DNA from: the human T2T-CHM13v2.0 reference genome, Homo sapiens | NCBI RefSeq assembly: GCF_009914755.1 | Contig: NC_060929.1 | Reading direction: 5' to 3' (one strand) | DNA length: 64,000 nucleotides | The notes under the pieces: model-generated | Databases searched by the model: none | What the model was told of the DNA's origin: nothing | What the model saw: the letters and a program-made list of their open reading frames with translations, nothing else | Shown here: piece after piece, positions 1 through 64,000 of the stretch | Layout of the letters: every line of letters begins with the position of its first letter | Numbering within the stretch: position 1 is the stretch's first letter | Made by a program: the position numbers and the translations under genes

Positions 1-499
1 TGCAATGCACAGAATATTAATAAGTATTGAACAATATGGACATATCTAAAGGATGATACAGTCACAGAACTGAATATTATCTAAGAATTTAAAATGTTGT
101 TTCTACAGAACTTACATGAGCTAAAAAATATTTTATTAAATGTTAAAGCAAAGCACAAAACTACATTCAGAATGAACTGAAGCTTCTTGGAACAAGATAG
201 AGGTCTTGACAAAGTAAAGTATGCCACCAATTTTGAGAATACAGAGGAAAATGGAGTAGGCAGACAAGGCCGTATGGAAAGCAGAGTGTTCTGCTTGGGC
301 AGGACAATTATAGATTATTTTTAGTTTGTCTTTATATCTTTGTTTTTCTCCCAAATTATATGAACATGAATTGTTTTTATCATGAAAAGAATAATGAGTT
401 ATATGTTTTGAAAGACTACCATATTTCTACATAAACAAAAGATAATAGGTGAATGTCACTTATCCAGGCTCAGCAAATACAGTTTTGGTGTGAGGGCAG

Positions 500-850
500 T
501 TTGTATCACAATAATGCCGCATAACAACCATGAAATCTCAGAGGTACACAATAATAGACTGCAGGTTGACTAGGGCAGCTCTGCTCCATGTGTCTCTCAT
601 CCTGGGACTGGTGGGCTACCCGGAAGTGTTCTTTTCCTAATGAGGTGCAAGAGAGTGACCTGAAAAACAAAAGGTCTCCTAATCCTGGGCTGGATCTAGC
701 TCGTGATTATTTCTGTCCACATTGCATTAGCCAAAGCAAAGCAGATCTCATGGCTAAGCCCAAAGTCAAGGGAGGGACTGCAAAGTCATCTACCAAAGGG
801 CATGGATCCAAGAAAAGGGCAGAACTCTTCTGGAGATTGATGTTTTCTGT
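500..850 (-). mobile_element. Old MaLR LTR fragment (MLT1-like)
   Basis: cattgcattagccaaagcaaa...atggctaagcccaaagtcaaggg motif typical of reverse MLT1J/I-type LTRs. Confidence 0.55.
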
Positions 851-1002
851 TAAGCAAATAAAAATGTTACTTTGGAAACAGAAGTAAAATTAACTTCCTG
901 CAGTTATCTCTCTGAAGACTGTTGCTAATGTGCACTTTGTTTTGATTGTATTCACAAGTGAGAAACAGTTACCCTATTGAGCAGCTCTTTCTGTCTCTTT
1001 AG

Positions 1003-1152
1003 ATCCTGGCCAATGTGATCATTTTCATCTGTGGGAACCTGGCGGGAGCCTACCATAAGCACCTCATGGAACTCGCTCTTCAGCAAACATATCAGGACAC
1101 CTGTAATTGCATCAAGTCGCGGATCAAGTTGGAATTTGAAAAACGTCAACAG
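1003..1152 (+). CDS. ADCY2: Internal coding exon of adenylyl cyclase type 2 (probably exon 4): last TM helix of M1 plus start of helical domain before C1a
   Basis: Polypyrimidine tract ctctttctgtctctttAG (AG at 1001-1002), 150 nt = 50 codons ILANVIIFICGNLAGAYHKHLMELALQQTYQDTCNCIKSRIKLEFEKRQQ, donor CAG|GTAATG at 1152/1153; phase 0-0. Peptide recognised from memory as AC2; exon number is recalled, not shown by the window. Confidence 0.95.
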
Positions 1153-1292
1153 GTAATGGATGTTTCATCTTACATCCACATTATTTTAGTCATTATTAAA
1201 ATGATGCTGTTACTATTAATGTTGAGTGTCGTTCATTCATTCATGAGCTTCAGAAAAATCAGAGAAGAAACCCTGGGCTCTGCACCTGGGGA

Positions 1293-1720
1293 GTGTCTTA
1301 GTCTGCTTAGTGCTGCTATAAAGGAATACCTGAGGTTGGGTAATTTACCAAGAAAAGAGGTTTATTAGTCTCATGGTTCTACAGGCTGCACAAGAAGCCT
1401 GTGCCATGTCTACTTCTCGTGAATGCCTTTAACTGCCTCCACTCATGGATAATGGGTAATGTGCAGGGATCACTTAGCGAGAGAGGAAGCAAGAGAGAGG
1501 CAGGGAAGGAGGGGCAGTGCCAGGCTCTTTTGAACAACCAACTCTCATGGGAACAATAGAGTGAGAAACTCCCTCAAACTCCCTTCCCAGGGAGGGCATT
1601 TATGTGTCCATGAGGGATCCACCCCCAAGACACAAACACCTCCCACCAGGCCTCACCTCCAACACTGGGGATCAAATTTCAACATGAGATTTGGAGAGGA
1701 CAAGCATCTAAACTGTAATA
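1293..1720 (-). mobile_element. MST-family MaLR solo LTR
   Basis: Starts tgtcttagtc...gctgctataaaggaatacctgag; ends caaatttcaacatgagatttggagaggaca. Confidence 0.85.
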
Positions 1721-2619
1721 GAGAGTTATGATCAAAAGAGCAAAGATTGCATCTTCCCCATGCAGCCTTCAGACCAAGGGACCCAGGATCACCCACAGCC
1801 AGATACGCCAACCATCATCAACAAGTGGCTGGGGAAGTCAAATAAGAACAGTTCGTGAAAATGCTCACTTCTGGTTAGTGTTTATGACAAGCATTTGCAC
1901 CAGCAGAAGTATGAGCCTCCCCCTCATCGCCCCCTCACCGTGCTGTGCCATCACAGCACTTCCTACAGCGCCTGTTGTCCACATAGGATGAAATGTTGGA
2001 GTCTTCCTCAGGGAGGTGATTGAAGAGTCTGGGGAGGAGCCAGGTGTCGTTGTCAGGGGCATCCTAGGTTGATTGTTGTGGGTGACACAAATGCACATCA
2101 GGGAAATGTATAGACTGCAAGGAAGCATTACAGAAAACAAACAATGGAGACAATAGGAGATGTGTGGGGACCAAGATATCACCAAGGATGGTGGAAAGCA
2201 GGCACAACAGATGTACATGGAGAAGAAGCCATAGAGGGGCCCTGGATTTGCTGTGCTTCACTCCGGGTGATGGCAGATATCCATGTGAACAGCTGTGTGT
2301 TCCTGGGTTTGTGTATTTCTCACTGAGAATCCAGTCTGTAAAGCTAATAATTAGCATGGCTGGCTATAAACACTGTGCTCCCCCTCCCTGTGGGCCTTCA
2401 TCACATTACCTAAGCTCTTAGCAGTGTTTGGCATATCATGGATCCTTAATTATTGTTTGTGAAGTTGTATTGAGTTAGTTCACTCTATAAAATTTCATCA
2501 AAGTGTATTGTGGTAGGAGCAAAAAGTATATCCTTTAAATTTTGGCACTAGTCCTTTGTCTATGTGTGGACTGCTGAATGGTAATCATTCTTTTTTGAAA
2601 ACAGGGATCCAGGATATTA

Positions 2620-2700
2620 GTTCATTCATTCAACAAATATTTAGTGAACACCAAGGCTGTGGCAGGCATGGCTCTAGGCACTGGGATATAACTGTAAACA
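2620..2700 (-). mobile_element. LINE-2 3' end fragment
   Basis: ttcattcattcaacaaatatttagtgaacacc...ctaggcactgggata. Confidence 0.7.
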
Positions 2701-4976
2701 CTGCCTTTGCATTGGTATGATTAGAAAATATGGTTTGTTTTTAAAAAATACATTTTGTCTTACCACCTATATAGCAAAGGTATTCAGGAACCGATGTTTT
2801 TGTTTGTTTGTTTGTTCTAGATGTGTGTCAAATTCTGAATTCAAAATTAAGAGACATAGATAGTTGTTAACTTGGGACTATTATCCAGTTTATTCTTATG
2901 TACCTATTTTCAGTAACGTTTTACATCTGTGTTCTAGAAAATTCCACAGTTTGGACAAGGAGCCCTTAGCACTCATGGGTGGTCCTGCTGTAGTGCATGC
3001 TACAGGGTTCAAATGTTTTGGGAGAGATGGTTTCCTTTCTCAAGCAGTACAGACTGGAGCAAGTTGGGCCCGACAGACATGTTTAACTTTTTTTTCATCA
3101 GCTCTGTAATCTCCTTCAAAATAGCACTAAAGCTACAGAGAACAGAAATTCCAAGTAGATGGATTACATAACCTAATATTTTTAGGAACAGCTTTGATAA
3201 AAGCAGTTTCAGGTCACTGACCTCACCTGCACATCATATTTCTCTGAAGAGAACTGAGCAGCTGAAAGCACATGGCATCCCTTGCCACAGTGAGCTGAGG
3301 GTAAGAGGAGCCACATTGACCTTGTGGAGCTCAAGAACTGAACCATCATGGGAGACATTAGAAAGACATGCATCTACTAGTTTCAGAAAAGAAGTCAGTG
3401 ATTCTTTTAAAAATAAAGAAAGTGAGAAGGGACACTTTAAAGAAATAAGAACTGATATTAAATATGTTTAATATAATACAACTTCACATCACAAGAGCAT
3501 TTTGTCACAAGCGTTGGAAGTCCATTTCCAGAGTCTACTCCTAGAATGCAGTACCTTTCTTGTTAGGGCTTCGGAGAATATGTGTCTACGATGAGATGTG
3601 TTTGTACTTTTCTCAGACCAGCATGTAATTAAATGGGAAGAAGAGATTATCTTGGTTTAAAAAAAAAAAAAAACCATCAGTAAGATATAATCTGATAGAT
3701 TTAAGGAAACTAGTAAAAACTGGCCAGTGGCAATCTGTGTGACCTTCATAGAAGGGAGAGGCCCCTGAAACACTGAGGCCCAGTAGGGCCACTGATCAAA
3801 TTCAGGTTTGGGTTCCTTGTGTCACTTCCTGCTCACCCTGCACCACAAACCACCTTTCGCTTCATCCACAGTCACTGTGGCAAACAGTAATGTCCTTCAA
3901 AGTTCTTCATTCCGGAAGGATATGTGTTGACCAGCCAGAAAACAGTTTCAGTCATTGTTTAGATAAATAAATAGCATCCAATTTAATGTACACGTTAGCA
4001 GCTGCGTCAGAGAGAGCTGGTGCTCCCAGAGGTTGAGAGGCGGCCACCTTGGGAGTTCCTTGGCCTCGCTTCACAGCCCCACTCTCTGCTGTCCTTCCTC
4101 CTTGGAGAGGATACAGTGGCGGGTTAGCCCAGGAAGCCGTCCCTCTTCACCCAGGATTGGAGGGGGGGCACTGAAACTATTGGGACCTGTCTAACGATTC
4201 TGAAATCTTTTCAAAATTGCAAAACTCCATGCTGTCTTTTCTTCAGATTTTGTGATATTTTTCAGATGCAAGTGAGATGAATTTCTAAAGATTAAAGCCC
4301 ATGCTTGAATAAAGTGGCCATTTGTACTATAAGATTTTGAGGGAAGAAGGAATGAAAAATGTTGCTAGAGATTTTCTCAGAGTTGTGTTCTTGCCCTAAA
4401 AATGTTCTCATTATGAACAATAAAAATCATGACTTTTTACAAGGTAGGGAAAAGAATGCATTGCATTGGAATTGAGGCCGCCTTTAGAAACAGAAGGTAT
4501 TCACCTGTCTCGAGTTTTGACTTTTGTCTTAAGTTTCATATCCCACAGTAAAATCCGCAGCTGTTTCCTGAGCACCGTGTAGTGTGGCAGATGGCTCTTA
4601 TCAGACCTGAGAAAACATATTTCAGTGAGTGTTGCTCTCTGGGGTATGTAATAGGCTCTCAGGAATTAATGAGAGCTGGATTCACAGCAAAATAAGAACA
4701 CTGTTTGCTAACTGCCTAGGCAGTTGAAATAAATGCTGTTTCCGTAGGAGTAAAAGCCAGGTTTGCTATTTCATAGAGGGAGAATAAACCCTCTTTAATT
4801 TATATATTGTCTTTGTTTTAGAATAATTTAACAAATTTTTATGTGATTTACTTAATCTGAACCATCCTGTGGATCAAATATGACAGAACATTCCTTTTAG
4901 TAAAAAATACTAGTCGGGCGAGGCTCAGAGACCCCATGCTATACCTGGATTCTGCAACTCTCTGTGGGGATTCTGG

Positions 4977-5018
4977 CTTTCTGGCTGTAGTCTTTCTGGC
5001 TGTAGTCTTTCTGGCTGT
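4977..5018. repeat. 15-bp minisatellite, ~2.8 copies (ctttctggctgtagt)
   Basis: Direct tandem copies at 4977, 4992, 5007. Confidence 0.9.
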
Positions 5019-5320
5019 CCTTGGATGCAAAATTGTTTTCCTCTCTGCAGAATTTAGTGGAACAAGAAAGTGATCCTTGGGTGGTCATGGCTGGGTAGAT
5101 AATGACAAATTTACCTGTTTTTAATCCTAATGTGATAGCAGGTATTATAACGGCTTTATTGAATGCATTTTATGGCTCATTTGTTTTGCAAGGTGAAGAG
5201 TTTTTGAAGTTTTTCTAGATTTGGGCTGCTAAAATTTGGAAAAGCAAACAGAAGCAAGTACTATTTCTTTAAGTTTTTATAATGTCCTGGGTACTTTATG
5301 TAGTACTTTATGTGTACTGT

Positions 5321-6175
5321 TGTATCAGACTCCTATTGCTGCTGTAACAAATTTCCACAAATTTGATGGCTTAAAACAGAACAGATTTTTTATCTTACAG
5401 TTTCAGAGGTTACAAGTCCAAAATCAGTCTCACTGAGCTAAAGTCAAGATATTAGCAGGGCTGTTTTTTTCTGGAGATTTTGAAGGGAGAATTCATTTCC
5501 TGGCCTTTTCAAGCTTCCGAAGGCTGCTTGCATTCTTTGGCTCCTAGATCCTAGACCCTTTCCACCATATGTAAAGTCATGAGGGTAGAATCTTTCAATT
5601 GCTTTCTCTCTCTCTCTCCTTGTCTTTTTTTTTTTTTTTTTGAGATGCAGTCTGGCTCTGTCACCCAGGCTGGAGTGCAGTGTCATGATCTCGGCTCACT
5701 GCAACCTCTGCCCCCTGGGGCTCAACAGATCCTCCCACCTCAGTCTCCCAAGTAGGAGGGACTACAGGTGTCCACCACCACACCTGGCTAACTTTTGTTA
5801 TTTATTGTATTTTGTATTTGTTTTGCCATGTTGCCCAGGCTGGTCTTGCACTCCTGATCTCAAGCAATCCACCCACCTTGGCTTCCCAAAGTGCTGGGAT
5901 TACAGGCATGAGCCACTGAGCCCGGCCTGTCTCTGACTTTTGATTCTGCTGTTGCATCTTCTTCCTTTTCTCTGACTCCAACCCTCCTGCTTTACTCTTA
6001 TGGCTTCTGTAATTACACTGGACTAACCGGGCTAATCCAAGATAAACTCACCATCTCAAGATCTTTAATTTAATCACATCCACAAAATCCCTGGTTTGCC
6101 ATGTAACCTAACATAGTCCCAGATTCCAAGGATTAAGATGGAGATACTTTTGTGGGACCGTTAGTCAGCCTACCA
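5321..6175 (-). mobile_element. MLT1 (D/E-like) MaLR LTR interrupted by an Alu
   Basis: attgctgctgtaacaaatttccacaaa...ggcttaaaacag start; ccatctcaagatctttaatttaatcacatc...cagcctaccac end. Confidence 0.8.
5625..5927 (-). mobile_element. AluJ-like element
   Basis: Poly-T then gagatgcagtctggctctgtcacccagg...; J-type gggctcaa..gatcctcccacc; ends cccggcc. Confidence 0.9.
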
Positions 6176-7921
6176 CTCTCCGTCTTCTTTATTCCTACAG
6201 CAACTCTAGGACCTAAGTCGTTTTTCCCATTTAAACCGAATAAAGAAACTGCTCACATTACTTGGCCCCAGATCACTCAGTGAGTAAGTGTAACTTCCAG
6301 GGCCCTTCTGTCTTTCAAGTTGGTTTTGCATGGGTTTTCTGGTCTGATCTCTGGGAATGTTAACTGGAGATTTTCCAGGACGTGAAGGACTCTCTGATGG
6401 AAGTCCTAAAAAGAGTAGGAACAACTTTGAGCAACTTTAAGCATCCAAAATGGTATCCTGCTAAGAAGGCAGTCAGTAGCTGTTCTTCCATTGAATTCTC
6501 ATGCACTAACATGAAGCAACAGAAATCAGCTGCCATCTTACTCCCTCCATGACCATGCTGAGGCATGGGGAGGGTTTGATGCCAGCCATGCCATCCCCAA
6601 AGATCCCTCCAGGGTCAGCTTTCTTCTTCCTGGAGGCAAGAAGATTGAACAGAGGAGTCTGCAGCTTTGTCTGCTTGGACATGTGGTGGTGAGTTATTCA
6701 AAACAGTCTTTTACCAACCCCATCTCTGCATGTTCAGTTTACCTTTTGCCAATGAAACGGACCTTACGAGGACTCATCAATGACAAGACTAATTGTTTTA
6801 CCCAATTGTCTTCACCTGAGTTGTTACATGGACTTGAGGTGAGGCATCTCAACAGTTATGTACCTTTTCATAAAGCCAAGCTGGACATTAATAGTGTGAG
6901 AGGAATTCAAGCCAGTGAGACTTTCTCACTGCAGTTGCTGAAGAATTAAAGCAGCACATTTTAATATAAATGTCACGCCTGAGCTTTGAGGTGCAGGGCT
7001 GGGGGATGCGCCCAACAGAGAGAGCCTAACAGGAGAAACACACATCGTGCGGCAGGTACAGTTTGGCTCAGATATAAAGGCCTTGCCTGGGTTCTGACAT
7101 CTCAGACCATTAATTAAACTCTTCCACGCCCCCTGCTTATGTTTTTGAGATCTCCACTTTTCATCTTTTATTAAATCATTAGTTGTGTCATTTTTTTCTT
7201 TGGTATCTCCTCCTTGGTAAAGAGGCCATAACTTCCATCCATCTTGGTCATCACATTTTTTTCATTCTGTAAATGATTAGTATATACTTTTCTCTTTGGC
7301 ATCTCTTCCCCAGTGCAGAGGGCATAGCTTAAGCCAGTGTTGGTTATTGCTTTTATCTCAACTCTCATTGGTGTAACATTAAATGATGTGGAAGACTACA
7401 CATACACTTTACTTGAAAACTGAAAAAAAAATGAAGAGCTGAGATGTTATAAAAGGTTCTCATCACAGTGTTTGCTATTCCAATCCATCGGAATGATCTT
7501 TAAGAAATATTTTCACAGTTTGCACCACACTGTATTATACTGGTTACTTAAATTCTCATGAAGCTCAGATGTCATGCCTCATTGAGAAGTTCCAGGACAA
7601 GATGTTTCAGGATGCTACAATTTTGCCATGATGTTTATGGATGCTTTTAAATGAGAAACGAAAATTAACTCCAGAAAATTGTCAATAATCCTTAAATCAA
7701 GTCTGCAGTATTTTCTGAGAAGTCCTTTAGTTAGAATGGTTGAGATCACCACAAATTTGCGAAGATTGCAATGAAGATTGTGCTATGACTGTGCAATCAA
7801 CCTCCTTTAAGGAGGAGTCAACAGTTACAGATCCAAGATCCAGGGGGAGGATGAAGGAACTCTCAGGAATCACTGTCCAGTATTGATGCCTAACAAAGAA
7901 TATAAATGCAGGCCATTATAG

Positions 7922-8337
<416 letters not shown>

Positions 8338-9599
8338 TTATAGCAATTAATTAAGCAGAGATTCTTTTAATGGTTAAATATATGCAGGTGTCTATTTACA
8401 TCATGGCAGTAGAAAAGCCAAATGATAAAATTAAACCTTCTAGAAGTTTTCTCTGTGTAAGAAACTTGAGCAAGACCTCCTGCTCATGTCCACAGTGAAG
8501 AAGCAACTCACCTGTCTTGTTGAAGAAACACCTGGAAACAGTTATATTACTCCAGATTATCACAAGCAGATTTTTGTTGATAATAAGAAGCCCCCAAAAC
8601 CAGAAGTCATGTACTAAGGAGAGGACCTGATTTTGATGTTTCTGAGAGCCCTAGAATTTTCAATATTTCCTGGGGACTGCCTATTTTTAATACTCTGTGA
8701 TATGGTACTTTGATGCTGGTAAGAATGTTTAATAGGCAAAGAATAATCTAGTTAAAAGATTCAAGACAATTTGACATCATTTGATACCAGTAAAATAAAC
8801 CCAATAAAAAGCAATTCTAAAATGAGCCCTTTTGTTTCATTAAACATTCTTGTGATATTTGTCACATATAGAAACAAAACTCAAGTCTTCTGTGATTGCC
8901 ATCATATTTTTCTTCCTGCAAATGTAATCACAGATAGGCCACTATGCCTTTTAATGGGGGGGAAAGGCATTTTGAACTTACTTTCATGGGGCTGACTTCA
9001 AAATGTTAAAGTTACTGATCATGCATATTTAATAGTATATTACCATGAGCACAGTTGCAGATACATATACCTCCTATGGCACTAGTGATGTGTTTACTGA
9101 ACCGAGGTATCCATTTATATCTGTAACAAATTGAAGGTTAGGACTCATGAACTTTAGGGTTTTGTAAATTGCATATGTGTTTTCAAATGGTATTATTTTT
9201 GGAGATTATACTTTTAGGGTTATCTGAGTGCTGTCAAGATTTTATTTTATCCTAGAACTTCTGTAGAAAAGTCCTTTAATGTACTTACGGATGATGGGCC
9301 ATTTAATATATGTGTGTTACTGGATGTGACAATTCCCCCCAAAGACTAACGTTGTCATAAATGTGGACTATATGATGCACTCAGAATGCAATGCAAGAGG
9401 CATGTGAGATAATGATACTCACATAAACACATTCATACCCTTTTCAAATTGCATAGTATTTTTACATATATTCTTCTGTTAAATACAGGATTATACAAGA
9501 TGCAGAAAAGCCCTCTTGTCCTATTTATCAAATTTACAGGTTTTTTTTTTTTTGGCTTGTTAGGTGCTGGCAATTTTCCCAGGTTGGGGAATGCAGAGG

Positions 9600-11780
9600 T
9601 AGCCAAGACTAGAGGTCCCTGTTCTCTTTGCGCTTAAATTCTAATAGCAGGTGATAGACTGTAACTTATCAAATCCATAATTTCATGAGAAGATATAACA
9701 AGATAATGTGACAAAGCATGGTGGCTGGAGAAGACCAAGAGGCCTATTGGAGGGGCCAGGCAGGGAGGCTTCTCTGGGGATGTGATATCTAGGTTGAAAT
9801 ATGAATTGCTGAAGGTCTCAGACCTAGGAGGGCCTGAGAAAAATGTTCCCAGCAAAAGAAGTGGGAACTACCAAGGTCCTGAGTCAGGAGCCAGGTGGCC
9901 TGTTTGAGAAACATAGGGGTCAGTGGGACAGTTGCGGGGAGAGAGGCAGGAGCCAGACTACACGCTGGGCCTTGCAAGGTGGGTCAAGGACTTGGGATGT
10001 TATACTGAGTGGGAAGTCACTGAAGGGTTTTGAGTAAGATAGCAACGTAAACTGATTAACAGTCTTAGAGGATCCTTCTAGCTCCTAGTAGAGGATGGGT
10101 TGGAGAAGGGATGAGTGTTAGTAGGTGACTCCTTGGAAGCCATGGCATACTATGGCAGCAGTACAGGCTGGATACAGGAATAGCTTGGGTGAGAGTGGAC
10201 AGATTTAGGACATATTTTAAAATTGATTTAGTATGGGTTACTTTTGGATTAGCTGCTGAGTGAAATAAAAATAAAATAATGAAGAGAACTTTCTGGGGTT
10301 TGAGCTTGAGCAACTGGATGATGGTTGGTGTGGCATCTAACATTTCAACATCTTGGTCACTTTATTTATTGGGAGGTAAGGTACAGTAGAAATCCAGATT
10401 TGAGTTTTTAACAGCTAATTTCAAGATGCCAAGCAGCAGCTGTAAATAAGATCTGGAGTTAAAGATGTGAACTTGAAAGTCATCAGCATATAGTTCCTAT
10501 TTCAAGCTACAGGACCAGATGAGATGCCCCAAGGAGAGAGTGGGATTAGAAAAGATAAAAAGGGTCCAGGACCAAACCTCAAAGCACACTAACATTTGAG
10601 CAGGAATAGAGGAAGATGAAGAAGCCCAAGTCACTGAGAAAAATCAACCAGTTATATAGATGATTTGTTTTTTCCTAATTTAGTCTTGAGTTCCCTCTCA
10701 TGATAGTGGCTGTAAACTCTAGCCCTGCCCTGACGGGGATCCTGGGGATGTGGTTGTGGGTTTTTCCCATGTGCCTTTCATGGGATCCTTCTTTGACCTC
10801 ACAGACAGCCTGATACCTAAGTGTTTAGCCTGTGGCCAGGTGTCCCTCTCACGGGAAGCTTGTTTATCCTGGCACATGCCCTTGTGGCTCTCATCTGACC
10901 TGTGTCTAGTTTATTCCTACCAAGGCAGCCACTCTCCCAGAGAGCCCTGACCAGGACAGAAGTTAGGATGGGGTAGAAGAGGCAACTCATCAGAACCCAT
11001 GAAATAACAGAAGCAGTTTATTGTTTACAGATCTGGAGAAGAGAGGGCGCAGCACCATTTGCAGGGCCAGCAAAAAGCAGGGAGCCATCCAGGACACACA
11101 GGCTCAACCAGCAGGTGCAGAATGAGAGAGAGAGGGAGCTGTGGGCCAAAGCCTTCGCTGGGGTTCAGGACATTGTGCAATCAGGTTTCTAATCGGTGGG
11201 TTTAGAACAAGCAGGCACATGCCCTATGGCATCATGCTGTGACTGAGAGAAGGTCAGTGTGGGTGGGATACCTGTGCAGTCTATGCAGGGTGTGGGGATT
11301 AGTAGGGTGTATCCAGCTGTCCTACAGGGAGGTGGTTACCAGAAGGCAGTATACAAGGCAGATGTCTTGATTGACCACCTTGAGAAACTGCAAGGAGGTA
11401 GGGGGGATGGAAACTGTGTCAAACATGATTAGGCTTTGCATGAGTAAGACCAATCTAAATTTAAAATTGATGCCAAAGCAACAAAAAATTATAAGAATTC
11501 ACCACAATAGGGGAAAAGCCAGAGAGAATGGTTCAATAGAAGCCAAGAGAAGAAGGTATAAGTGGGATAGTGGCCAACATAGTCACATGCTGTAGAGTCA
11601 TAGTGAGAAGAGGGTAAAGGAGTGACCACTGGTCTTGAACAAATGGTGGTCACCAGTGGCCTGGACAATAAGTTTAAGTGGAGCAATCATGCTAAAGTGA
11701 CTGAGGTTAGGTGAAGAGGAGACAGGAGGTGCGGAAGCCATGCAGTGAGTTCCCACAGCTCTTCTGATGTATGTAGCAGA
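9600..11780 (-). mobile_element. LINE-2 fragment split by the LTR at 10661-11506
   Basis: gggaggcttctctggggatgtgatatctagg, gtcatcagcatatag and gaagccaagagaag motifs; L2 sequence resumes colinearly after 11506. Confidence 0.75.
10661..11506 (-). mobile_element. ERVL-type solo LTR (MER54-like)
   Basis: TG...CA termini; reverse complement begins tgtggtgaattcttat, as I recall for MER54; near-perfect 5-bp TSD ATAGA/ATAGG. Confidence 0.7.
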
Positions 11781-12024
11781 GAAGAGGAGCCAAGAAATGC
11801 CGCGGGGTTTGTTTGTTCAAGATTTTCTATGCTCATGGCATAAATCAAAGTTGTATTACACATCTTAATAATGCATCTTTGGTAATACATTTTAAATTGC
11901 CTGTTAATTATTTCTAATTTATTATATTACATAGTTTTCCTAATATGTTGTATTCTGAATCATTGATTCTAAGGAAGGGATGGGTACAAGGGTTGGTTGA
12001 TTTTTATAGAAAGGCAACAGTTGG

Positions 12025-12310
12025 GGCCGGGTGTGCTGGCTCAGACCTATAATCCCAGCACTTTGGGAGGCCAAGGCAGGCGGATCACCTGAGGTCAGGA
12101 GTTCAAGACCAGCCTGGCCAAAATGGCGAAACCCTGTCTCTACTAGAAATACAAAAATTAGCCAGATGTGGTGGTGAGTGCCTGTAATCTCAGGAGGCGG
12201 AGGTTGCAGTGAGCCGAGATATCACAACACTGCACTACAGCCTGGGTAACAGAGTGAGACTCCGTCTCAAAAAAAAAAAAAAAAAAAAGAGAAGAAGAAG
12301 AAGAAGAAAG
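12025..12310 (+). mobile_element. AluS with ~40-nt deletion in right arm; A tail followed by (GAA)n
   Basis: ggccgggtgtgctggctc...; cctgtaatctcag joins directly to gaggcggaggttgc; TSD-like agaaaggcaac on both sides. Confidence 0.92.
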
Positions 12311-12834
12311 GCAACTGAGTTTGCTCCATTACATTCATTACAGTTACTAAATAATCACAGCTGTAGTCCATTGTAGCTAATGTTCTAGTAATAGCTACTA
12401 AAAAGGTTTTAATCCAAATAGAAACAAAGGAAAAGTTATTTTAAAATAGGCAAATAACCTGGAAAGCATGAAAAGGAATAAAATGTCAACAAGATTTTAG
12501 GTAAAATGAAAAGAATACATTAAGACAAAAATTCAAGCCTCTACTAAGTTTAACTATGTTTTAGAAGGTATATTAAAGTAAAAATATAAAATTAAATGTT
12601 AAAAATAAACCAACTGATCCTCTAGGCAAAAGAATCAGCACATATCAGTGCATGTCATGTTATAACCATATTCCAGGGAAGAACTGCTATCCAGAGCATG
12701 AGAGTTTCAAGGTTGGGCAGTTTAACTACAAGCACAATCCTCATTATAAATATGGAAAAAGCAAAAAGGCTAGGAGCTTCTCCTCCAGGTAAACATCAAT
12801 CAGCAGCCAGTAGAATTATTAGAGCTGAAATGCA

Positions 12835-14311
12835 AAAATAAAAAAGCCACAGGTGGCAGCTCCAGCCATCATGGGTTAAACGTGAGAAAGCAGCAACAGA
12901 TATCCTGAGCCTTTCTCACTACTGTGCTGTGGACTCGGGCACCTGGTGACTGAGCAGATTCAAGGTGACAGGAGGTTAGCAAATCGTGTTTGGCCTCCAG
13001 ATGGAATTTTCTTTGTTATCATATATTTTTTTGTGTGTGGTCCTATTTTCTATACCTTTCTGGCTCCTCGTGAGGCAGATTCTCCAGGAAATTAAGACTT
13101 TATTTTCTAAACCAGTAGCATAGAATAAAAACAGGAATATTTTATCATTGACTGTAGAATGAGTTCAGAGCCATCTGATAGAATTTGAGGCTCAGCAGCC
13201 CGCACCTATGACCTCTGCCCTGAAGAAAATGACCATCCCTTGGACAAGGTTTACTTAGTAGTGTGGACTCTGCCCTTCTAGTGTGTTTCTGTTCCTTCAG
13301 GGCAGGAACCAATGATTGGAGGAACAAAAGTGCATTTGAGAGAAAGAAAACACACTCCTGGCATGAGGCATGATGCCAATGATGAAAGAAACAAAACACA
13401 CTCCCAGCATGAGGCCAATGTGTGTAAGTGCCTTGCAGAAGTCTTAGCACAGACTCTTCCTGTGACTCTGCCAGTCCAGGATCACTGGAATGCAGCAGCC
13501 ATTTCAGCAGCCACCAGAGAGTTGGATCCCGGATGAAGTGACTCAGAGATTCATTTCCTAGGGTCGTCATCTTCCTAGCTGGCCTGTTTAGGGCCCATTT
13601 CTGCCATCCTGAAACTAGACTCTGAAATCTTTGGCGGTGATACGGTTTGGCTCTGTGGCCCCACCCAAATCTCATCTTGTAGCTCCCATAATTCCCATGT
13701 GTCATGGGAGTGTCTAGCTGGGAGATCACTGAATCATGGGGGTGGGTCTTTCCCATGCTGTTCTCATGATAGTGAATAAGTCTTATGAGATCTGATGGTT
13801 TTAAAAACAGGAGTTTCCCTCCACTTGCTGCCATCTGTGTAAGATGTGATTTGCTTCTCCTTGCTTTCTACCATGATTGTGAGGCTTCCCCAGCCACGTG
13901 GAACTGTAAGTCCATTAAACCTCTTTCTTTTGTGAATTGCCCAGTCTCGGGTATGTGTTTATCAGCAGTGTGAAAATGGACTAATACAGGTGACAATGGC
14001 TATTATTTCATTATTTTTCTTTAGAGTATTAGAACCTACTACAGTGCCTGCATGGAGTAAGTGAGAACATATACTCTCCAAACACCAACTGACAAAACAC
14101 AGAAATATGTTCTGCACTAGCTTGCTCTTTCTCTCTTGCTCTCTCGCTGAGCAACCTTCATAATATGTATTAATCCATACAGAGATTTATGTTTCAAAAT
14201 GACCAAGAGTCCACTGCACAGCAGTGAGAAAGGCTTAGGACACCTGTTGCTGCTTTCTCACATTTAACCCAAGGAGATGGCTGGAGCTGCCACCTGTGGC
14301 TTTTTTATTTT
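12835..14311. repeat. Long non-Alu inverted repeat: arms 12835-12936 and 14207-14311
   Basis: By-eye alignment of arm 1 with the reverse complement of arm 2: first 36 nt identical, 7 mismatches and one 3-nt indel overall. Confidence 0.93.
13638..13988 (+). mobile_element. THE1 (A/B-like) MaLR solo LTR
   Basis: tgatacggtttggctctgtg...cccaaatctcatcttgtagctccc...gaaaatggactaataca. Confidence 0.92.
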
Positions 14312-16399
14312 GTAATAATTAGTTATTATCAGTAGTCCTAAAACCATGTCTTCCAATACTTTGTACTCCTGATCGTTTTTAGCAATCTTTGGACTCCTGA
14401 GTTATTCTTACACCCTTTAGCATCTCCATTCGTAAATCTCTCCGTCTATCTTTTCTAAATTGTATGCAGGTTAAATGCAATTTTTGCATACTCCATACCT
14501 CATGACTGCTCTGGATGAGCTCAGGTATTATTGCATACACCTTCTTATTCATTATGAGGCTCACTTATATCATCGTTCACAAAAGTAGTACTTGGTCATC
14601 TTGAAACTTCAAACACCAAGCCAGGATAAACAGCAGAGATTTACAATGCTTCATTCTCCCTCCCAGGCCTGTCTTCCTCTAGTTTCTAGTGTGATTTTGG
14701 CTGACATATTTCTGCGAACTTGAATTATTTTAGCCTTATTGTTATAGAAGTGATTAGTCTCCTTCCAGTAGGGAGTGTAGACATGGAATTTTTTTGTGTT
14801 ATGAAAGATGCAATTTTTATGTCAAAGATAAAACACAAGCTCGACATCATCCCAGCCTGTTAAATTAATCCAGATCTGAGGAAGAACAAGCATTTAAGCT
14901 AGTCTTTATTAAAACACTTGGCTGAGGGATACAGTTGTGACGACAGTTTGCAGGATAATGAATCTTTAAAACAGTGTTAGATTTTGACATTGATAAGTAC
15001 AGTACTTAACATAATTATTATTCCAGATTTCCGCTGGTGAATTTTATTAACGAGTCAAGGAAAAAAATGTTTAGAGGAATATTTACGAGTGGCTATTGCA
15101 AGGAGTGGGTCAGTAAAAAAAGGCAAATGTCAAACCAGATTCTACCCTTTAAAGAGGCATTTAGATCATGATCAAAATCTGGGCTCAGAAGACATAACAC
15201 TTTTATATGAGTGGGCCTCTTGAAAAGATATGAGTGGAATTGTGAATGCTTTATTGAAAAACAGAGGAAAATTTTTCCACTATAGAGCAATGTACTTCAT
15301 CAGCTGACAGAAATGAACATAAAATGTGACAAATTCTATATTAGAAAGAATTGACAGATCTCTCAAAGTTGCTGATGAATAATGGGAAAAATTTAAAATG
15401 TCTTTAAATAAAGTTTGCTTTTGATATGTTTTCATGAAAAATGGTAACTGTTTCTCATGTAAATTAGCATTTATGACTACTGTCTTCTGCCTTTGGTAAC
15501 ATTATTTTTTTTTTCATTTAATTGGGAAATGAACAATATAAGAGGGAAGCCTAGAGCAGGTCAAATCAAGAATATCATTATGCAGAAAAATAGAAATATA
15601 CCAATTTCATGGTATTTCATAGGTGTTGTCTCTATGCAATGACTAGTTTATTTCATATCTTGCTATCTTTCTTTACCCTTGAAACAGAGGATAATGGGCT
15701 AGATTGTCTTCTAAGACTAAAGAAATAACAGCTAATATGATTATCCAGCTGTGAATGGATTTGGAAAATTTGCTTTTCTGATGCCTCAAAGAAAGTTTTG
15801 TGCTTGCTCACTGTTCAGCCTTTCATCATTGAGCACTCTTTGAGTAGAGAGATGAGAAATTTGAAAAGCTGATCTTACCCTATCTGTCTTGCCTGCCACT
15901 CTATGCCTTTCAAGGCAGGAGATTATAAGAACTATGAGACCCAGTTCTGATGCTCTGCAGTCACAACCCCTCTTTCAAGGATGTGGGTAGGGACCCAGAC
16001 ACTCTATGATACCTGCAGCCCTTTACAGCTGCTGAGGTGGGGCATTCAGTACCTGACAAAGATGTGGATAGTTTTGTAGATTACATGGCAGCCAGACTGT
16101 CCATTACATCTGCCCCAAGATTCACAGATTCTACAAATCTCTATCTATATTTATTGTGCTAAAACTAGAGTTGTAAAAATGCAGATCAAAAACACAGAGA
16201 TTCCCAAGCACCTCAAACTTAAATAACAAAGATGATCGTGGTATAAGATGTGAAGCTGTTTTTTCTCTTATTTATGAGTTATCGTTCTGTGTTTTATTAT
16301 ATTATGATGTCTCCTTTGTCAAGATATATATATATCTCTTGCAAGATTACCACAAATATATCTTGCAAGATTATCACCAATGATATATGTATATCATTT

Positions 16400-17460
16400 T
16401 GACTTTTATTTTAGATTCAGAGAGTGATAGGTTTGGGGTATGACTGATCCCATTACCCAGGTACTGAGCATAGCACACAACAGTTTTTCAACTCTTGCCC
16501 CTCTGCCTCTCTCCTCCCTCCTCCCTCTAGTAGTCCCAGTGTCTATCGTCCCATCTTTATGTCCATGAGTACCCAATGTTTAGCTCCTACTTATAAGTGA
16601 GAACATGCAGTATTTGGTTTTCTGTGTTTTGTGTTAATTTGCTTAGGATTATGGCCTCTAGCTGCATCCATGGTGCTGGAAAGGACTGATTTTATTCTTT
16701 TTTATGGCTGCATAGTATCCCATAGTGTATCCATACCACATTTTCTTTAATCAATCCACCATTGATGGGCTTTTAGATAGATTCCATGTCTTTGTGACTG
16801 TGAATAGTGCTGCAATGAACATATGAGTACATGTGTCTTTTTGGTAGAATGATTTATTTTCTTCTAGATATATACCCAGTAATGGGATTGCCAGGTGGAA
16901 TGGTAGTTCTGTTTTAAGTTCTTCAGGAAATTTCCACATGGCCTTCCACAGTGGCTGAACTAATTTACATTTCCACCAACAGTATATACATTCCCTTTCC
17001 TCCACAGCCTTACCAGCATGTGTGTTTTTTTGACTGTTTTAATACTAGTTATTCTGACTGGTGTGAAATGGTATGTCATTGTGGTTTCAGTTTGCATTTC
17101 TAATGATTAGTCATATTGAGCATTTTTAAAATATGTTTGTTGGTGGCTTGTAAGTCTTCTTTTGAGAAGTATCTGTTTATGTCTTTTTCCCATTTTTAAT
17201 GGGATTATTTGTTTTTTGTTTGTTAAATTGTTTAAATTTCTTATAGATTCTGGATACTAGACCTTTGTCAGATGCATAGTTTGCAAATAATTTCTCCCAT
17301 TCTGTAGGCTGTGTGTTTACAATGTTATTATTTTCTATTGCTGTACAGAAGCTCTTTAGTTTAATTAGGTCCCACTTGTCAGTTTTTGTTTTTGTTGCAA
17401 TTGGTTTTGAGGACATAGTCATAAATTATTTCCCAAGCTGATGTCCAGAATGCTGTTTCC
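16400..17460 (-). mobile_element. L1 3' end (old primate L1PA/L1PB): 3'UTR and ORF2 C-terminal remnant
   Basis: Minus-strand peptides CWWKCKLVQPLWK...AIPLLGIY...CTHMFIAALFT and [13 protein letters not shown]...[21 protein letters not shown] are L1 ORF2p motifs. Confidence 0.95.
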
Positions 17461-17835
17461 AGATACTATACAAAATGAACATCACCAATGCATATAGTCA
17501 CCAGACTGTCCAAGGTCAACATTAAATAAAAAATTTTAATGGCAACTAGAGAAAAAGATCAGATCATGTACAAATGAATTCCCATGAGGCTAATAGCAGA
17601 CTTGACTTTTTAGCAGGAGAAATTGGGGGCCTCTTTTCAACATTCTTAAAGAAAGAAATTCCAACAAAGAATTTCATATCTCACCAAACTAAGTTTCATA
17701 ATCAAAGGAGAAATAAAATATTTTCCAGACAAGCAGGCACTAAGGGAATTCGTTACCATTAGACCAGCCTTTCAAGAGCTCATTAAGGGAGTTCTAAATG
17801 TGGAAATGAAAGAACCATACCTACTAACAAAAAAC
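17461..17835 (+). mobile_element. L1 ORF1 3' portion, inverted relative to the adjacent 3' piece
   Basis: caaactaagtttcataatcaaaggagaaataaaatattttccagacaagc...gaattcgttaccattagaccagcc...caagagctc matches the L1 ORF1 C-terminal coding region. Confidence 0.85.
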
Positions 17836-18959
17836 ACTCTTCAGTATATTTTTCTAATTAGAATTTTTTTTATTTTTTTAAATCCTTTTTCTTTGTCTAC
17901 AGAGACTGTGGTAGGATTTTTTTTTCAGATTTTCAAATGTATTTCTTTAGCCTTCCCATTCAGAAATGTTGGATTTTTCTATTTATGAAAATATGCCATT
18001 AAATCCATCAGCATGCTTTTAGTGTTTTCTCTGCAGTTTCTAAATAATTTAAATGTCTATTCTAAAAATTTTATAGGTTAGCATGCTGTAGCAAACAGAT
18101 TAATTTTTTCAGCATGAATTTTACCTGATTATAAATAATATCCAGTAATACTGTTGGGACGTACATTTATCTTGTATCCAGACACTCAGTAAATTCTCTA
18201 TTCACTCTAGTGCTTTCTACCTGAGCTCATATGCATTACTCTTCCACAAACTACACTTTTTTGTTTTCATCCCCTGAAATTTTTATATTTTCTGATATCC
18301 AGAGATACCAAAGCTGTGTTGAATGACATTATTCTATGGAGCAGATTTGTTAGGTCTGTGCTTACAGGAAAGGCTCATCATTTTGGTTTCATTTCTTTTT
18401 TTTTTCCACAATAAAATTTATAACACCTTAACAATATTTTGGTGATTTTTTTTTCTAGCTTCTTTAAACATTTATCTTTTAATCCATGACATTTTGATTT
18501 ACTTCCAAATCTAAACATAGTTTGCTTTTTGGAGAAATAAATATAGTCCATTTTTATTTGTGGTAAGAATTGTTATGCCATATCTAGTGTCTCTCATTCT
18601 GTTTCCTGATACTTAGTGTTGTTTCCTAGTCTTTCTAAATTTTATTTTAGTTTTTTTTTAATCTCAACTAGTGAGGGACTAATTTTTTAAAATAATAATC
18701 ACATTCCATTGTGTGTTTTCTTTTAAAGTATTATTTTTAAGACCTCTTTTCTTTTTCTGACATGTCTTCTGAGCATCTTAGAATACCTTACCACATTTTA
18801 ACAATATAATTATTTTTTATTAAATGGCTCCAATAATGCATGTCTGTGTTATCCCTTGCTGATACACATTCCAGTTTCTCTTATTTTAAAATAAATAAAC
18901 TAAAAAAGTTATATTTTCTTAAATATCTCACAAATAGTGTCTTCATTCTTGATTCCTTT

Positions 18960-19750
18960 CACTCACCACTAAATTTCTTGAAAAAGTAGTTACTTTTCTT
19001 TTTTGTCTTTCCTCAATACTTACCCACTTCTTAACTTTGCTGTTGAACTGCCATCTAAATTCACCGTTCAACTGAAAACACTTCCTAAATTTAAAGGCAT
19101 TTTCCATCCTCCTCCTTGATTTCCTCAGTGTTTCCTTCTGCTACCCACATTTTTGTCTACTTGGGGAAAAACTATTCTTGAGGCATCACCTGGTACCAGT
19201 TCAGTTCTCTGACTTCTTTTTTCCTCTCCTTGTCCTTTGGAGACACCGTTTCTATTCCTACCCACCAAACACACACATTCTCTAGGACTCTGCACAGGGG
19301 CACATTTTCTCCATATTTATGTTGGCCAGCTTTTAGCCCATCATACATTTTTAGTCACCCTGTCTGGATTATTGGCTTTCAATTCAGTAATTCCTGTACC
19401 TTGTCTTGAGTTTCAGATCTATATTTCATTAACACCATAAACTCAGAATGTTCAAACACCGTTTTTGCCCAAATGCCATTCTTCGGTCACCCTCTCTATT
19501 TCTGTGAATGACTACACCTTTTTCTCTCCCACCCAAACTCTAAACCTCCCTTTTTGGCTTTCACTTTCTTTTCTTGTCCCCCATACAATTAATTGCTCTG
19601 TTATATAATTCTTTGTATATATCGTAGTTTCTATTTGCCATTCCCAAAGCTACACCCTTAGCTTAAGTTTTCATACACTCCGCCCCACCAAATTCTTGCC
19701 ATACAGTAGTATCATATTAATCCTCCCAAGGCACAGTTAGTCTCAGAACA
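18960..19750 (+). mobile_element. Degraded LINE-2
   Basis: Pyrimidine-rich, with L2-like motifs (tttcttgaaaaagtag, aaactcagaatgttcaaa). Confidence 0.55.
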
Positions 19751-19899
19751 AGGGCGAGTCTGTTAACACCCTAGTTAATAATGCAGTGCCCTTAACTGAT
19801 GTTCTTCTTTGAATCATTTGTTGAGAGGGACAATTCTGTCCTTGTTATGAGCATGGCTGTAGTTTCATGCTCTTTGGTTGTGAATCCTTAGAAACCCTT

Positions 19900-20010
19900 G
19901 ATAACTGTGTGTCCTTAGGAAAGTTACTTCATCATTCAAGTCCTTGGTTTCCTTATCTGTAGAGCAGAGATAATAACATTACCTGCCTTAGTCAAGTTGT
20001 GGGCATCTTA
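19900..20010 (+). mobile_element. MIR
   Basis: tgtgtccttaggaaagttactt...ggtttccttatctgtagag...ataataacattacctgcct core. Confidence 0.7.
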
Positions 20011-20569
20011 CACATTTTTATAGTCACTCAAGGTGCATGTGCTTATTAAAGATATATATTTTTTGAATTGCAAATGGCCTAAAGAAAGTCCATGGGAAGT
20101 AGCCAGTGCTTTATATCAGGATAGATGGATGGCTGAGGCCTAAGTGGTGTGTTCCTGGATTCACTGGAAAGTTTCAAAAAGTGATAATAAAAGCGGAGCC
20201 GGCATTTGCACCTTCAAAGTCCTTGGAAAAGAAAGCTGGCCCAATCCATAAAGGCCAGGATATACTTTTTCAGCCAACAGACAATGAAGAAAGAGACACT
20301 GAAGAGCAGTAAGATTAAAGGACATTCAACCTTCATTACCAATGAGACAATGTCCAGTGTGGTATAAGAACTTTGGGAAGGAGGATGACTGGTTGGATCA
20401 CCAGGTTACCAGTGAGTGAACAAATTCCTAATCAAATACATTAATTTCTGCCCAGTAACAACTTTATCCCCATCCTTCTTTACATCACTATTTACAGACA
20501 TTTGTTTATGTTGAAAAAAAATGAGGAAATGATAAGATGCTCCCCTTATGAGCCTGAGTCTTCACTTAT

Positions 20570-20880
20570 TCAACAGGCTTTCCAAATAACCATGCTAGAC
20601 TCATTGCTGTGCTGCTACTATTTCAGTGTTAGGGATAAAGAAAGGAATCCTAACAGCTTCTAGAGAGAAAATAACTAGGTTATCTGCCATGGGACAAGAG
20701 TCAGATTTGCATTTTGCATAAACAACACCAGTTGTCAAAAAACAATAAAGCAAACATCTTAAAAATACTTAAGTATGTTGCACTTCAATTTATATGCGAA
20801 GTCAAACTACTGTTTGTAAATAAGGTTAAAACAAAGACTTTCAGGCAAATGTGGATTCAGAAAATGCAACTTCCGCACAT
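20570..20880 (+). mobile_element. Ancient L1/HAL1 ORF1-like remnant
   Basis: gggataaagaaaggaatcctaacagcttctagagagaaaa...agagtcagattt resembles old L1 ORF1. Confidence 0.5.
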
Positions 20881-22112
20881 CTATTATGGCATGGCATTTG
20901 TGGATTCCTCCAGTGAAACAAAAATGAATTCAAACAAAAGAGAAAAAATGTTGGGATTTTTAAAAAAAACGTTGGAAGCAAAGAAACGAGTAAAACTTGA
21001 TTAAGACTAAATAATTGTAGTTACCTAATGTAAAAATAACACTGTTAATTAAAACAGCAAGAATAACAAAGCCAGAAATTGTTTTTAATCAAATGATTTT
21101 ACCTTGAGAGGTATTGAGGTAATGGACATATTTTCTAGGAGAACTTATTATTTATATATATAAAGAAATATATATATATATAGTACAAATACACATATTT
21201 ATAGAAATAGTTTATCTCACTGCTTTAAATCACAGTAAATGCTTTACTTTTAATTTCATACAGCTTTAAAGGAGAAAATTAGATTTTTATATTCATCAAA
21301 GAGGATTATGGGTTAATAAGCTTAAAAGACCCTCTTATAATGGTAATTCAACATTCAGTGTGAAGGAGAAAGGCATAGTTTATACAAGGACAAGACCTCT
21401 CCTTGAATTATGCAGTTTAGTACTCTGAGCCTTCACTATTTTCTTCCGTCTATGTGCAATGAAATTTCAGTTTTAGGACCAGGTAAATAGTGCTTATTAC
21501 ATTTAAGCTGTGAAAGCCAGAATTCCCTGAAGCACATCGTACAGCTCAGCATTGTTGGTATTTGTGTTTTCATAGCATGTTTCATCTGAGGGAACCAAGT
21601 TCTGCATAAATATAACGAATTTCACATTCCATAAAATGATCCCATATTGTTATATTATCACCAGCAAGGCATAGGGTGGAGAATTACCGGGTTTTCGAGA
21701 AAAGCTTGAGCAAATGGGCAATTTCGGCCACCATCTTGAAGGCCAGACTCAAGGACAGGTTTTATTTGGGAACACTTGGTCTTGGGATTGCCTGCGTTCG
21801 CTGCCCCATGTTCCAGCATCATCCTCTGATGTGTTCAATCTGAACCAGTTCCCCATAAAAAGTTATTGTAGGAAAGTTTTGTGCCCTGAAGAAAGGTGAG
21901 ACCTTCATCCTATTCAGGATTCCCTCACTGAGCAGACTCTTTCCTTGTCCTTCTTCAGAGATGTGCAAATGTGCCTTTCAGCTTCTAACACACGCCTTTC
22001 AGCTCTGCCTGATATGTGACCAACCCTGGATTTTTGGTTCTGTTCATTTGGGGTTTTGTTCTGTTTGGTTGATTTTTAACACTCTGTGCCTCAGTTTTCT
22101 GACCTGTAACAT

Positions 22113-22263
22113 GTAAGTAATGATAATATCTGCCCCAGAGAAATCTTCCCGAGACAAATTGTAGGCATGAGAGTCACAGAGCAGGCCACGTAAGCAATGA
22201 TAATATCTGCCACACAAGATTCTTCCTGAGACAAATTGCAGGTATCAGAGACTTAGAGCAGGC
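22113..22263. repeat. Diverged 77-bp tandem duplication (2 copies) overlapping a MIR end
   Basis: gtaag[t/c]aatgataatatctgcc...gagacaaattg[t/c]agg...agagcaggc at 22113 and 22190. Confidence 0.9.
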
Positions 22264-24429
22264 TTAGCAGCCAGCACACAGTGCATGTGGGCCCTGTGTG
22301 CTTGCAGAGGTTCGACCCCCATCTCCACCTGCTTTCCATGACCTGTGAATGGATGGTTTTGCACCAAAATTCATGTACCATACACACCTCAGAAATAGCC
22401 CTAAATATTTGGGAAAAGGTAGCCCCAAAGGAAGCTTTTGGAAATGTTCAATGCTCGTTGACACATCTTAAAAATTAAGAAAATGGCAACTAGAGGAAGA
22501 TCAAGAAGTACTGAGAATGAAGGTTATAAACCAGCTAGTGTGTTGCCAGGCATTTGGCCTTTTACTCTAGACTTCTCTTCCTTTTTCACCATCATTTGGC
22601 AAAATTTAGAAATTTAAACATCTACAAAGACTCATCAATCCTATCTGCTGTAGGTACAACTGTCCTTGACTTTCATGTTTTCTAATATTCTCTTTTCCCC
22701 TCTGTATTGAAATATTTCAGACTTAAAGTATAAAGCAAAAGAACAAATAAGCGGACCTTCTCCTTTTCTTCCTCCGTCCGATTAAAGGAGCCTGGGGAAA
22801 AGGCGCAATGCCAAGAGGGATTTAAATGCGCTCTGGACTTCAGTTTCCTCCTGCATAAAATGAGGATTCTAGACCTTATCATAATAGGTTTTCTTCCAGC
22901 CTTAATAGTCCATGAGATTTCACATTTTTCTGGTATTATTTTCAATCTGTTAGAAGCCTTCAAAGAAAATTATATGACTGGTTGCCTTTTTTTTCTTTTC
23001 AGTTTTACTGTATCTCCAATTTTGACTGTAATTTTCAGGTATTTTCTATGAATCCTTTCACTCCTTCCTATCTTTTCTATCTTGTGGGCAGAATGTTCAA
23101 TTCTTTTGGCACATTACTCACATCCTAGCTAATTATTTTCAGTAACTAAATACTCATGTGTGCTCATTATAAAAAACTCTTCAGAGCAAAGCATAAGAAT
23201 ATAAGTTTCTTAAGTGAAACTTCTTTGCATTTACGGGGAAGAATACTATGACATGATGGGAAAATAAGATTTTGCCTAGAAATATGTTCTACCATTAATA
23301 TTATCAGTTGCGGTCCAAGAACCTCACTATTCTTCATACTAGTGTTTCAAGTAATAAGCACTCACTGCAACAAATGCCATGGCAATAGAAAAAGCCAGGG
23401 TCTCCTAATGATTTAAGAAAAACTTTGCCAAGTAAAATCCCTGCGGGGTTAGAAACACTGACTTACTGTGAGAATTGAAATATATAAATATGTATACAAT
23501 ATACCAGTCTCAGGTCATAACATCCAGAAAATATTAACTATCGATAAAATGAATTAAAATCATTTTGTATCATTTAATATGATTTTGATAAGCAAAAAAG
23601 GCATTATTTTAAATTTGTGAAGTGAGTCATTTCTTTCATTGTAGGCAAAATAGATTTTCTGTCACATTCTGAAAAATAATAGAATTGGAAGAAGGTCTTT
23701 TGCCCATGGTTATGGCTTAGGCAAACAGTGATAGCTCAGAAGATAAGCTATAGAACTTAGTGGACATAAAACCTGTCTCATAAATTTGAGAGCTCTGTGA
23801 TACATCAGTTCTTCGGCTAAGAAAATGCTATCATTTTTACATCTTCAGGGTTACATAGTGGGATCCACTTTTAGAGATATAGCCTCACTAAAAGAATTTC
23901 TTTGTTCTTTTTTCTAACAATATGAAAACTTTTAAAATATGAAAAGCATAAGTAATGCCATTTTCCTGCTCTGCTTCTCATTTGGGTAACAACTGAGTAA
24001 AATGCTTCCCTTTATCTCCTAGAACCACAAATATTGTGTTGATGTGAATTGGAACATTGATATTAAAAACAATTTTGGTTGCTTGCATTCTGATTTGCCA
24101 TAAGATTAAGCCTGGACATTTGAGCTCTCTGGACATTGCATTTATTTATGGATGCATCATCAGTTTATAGCAAGCACAGCTGAGCTCTCAATGTTCTTCA
24201 TTAAACATGGTAAACTTAACAAATTCTAAGAGTCTGGAGGATCTAAACAGCTCTTACTAAGCTACCTACTAGCATGTACATTTCTAGAGAGAGGAAGAGA
24301 AGAATGAAAGTACATATTTTTTCTTCTGTTTATTGTATTTATGTGGGAGAATAAAAGCTGCAGACCACAGCATGCAGTGCTTCAGAGGGAGAGGACTTGG
24401 CAGGATGCCTTGCTTGCCTGACCCCTCTG

Positions 24430-25030
24430 AAGGCCAGAGTGTACCAGGGCTTAGGTCTCCAGTCTGTTCTCTGCCATTTACCCTTAGGGATCTCACCCAT
24501 TCTTACTGCTTTACAACCGTCTACACACTAATAACTCCATAGCTCCTATCTCTCCCCTGAAATCCAGACTCAAAGTCCAACTGTTTAGTATAGTCTTCAT
24601 TTGAATTAATGAATATCTCAAACAAAACATGACCAAAATAGAGCTCTTGATGGCCTCCTAAACCAACTTTCCCCCTCTTTACCCCTCTAGGTAAATGATA
24701 CTCCATTTACCCACTTTCCCAGGCCAGAACTCTAGGAGGAGCCATACTGGACTTTTTCCTCTCACTCCTCGTATCCAAGCCATCTGCAGATGGCCCCAGT
24801 TCTACCTTCAAAGTAAACCCAAAGACACTATTCCTTCCCCCTTACCATCCTCATCCAAGCCAGCATTCTTCTCCCTGGACCTCAGCACTCACTGAATTGT
24901 CCTTGTTCACACTCCTGCCTACCTAATGTATCCACTATACAGCAGCCACATTGAGCCTTTAAAATAGTTCATTAACTGGCATTACTCTCATCTTAACCCC
25001 AGGGAGTGAAACCCAAAGCCATCACTTTGG
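24430..25030 (+). mobile_element. LINE-2 fragment
   Basis: gatctcacccattct, ctcaaacaaaacatgaccaaaatagagctcttgat, tctaccttcaaa motifs. Confidence 0.75.
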
Positions 25031-25054
25031 TCACAAGTCCACGTGCAGGCACAG

Positions 25055-25055
<1 letters not shown>

Positions 25056-25081
<26 letters not shown>
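25056..25081. repeat. (CA)n microsatellite
   Basis: Direct read. Confidence 0.95.
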
Positions 25082-25085
<4 letters not shown>

Positions 25086-26075
25086 CACATTCTCCTCCTT
25101 GTCACACTTCCTTTATTTCACTGTCCCTGAGTGTGCAGGCTCAGAAATGAAAACTGTCTAGAATGATAGCCACCACTATGAGGCCATTGGTGTATGACAG
25201 CTGCCATTACCATAAATATTAATTTATATCCTTTGGTCTTTTGGACCTCATGAGAAGAATTAGATTCGATTAAGTAAAATTCAGGGATAGTAATGTCTTA
25301 AAAAATACTTTACAGTACGAACTATATAAGTGGAATGTAGATTTGAGTAGCAGAAGTGCACCTCCAGACACAGGATGGAGGAACCCCACAGAGGCCTTCC
25401 TCCTTCCTGAGCCCACTGCGTGGGAGCCTCTGTGACTTTCCTTTCTATGTTCTTGCCCCCCGGACAGTGGCTTGCGATTTCTGTATGTTCCAGTATTGCT
25501 GCTGCTGTTTTTCTAAATGAAATAATGAGGACAGAGTGTGAACTGTGATTTTCTCTTAAAAATTTCAATTCTTTTGAGCCTTATGGAGTAAGGGTCAATT
25601 TAAAAAGAAAATAGAGTTGAACAAAGACATGTTTTCCCCATATCCTAACAAAATGGAATTGAGCAAGGCGGGATGGCTTCTGGAACAGAAATCATTCTCT
25701 GTTTGTAGGGCGGTTGCCCAGGGAGTAATGTTTGCATAAATGGGTGCTGATTTACTGACAAGACGTTGCTCGGTGGTTAGGTTACCACTCCTTGGTGACT
25801 TGGCAGAGGGGAGGCCTGTGGAGAGGAATGCAGCCTGGGATTCATCCAGCAGCTCTGCAACTCTGCTTCTTCTAGATTATGTAGCTGCCTGCATGATCAG
25901 TGGCAGGTACGCATCCCAACCCAGGGGTCCTAATTTGAAACCCAGCATCAAAGCATTCTTCTTTAAAACTGTTTGTCCAGCAAGCGTATCCGAGGCACCA
26001 AAGATAGAGGAAACAATACAAAAAAGTGCAATTTGTTTGATGGCCAATTCTTCTAGTAAATTTTGATTTCATGTC

Positions 26076-26585
26076 TGTATTAGTCAGGGTTCTCTAGAAG
26101 GACAGAACTAATAGGATAGATGTATATATAAAGGGGAGTTTATTAAGGAGTATTGACTCACACGATCACAAGGTGAGGTCCCACAATAGGCCATCTGAAA
26201 ACTGAGGATCCAGGAAGCCTCATCCCAAAGGGATGTCTGCATCCCAAAACCTCAAAAGTAGGGAGGCCAACTGTGCAGCCTTCAGTCTGTGGTTGAAAGT
26301 CCAAGAGAACTTGAAGTCCGATGTCCGAGGGCAGGAAGCACGAGAAAAAGATGAGGCTGGAAGACTAAGCCAGTCTAGTCTTTCCATGCTCTCCTGCCTG
26401 CTTTTATTCTGGCCGCGCTGGCAGCTGATTAGATGGTGCCCACCCAGATGGAGGGTGGGTCTGCCTTTCCCAGCCCACTGACTCAAATGTTAATATCCTT
26501 TGGCAACACCCTCACAGACACACCCGGGAGCAACACTTTGCATCCTTCAATCCAATCAAGTTGACACTCAGTGTTAACCATTACC
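26076..26585 (-). mobile_element. MLT2A (HERVL) solo LTR
   Basis: tgtattagtcagggttctctaga...caatcaagttgacactcagtgttaacca; perfect 5-bp TSD ATGTC (26071-26075, 26586-26590). Confidence 0.92.
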
Positions 26586-26621
26586 ATGTCCATTAATGAA
26601 CATCTCTTCCAACCTTCACGT

Positions 26622-26934
<313 letters not shown>

Positions 26935-28099
26935 TCACCTCTTTTAAAAATCACTTTAACCCTACTGAGAGTTCCAGCCCTGAGCAGGAGATATGTCAAC
27001 ATTTATCACAGACCTAAAAACTGATCAACAGAACTATGAACAGTACAAGTTTTAAATCATTCCCTGCTTATAGCCGTGGGCACTTCCTTTACCTTTCCCA
27101 TTAAGTAGTGACATGTATAAAAATGAATCCTTTATATTACAGGAGAGAGAAAGAGAACAGAAAGAGAGAGATCAGTGGGAAAGATTGATACAAATTGGAG
27201 CTATTTTTCTTGCTGAACAAAAACTCAGTTTTCAAGTGTCAACCGTAAAATACTTTTCCCATTGATCTTTTTTAAAGCGTGGCCGTATAGTTAACATTAT
27301 AACAACAATGCAGAGAACTATCCCTTTCATCTACTCTTTAGGGTATGACGCATTTTGGATATGCTATTTAAAAACTGACATTGTATTCTCTGTATAATTG
27401 TTATCAGTTGAATAACGATTACTTAATTTTGTATACAAGGTCTATAGAATTCCTTTTGTCAGGTTAACCTCATTTTACACCAGGAGCACAAAGCTCAAAG
27501 ATGTTGAGTGTATGGCTCTCAGTGAAGTGAATGCAACTGATCTGACACTGATTCTACTTGATTAAACACATGCTAAGACAACCTGGTGATGCTGGGCATA
27601 GGTTCTTCATGAGTGCCTGGGGAATGATGCTCCCTTGCCTTCTACAAAGAGACCCTCTCTTGCTCTGTGGCGTGCCCTGACCAAGACACACTGACCTGTC
27701 ACTATTACATACATTTTTCAGTGAGCTCTGTGAAGAGAGCAATAAAATATCATCCAGAAGGAGAAGAAACGTGTAGAAAAGGAAAAAAAGAAAAAAGAGG
27801 AAGAAGCAAGTTTTAGAATGGACAAAATGAGTAAATTCCATGATGCTGAGTTGTTTCCATGTTACTGTGTGCTGGAAATGATATTGTTTTGATTTCCATG
27901 AATCTGTTAGCCCTGTGGGTGTAGACAGGGAGGGCTGACATTTCAGTGCAGAATGCTGGTAGTTCTGTCAACAGGAGTTACATTTTATGCTAAGTACAAT
28001 TTCTAAGACATATAGTTTCAAAATACTTCCTTTTCTGTCCCTTTCCTTTTGCCATGACAACTCTCATACCCTGAGCAGGCAGTGTGGACTCGAGCCGGC

Positions 28100-28230
28100 C
28101 AGCCTGGGCGTGGGTTTCACTCTTGTGAGATGTCAGGCAAGTTGCTCTTTGTTGAGACTTTGAAGATGTAAAAAGTCATGATGATAATCATCCCCATGCA
28201 TGCTGCAGTGTTAGGGAGGACTAAATGAGT
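28100..28230 (+). mobile_element. MIR fragment (target of the Alu that follows)
   Basis: caggcaagttgct...tgtaaaa...gataatcatcccc...gaggactaaatgag. Confidence 0.55.
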
Positions 28231-28244
28231 AAAAAACGTGAAGA

Positions 28245-28446
28245 CGGCTAACACGGTGAAACCCCATCTCTACTAAAAATACAAAAAATAATTAGCCAGG
28301 CGTGGTGGCGGGCGCCTGTGGTCCCAGCTACTCAGGAGGCTGGGGGAGGAGAATGGCATGAACCCGGGAGGTGGAGCTTGTAGTGAGTGAGATCGTGCCA
28401 CTGCACTCCAGCCTGGGTGACAGAGCGAGACTCTGTCTTAAAAAAA
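28245..28446 (+). mobile_element. 5'-truncated AluY
   Basis: Starts cggctaacacggtgaaacc; Y-type gagaatggc.tgaacc and ggagcttg; perfect 14-bp TSD AAAAAACGTGAAGA (28231-28244, 28447-28460). Confidence 0.93.
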
Positions 28447-28709
28447 AAAAAACGTGAAGAATTTGTTCTTTTCCTGGCACACAGAGCTTAGAAAATATTA
28501 GGTAGTTTATTACAAATATTTTATCTTGATGTTGGCATCTAAAACAGTGAGGATACTGATCTAAATGAGAAATATTTGCTGACTGATTTAAACAAAAATT
28601 GCCTTAGATAACCTTCTGCAATTGACACTTTTTTTCCCATGTTTTATGAGTATAAAATATTATTATGTGGGTATTTCCCTATCACAAAATATCATGAGCT
28701 TTCAAAAAT

Positions 28710-28746
28710 TATAAATTCTTACCACTCCTGGGGGAGGAGTCAGTTT
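28710..28746 (+). promoter_or_regulatory. Candidate core promoter (TATA + Inr) for the internal first exon
   Basis: TATAAAT at 28710-28716; Inr-matching TCAGTTT at 28740-28746 (A = 28742, TATA starts at -32); no ATG between 28742 and 28850. Confidence 0.4.
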
Positions 28747-29340
28747 GGGGGCAGATTAAGAGTTCAGTTCTAGACTTCATTGTGAGGAGTTTGGTAGAAA
28801 TCCCAGAAGAGCTGTTGAGAAGACCAGTGGAGCCACACGTCTAGAGGTCATGGACCTGCGCTGGGCCAGAGATCTGCATTTGAGAGAAGCCAGCAGATCA
28901 GTAGCATTTACCACCCTGAGGCTGGGCGCAGTCACCACGGGACTCCTGACATTCAGAGAGCCAGGAGATAAAGAGAAGTCAGGAAAGGGCCTTGGGAAGA
29001 GATGGCGCATCCAGCGAGAGGAAAGCCAGGTGAGCATGGTGTCTAGACAGAGACAGCCCAGTAGACAGGGTTTCAGGAAGGAAGAAGGCAATGGCCTGTG
29101 TCCTAACAAGAGGAGCTCTGGTGGGGTGGCGGGGAGAAGCCTCACTGCAGCACAGGGAGGCCAAGAGGGAAAACGGGATCGAGAGAAGGTTATTTTACAG
29201 ATGAGGGAATGAGCAGCATGCCTGTACGCTATGGAATGATCCAGCAGAGAAGGAAACATGGATGTTGTGGAGAGGTAGATAGGCTGTTGGAGCGACATCC
29301 TTGAGTAGGAAGGAAGGGATGGGTTCCTTCCATGAAGCTC
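28730..29340 (-). mobile_element. LINE-2 fragment (antisense to ADCY2) hosting the candidate exon
   Basis: gagttcagttctagac, ctgggccagagatctgcatttgagag, gaggaaagccagg..agcatggtgtc, gggtttcaggaaggaag parallel the L2 copy at 10400-11560. Confidence 0.75.
28850..29029 (+). CDS. ADCY2: Candidate alternative first coding exon of ADCY2 (60 aa, MDLRWARD...IQREESQ), derived from antisense LINE-2
   Basis: gaggtcATGG (G at -3 and +4), 180 nt open, ends at phase-0 donor CAG|GTGAGC (29029/29030), same phase as the 1152 donor; in-frame TAA upstream at 28757-28759. I recall a short ADCY2 isoform with this N-terminus but cannot verify it. Confidence 0.7.
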
Positions 29341-30096
29341 TGACAGGAGCAGGAGCAGACATTTCCCCCTTACAGGAGGGATGTAGTGACATAGGCGGGG
29401 ATGCTGGCAGGTGGTTGTTTCTCCTGTCTTTTATTAGAGTTATATGTGTTTCTGCCTTCTCATTTTACAAGTTTGTCATTTCCTCATGCTCTTTGACTTA
29501 CTCCTTTTGTGTCTCCAAACACCCCACCTTCCTTGCCCTCCACCCATGCAAACACAGAGGGGTGGAAAACGGGAGCAGTTAATAAACATTGCTGCCACTG
29601 AAAATGCGAATGCCCAGAGGAGTGTACATGCCCAGGACTGCTGTCAATAGTAAGGGGAAGCAGCCTAGGACATCTTGAAATACTGAAAAGGAGGCCGAGA
29701 TCTTGGGACCTGGAAATCCCTGTTTAGGGGAAAAAATGCAAATAAGCATTGCCTACTTGGAGAGTGGCACCTTCTGAAATGCATACCTAGAGGATGTGAC
29801 TGGCTGAAACATTCGTGTTTCAAATTTTAGATGCCCTTTGAGATCCCTGTTAGGTTTTAGACACTGAGAGATCTAGAAATGTTGTTTCTGAGTTTGGGGT
29901 GGATGGCTCCCAAGGCTTTTGTCGTGGAAGTCGTCCTGAGCAGGCGTTTCCCATGACTGAGGGCTGGGACTAAGGAACCAACAGTAACTGTAAAGTGGTT
30001 GTGTAGGAAAGGGGCGCTACGTTCATGGCACTTTACCTGATTGTGTTATTTTGTTGCTTGTGTTGTTATTTCTGAGTGTCTGAATGTTTTTAGGAC

Positions 30097-30569
30097 TGTA
30101 TTAGTCAGGGGTCTTTAGAGAACAGAAGCCATAGGATATATACAGGAAGAGATCTATTGGGAAGTGTTCACTAACACAATTATGGAGATTGGGAAGTGCC
30201 AAGACCTGCCTTCTGCAAGCTGGAGGCCCAGGAAAGCCAGTGGTGTGACCCAGGCCAAATCTGAAGGCCTGAACGTCCAGGATGTAAAATCCCAGCTCAC
30301 GAGAAAAAGACTGACGTTCCAGCTGAAGCCAGGAGGCTGGAAGCCAAAACAGGGACTAATTCCTCCTTCCTCCACCTTTTGTTCTCTTCTGGCCCTCAGT
30401 AGAGATTGGACGGTGGTCGCTCACACTGGGAGCGCAGTCTGCTTTACCAAGTCCATTGATTCAATTGCCAGTCTCATCTGCAGACACCCTCACAGACACA
30501 TCCAGAAATCATGGCTCATCTGGGCATGCCGTGGCCCAGTCAAGTGGACATGTAGAATTAACCATCACG
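30097..30569 (-). mobile_element. MLT2 (B/C-like) solo LTR
   Basis: tgtattagtcaggggtc...ggcccagtcaagtggaca...aattaaccatcac. Confidence 0.88.
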
Positions 30570-30872
30570 TGGCCCAATTAACAGAACTATAAGAAAGTAC
30601 ATGTTTTATTTGTCAGAAGTAAATGTACAGTTAGATGGTGTAGGAATTGTGGGGAAGCAAAACAAAGCCCTCACCCATCTGCATCTGATCACCTTTTGAA
30701 ACACCAGAGTCTCCACAGTCTGGGTTCTGGAGCTCAGCTGTCTGGACCCAGATGCTTCTTCACCACCTGTGAGCTGTGTCCTGTAAAATAAGGGTATTTG
30801 TGATGTTAACATGGAAAGCAGTTGATACAGCACCTGTCTCATAGACACCTCTCCTCAAACATGAGCTGTTAG

Positions 30873-31211
<339 letters not shown>

Positions 31212-31702
31212 TAGATGACTTGCATTGATCCTATGCTGATTCTACTCTTTAAAATTTTTCAGGATTGTTTACAACAAAATTAATCAATTGATTCCAAGTA
31301 ATAAGCACTCTGGGAAAATTAATTGGGAAAATTCACTAAATGACATTATTGAACAGAAAGTCTATATAGAGCTATAAATACTTTTTAGTCTCTCATGTCA
31401 AAGGGGCCCTGAGGGCCTTCCTCATTGTCTGGGTAGCTGAGCAGCCAGTTGTCCCATCCCCACTCATAGCACTCGAACCAGAGTACAGAATTCTATATGG
31501 CAGCATTTCATCATCTCATTACATAAGCAAAGTGGGAAGGATGTGAGGGAGTGCACTGTGACTCAGGCAGATGTGCGATTGTAATCCCTCTGAAGGGGGA
31601 TGAGAGATCCTGGGTTCAGGTATAGTCCCTAGGAATGAAAGCATCTGATTTTAGAGTCTGCAGTCTTCTATGACTGAGCTGTCAAATTCTGAACACATAG
31701 TA

Positions 31703-32047
31703 ACGGTTGAGTATCCAGAATCTGAAAATCCAGAATCTGAAATGCTTCCGAATCGGAAACTTTCTAAGTGCCAACATGATACCACAAGTGGAAAATTCCA
31801 CACACCAGTGCTTAACACAAATTTCATCACGTGCAATTATTAAAATTGTATGAATTATTCATATTGTATAAAATTGTTTTTGGGCTATGTGTATAAGATG
31901 TATATGCAAAAGTGGATTTCATGTTTACACTTGGGTCCTATCCCCAAGATATCTCATTTGTATATGCAAATATTCCAAGAACCAAAAAATTCTGAAATCC
32001 GAAACACTTCTGGTCCCAAGCATTTTGAATAAAGGATGCTCAACCTG
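31703..32047 (-). mobile_element. Tigger4/MER46-type Tc1-mariner MITE
   Basis: TIRs ggttgagtatcc ... ggatgctcaacctg flanked by TA; tccgaaacacttctggtcccaagcattt. Confidence 0.85.
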
Positions 32048-32200
32048 TAATAACATGCTCCCCAAAATGAAGGAGTTTGGAAAGTGTTAGTCCACTGGAG
32101 GGCTGAGGAGGCAGGGTGCTGGATAGTTGAAAATCAGTGAAGCTCATTGAGTCATTGAGTGTCTGCTTCCTTCATCACGCATACTTTTCTGCGTATGCAG

Positions 32201-32236
32201 AATGTGTAGATTAGGGCAATGTGTAGATTAGGGCAA
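32201..32236. repeat. Perfect 17-bp tandem duplication (aatgtgtagattagggc)x2
   Basis: Direct read. Confidence 0.9.
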
Positions 32237-33230
32237 AGTCTTCTACAAACATGGGAATAAATATGTGCTATGATGCTGTCTTCCCTGAACATTAAAGTGA
32301 CATGAAGTGATGATCAGGGTTAAATATGTCACAGTGGCTCTCCATTCCCAAGCCAATGCTATTCTCTGCCTGTGCTCCAGCCCCACACCATCTCCCTGCC
32401 ATGCACACATGTGTACACATGCCAGGACACATTTTTAATTTTTAATGCATAAACAAAGTACTTAATAGGGGTATGCTCTTTCATTCTTTCCTGCACTAAG
32501 GGCGAAACACACGTGAGGGTTAATCACCTAAGTTCGCAAATCAAGGACCAAAAACATGTGCCTCCCCTGCAATAGAAATGTCTCCTCACCATGAGGTTTC
32601 CGGGGGTCACAAGTGTCTGTTCAGATATGCACAATCCAGACCTTTACTTTTCCCTCTCAGCTGAAACTTAGATGCCAAAATTCCCAGCAATTAGTTCTCC
32701 CGAAAAGCCATAAGAACCAGGCAGAGCAGACAGCTGTGACTGAGGAGGGAGGCAGCTCCCAGCTCCCACTGAGGCTGATGGACGGGAGGGACCATTCATT
32801 GGAAATGAGTGTCGCAGACCCAGACCCCCAGGTGCAGTGACATCTCTGCCTTCCTCAGGTCTCCAGTGGTGAATGCAGGAGTCCCTCACCCTTCGACACG
32901 AACCCTCTTCTAGGTTCAAAGAGGCAGATATCAAAGCTGATCAGCCAAAGACTTTTACTGAACATGGAGATCTTCAGTTGTACCCAACCAATGCACTGCA
33001 CTGATGGACTGTTTTGAACCCCTGCACGCTGGGTGGAGAATATCCCTACCTTTCCTCAACTGAAGTTTCTGTTTCCATATAGTTGCTGTCCTCTCCAGTT
33101 TTTCTCATGAACCGGTTCCTTGAATCCCTTCTCCTGAAGATTTGTCCACTCTTGGGTTGTGCAGATCTTTGTCATGTTCACTTGCTTTTTTTCTATAAGT
33201 TTTTGTTTCTCCTTTTCACCAGTGAAGAGA

Positions 33231-33232
<2 letters not shown>

Positions 33233-33279
<47 letters not shown>

Positions 33280-33415
33280 TTGAGATGGAGTCTCACTCTG
33301 CTGCCCAAGCTGGAGTGCAGTGGTGTGATGCAATGTCTGCCTTCTGGGTTCAAGCGATTCTCCTGCCTCAGCCTCCCGAGTAGCTGGGACTACAAGCATG
33401 AGGCACCACACCCAC
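33233..33415 (-). mobile_element. Alu right-arm fragment with (TG)n(TA)n tail
   Basis: (TG)n(TA)n at 33233-33278, then gagatggagtctcactc...gtagctgggactaca. Confidence 0.85.
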
Positions 33416-33496
33416 CAAGAAGTGTATTTACTGCATTGCTTCTGTAAAAAGCACAAATCTAAGGAAGCAGAAGGATTAAATTGTATAAATCTGAAG

Positions 33497-33878
33497 TGTA
33501 TTAGTCAGAGTTCTCCAGAGACACAACCAATAAAATGTGTGTGTCTATGGAAAGACATTTAAGTTTGGTTCACACAATTATAGGGGCTGGCAATTCCAAA
33601 ACCTGCAGGGTGAACTTACATGCTGGACCGAGGGAAGAGCAGATGCTGCAGTTCAAGTTCAAAGCCCGTTCACTGCAGTATTCCTTCTTGCTTGGGGGAA
33701 ATAACTCTTTTTTTTCGAAGGCCTTGAACACATTAGGAAGAACAATTTGATTTATCACCAATTTAAATGCTCATTTCATCCAAAAACAACTCTCACAGAA
33801 ACATCTAGAAAAATGCTTGACCACAACATATTTGGCACCATGGCCCAGTCAACTTAACACGTAAAATTTACCATCACA
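33497..33878 (-). mobile_element. MLT2 (C/D-like) solo LTR
   Basis: tgtattagtcagagttctccagaga...ggcccagtcaac...aaaatttaccatcaca. Confidence 0.85.
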
Positions 33879-34769
33879 CTGAATTTTCTTGGTGATTTGG
33901 TTTAAAACACTAAGATGCAGTTTATGTAGTCTTTTGAAAACTAAATATTTCAATGTGCTAATACTCAGATTCTGAGATGAAAGAAACGAGAAATGCTGCT
34001 GGCTAAAACTTTACAGAGGTTTGCTTTTCAGCATAGGTATGGTTTTCCTTATTCTGCAGCTGTTCACTCTATTCAATCCAGTTCCAGTTAAATAATGTGT
34101 AACTTAACTAATTACATACATCTCTCCAATGCAGTGCAATTTAAGATGAGATTTGGCATAAACCAACATGACTTCTTTGTGTGTATGTGTGAGTATGTAC
34201 ATTTGTGTTCTATTTATCTTTATAATACCCAGATTGCTGTACTGTGTTGGTTATTTCATTGTGTTTCACCAGCTTTTGAATGGAAATGGAAACAGTCTGG
34301 TTAAATTGACACCAAACTTATTGTCTCTTTCTCTGTAAATGTGCTGAAAACCTCTAGCAATTGGTGTTGAAACCCACAGCTCTGTGGTTTCTGAGAGTTA
34401 TACTTGCAGTTAGTCCTCTTATGTCCATAGCTTGTAACAGGACACTTGTGGGACCAGGAAATTGAGTTACTAAAGGATAAGTAATACCTCTGCTGTGAGC
34501 CGACACCACCAGAATGACCCAACTTACAAGAAACAGTTTCATTATTCTTGTGCAATTTACATGAAAGTAGAGATTCCTAGGAGTAGTTGGAAAACTCGAC
34601 TTTGCATTTAGAACTGTGGCCCAGCTACACACAACTGTCCAGGTGCTCGGCGAGAGCCTCCAGTTACATACTACCTGCTTTCCAAACTGGTGTGCCTAAT
34701 AAATTGGCTATAACCAGATGACCTGTGTAAACACAGTAATAAAAGATGGAGCTACTTATGTAAGTGTGA

Positions 34770-35030
34770 ACACCAAGTACAATATATTCTTACTTATAAG
34801 TGGGAGCTTAACATTAAATGCACATGGACACAAAGATGGAAACAATAGATACCAGGGATTGCTTGAGAGGAGAAGGTGGGAGGGGCCATGGGTTGGAAGG
34901 CTACTTATCAGGTACTATGCTTACTACTTCCATGAGTGGATCATTCCTACACCAAGATTCACCCACATGCAATTTACCCATTTAACAAATCTGTACACAT
35001 ACCTCCAGAACTCAAAATAAAAGTGGAAAA
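34770..35030 (+). mobile_element. L1 3' UTR fragment
   Basis: ttcttacttataagtgggagct...acatggacacaaagatggaaacaatagat...caatttacccat.taacaaatctgtaca...aaaataaaagt. Confidence 0.88.
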
Positions 35031-35134
35031 GAAAGAAAGAAAAGGATGGAGGGAGGGAGGGAGGGAGGGAGAGAAGGAAGGAAGGAAGGAAGGAAGGAAG
35101 GAAGGAAGGAAGGAAGGAAGGAAGGAAGGAAGGA
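35030..35134. repeat. Polypurine microsatellite: (GGGA)5 then (GGAA)14, grown from the L1 tail
   Basis: Uninterrupted GGAA at 35076-35131. Confidence 0.95.
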
Positions 35135-35261
35135 CTGTGAGAAAGGAAAAGGGAAGGAGAAGCTATATTGAGCTGCTCAGATCCTTCTCTGAAGAATGAG
35201 AGAGGCATGGGCAGGACAGGGTTGTTGACTCTGATTTTGCTCCCTTTACATATGGATTAGT

Positions 35262-35717
35262 GGGGCAGTCAGGGTTCTCCAGAGAAACACAAACAATGGC
35301 ATAGGTGTATATATAGAGAAGGAAATTTACTTTAAGGAACTGGCTTATGCAATCACAGGTGCTGGCAAGTCTGAGATCTGTAAGGCAGGCCAGCAGGTTG
35401 GAGAGTAAGTTAAGAGTTGATACTGCAGTCTGGAGTCAGAAGGCTGGAGACATAGGTAGAATTTCCATTTTACAGTTTGGAGGTAGAATTCTTTCTTCTT
35501 CAGGGGATCTCAGTCTTCACTCTTAAGTTCTTCAGTTGATTGGATGAGTCCCAACCATGTTGTGAAGGGTAATCTGCTTTACTTAATCTGTCAACTAATT
35601 GTAAATGTTAATCACATGTTAAAAAAAAAAATACTTTCACAGTGACATCTATACTACCATTTGCCCGAACAACTGGGCACAATGGCCTACTGAAGCTGAC
35701 ATAAAATTAACCATCTC
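35262..35717 (-). mobile_element. MLT2 (D-like) solo LTR
   Basis: agtcagggttctccagagaaaca...gctggcaagtctgagatctg...gctgacataaaattaaccatc. Confidence 0.85.
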
Positions 35718-36214
35718 AGCTCAGAAGCAGGGAAGGGTAGCTATGGGAGGTGAGGAAAGATCCTTGTACATGCTGCTGGAGGCAGAATCCAGTGTCCCAA
35801 CACCAAGCAATGTAGAAACTCAAAAAATCTTCACTGCATGACTGGCTTCCCTAAGTCCCAAGGCAGTGTATTTCCTTATTTGTAAAGTTTTTTTTTAATT
35901 TTCTTTGGCTACTTGAAAACAAACAAGGGTGATTTGGACAGGGGTATATATCTCTAAAGCTTGGGGCATCGAAACTGTTTTGATTGTGCACACCTATGGG
36001 TAAATATTTTTGACCAGTCATTATATATATTTGCTTATTCATAAATTATATGTGCTAATATTTATGTAGATTATAAATCACAAGTTAAAATTAAGGGTAG
36101 ACAAAGATTTAAAACATATTTTAAAAGATCTACTTTTTAATAGCTCAAAAATACTTTAAACCTTTAATATTTTTGGTAAGAGTCTTATGATGGAAAATGC
36201 ATACTTGGCAAAAG

Positions 36215-36335
36215 CGAAAAAGAGGGACAAAAGAACCACAAGACAAACAGAAAACAGTGAACAAAATGGCAAAGGCAACCCCTCCCAATAAATAATTATA
36301 TTAAATGCAAGTGGATTAAACTCCCAATCAAAAGG
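36215..36335 (+). mobile_element. Short L1 fragment (start of ORF2)
   Basis: aacagaaaacagtgaacaaaatggca...ttaaatgcaagtggattaaactcccaatcaaaag (LNASGLNSPIK-like after a frameshift). Confidence 0.75.
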
Positions 36336-39301
36336 TATGTTTAGGAAAATTTTAGTTAACACTTTGCAATCAAATACTTGTTACAAAGATTGGTTTATCC
36401 CGACACTTGGTTTTAATGGTCGAATAAATGATTCAATGATGTAATACTCAGTGACCTGGCTTCCAAATCACGATATTCACTTCTCAATCCTGTTCACACT
36501 GACATGGAAGTTTTGATAAAATTCAGCTGATCTGTCTCCATCTGTCCTGATGTCAATCAGTTCTTGAAATTCAACCAAAAAAATTGTATTTTTATTTTTA
36601 AGCAAATGGATTTAAGACTCATTGAATCTTTATTTGGAAGATTTTTAACTGAATTTAAACATTCTTTTCCTAAGGTATATCACTGTGCAGATATGAGAGT
36701 GTTTAGAGTGTTTTTGTCAAGAAAATCACACAAAAAGACATTTCTAATTGCATGCTTTTCACAGATGATATCTCCATAGCATGTTCTTTTAAATAGATCA
36801 TTTCTCACCTCATCTTTATTTTATTTTGAAAGCAAAGTCTCTTTTGCTGTGCAAGGTAACATATACACAGGTTCTTGGAATTCAGATGTGAATGTTTGAG
36901 GAAAGCCATTATTCTCCTTACCACGCATAGCCTCCTCACTTTTGTTAATCACTGTCACTCAAGGGATAACATAAAAGTTATTGGTACAACACACACAAAC
37001 ACCAAAAAGAAAAAATAATTTCTAGATTTTAGGGAGACAATACTGGGGTCTAAAGGATAACAGAACTCCTTAGGTTAGGATATCAGCATTTCCCAAACAA
37101 GCAAATGTGCAAAATTTAGCATCCATCAGTGTTCTGGAAGCAAGGGACCATTGGCGAATATACCTCTCCTCAATTTCAAGGTTACAGGCAGAAATGCAAC
37201 TGAGACTCCTTCATCCAACTGTTGCTAGTGCAGATAACAGCTGCTGCCCCCTCCACGGCATAGTGGCCACCAGCACGGAAGTAGCCTGGTCAGTCTTTTC
37301 CTAGCCTTCCCAGCAGACAGATGTCCTCCTGCCTCTCTCTGCATGGCCAGCCTCCTGCCAGCCCAGCACGGCAGCACTGCCTTCAGTTCTATTTTTAATT
37401 TATAGTGCTGGGACCATGGATGTTTTAGTAGCATTTCACACAGCTTAGAACACATTTTGCATTAGGTCTAGAAAAGCATTGCCAAGAATACTTATTCTCT
37501 TACCCCCAAAGCCACCGCGGTTTCCTCCATCATCCTTAGCCTCACTTACCTGGATGCTGTTGCACACGGACCACCCTATCCTGGTTGTCAGCCTGCGTAA
37601 AGAATCTCCTGAAAGAGATTTTCATGAAAGGGCTTTACAGAAGGCAACAAGAGCACAGAGAAGTTCTGGGTACACTGCCTTTGGCATGCTCAGAAGCAGG
37701 TCCAATCCTAGCATGAGCAAGGAAATTGATAGAACCACAACAGTTTACCCAAACCATCGTCTGTTTAAAGAGTGGTATGAGGTCTTCACCCCATGCCTGC
37801 TTCTTTATGTCTGCAGTGAAATTCATACATTCATTTTGAATTAGCAATTGATTGTCAAACATCTGTTTAGTGTTGGATTAAGTAGATATTAGAGACCTAA
37901 CGGAGAAATCCAGCAGTCCAGATCAACGAATATATTGATCTGTTTATCTCCTGGTTTTTATATCACTAGCAGAATTCTTAATACTACTAATAAGCATCTA
38001 TTAAATTACTACAGTAGACAGAGTTAGGTACACACCTTCTAGATTGACACAGATTTAGCCACACCAAAAAAAAGGAAGAAAGAAACCTATAGCAGCACCA
38101 ACTCATCACCCAGGCACTCCACATAAAGCATAAATGGCCCAGTGAAAAGCACAATTCCAGGAAGCCCCAGGCACTGACCCTATTCACGCCTAGCGTGAGA
38201 GTCACCCCATGTCTCTGGGTGCACTTTTGTGTTTGGCATCCTGCCCATTGCAGCACCTCCCACGGGGGGGCCTGGAGCCTAGTACCCAAGCCTCAGTGCC
38301 CACCAACAGACCTCAGGACTGTGCACTGTAACTGAGAAACTCTGAAGACATTCATGGCTTCTGCATTAGTGAGCTTGGGAATCTCATGTTGGAGGAAATG
38401 AATTAAGGGTGTTTATTCCAGGTCCTTTGGAAGAGCCTGGAATGGGGCTTACTTAGGGCCTGCCACTTTCATGATCTTGATCATTGAACCTTGTTTCTTC
38501 TGGAAGACCAGCCAGAGCCCTCCATAGATGGACCGCTGCATGAGGCTGTTGGACGAAGCATATTTGGTCAGGCCGATAGGCTTGGGGTCGGGATTCTAGC
38601 AAGTGGGGCCCTGAGATTAATGACAAACACCTGAGGCCAGGCACACCCTCTGCAGAGTTTTGCATAGCTCAGAACTCTCTCTTGGAAGGAGGTTTATGCT
38701 CTGTGCTATACGGGAAATTTTCTCTAAACTGGGAATTGCAGAGGTCAGGAAGGTATCTGAAGCAACTGAAGAAGTTCAAGCTGGAAGAGGATTTCCGAAG
38801 TGTGACTCTTTGGAGAGGCCATTGTGTGGATCCAATGCCTAAAGTACCCTTTCCATTCCTTTGAGCTCAAGCTGGAAGCTTCCAGGTTTAGCATGACAAA
38901 ACCCTACAAACTGGAAGTGGGTTTTCAAGGTAACACTAGCAGTTTCTGTTTATAGAAACCATCGAAATGGAGGTTAAATGAACATTTCAAAAGAATTTGT
39001 TTGTAAAGCCTTCTAATAAAAACATTTAATGGCAAAAGATGGGACCAAATAGCCTAAAGGACATAGCCACAAACTGTTCAATGTGAAAAACATGTGATTT
39101 TTTTTTCTCTCAGCTGAATTGAAAACTCATTTTAAAAATTTTACTTCAACTGTAAAGAACTATTCGTTTTTACAATAAGACTCTCACTTTCCTCCAGTAA
39201 GACTTTCACTTTCAGAGAGCGATGGTAAGGGAGGACTTTCCCTTCAGGAATGGAAAGGAGACACTCCCTGCTGGGGAGCACTGGCTTGACAGGCTTGCCA
39301 T

Positions 39302-40056
39302 TGAGAACTAAGCTCTGACTTTTTATCTTGCCCAATTTCCTATCTAAGGGGTCTGGGGAGTCATGCCCTACAAACCATACATTCTCATCACATGGGTTTT
39401 CTGTGACCCTGTATATCATGACTTACTTTCCAATCTGAGCATAACGAGGAAGAAAATCAAAATGTTTTACCCCAAAATATATTTCCTTGCTATACCTTGA
39501 AATTGCCCTGCAAAGTCTCTTGTGGGAAAAATCACCTTCTATAGAGAATCCCCATTTTTTCCTTCTTCCTTTCCAGACCCAGGAAATCATCAACTAAGAG
39601 ACAGGCACCCTTTTAGGTCTAATAAGAAACATTTTACAACCTGCGCTCTCTCTGAAGTCTGCTATCTGAGAGATTCCTCTGCACAGTACAACTTGGTCTC
39701 CACAGTCCTTTACCTTAACCTCAACATTCCTTTTCATTGATCCCAGGTCTTCAGATAAACTCAAACCAATTGTCAACCACAAAATGTTTAAATTTACCTA
39801 TAGCCTGGGAGCCCCGCCCCCTCCTCCTCACTTTGAGTTGTCCCACCTTTCTGAAGCAAATCAATGTGTTTCTTAAATGTATTTGATTGATGTCTCATGC
39901 CTCCCTAAAATATATAAACCCAAGCTGTGCCCCAACCACCATGGACACATGTTCTTGGCAACTCCTGAGGGCTATGTCACAGGCCATGGTCACTCATATT
40001 TGGCTCAGAATAAGTCTCTTCAAATATTTTACAGAGTTTGACTCTTTTCATCAACA
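39302..40056 (+). mobile_element. MER4 (D/E-like) ERV1 solo LTR
   Basis: tgagaactaagctctg...tatttggctcagaataa.tctcttcaaatattttacagagtttgactcttttcatcaaca; perfect 4-bp TSD CCAT. Confidence 0.88.
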
Positions 40057-40661
40057 CCATTGTCCTTTCCTTCCCTTCTTTGGCTGCATTTAAAGGCAGC
40101 AGTGATCACAGCTGCCGCCTGGATGTCCCAGTTGTCCATCTGGATGTCCACCAAGATAGCTTCCCAGATAACAGCCAGACCTTTCAATCCAGCCAGGGCT
40201 GGCCTTTCCCATTGGGAACTCAGCAGTGTAATTTGTCAGCACCCCAAACACGCACCCCACTCTTGCACCAGGCTCACAGACACTGAGGCATCGAAAGCAG
40301 AAAGTAGATTATCTATGAATTGATGCTGAGCAGTCCCACCTCATCCATGTGTGACTCCCCCCTTTGCAGGTCAGTTACCTTCATCATCGTGCCCCACAAG
40401 TAGAAATAAGATCAAGTGGAGCTTTGGGACTCCTTGTCGTGACGAGGTCACACCTGGACATGGATGATGGTCTTGAACCCAACTGGTCTCTCCTGGGGCC
40501 TTTCCTTAGGTCATCGCTGGAGAGACACTGGCTCGTTTCCTTCTCCTGCTCTTTTTCCTTGTATTTCAGCTGCTGCCCGGCCACATCTCTATCTCTCTGA
40601 TATTACTCTTTAAGATATCTGTTCTGGGTCTATTTATGTTTTGTTTTTTTTTAATTTAATT

Positions 40662-40972
<311 letters not shown>

Positions 40973-41079
40973 TTATTTAATTCTTAGGAAAAAAAATCTT
41001 TAATCACTTTGTCTAAATTCTATGAGAGATAGGAACCACCTCCGTATACCACCGACATGTTAAAGAGGCCATTTCCTAG

Positions 41080-41401
<322 letters not shown>

Positions 41402-42942
41402 GGGTGGAGTTTTCTTTATGGGTCTGATGATGATACTGAGATTCCCATACGTAAAGTCCAAGATTGCACAGCTGTGTATAATGTCTGCATTGGGACTTCA
41501 GCCCCCATTATCTGGTTCTAAATGCTCAGCTCTTTCCCACATGGGGCCTCAGTGCCAGTGCTGGCGGTGCCTACGGCTCTGTGCTCAGTTGATATTGCCC
41601 CCCTGGCTTCCTGCCTTCCTGCTCCATCCTCTCCCACTGTGGGTCAGGGTCATGGATTCTATTCCCTAGCAGTTGGTCTTCCCTCCGTGTGCTTGCGTTT
41701 TTCCCTGGAACATAACTCTTACAAAACAGCTACCAAGGTAGCTGGTTAATTACTAGTCTCAGCTTCATGCCCCAGTTCCTCTGCATAGACTAAGGACTCC
41801 TCAGGGATGGGTTGTGTTCTAGGCACCTGTTTGTCCTCAGTAGCTAGCGCTGTCCTGGAACTTGATGGGATAGTCCAATGTATATCAAGAGATGGATGGA
41901 TGAAGAACGGCAAGACTCATGCTCGGGTAAATAAAAGAGCATTCAGAGCATATGAGCAAATAAACTGTCTCACAAGCTGTCAGAAGGGGAGAGGATTACT
42001 GCAGCTACTTCCAGGCTTTTCCACTTTCCTGATGAGGGAAAGTGCAAGAGTAAACAAATAATAGGTGTCTCGGCGGGGATGACAGACATGTCTTGGGAAG
42101 GAAAGCTTCATGTTCTTTCTTCAGTTCTGCCTTCAGGCTTCAATATGTAGATGTTTTGCAAAGGTCGCGTGTTCCACTCTCAAACCATCAGAAAGTTTCA
42201 GGCTAAAGAGACCTCAGAACAGGAGAGCCAGCATTCTTGGTATCTGTTCATCTGGTTCCAAACTCCAAAAGATATCTACATTTTTTTGAGTAACTGTTTC
42301 TCAGTATTTAAGATGTGTGATTCATTGACTTTTCTTCATACTTTTAACATGATAATATCCCCTTCCAAGCTCATAAAATAACATGTCAAGACTTGTTCAG
42401 GAGTGAAAAGGCCATTCTGTCTGTCGGAATGAATACATTCTACACTGATGTGGGTAGCACAATGAGGTAACCATTGTATATGATAACAATTTTGTGTATC
42501 ATCTTCCACTAACTAAACTTAACTAAATTTTCATTGCCTTTAAGTAATTAAATCAATTAAAATGAAAGTATTCCATAGTTGGAAAGGATATTGAAAGTGA
42601 AAGCAATGCTTATTTAACCTCCCTCCCTCTATTAAGAAGACGTTCTAAGCGTTGATGGTGTAGACATGGGGTCTGCTCACTACGACAGTATCAGGGATGC
42701 AGAGGTGATGCCATGGTGATCTGGTGTGACTTCTCTAGAACAAGGATTTCTTCTTTGCTGACAGCTACCTGTCTGTGCCATTTCAGGTAAATGGGCTACT
42801 CTCCTGGAGAATAAGACAGGAAAAATGAATTGTATGATCCCTCTAGATTTCAACACAAACAACTCCAGTGAAAAATTAGTGAGGATGAGAGGAAATATTT
42901 TTTCTACAAAGTATGTGCTTCATTATTTAAGTTGTCTGAAAC

Positions 42943-43340
42943 TATGGTGGGATGGTTAATGTGTCAATTTGGGTAGGCCATGGTACCCAGATATTTGGTC
43001 AAAGACTAGATGTTTTTGTGAAGGTTATTTTTAAGATGAGATTACCATTTAAATCAGTAAACTCTGAGTAAATCAGATTACCCTCTATAATGCGGGTGAG
43101 CCTCATCCATTCAGCTGAAGGCCTGAAGAGAAAGACTGAAATCTCCAAAGGAAGAAGGAATTCTGCCTCCAGGCTACCTTCAGACTGCTCATCTGCCCTG
43201 TGGAATCTTAACTTGCCAGCTCCTGCAGTCACATGAGCCACTTTCTAAAAGTAAATGTTCTCTCTCTCTCTCAATAGACAGATAGACAGCAATGGACACA
43301 TCCTATTTTTTCTGTTTCTCTGGAGAACTAACTAATACAC
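42943..43340 (+). mobile_element. MLT2 (C/D-like) solo LTR, sense orientation
   Basis: atggttaatgtgtcaatttgggtaggccatggtacccagatatttggtcaaa...tctgtttctctggagaac...taataca. Confidence 0.85.
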
Positions 43341-44354
43341 ATGGGTACTTCAGAGATCACTAGAAATCAGAAGAATAACATGGAGAATTTAAAAACAATA
43401 AGCACACATTTGAAAATACTGATCTAGAAAACAAGAGTTTTTGTTTTTTAATATAAATATGTTTATGTGGGGAAAAATAATTGATATGAACAGAAAGGGT
43501 GTGTTTTTAATGGTGGAGAGAAAAGAGTATGGCATTACTTGTCTTATAGCTAAGACATTTGTCAGACAAAGGTTTTCTTGTCTTTCATCTTCCAGTCATC
43601 TGAGATCAGCTTGGCATCAGAAGATGCCAGCTGCTCTGAAATTCCAACCCAAAGATGTGAAGTGTGATGAGGATGTGATGTTGCTCAACAACTTGTTCAG
43701 TCTATACTAATTTTGGAATAGCCTGAAATCCACCATAGCTCCAGTCTTTACTAATTTAAGAGTAGCCTGGAATCCATGTCTACTCCACTATTTTCCTGAA
43801 ACATAATTCTATATTGAAATGTGCCTGGTTCTAACTGCACCCAGTATGAGGAGGCACAGCAGGCAGCCATCCTGGGCCTGATGGTGGGAAGCAGTGCACC
43901 TTGTGAATATTGTGGGAATCACCTGAACTGCTGACACTTCTAAAAAGGAGGAAATGAACAAGAATTAGAGGGAATACACTGGTAGGAACAAAAGGAATCA
44001 AGAGTGTAGATGAGCCAAGTCCAAATTCCAATACAGTAAATAGCCAAGTAAAGCAGAAGGAATATCTCTTCCCCTCTAAACTAATAAATACTTACCTGGG
44101 TCGAAGGGTGGTGAGAAGCCAGACAATCTAGGACTGTCCAGGTGTGTGAGTCTAAGCAGGAGTTCCCAGATGGACACGGTAGGTCAGAGGGCTGAGTTTG
44201 TACACAAAGCTCGGGAGACCATTCATTGGGAGAACTGCAAATCAAATGATATAGGGGAGGATCTGGGTGCATTGGGATCACATTGAGAGATGAGAATCCA
44301 GATCCCAGAAAACTTGGTATCCCTGGCCAAGGAATTTACGTTTTACCATTCAGA

Positions 44355-44597
44355 TGGGTGGTTTTCAGTTTACGTGGCACTGGTTAGTGGGTCATGAAAT
44401 CAATTCCATGGGTTGCAATTTGCATTTTTACAGAATAGAATAGAAAATGTCAGCGCATTTCATGTAAAAAAGGTAAGTTTTTGTGGGGGGAACCAGTTGC
44501 TCCAGTTACATCTCTCTCTATTTATTATCAGTGTGTACGTGCACAGGGTTTTCTTCCAGTCCATCAATCCTAATCACACAGGTCAAAAGCCACTGCT
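44355..44597. mobile_element. hAT-Charlie-type MER fossil, family uncertain
   Basis: gtggttttca...gtgggtcatgaaatcaatt...aatagaatagaaaat...aaaagccactg. Confidence 0.55.
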
Positions 44598-45422
44598 GCC
44601 GGCAATGGGGAACCACTGAAGAGTTTAAAGTTGCAAGCAGCAGGGTTAGCTTTTGCATTTAGAAAGATACTGTTGTTTCAGAGACAGGATAGATGACACG
44701 GGCAGGGTTATGTAGAGGATGGCTTTGGGATACTGTAGCTCTGCCACCCCCAGGCAATGTGAGCTTAGGTCATGTTCCTCAATGGTTTATGGGCATAGTC
44801 ACCATTCCCAACATATGGGCTTTCTGTGTTTCTTATGGCCCAGCACATGGTGCCTGGCTCAGGGTAACCACTCCAGACAGTTAAGTTGTCACCAATGTTA
44901 TTTTTTCATTTACTTAATATTTTGGGTTTTAATGTATTTATTTTCATTCATTGCCCAGTATATGAAAAACACTGCATAATCAGCCTAAAAATAGGCCATA
45001 TGGACTATGAGACCTGCAAACACTACAGGGAGGCGTGGCACTGAGGGCCTTTCAGTGGTGAAAGATGGTGGTGCCCCTCCCACTTTTCACTCTGCCTCTT
45101 TCTAACCAGTTTGATTATTCTGTGTCTACCTAGTTTAAGAGACTGTGATAGCCCGAGCCGATGGGACTGAGCTTATGTCTCATAATAATATCCATTTTCT
45201 CAATATTGATTGAGTAGGTATTGTGTGTAAAATATTTGATCATTTAAAAAATGGTTATATTTATTTTTGTGACAAAATGTACATGGACTGAATGGCTTTA
45301 TTCAGCACATATACTACTATGCTATTATTTAACCTTATAACAGAAAACAAAAACTTGGTTTATATACTAGAAATATATGCTCAATGGTACATGGAATATG
45401 TGCACACATGCATGTTATAAAA

Positions 45423-45751
45423 TAGCCATCTCCAACCTTTTTGACACCAGGGACGGGTTTTGTAGAAGACAATTTTTCCACAGATCAGGGGAGAGGATGG
45501 TTTTGGGATGAAACTGTTCACCCTCAGATCATCAGTCATTAGATTCTCATAAGGAGCACGCAACCTAGATCCCTCCCGTGCACAGTTTACTATAGCGTCC
45601 ATGCTTCTGTGAGAATCTAATGCTGCCGCTGATCTGACAGCAGAGGCGGAGCTCAAGCGGTAATGCTCACTAACCCACCACTCACCTCCTGCTCTGCGGC
45701 CCAGTTCCTAACAGGCCAGCCAGTCTTTGGCTTGGGGGTTGGGGACCCCTA
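45423..45751 (+). mobile_element. MER1B (hAT-Charlie MITE)
   Basis: ccaacctttttgacaccagggac...ttagattctcataaggagcacgcaacctagatcc...gggggttggggacccct. Confidence 0.9.
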
Positions 45752-46699
45752 CTCTAAAATGAACTCCATTGATCCCATATCTGCTATTCCATATCCCATG
45801 TGATAACTTTTCTAAGATTCCGTCTCTGGGTAGTGCTTTATTTCTTCTTGAGGAAATCAATCTTTAATGTGATTTTAATTATTTTAGAGACAGATGTTAG
45901 GCAAGAGAGGAATTTTGCAACTAGAAATGATCATGACCACTTCAGTTCTTCAGCTATGAACAGCATGCCTATGTGTATTTTAAATCCAGTCTTGCATCTT
46001 CTTTATTTGTATAACAAGCATTAGAAAACATTTTGATTGATCTGGTTTTCAATGGAATCATATTGTTAAAATTTTGCTTAAGATATGTGTCATAATGGGA
46101 AAAAAAGTTAAGGTATTTCCCAACTTTTTCAGCTGGTTATTTGGGGCATTTCACTACTAATTTTGGCAATTTCCCAAAGGCAAAATGCTACAAAACAAAA
46201 TTCAGTAAAAAAACAAACATATTCAGTGGTTTTTCTACTTAATGATCACTCATAGACAATGATGCTCGAGTGAGCATGGGATAGTCAACAGGGAAACGGA
46301 GGAGGATTTATGTTTAGTATTAATTACACAACTGAGAAATAGTTCTCTCCATCAAAGAGCTGCCTTGGAAACTTCTTATTGTTCACTATGAGTGTGGTGG
46401 AGACATCCGTGACAGCATATGAATCAAACTAATTGTAACTCTTACTTGGTGATGAAAAAAAAATGACATGTGCGTTCTTCTAAATTAAGTCTTTCTCACA
46501 CAAATTACTGGTTGCCACCGTAAATCAAGCAACATGTGTTTTGAATTCTGACTGCTAGAGAATTAGCTATTGAGTGGGGAAATGAGATACTTTTGTTTGC
46601 AGCTACACTCAAGTAGACTTTTTTTTTTTGGCTTTATCTAAAAATACATGTTGTAGAAGTATTGACTCACCAGCTTCTACAGCAAGAAAGATATTCAGA

Positions 46700-46850
46700 G
46701 TGTTAGTCCGGCCCCTTCATTTTCAGGTGAGGAAAATGATGCCCCGGAAGGTTAGGGAGTGACTTGGAGTCTCATTCAAATGAGTGGGTGAGCTTGGACT
46801 TGAATTTCCATTTTCTGGTTTTGGTGCAGTGACTTTTGTGCTCTCTGATG
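46700..46850 (-). mobile_element. MIR
   Basis: cttcattttcaggtgaggaaaatga...ggttagggagtgactt. Confidence 0.6.
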
Positions 46851-47235
46851 GCTGCTATCTCAGTAGCAAGCAGTCACCTAAATTCAGACGTGGCCAGGTC
46901 CCTGCATAAGCCCATATACTATCAGGACACAAGGAGGTGGTGGGGTGGGATTTGATCCAGACTCTTGACTCCAAAGCTACCACACTCTCCTTCTCAGCTG
47001 AGAACTCAGTGATAACTTAAAATTTATTATTTTCTAAAAGATCTATTGTATGGCTTTTATTGTAAAGTACAACATGTTAAGTAAGCTGTGAGTGTCAAAT
47101 TATGGAGATAATAGTAAAAATGCCCTTCGGATGAAGGATATAAACTTTATTGTCCTTAATTCAATTGTCAGTGACATTTTTAATGTGTCTGCAATGCCTT
47201 TAACTTTGAAACTTTTCAAGGGAACTTTCTCTATA

Positions 47236-47738
47236 CTGGGAGTCATCAAACTACCACCTGTGGGTCAAATCTGGCCTGCCACCTGTTTTTATGTGGCCTG
47301 AGTACTAAGAATGGTTTTTATATTGTTAGATGATTTTTTTTTTTAAGAGAGAGGGTGTTGCTCTATCACCCAGGCTAGGCTAGAGGGCAGTGGTGCCATC
47401 ATGGCTTACTACAGCCTCGACCTCCTGGGCTTAAAGGATCCTCCTGCCTCAGCCTCCCGAGTAGCTGGGATTACAGGTGTGAGCTACCACTTCTGGTTGA
47501 TGTTTTAAAAACTAAATATATGTATCTTATTACAAGTGAAAATTATATGAAATTGTTTATTTTTCACAAATCAAGTTTTATTGGAACACAGAGCCACACT
47601 CATTCATTTGCACATTGGCTATGGCTGCTTACAGTCTACAGTGGCAGAGTTGGGTAGTCATGGCAGAGAGGCCATGGTGCTCAAGGCCTGAACTATTCAC
47701 TTGCAGCCCTTTACAGGGGTGGTATGCCAGCCCCTGCT
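47236..47738 (+). mobile_element. MER58B-like hAT MITE interrupted by an Alu monomer (47335-47497, minus)
   Basis: caaactaccacctgtgggtcaaatctggcctgccacctgttttt...aagttttattggaacaca...ccctttacag...cccctg. Confidence 0.8.
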
Positions 47739-47924
47739 CTGCTCTGCCTGAATGGAGGCTCCATGTCCTGGGATGTCATCCCACACTGCTGTGACTCTGC
47801 CTCTTTCCTCTGAGGCTGGAGACACTATAGTATCCCACACCACACAGAGGACATGCCTCCCTGGAAGGGTCAGGAGTACTATATCATGTAATTTTATTAA
47901 CCAAGTTACTTCATCACATGCTTA

Positions 47925-48335
<411 letters not shown>

Positions 48336-48377
48336 ACCTACAATGTGCACGAAACCTGATGTGATAGCCTGTGTTAA

Positions 48378-48572
48378 GCCAGCTTCTGCACCTCAGCACT
48401 GTGGGCATTGGAGTTGGGTACTTCATCGAGGTAGGGTCCACCCTGTGCCCTGCAGGATGCATAGCAGCATCCCTGCCCTCTGCCCACTGGGTCCAAGTAG
48501 CCTTTCTCCAGGCTCTGCCCAACCTCCACTCGTGTGGGGAATGAAGTTGTCCCTGGTTGCAACCACTGGTTT
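48378..48572 (-). mobile_element. MER20
   Basis: cctcagcactgtgggcatt...ctgtgccctgcaggatgcatagcagcatccctg...ctggttgcaaccactg. Confidence 0.75.
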
Positions 48573-49730
48573 AGAATGCAGCCCCGCAGGAAAGCCAATA
48601 GGCAAGAGGTGGGGGACAGGGGAAGCTGAGACCCTGACAATACGTAGTAGCCAGAGGCCTCAGAGCGGGGCTGGGAGGCAAGATCATGAAGGGCAGCCTC
48701 CAGGGCTGTTGTATCCTGGAAGCTGTTTCCATTCTATTTGAGGCATGTCTGTGAGGCCACTGGAATGTGTTCTGGGATTCCTACCCCCCGATAAACTTAC
48801 GTTGTCAGGGCACCTAAGCACTCTTAGTTCCTTACACCCATGTGTCCAGTGGGAGAAAATGATCCACTGGAAGATGAAGGAGGAGGAAAGGCTGTTCCCT
48901 GGGTTTAGCCGCCCGCTGGCAGGGGCCTCAGAGGGTAGGGTCCAGTCTCAGCGTGTCTGTCGTCAGCTGTCCCTAGCTTCGGTGTTGGATTGACCCCCAC
49001 TGCTCCCTCCTGGCCCCCACGGCATCACTCCTTGCACTTGTGGTGGTGGTCGTGGTGAGGTTGTTTTCTGCTTCATTTGGGAGCCAGTAGGAGCATCGTA
49101 TTTCCAGGCTCCTGGCCTTCACATCTTACCCCTTTTCCCGCTGTATGGGAGGCTGGCGATTCAGTGGTTTCGGTGTGGGGTGGGTGCAGTTTACGTACTT
49201 AGTGCTCTATCTGCTTTGAGGCGGGCAGAGGGAAGTATTGGTGCGGGGAGGGCGCCCACAGGACAGCAGGGCTGGCTTTCTCCCTGTGTTTGGTTACGTG
49301 CCATTTCGAGTGTGCTCACCCCCTGGAGGGGAGCAGATCTCTTGCCAAGGAGGACAAACTTGGGGTTCCATCCATTCCTCAGCCTGGAAGGCTTCATTTC
49401 TAACCAAGAGAAACTGTTCCATTTTATTCATTTTTTAAAACACTTTCTGTGTTTCCAACCAAGCAATGATTTTCATCATCCTTAGGTCTGAAATTGAATA
49501 TAGCTGTTAGCCCCACTTTGTGGTATTCAGAAGAATTCTCTGACTTTGTGAGTTCTGAGCCACTGCTTGGAGGGGTGGGGAGGGTTAAAAGTCAAGCACA
49601 CCTCCATCTTATGCTTAGCTCTGGAATCTTCTTTCTCCTCTTGGCCACTGATTTTTGAAGTTTATAATACTGAACCATGACCTTTTTTGTGTCGTGGCTG
49701 TAGTGGTGAATTTCCTTTGTTGCATTTTAG

Positions 49731-50116
<386 letters not shown>

Positions 50117-51862
50117 TTAATATGACACTAATATTTGGCCACCCGTATTCATATCTTTATGGTTATCAAAAAATGGAACCATAATTATTGATCATTATTA
50201 AATAAGTGAAATAAACATCTGGAAGTGCAAAGAATGTGTAAATAAAATGCATTATTTCTGCCTGCCCTTCCCCCACCAAATGATTTGGAGGGCAACTGGG
50301 ATGACCAATGTAAGTGAAAGAGTTACAGAATAATTAAGTGACAAGGGGCACTACTGACTATGTGCCATCCTAATTCAGAGAAAAGAAGGATGCATGTAGG
50401 CTTGAACTTGTCAAAAGAGACTTTGCGCCCGTCGAGGCTAACATATGAAGGTTTTCTGCAAACCAGGCACTGTTCCATTGTGGATATTAATTCCTTTAAC
50501 CCTGCGATCCCCTACCACTGTGGGGCAAGAGCAGATTTTAAAGGAGAAGTAGTAACAAAACCAAACAAAATATATCAGGAGAGACTGTGCAGGGAAGAAT
50601 CAGCAGCCACAACTCTCTAGAATGTTAATGAAATGGTGGGCAGGTGTGTAGGTAGGACTGGATCCAATTATGAACTTCGTGGGCATGTTTAGGCTTGAAG
50701 TTCTTTTAGCAGTAGTAGAGGACTCCAATGAGTTTACTAGGTAATTGATATCGTTGGTATTATGTTGATGATATTAGCAAGTTAAGACTAGCGAGTGTAT
50801 AGTTTTCCCGATAAAGAACATTTAGCTACAGGAGAACATTTGTGAATTGAAGTATTTATTATATGATGTTTTTGAAATAATCACTTTGAAAGTTAATAAA
50901 TACTTCTGTTTTACTTTTCAGATGTGTTACTTTAAAACAAGATACTCTATTCTGTAGCTTTGCAGTATTGGGTAAATGATGAGTGAGGATCAGACATTTG
51001 ATGTGAGTTTCAGTTTTGAATCCAAGTTGCATAAAAAGCCTGAGATTCATCTACTGAATTGAGAGTTTTGAACATTTAAGGATCTTCTGCTCTGTCATAA
51101 TTGCTTATATCATATGCAAAGAACATCTTGCTACGGGTAGTGGTATGGTGTGCTTTTATCAGCTAGCAAAAAAGTATTTAAGTAAAATCACTAAATAGAT
51201 AGTCACTAAATAGAGAACAGAACAGTCCCAGATATTTCAATGGATCACTAAAGGATGAATCATGAAACATACCTAAATGTCATTTCATTAATTTCCTTCT
51301 TTCTTTGTTCAAAATTGTTTATTAAATCTTCTCAAACCTGTCTAATTTTTGTTTACTTTAATTTTCTTGACAAAACATCAACATGAATTAAAAAAAAATA
51401 CTTTCTGAGATAATTCATATGGATTTACGTCTACAACAGTCTTAAAATAAACTGAAAGTGAGTCACTGCATTTGTAGACAGCTGCTTCATTTCCATTGTC
51501 TGTCTTGTTTGTTTTAAGGCATTTCTAAGAATTATTTGCCAAATGTTAATTTGAGGTAGAAGCCACAGTGTGAGCTGAGTGATAATAATTTGCGTATTCA
51601 CCCTATGTCCTCCTAGAAGGACCAATCCTTCTGTGTCTTATCCTGTGGAGTTTCAGTCCAGCCTTGGCCATACGTTTGGACAAGAATGAACAGAAGAGAA
51701 ATATATTGAATATAGAACTGGACACAAGGTGAATTCACAGAAATTCAAACTGGAATTTAGGTAGCTGAAACTGGACTTGAAGTTGGAGTTTCTGTATTGC
51801 CTGCTCTCAGGGCCCCTTATGGAGAGGACCTGAGCCCCCAGATTCACTGTAGAAATTCTTTA

Positions 51863-52241
<379 letters not shown>

Positions 52242-52251
52242 TCATCCAAGC

Positions 52252-52710
52252 TGTGGCAGATGGAAAACATGAACGGTTCCTCTCCACGATTGAATCTGGG
52301 AGGGCTTGGGACTTACGTTGACTAACAGGAAATAGGGTAGTGACTGTGAATTCTGGAGTCCTGGCCTTATAAGTTCTTGAAGATCCTCTCTCATTTCCTG
52401 GGACTGCTGCCCTGAGAACACCATTAGGGAAGCCAGTCCAACCTGGCAGAGAATGAGTCTCCACATGGAGAAGACCCAAAGTCCCAGCCCATGGCCAGCA
52501 GCAATGGCCAGAAAGACATGTCACTGGGGCCAGCTTGTAGGGTCAGCCCACCTTCCAGCCGAGCACAATCATGGGATTGTTGACAGCAAAACCAGGAGGA
52601 CCCAGTACCTAGCCACCCAGCCCACTGAATCAGGAGAAGAAAATCCATCATTGTTGTTCCAAACCACTAGTTTTGGGGTGATTTGTTTTGCAGCAATAGA
52701 TGATTGAAAT
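52252..52710 (+). mobile_element. MLT1 (H/I-like) MaLR LTR
   Basis: tgtggcagat...ttgaatctggg...ccactagttttggggtgatttgttttgcagcaatagat. Confidence 0.75.
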
Positions 52711-53799
52711 ATTAATGCTTCCTAAACCAAGCCAGGCTTGAGCTCAAGTCAGCGTGGGTGCATAGCTGGTGAGAATAACACATTATTTTCCTTAGAAATC
52801 TCTGCATAAGATTTAATATTTTACCAGACTCAGCTTTATACATGTCAATTTAGTACTCTTAAGCATCTGTTTACTGTTTGATAAATATTTTTGTTGGCAT
52901 GACAAAGTTGAGAATTCCTGAGTTTGTTTATGCTAATGTACTTATTCAAATTAATCAATAAATATTTTTTAATGTAATATAGCATTTTCTCATTAGCCAT
53001 GACTTCCATTTCCATGCTGATCTTGATTTCTGCTTCCTGGCAGAAAACTTGGCTTCTTTTCACTTTGGCAGGGCTGCAGTTTATAAGTTATTCATTCCCT
53101 TTTTGGCTCTTCCACACTCAATTCTGGGCCACATGTCTTCTGTCATGGCGTGTAGCTGGAGTCAGCCACAGGAGTAGCGTTCAACGATGTGATTAACATG
53201 AGCGCTTGGACTTGTACCTACAGAATAACAGAAAGGAGAATGTTGCTTCATCAGCCCTAGAAAGATCAGATATCAGAAGACCTTTGAGAAACACATTGGA
53301 AAGAATTAAAGTACTCTTCCTTCTCTGCAGTTCCCCTGGAAATCTATGCATGCATATCAATAATGCATATTGTGATAAAATTGAAAGAGAGAGATGTACA
53401 CACACACATAATATACATAACATATACATATATATTTATATACATCTTCCAATCAGTTCTTCTAATGGAGAAGACACATAGGTGTTCAACAGTAACCAAA
53501 AATAGAATTCAAAGTGTATTTACTTTTCTGCTGTCACCCTCAAGGATGTCTTACCATTTCCTCCTGACACCTTGTTGAATGGGAGACACCTAGAACTGAA
53601 AGAGACAGCAGTAATATACCTCATCATTTCTCAGGCGAAAGGTCAAGAGGTTATGTAATTTACCCATTGTCCACTTAAAGAGTGACAGAGCTGAGACCAG
53701 AATGTTCTCCTGGCTTCTGTCATTGAAAAATCAGATTATTTAATGAGTTCCTCAGTGAAATCTTATTCAAAGTGTAATGAGGCATTCGGTCACACAATC

Positions 53800-54700
53800 A
53801 TGCATTCACTCCTGTATCCATCCAACAAATGTTTATTGTTTGTCTTCCTATGCCAGGCAATGGCCTCTGTGTTCTGTACTGGGAACAAAATATTGAAGAA
53901 GGCACAGTCTGGGCTCACTAACACCTACGCTTGAAGCAAACAGGTGACTTTGGCAGAGTTCAGGAGCCATTAGCAAAGTGAATGTTGACAGCTAACACAG
54001 CACACAGCACCTAGCCTAGCTGTGGGTGGGGAGGGCATCCTTAGGGAGGAGGTGGTTGAAAGTTTGTCTGGAGAATTGGTGGGGATAGCCTTAGCAAAGG
54101 ACTGGGTGGAAATGACGTGATGGAACCAGCCATCCAGGTCCCGGGGGAGCGTGCTCCAGTGCGGGTCTGAGGCTGCAGGGTCAAAGAAAGGAGGAGGAAG
54201 AAATAAAGAAGGTGGGATGCCTGGGGTATATCATATCTTGTAATATACTGAAGGGCTTTGGCCTTGTCCAACGTGTTAGAAGACTTCAGAGCTGGAGCTG
54301 AGCTTATTTGACTGCTTCCCATTTTAGAAAGACCCCCACTGCAGAAGAGAAGGTGAGGGAAAAGGAGGACAGGAGGAAAGAAGCCAGTTAGGAGGTGATT
54401 CTCTAGGTGACAGAGGTTGCTGAGAACTGGGCAGAGCAGTAGGTTGAGGAAGGGGCAGGTTCTGAAGTGTGAATGGCAGGAGCCTGCTTCACTGGATGTG
54501 GACTGGTAAGAAGGAAAGAACAGTCAGGTATGAAAGCAGGTTTCTGCATGGGCAGCTGGGCACATGGGCAGATATTGACTACGCTAAGATTATAAACGGA
54601 GGGACAGCTTTTGGAGGGAAGGTGACAGTTTCCATTTGCAAACAGCTGCATTTGAGTTCTCTGCATGTGACAGAGACCAATGGATTGTCTCCCAGTACTT
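53800..54700 (-). mobile_element. Fragmented LINE-2
   Basis: catccaacaaatgtttattg...ctatgccaggca; ttttagaaagacccc; ggtttctgcatgggcagctggg. Confidence 0.65.
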
Positions 54701-54999
54701 GTTCTCTTCTTCTTCCTCTGTTGTAAGATGATCTCTGTGGCTGGGTACGTCTCACCCAGAATAGAGATATGTCACTGCATCCCTTAGTGCTCGGTATAGC
54801 CAATGGCATGTGAGAAGTGATGGTGTACATCCTAGTGATGTCCTGGAGAGGTGCCATTCTGGAATGACAGGGGCAAGACAACAGTGAAAGTGATGGGCCA
54901 CAGAGTCCAAGGTGGAGAGGAACAGAGGTAAATGAAGGGGAAGAGTATAGGGGAAATTAGTTAGGTTAAAAGTCCAGAGGAGAAGTCTTATATTTAGAG

Positions 55000-55253
55000 G
55001 AATGTTTCTCAACCAGAGGGAGACTGTTACCCCCCAGGAAACAGTTGTCAATGTTTGTGAGCAGTCTGGATTGTCATAAAAGGGGTTGGGGGTCTTGCTG
55101 ACCTCTGGTGGGTAAAGGGTACTAAAGTCTAGTCTATGTCTCAGTCTATTGGACAGATGCTGCTAAATATCCTGCAGTTTGCACGTCAGCCCCCCACAGC
55201 AAAGAGCCATGTCGCTCAAAATGCTGATAGCGCTGAGGGTGAGAAACCATGGT
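55000..55253 (+). mobile_element. MER20
   Basis: tttctcaaccagaggg...gatgctgctaaatatcctgcag...gctgagggtgagaaacc. Confidence 0.8.
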
Positions 55254-56859
55254 TTAGAGTATAGGCAGATGTGGTAAATGTGTGCAGTGAACTTGCAAGT
55301 CATTAAGGAATGGCAAGGGCTGTGGTAAGCTGTACAGTGCATGACCTATCTGAAGGGGTTCAAATTCTTTAAACATGTACACATAACTATGCACTCTGCA
55401 AGCTAATCAGAGTACATCTGACTGACCAGGCTCAGTCCACAGGCTGCCAGTTGCCTTCCTCTGGACTTAAAGTTTTGGCTAGTCTTAAGAACTTACTCAG
55501 ATTCAATAAGCGAGTGAGAAAACACACCCAATCAAGATTTCTCAATGCATTACATATATAAAGTAAACTTGAGTTTTCATCCTATGTAACTTGCAAGGAA
55601 ATGCATTACATGATTGATTTCTTAAATTCTGTAAGCTCTAAGCCATGGTTTATTTTTGTCAGGTAGTGGGACACATGACAGCCTGTTTTTAGCTAATATT
55701 TGATGTGATTTCCTCCAAAGACAAAGCTATTGGTGAAGCTTAGAAGGAGGAGTCCCTGAAAGAAAATCTGCATTCTAATTACTAAAATGCATTTTCTAAA
55801 GACAAAGAGAAAGCTTAAAAAATACCATGTGCCAGCAACATAGGTACAGAAATAGGATATGTATGTGTAGAAAATTGATAGCCAAGCAAGCTACAGCAGA
55901 AGAACACCTTTATTTTTGAGTTTGAGCTGCAGTCATTGAGTTACATTTAATAAAATTCCAGGATCATGACAGGCTTTCCGCTTTCTGATGTGATGACTTC
56001 CCTGCAGTTGCCTTTTGCATCTTTAATCCTTATCTGAAGAAGCTCAGGACATTGTTTCATGAGCAGAGTGAGAATTAGAACAGTTCTGCAGCCTTTCTTT
56101 CTTCACTTATTATTCTTTCCTGAAAAGTTGTTATGCAGAAATGATGGGTACATCTCTTGGTATCAACTACATCAGTGCCCACAGGGACAATTAGTGTTTG
56201 AAGACAGGCACAATATTTAAAGGCTGTTATCTCCTGGGTTGTATCTTTGGAGGCTTTTCTGTGGGAGCTGGCATGGAGCACTTAATTTATCAGAACAAAT
56301 ATGCAGAGATGTGGACATCTGCCTCAGTGCGAGAGTGTCCTAGGCTCACCTTCCCAAGCATTCACAGCAGAAAATGTATGTGACCGCTTCAGGATTCAGT
56401 CATGTGTTCAAGAGAGAAATGCAGTGCAGTTTTTTCCAGAAATCTCCCCAGTTGACAATATTTTCAAAGGAAGCCTTCTGATATTGGCTACAATTTTGCT
56501 CTGGGCACCAACTCTCACCCAGGGGTGCTTCCAGCCTGGATTGGGCTTGGCTTGGTGGGGAGAGATTGGGAGTTTGCCGACAGTGTGGGATACTTGTGGT
56601 ACTCGCCCCAAGAGCAGTTTTGCTTTGGGGTTCAAATCTCTGACTTCAAAACCATTTAAAAAAAGGGGGGCCATTGTCCCCACTGAAATAAAAGAAAATC
56701 AGTCATGCCCTAAGACACTTCACTATGGAACGATTGCTCTCCTGTCCCCAGCTGGAGCTACATTATTTATTCTTGCACCTATTTATGTATTGTCCCTTTT
56801 TCCTGGGTAAAGTTTAGCAAACTGCTTAAGAGCAATTAACCACTAACTACTTTCCTCCC

Positions 56860-57070
56860 ACTGGTTCTAATCCCAACTCCTCCACCTCCTTACTTTGGAT
56901 TGTTTAGCAAGCCATGCAACCTATTTGGTCTCCAATTTCTTCTTCATAGAAATGGGAGAAATAATAATATCTACAACATTAAGTGCTGAGAGAATTAAGC
57001 AAGACAATACTTAGAAATTGTTTAGACCTGGAACTGATATATGGGAAGTGGTTGATAAATATTTGTTGAG
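56860..57070 (+). mobile_element. MIR
   Basis: aatttcttcttcatagaaatgggagaaataataatatctac...gagaattaag. Confidence 0.6.
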
Positions 57071-58249
57071 TGGAAGAAAGAATATTGAATTAAGAGCACA
57101 CTGTCTGCATGCAAGTAGAGCAGTTCTAAAATCGCCTGGGAATAATAGGAGAGGGTGCATTTCCGTGCAAAAGAAGAGACCCGTTTTTTCAGTCAACAAC
57201 CTTGAATGCTGCAAACATGAGTTTATAGACCCCCTTTAAGGTGAAAGTTAGCAGAGCTATTTCAGGGTCTGGTCTCCCCTCCCATGACTTTGCCCCCTTC
57301 TGTTGCTCATTCTCACCCCTTCAAGCTTCTCTTATACTCATGATGGTTTTATAAATTCGAGCGTCTAAGCTTGGCAGCACAGCCTACTCCAAAAGAGAAC
57401 CATGAATGTGGGAGGAGCCTGTCATCCAAGCTCTGTTTCTCTTCAAGACTGAATCTGGGAGGGGCTGATTCTCAAGGATGAAGGGAAGTGAGCCCACAGT
57501 TTCAGCATCATCAGGGAGGGAGCTGGAGTCTGTGCCCCTCTGGACAGATCATAGTGTTCCTTTTCTTATGCTTTTCAGAGGAGCCTCATTGCCTCCCTGA
57601 GTTTAGGATGGTAATGCTATGCTGCCAGCATTCTTAAGGATGGGAACCGGACTGGCTGATTAATCCCTATTACTTTTGCATCCAATGAGAATTAAAACTT
57701 TGGAGAATATAGACAACAATAATTTGCATGTAGGATAACATCTGCCACGAAGTAGAATGAGTGAATTATCATGACTCCAGCTTCTAGTTAGAGAAAATCT
57801 TTTAGAGACATGACCTCTGGTTTTTATTTTGGAGGAAGAAATGCACATTAGTACAAAGTTGTCCCTGTACTCGGTGGGATCATTCCTGCTCTGTGTAATT
57901 CTGACACCACTGAAACGACCACATTCTCAGCCTTTTTTTCCATGGACTGCAAGGCAGACAAGTGGGGGTTACCAGTGTGGGCTTCAAAGTCATGAGGTCC
58001 CTGCCCTGAAGACTCCTCACAGGTGGAATGGCCTTGCCAAGGCTCAACCTCCTCTTACTCTACGTGAGGGAGAAGAATCAGCACTTCACAGAGGGGCTTT
58101 CCAGAGCTTTTACCCTGAAGCTGCAGCTTGTGGGCACACCACGTGAGTGAATGAGTGACCTCTCCCCACGTCAGAGCAGCTGAGAAAATCCTAAGCATTC
58201 AGGGACGGAGGACATAGGTTGGTGTGCACATACTTGCATGAATTTGCAT

Positions 58250-58580
58250 CTGTCGCAATAGCTAGGGTAAGCGGTGATAAAAATGGCTCCCAAATCAAAG
58301 TGCCTGAACAATAGTGGTTTCTCACTTGTATTTGTCCACTGTAGGGGGACTGCCACTTTGCACCATGAATGGGACCCAGGCTCAAAGTCACTATCTGTGA
58401 CACTGCTGGTCCCAAAGAGGAGGGAAAGGAAAGCATGATGAGGCCCACAGTGGCTCTTAAGGCTTTTGTTAGAAGGAGCACATATCACTGCTGCTTACAT
58501 GTCACTGGTCCTACCAAGGTACATTGCCTCCCAGGGGGGCATGGGAGGGAGAGTCAACACATTTCAGAACGATAGTCCAG
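58250..58580 (-). mobile_element. Old MLT1 (K-like) LTR fragment
   Basis: ggctcttaaggctttt...cacatatcactgctgcttacatgtcactgg. Confidence 0.5.
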
Positions 58581-61500
58581 TCCATTGCAAGTGTAGCATG
58601 TACATAACTGCATCATGTATCTGTCATCTGTAGCATAGAGTTGCTCTGAGGGGTTGCATTTGAACATAAAAAAATATTCTGTTTTGCTCCTTGGGACCTT
58701 TCATCAAATCGATACCAATGTGCTACCACTTTTTCCTTCTTCTTCTTATCTCCTTCTGTCAATGATATTATCAGCATCTCCACTTTGTCCTCCTCCTCAG
58801 AAGAAATCCAAAGGCTGGCGCCACCACCTGGCTGGCCTTCTGTACCTTATGTTGAGGGTTTTTGGCCAGTGCCCAGGAGCATGGTCTGTCTTCACCCATT
58901 CTCTCCCCAGCGTGCCTCTACTGGCATTGCCCCTGTCAGACTGGATGGCATTGCTTACCTATGCATGGATACTCTTTGAGAGGCAAGTCAAATCAGACTT
59001 GACTCCCCTGTGGAGCATTTTGCTTTTTCACTTTATGGTGTGTGAGTGTGGCGGTCATGTTTGCAGGATGAGATTCCCCTTTGGGTGATTTTCTCACACT
59101 GGTGCTGATCTATGCTTGCTCAGGCTTTGCAGGTGCACCAGCCTGCAGGGCTGACTTGGGTGCTGGTGTGCCACAAGGTGCCCTGTGCCTATTCCAGGGA
59201 GCACAGCTGCAGCTCTCATCTGATGACCTCCATAGACTCTTATCCAAGGATTGAATATTTTTCCACCTTTTGAGTGATTCTCATTTCCCTAGAGGCTCTA
59301 TTTTAGAGAATTGAATTGACTGTTGATGATAAACAGTTCCGGTTTAGAAATACCAATTTACTGTCATCAGTGACTGAAGGCATACTTTATAATTTGACTT
59401 GATTAGCACTTTCTTCTCTAACTGCTAACTGAAGAGTCATCACATGTGAGTGATAATTTCATTCTTTCCAGCATCTTTTAACAATGTACTCTCTAAAAAT
59501 GTTCTGGTCATCTCCTTGAACCTGCAAATCCAGCTGGATGGAAAGAGCTGGCTGTGAAGCTGGAAGACGAGTTCCATCCAGTCTCAACTCGCAGGTGACG
59601 ACCACCTGGCTTCACTCCCTTGGAGCCACATCTATGTCTGTTGTGCCTTTTTTTTTTTTTTTTGTCAAAACATGTTTAAATCTAAATGATATTATATGTG
59701 ACCAGGGTTTGTTAAGTGAGAAAATAAGATATGCATGCAAGGAAAGCACTTGCTGTCTTATAAAAGGGTCACCTGATTTGCTGAAGTGCCTAGTGACTTT
59801 AATATGCACAAAACATTCCAGTTTCCTAGGCTGTGAAAGAAGCAGGCTGACTTTCCCTCTGCACACAGATATGAAAACACTGGCCTTTAAAGTCGCTCCT
59901 CAGTAATCTCAGCCCTTCTTCATCCTCCTCCCACAAGTCAGAGACACTGCAAGGAACATACGACCCAGACTCAGCCTCCTCCCTGGGTGCTAGTTCTGGA
60001 TCCCACTTGGAGTCTCCTTGCCCTCAGGCCATCTGGACTTGCAGTCTTCGCCACCGTGTGGGAATTTGATCCCTTGGGTTCTTTCCTCTGCGTGGTGCTA
60101 GTGGTTGGGCACTTGGGTGCAGCAGGATGTAGTCATCTCTAGGACGGTGGAAAGTAAGTTCTAGAAAGGGCCTCCCATGGTTCTTTGAAGAGCTGTGCTC
60201 TTACATGGACATGGAGGCCTTCAACTCCTTAGCCCAACAGACCTATTGTCCAGATGACCAAGCTGGGCACCAAAGGCTGACCGATTTGGTTGAGGTGGCA
60301 GAGAAAGGGTGGAATCCCATCTTCTCCTACTTCAGAGCCATTTCTACTGCGATGCCTTCTATTCTCCATCCCATGTGAATATGATGACCAATTTTTTTTG
60401 TAAAAGTCAGAGAAAGATAAAGCAAGATCTTTCAAATAGTAAGAGTAAGAGTTTTAACTGATTGATATGAAGCAAAAATTCTACTGAGGGACCTAAGAAA
60501 AAGCTGAATTTTGTAATGGGAAACAGCAACAGTAGCAGTTGTTGGGAGAACAGGGTGATGAAGGCTGAGGCTGGAGGAGGACTGTTATTGTCTGAGACTT
60601 GGAGACGTGGAGCCTGCTGCAAAGGAAGATGCGTGATAGGAGCTGGGGGAGGTGCAGCATAGGCAACATTTTGTGTTGATGGACAACTAGCTTTTTAATA
60701 CTGGAGGACGTTATGAAATGATTTCTGTTTCCTAAGTACATGGGTGAAGGAGCCACAGGTGGCCCAAAGGCTGCTTAGGGATCTGGTGTTTGTCCACTCT
60801 GTTAGCTACTTTCTTTTAGAAGGAGAAAAACTTACAACATCCTTTCTGTTTATCCCATTGATTTAGCATCCTGATGTAATTGAAATTGCCTTTAAAATAA
60901 GAATTACAAAAGAAAAACTTAAAGATTCATATGAAAGGAGTGTTTCATTGTTATCCTCCCGTTTGGAAAGTAAAGGAGCTTTAAGTATCTATTACATGCA
61001 TGGTTTATTGAAGGAACAGGGTATAGTATGTATTTCTATATCTTAGCTTAAAATTTAAGTACAAGTCTTCTTTGCTTCAATTGGATTTTCCTACCAATCG
61101 AAATAGTCTAAAAAAAGACATAAAATGTAGCTACAATGTCTGCCTTGCTTCATTAGTTTAGAAACACTTCAGAGCTCAGATTGTTCTGAACTTTGATCAC
61201 TAGTACATTGAAATTTACTAAATTAACTCTGTATCTCTTATATCAGACATAATTTAAAAGAACAAGTTCTAAGAAAAATGTATTGCTAATGAATAATAAT
61301 TGGAGGTTTAACAAAGGGATGTGTTAAATGGAACCCCCAAATCAAGGGCAAGTTATTAATCAGATAACCTTTGAATATGCCAAAATTAGACAGATTCTCA
61401 GTAGTTGCATGAGCTTTACTAGAAAGAGAAAGAAGTAATAACCAGTGTGCATCCATCAGTTTAATGACAACTTAATTTTTCAAAAGTATCCTTAAGGAAT

Positions 61501-62284
61501 TTCTCCAACAAACTTGGGAAAATAATGTAGCTAAGTTATACCCAGTATATTAAGCACTTAAGTGTGTGTGTTGCTTTCAGATAATTTGGCAGGGCACACA
61601 GCTACATTTGCAAAATGCTAAAATATTAATGGAATTATTAACATTGTCAGATTTTACAAATTGGGCTGAAATTTATCATGGATGCCATAATAGTGGGCTT
61701 TTCCTTCAGATCAGAACATTTTAAATTTAAAAGAAGGAGTCTTGCTTCACCACTTTTGAGCTCAGGCTTTTTTTGGAAACTCATTCAATTGCCCAGCACT
61801 GTGATCACCTAGAGGGCATATGCACACTCAAAGCATGGACCCTGAGCTGTCACCAGGTGCAGTGCTATCTACCATCCACCAGTGGTGCCAGTGTTGAATG
61901 ATGGGGGAAGGCTTGAGTTCTTTTATTAGGCTGGGTGGCAGTTACCAACGTCTTCATTTCAGCTTAAATTCACATGGATTCTTTAGCAGTTCCAACAAAA
62001 GAAAAAATTCTTGTTTTGTACAACATATGAAGTTTACTTTCTATATTTTTTAAACCACCTATTAAAAGTCAGTCATCCTTCTACATTTGGGTCTAAAATA
62101 AAGATTTTAACTTACATTTGGTTGTTAAATGAGGCTCTGAGTGTGGAAAAGGATTACTATATTTGATTCTCTTTTTTTGATCCTAGAATCTGTATCTTTC
62201 AGGAAGGACCGGCTCTGTGTGATTTGGGGTTTAGCATAATCTTATTACAGAATATAGGAGGAGGAGAGACAATGCTTGGAAAAG

Positions 62285-62560
62285 TCTGTTAGGTTTACCA
62301 CAAGCAGATCCTAAGACAAGGGTCTGGTTACAGTAATTTAGTTGGGAAGTGGTTCTCTTTAGCAGGGTGAGGGCGTGGGACCATGAGGTCCGCTCCCTCC
62401 AAAGAGGGAAGTTAGCTCATGAAAGGGGCTGATGGTGGAAGCAGGGCTCAATCTTGCCTGGGACTCTCTGAGCAATGTGCCGACCGATTTCTCACTGAGG
62501 GATGTTGTTGCAAAAGCTGGAGTATTTATTCATCAGCTACCTCTTCATTAGCGGACACAC
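62285..62560 (-). mobile_element. LTR16-like ERVL LTR fragment
   Basis: aagcagatcctaagacaaggg...tttagttgggaagtg...gctggagtatttattcatcagct. Confidence 0.6.
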
Positions 62561-63136
62561 AGGAAAGCATACATTCAGGAAGGAACAATCTACAGTGACC
62601 CCCAAGCAAGGAAGAAGGGAATATGAGTAGGATATTGACAGCCTCAGCTATAAGAAGCATAGCTAGAAACTCATGTAAACACTGGGAAAGTTGACTGATT
62701 GTTTTAAATTCAATGGAAGATGGTATTGAATCCACCTACACACAGGTTATCATCATAAGCTCTGCTAATGGAGAGTTATGTACACTGAGCACCTGTGGCT
62801 TGGTGCATTTCATCTTGTCTCAGCCTTTGACTCATCACCCATCAGAAAGAGTACAAAATGGGTTTTAATCTAATCAAGCCAATCTTAAGACATCTCTGTA
62901 GATGAACAGATGCTACTGGGATTTCCAAATAGATAGCCTAGATCCAGACCCGTAATTATTTATAGTCTACCTGTTAATATTCCTTATCACTGCTTTAGAA
63001 GTTAACATTTGTTTTCAACATGTACTTGCTTTGATTATGACAGATTCAATGGGAAACCTCAAAGCCACATGCCTCCCTTCTCCCATCAGGGACTCCTCTG
63101 TTCATGTCTGAGGATATGACCAGAGAGATCTCCTGA

Positions 63137-63442
<306 letters not shown>

Positions 63443-64000
63443 AGGTCTTTGATGTTTGTGGATGGAAATTTCACACTTTCCTCACCAGCTTTCCTCTATT
63501 GGTATGAATAGACTTTGGATATTACATACTTTGTATGTAATATTTTGGCCTCACACCCAATTATTCCATCTATTAATCAATAAACAGAAAGAATAGGAAG
63601 TGACCACCCACAGGGTGCCTCACTGTAGTGTACGCTCAGGACCTGCAGAAATGGAATTCAGTGGAGGCAGTACTAGCAGAACTCAATCCCTAAACTTACA
63701 GGGCAACTTCTATCTGCTAAACACTTCCATGGGCACATCACGAGTTTGATTACCTTTAGAGTTTCCCAAAGGTCTAACCATTTCATGAGTCACAGAGGCC
63801 AAAGCATAGAGAAATTGAAGACAAGTGGCAAGTTTATGCGTTTTGGGGATTAGTAGCCAAATGTGGGTAGATGATGGAGTAGTTCTTTATATAAAGATGA
63901 TGAAAGCTAGCAATAGAAGCACATTAACTTAGAACAAACCCCCTGGTTTTTTCAAGTGGGTTCTGAGACGAGAGCGGGATCAGGCCATGCCCTTTCAAAA

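What the first reader, a model, noticed from the sequence alone, without database searches (positions are those of the whole stretch)
28742..29035. LINE-2-derived alternative first exon that would make an M1-less, half-membrane adenylyl cyclase 2
Seen: deep in the intron, an antisense L2 fossil carries a strong-Kozak ATG (28850) and exactly 60 open codons ending at CAG|GTGAGC. This donor has the same phase 0 as the true exon donor, so it could splice in frame to the next ADCY2 exon. An in-frame stop at 28757 and the lack of a good in-frame acceptor favour a first exon over a cassette. The homologous spot in another L2 copy here (gaaaagccagagagaatgg, 11513-11531) has no GT, suggesting the donor arose by point mutation. 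Established: membrane ACs are N-M1(6TM)-C1-M2(6TM)-C2 and catalysis needs C1a/C2a pairing. Inference: the product replaces the N-terminus and all of M1 with a transposon-born peptide that has a hydrophobic patch (VAFTTLRLGAVTTGLLTF) and a basic patch (KEKSGKGLGKRWR), keeping both catalytic domains. It could be differently trafficked or dominant-negative. I recall that such a short isoform may already be annotated; the L2 origin and function would be the new part.
Basis: partly seen in the sequence, partly recalled or inferred. Interest (0 to 1): 0.8.

Follow-up and report, generated by a model that had tools for sequence, protein, structure and literature searches.

The report
Exon-like stretch in ADCY2 intron repeat
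A decayed ancient repeat deep in an ADCY2 intron happens to carry a start codon, 60 open codons and a strong in-frame splice donor, but nothing I could check shows that cells use it as an exon, so it is most likely an ordinary accident of sequence.

Summary
The sequence facts hold. ATG at 28850 has G at -3 and +4. Sixty open codons end at CAG|GTGAGC (29029/29030). An in-frame TAA lies at 28757. The donor is phase 0, like the ADCY2 exon at 1003-1152, and it would join in frame to the next exon, which I fetched from outside the window (…REESQ|ERLLLS…).

The stretch belongs to an old dispersed repeat: a profile built from 41 other genomic segments gives E 1.5e-26. Both the ATG (0 of 30 aligned copies) and the GT (3 of 34) are changes special to this copy. 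The name L2 rests on my recall; no tool here could name the family.

Nothing shows use as an exon:
- No protein with this N-terminus other than the unspliced 120-aa ORF in a 5.8-billion-protein search.
- No CpG island.
- No usable acceptor.
- The repeat family is T-poor and ORF-prone (6 of 23 copies have an ATG-ORF of 60 codons or more).

The configuration is rare per window but expected many times genome-wide.

Best reading: chance exon-like configuration (0.65). Rival: a real minor, possibly already catalogued, first exon (0.25). N-terminally truncated cyclases from intronic promoters are already known (AC3-AT, AC8).

The parts
28728..29417 (+). Decayed copy of an old dispersed repeat family (L2 3' part read antisense, by my recall only). 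It holds the whole candidate.
   Evidence: A profile of 41 non-window genomic segments hits 28728-29103 at E 1.5e-26 (alignment). A profile of 18 other segments hits 29167-29417 at E 2.9e-23. Motif counts in the genome: 19 against 0 for the control and 36 against 6.
28757..28759 (+). In-frame TAA that closes the frame upstream of the ATG
28850..29029 (+). ATG plus 60 open codons (MDLRW...REESQ). The ATG has G at -3 and +4, and there is no other ATG in 28711-28849.
   Evidence: None of 30 aligned family copies has an ATG at the homologous spot.
29030..29035 (+). Consensus-like 5' splice site CAG|GTGAGC, phase 0
   Evidence: It matches 8 of 9 consensus positions and scores 10.97, against 7.49 for the real exon's donor, using a matrix of recalled frequencies. 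The T of GT replaces the family's A: T occurs in 3 of 34 aligned copies, and in 0 of the 12 chosen without regard to this site.
29030..29212 (+). Read-through continuation of the frame if unspliced (120 aa in all)
   Evidence: The only database match, P0001 (120 aa), is this unspliced form, with 3 differences in 120 residues.
28710..28715 (+). It occurs at chance frequency.
   Evidence: There are 34 TATAAA on the + strand of the window, 0.53 per kb.
1003..1152 (+). Annotated ADCY2 exon that the hypothetical isoform would skip. It encodes residues 191-240 of a 1091-aa ortholog: the end of the last M1 helix plus the following helical segment.
   Evidence: Pfam AC_N positions 337-385 of 415.

Best explanation
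This is a chance exon-like configuration in an intronic repeat fossil. The stretch is purine-rich and T-poor. In this copy only, one A-to-T change made a strong splice donor, and a small insertion plus a substitution made an ATG. The low T content keeps the frame open. It is not used as an exon, or only at noise level, and it has no function of its own. Shown: the repeat origin, the derived state of the ATG and the GT, the frame compatibility and the ORF-proneness of the family. Inferred: the lack of use.
For: - Repeat membership: profile E 1.5e-26.
- ATG in 0 of 30 aligned copies. Donor T in 3 of 34 aligned copies, and in 5 of 35 other genomic pattern matches against A in 23 of 35.
- The region has 15% T against 30% in the whole window.
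- Among 23 other copies the median longest open frame is 66 codons, and 6 of 23 have an ATG-ORF of at least 60 codons. Both strands are open here, including a 173-aa frame on the minus strand. Neither ORF matches a Pfam family at or above its curated cut-off: the 173-aa frame matched none and the 120-aa ORF matched only DUF5570 weakly (E 0.11, 13 bits against a cut-off of 26.2).
- No promoter marks: CpG observed/expected is 0.2-0.3, and the TATAAA occurs at background frequency. The hub's table lists no RefSeq functional element here.
- The 60-aa peptide searched against 5.8 billion proteins of 106-2000 aa found 1 of 51 candidates, the unspliced 120-aa ORF. The same database holds hundreds of ADCY2 models, including many N-terminally shortened isoforms kept as separate entries.
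- 0 of 174 held proteins that contain the next exon carry the peptide. None of 25 odd upstream segments maps to 28742-29035.
- Base rate: 103 of 154,309 intronic L2 copies were exonized, and 2 of those gave an alternative coding start (PMC2394776, Tables 1 and 5 read).
Against: - The combination of a strong Kozak ATG, 60 codons, a very strong donor and the right phase is rare: 0 in the other 5 strand/phase readings of the window, 0 of 100 simulations and 0 in 167 kb of other loci. A real in-frame first exon would always look like this, so the configuration itself raises the odds of use.
- GENCODE is said to hold shorter ADCY2 isoforms with their own promoters (PMC10928376, passage read). Their places are not given in the text, and the figure is a PDF that I could not see.
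- From recall only: I believe UniProt lists an ADCY2 isoform 2 that lacks residues 1-180. That would be 911 aa, which is exactly the length of 60 aa plus residues 241-1091. I could not check this, and 10 new residues joined to the window's exon at 191 would give the same length.
- The protein search is word-based and works on clustered entries, and the tool itself calls a blank weak evidence.
Confidence: 0.65

Rival explanations
1. It is a real but minor alternative first exon born from the repeat. A weak intronic start site near 28710-28850 gives a transcript that splices from 29029 to the exon at 65565. The transcript may already be catalogued from a cDNA. It encodes a 911-aa AC2 without the N-terminus, the first membrane block and half of the following helical segment. 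By analogy with AC3-AT, the protein, if stable, would be inactive, held in the ER, and would act by trapping full-length cyclases.
For: - In-frame donor, stronger than the real exon's (10.97 against 7.49).
- First ATG after 28711 with a good context.
- The configuration is rare by chance.
- The next exon has a strong acceptor, and gene models of six other mammals of at least 600 aa, plus the 361-aa partial P0142, also join unrelated upstream sequence to it at residue 240/241.
- Precedent: AC3-AT comes from an intronic promoter, has a unique 28-aa N-terminus and lacks the first membrane block; the paper says the rodent and primate AC3-AT isoforms likely arose independently (PMC11971047, passages).
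- Shorter ADCY2 isoforms are said to be in GENCODE (PMC10928376, passage).
- My unverified recall of a 911-aa isoform.
Against: - No protein model with this N-terminus in any species.
- No CpG island or listed regulatory element (hub table).
- The ATG and the GT are private to this copy, and nothing shows constraint: the one related record differs at 3 of 120 residues and reads through the donor.
- No paper found.
Confidence: 0.25
2. It is a cryptic cassette or 'poison' exon: the strong donor pairs with an upstream cryptic acceptor, and inclusion breaks the ADCY2 frame.
For: The donor is strong. Most L2 exonizations inside coding sequence bring a stop or a frameshift: 50 and 8 of 66 (PMC2394776, Table 5).
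Against: No YAG acceptor with at least 60% pyrimidines upstream anywhere in 28600-29000. The in-frame TAA at 28757 and further stops lie upstream.
Confidence: 0.03

Closest known systems
AC3-AT (Adcy3-at), the cold-induced truncated adenylyl cyclase 3 (PMC11971047; abstract and passages of results and discussion read)
   Same: An intronic start site, a short unique N-terminus (28 aa there, 60 here), loss of the first membrane block, and a proposed dominant-negative action.
   Different: AC3-AT is shown by H3K4me3, short- and long-read RNA, a knockout and biochemistry. Nothing of that kind exists for this site. It is in a different gene, and no transposon origin is claimed for AC3-AT in the text I read (0 occurrences of 'transposable').
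N-terminally truncated AC8 variants of vascular smooth muscle (as described in the discussion of PMC11971047; the original papers were not read)
   Same: Shortened, catalytically inactive cyclases that hold other isoforms in the ER.
   Different: They arise by splicing of AC8. They are not from a repeat-born first exon and not in ADCY2.
Exonization of L2 and other old repeats (PMC2394776; Tables 1, 3 and 5 and passages read)
   Same: A point change in an intronic repeat creates a splice site. L2 exons exist in both orientations, and 2 L2 cases give an alternative coding start.
   Different: Those cases rest on ESTs or cDNAs. Here only the sequence potential is shown.

Membership tests
L2 (LINE-2) repeat family | Member of a multi-copy dispersed family, with a significant match to a family profile | tested here: met
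   Two window-derived motifs occur 19 times against 0 for the control, and 36 against 6, in the genome. A profile of 41 other segments matches 28728-29103 at E 1.5e-26 and three further places in the window.
L2 (LINE-2) repeat family | Match to the curated L2 consensus (Dfam/Repbase, RepeatMasker) | not testable with these tools
   No repeat library is at hand. The name L2, and the antisense orientation, rest on my recall of the consensus.
L2 (LINE-2) repeat family | Link to a LINE reverse-transcriptase reading frame | tested here: inconclusive
   No Pfam RVT hit in 0 of 60 and 0 of 70 opposite-strand ORFs of family copies. A PDB profile search and an Atlas search came back blank. Three of 41 segments show YADD-like strings on the opposite strand, which is only a lead.
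Alternative first exon | Transcription start and a splice junction seen in RNA | not testable with these tools
   No RNA-seq, CAGE or transcript table for this site. Indirectly, no protein model carries the peptide.
Alternative first exon | A donor in a phase that keeps the downstream frame | tested here: met
   Phase 0 at 29029. The next exon starts in phase 0 with ERLLLS.
Alternative first exon | Promoter-like sequence | tested here: inconclusive
   CpG observed/expected is 0.2-0.3, so there is no island. TATAAA lies at 28710, but the motif occurs 34 times in the window.
Cassette (internal) exon | An upstream acceptor with a pyrimidine tract | tested here: not met
   No YAG with at least 60% pyrimidines upstream in 28600-29000.
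Truncated dominant-negative adenylyl cyclases (AC3-AT type) | Protein lacking the first membrane block but keeping the rest | tested here: met
   This is conceptual only. The product would be 60 aa plus residues 241-1091, 911 aa in all. AC_N ends at residue 261, and the conserved and catalytic domains lie behind it.
Truncated dominant-negative adenylyl cyclases (AC3-AT type) | ER retention, no activity, binding of full-length cyclase | not tested
   This needs expression experiments.

The most novel reading that the evidence does not exclude
The repeat-born exon is really used in some cell type and makes a 911-aa AC2 without its first membrane block. Like AC3-AT, this protein stays in the ER and damps cAMP by trapping full-length cyclases. 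That would be a second, independently arisen and transposon-born case of this control in the cyclase family.
Probability: 0.05. Interest if true: 0.55.

Novelty: not a real feature. Interest (0 to 1): 0.15.

Why it matters
If the exon were used, it would show an old repeat giving a brain cyclase a truncated, probably inhibitory isoform. That would make truncated-isoform damping of cAMP, known for AC3 and AC8, look like a recurrent solution. As it stands, it mainly shows how a T-poor repeat that is one base away from a strong donor can imitate a coding first exon. The family position that became GT here also carries CAG|GTGAG in at least three other copies.

Tried and rejected
- Self-comparison of the region against the window found nothing below E 0.5.
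- A whole-genome DNA search found only the region itself. A six-frame search found the region itself plus eight matches at E 0.36-8.9. Pairwise searches are too weak for so old a repeat, so I moved to motif anchors and profiles.
- Pairwise blastn against anchored copies: 14 of 18 hit 29110-29417, but only 5 of 29 hit the donor region.
- Rfam on the region found only the neighbouring Alu. Rfam on 19 family copies gave 84 matches, nearly all SRP/Alu-type or microRNA families, and none names the repeat family.
- Attempts to tie the family to a reverse transcriptase failed.
- Pfam on the 120-aa and 173-aa ORFs gave nothing above the curated cut-offs.
- Paper searches for ADCY2 with alternative first exon, truncated isoform, exonization or transposable element gave nothing on this site. 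Searches for three database identifiers that I half remembered, and for Ensembl-style transcript names, found 0 papers.
- I judged a structure prediction of the 60-aa peptide uninformative and did not run it.

Full report
**Observation.** ATG at 28850 lies in ctagaggtcATGG, with G at -3 and G at +4. Sixty codons (MDLRWARDLH...RIQREESQ) run to 29029 and are followed by GTGAGC. The frame is closed upstream by TAA at 28757. Without splicing the frame stays open to 29212, giving 120 aa. The annotated ADCY2 exon at 1003-1152 is open only in frame 1 (ILANVIIFICGNLAGAYHKHLMELALQQTYQDTCNCIKSRIKLEFEKRQQ). It is bounded by ...ctctttag| and |gtaatg, so it is phase 0 at both ends.

**Frame with the next exon.** The next exon is not in the window. 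I searched the window's own genome with a gorilla ADCY2 model (P0102), which placed it at C5:7629559-7629714. I fetched that stretch. The exon starts at C5:7629565 (window-equivalent 65565) behind ttcctccttccccaccttgtccag| and begins in phase 0 with ERLLLSLLPAH. P0102 reads ...EFEKRQQ|ERLLLS.... The candidate donor would therefore splice in frame across a 36.5-kb intron. In a 1091-aa ortholog (P0185) the window's exon is residues 191-240 and the next exon starts at 241. The conceptual product is 60 + 851 = 911 aa.

In that ortholog Pfam AC_N ends at residue 261, the conserved cyclase domain is 495-600, and the catalytic family matches twice. The window's exon covers AC_N positions 337-385 of 415. 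So the product would lose the N-terminus, the first membrane block and also the roughly 35 residues that follow the last M1 helix.

**Repeat origin.** Direct comparisons failed: self-blast and whole-genome DNA and six-frame searches. Two motifs cut from the window, with N at variable places, occur 19 times against 0 for the reversed control, and 36 times against 6.

- Fourteen of 18 copies anchored on the first motif align pairwise to 29110-29417.
- A profile of those 18 hits 29167-29417 at E 2.9e-23.
- An iterated nhmmer profile, seeded on L059 and built from 41 segments, none from the window, hits 28728-29103 at E 1.5e-26. It also hits 24418-24788 (minus strand, E 3.1e-36), 10241-10657 (E 2.3e-17) and 11507-11597 (E 1.3e-5).

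I recognise the family as the 3' part of L2 read antisense, but that is recall. Rfam, Pfam on 130 opposite-strand ORFs of copies, a PDB profile search and the protein Atlas gave no name. YADD-like strings in 3 of 41 segments are only a lead towards a reverse transcriptase.

**How the exon-like features arose.** In the profile alignment the family has A where the window has the T of GT: ccAGgagAG becomes CCAGGTGAG.

- Among 34 aligned segments, 30 have A, 3 have T and 1 has G.
- Among the 12 segments picked without regard to this site, none has T.
- Among the 35 other genomic matches to the pattern, the free position is A in 23, T in 5, G in 5 and C in 2.
- The ATG needs an inserted A and a T, and none of 30 aligned segments has an ATG there.

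The family position is one step away from a strong donor.

**Why the frame is open.** The stretch 28850-29212 has 15% T against 30% in the window, so stop codons are scarce on both strands. The minus strand carries a 173-aa frame. Among 23 other copies the median longest open frame is 66 codons and the maximum 118. Six of 23 have an ATG-ORF of at least 60 codons. The window copy is the extreme case (150 codons stop to stop, 120 from the ATG), but 60 codons is ordinary for the family. Neither ORF matches a Pfam family above its curated cut-off; the 120-aa ORF gave only a weak DUF5570 match (E 0.11). The best 19-residue hydropathy mean of the peptide is 1.22, below the usual 1.6 for a membrane helix.

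**Chance.** I scored donors with a matrix recalled from the literature.

- The donor scores 10.97 and the real exon's donor 7.49.
- In the intronic part of the window, 5 GT sites score at least 10.97, and only this one has a phase-0 ATG.
- At 7 of 9 consensus matches there are 128 sites: 44 with an ATG, 5 with at least 60 codons and 10 with a strong-context ATG.
- The strict combination is absent from the other five strand/phase readings, from 100 Markov simulations and from 55 other human loci totalling 167 kb.
- With the donor threshold at 7.49, the rate is 0.08 per window in simulations and 5 per about 1.0 Mb of strand-phase in real loci.

The thresholds were set by the candidate itself. 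The configuration is thus uncommon per window, which does raise the odds of a real exon. It is still expected in large numbers over all introns.

**Evidence on use.** There is no CpG island (observed/expected 0.2-0.3). A TATAAA lies at 28710, but the motif occurs 34 times in the window. There is no ATG between 28711 and 28849, and no acceptor for a cassette exon.

The 60-aa peptide, searched among proteins of 106-2000 aa in a 5.8-billion-protein collection, found one protein among 51 candidates: P0001. It is 120 aa, from an unnamed source, and it reads through the donor with 3 differences. The collection does hold ADCY2 models in depth:

- 847 proteins contain the window's exon and 904 contain the next one, with shortened isoforms kept as separate entries.
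- Of the 185 proteins fetched, 174 contain ERLLLSLLP. In 148 it is preceded by EFEKRQQ and in 26 by something else. None carries this peptide.
- None of 25 odd upstream segments maps to 28742-29035 by tblastn.
- Six models of at least 600 aa start at residue 240/241 with unrelated N-termini.

The tool warns that a blank is weak evidence.

**Literature.**

- PMC11971047 (abstract and passages). AC3-AT comes from a cold-induced intronic promoter, has a unique 28-aa N-terminus, lacks the first membrane block, is inactive, stays in the ER and traps AC3. According to the paper, the rodent and primate isoforms likely arose independently. Truncated AC8 variants act alike. The proposed biology is therefore a known kind.
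- PMC2394776 (tables read). Of 154,309 intronic L2 copies, 103 are exonized, and 2 of those give an alternative coding start.
- PMC10928376 (passage). This paper says shorter ADCY2 isoforms with their own promoters are in GENCODE, without giving places.

**Open point.** From recall only, UniProt may list an ADCY2 isoform 2 lacking residues 1-180, which would be 911 aa. That is the length computed here. It would also fit 10 new residues joined to the window's exon. I could not check it, and speaks against it. A look at the public gene tables settles this in a minute.

**Verdict.** Use as an exon is not shown. Chance configuration 0.65; real minor or already catalogued first exon 0.25; cassette exon 0.03. 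Interest is low.

Noticed in passing
window 28293-28441: Alu-type element just upstream of the repeat fossil (Rfam Metazoa_SRP and mir-1268 matches below gathering score). It lies within the stretch 28243-28459 that NCBI masks.
   Followed up: no
window 24418-24788 (-), 10241-10657 (+), 11507-11799 (+): Three further pieces of the same repeat family lie in this intron. The two + strand pieces, about 850 bases apart, may be one copy split by an insertion.
   Followed up: partly
window 28777-29298 (-): A 173-aa open frame lies on the opposite strand of the same fossil, with no Pfam match. It is best explained by the skewed base composition.
   Followed up: partly
window 1003-1152; proteins P0152, P0162, P0181: Gene models of a cat, an elephant and cattle skip this 150-base exon in frame (...EHLVWQ|ERLLLS...). 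That would delete the end of the last M1 helix and the segment after it.
   Followed up: no
next exon, G000:C5:7629565 (window-equivalent 65565); proteins P0141, P0142, P0144, P0146-P0149: Several mammalian gene models join unrelated upstream sequence to this same acceptor. One has an Alu-derived N-terminus in a titi monkey model (its N-terminus hits many Alus of the window), and two are intron read-ins. A whale model (P0112) and a bird model (P0018) put an extra coding cassette between the two exons.
   Followed up: partly
loci L057, L040, L032: Three other copies of the repeat family carry the same A-to-T change, giving CAG|GTGAG at the homologous position. The family site is therefore a recurrent near-donor. 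Whether any of them lies in an exon was not checked.
   Followed up: no
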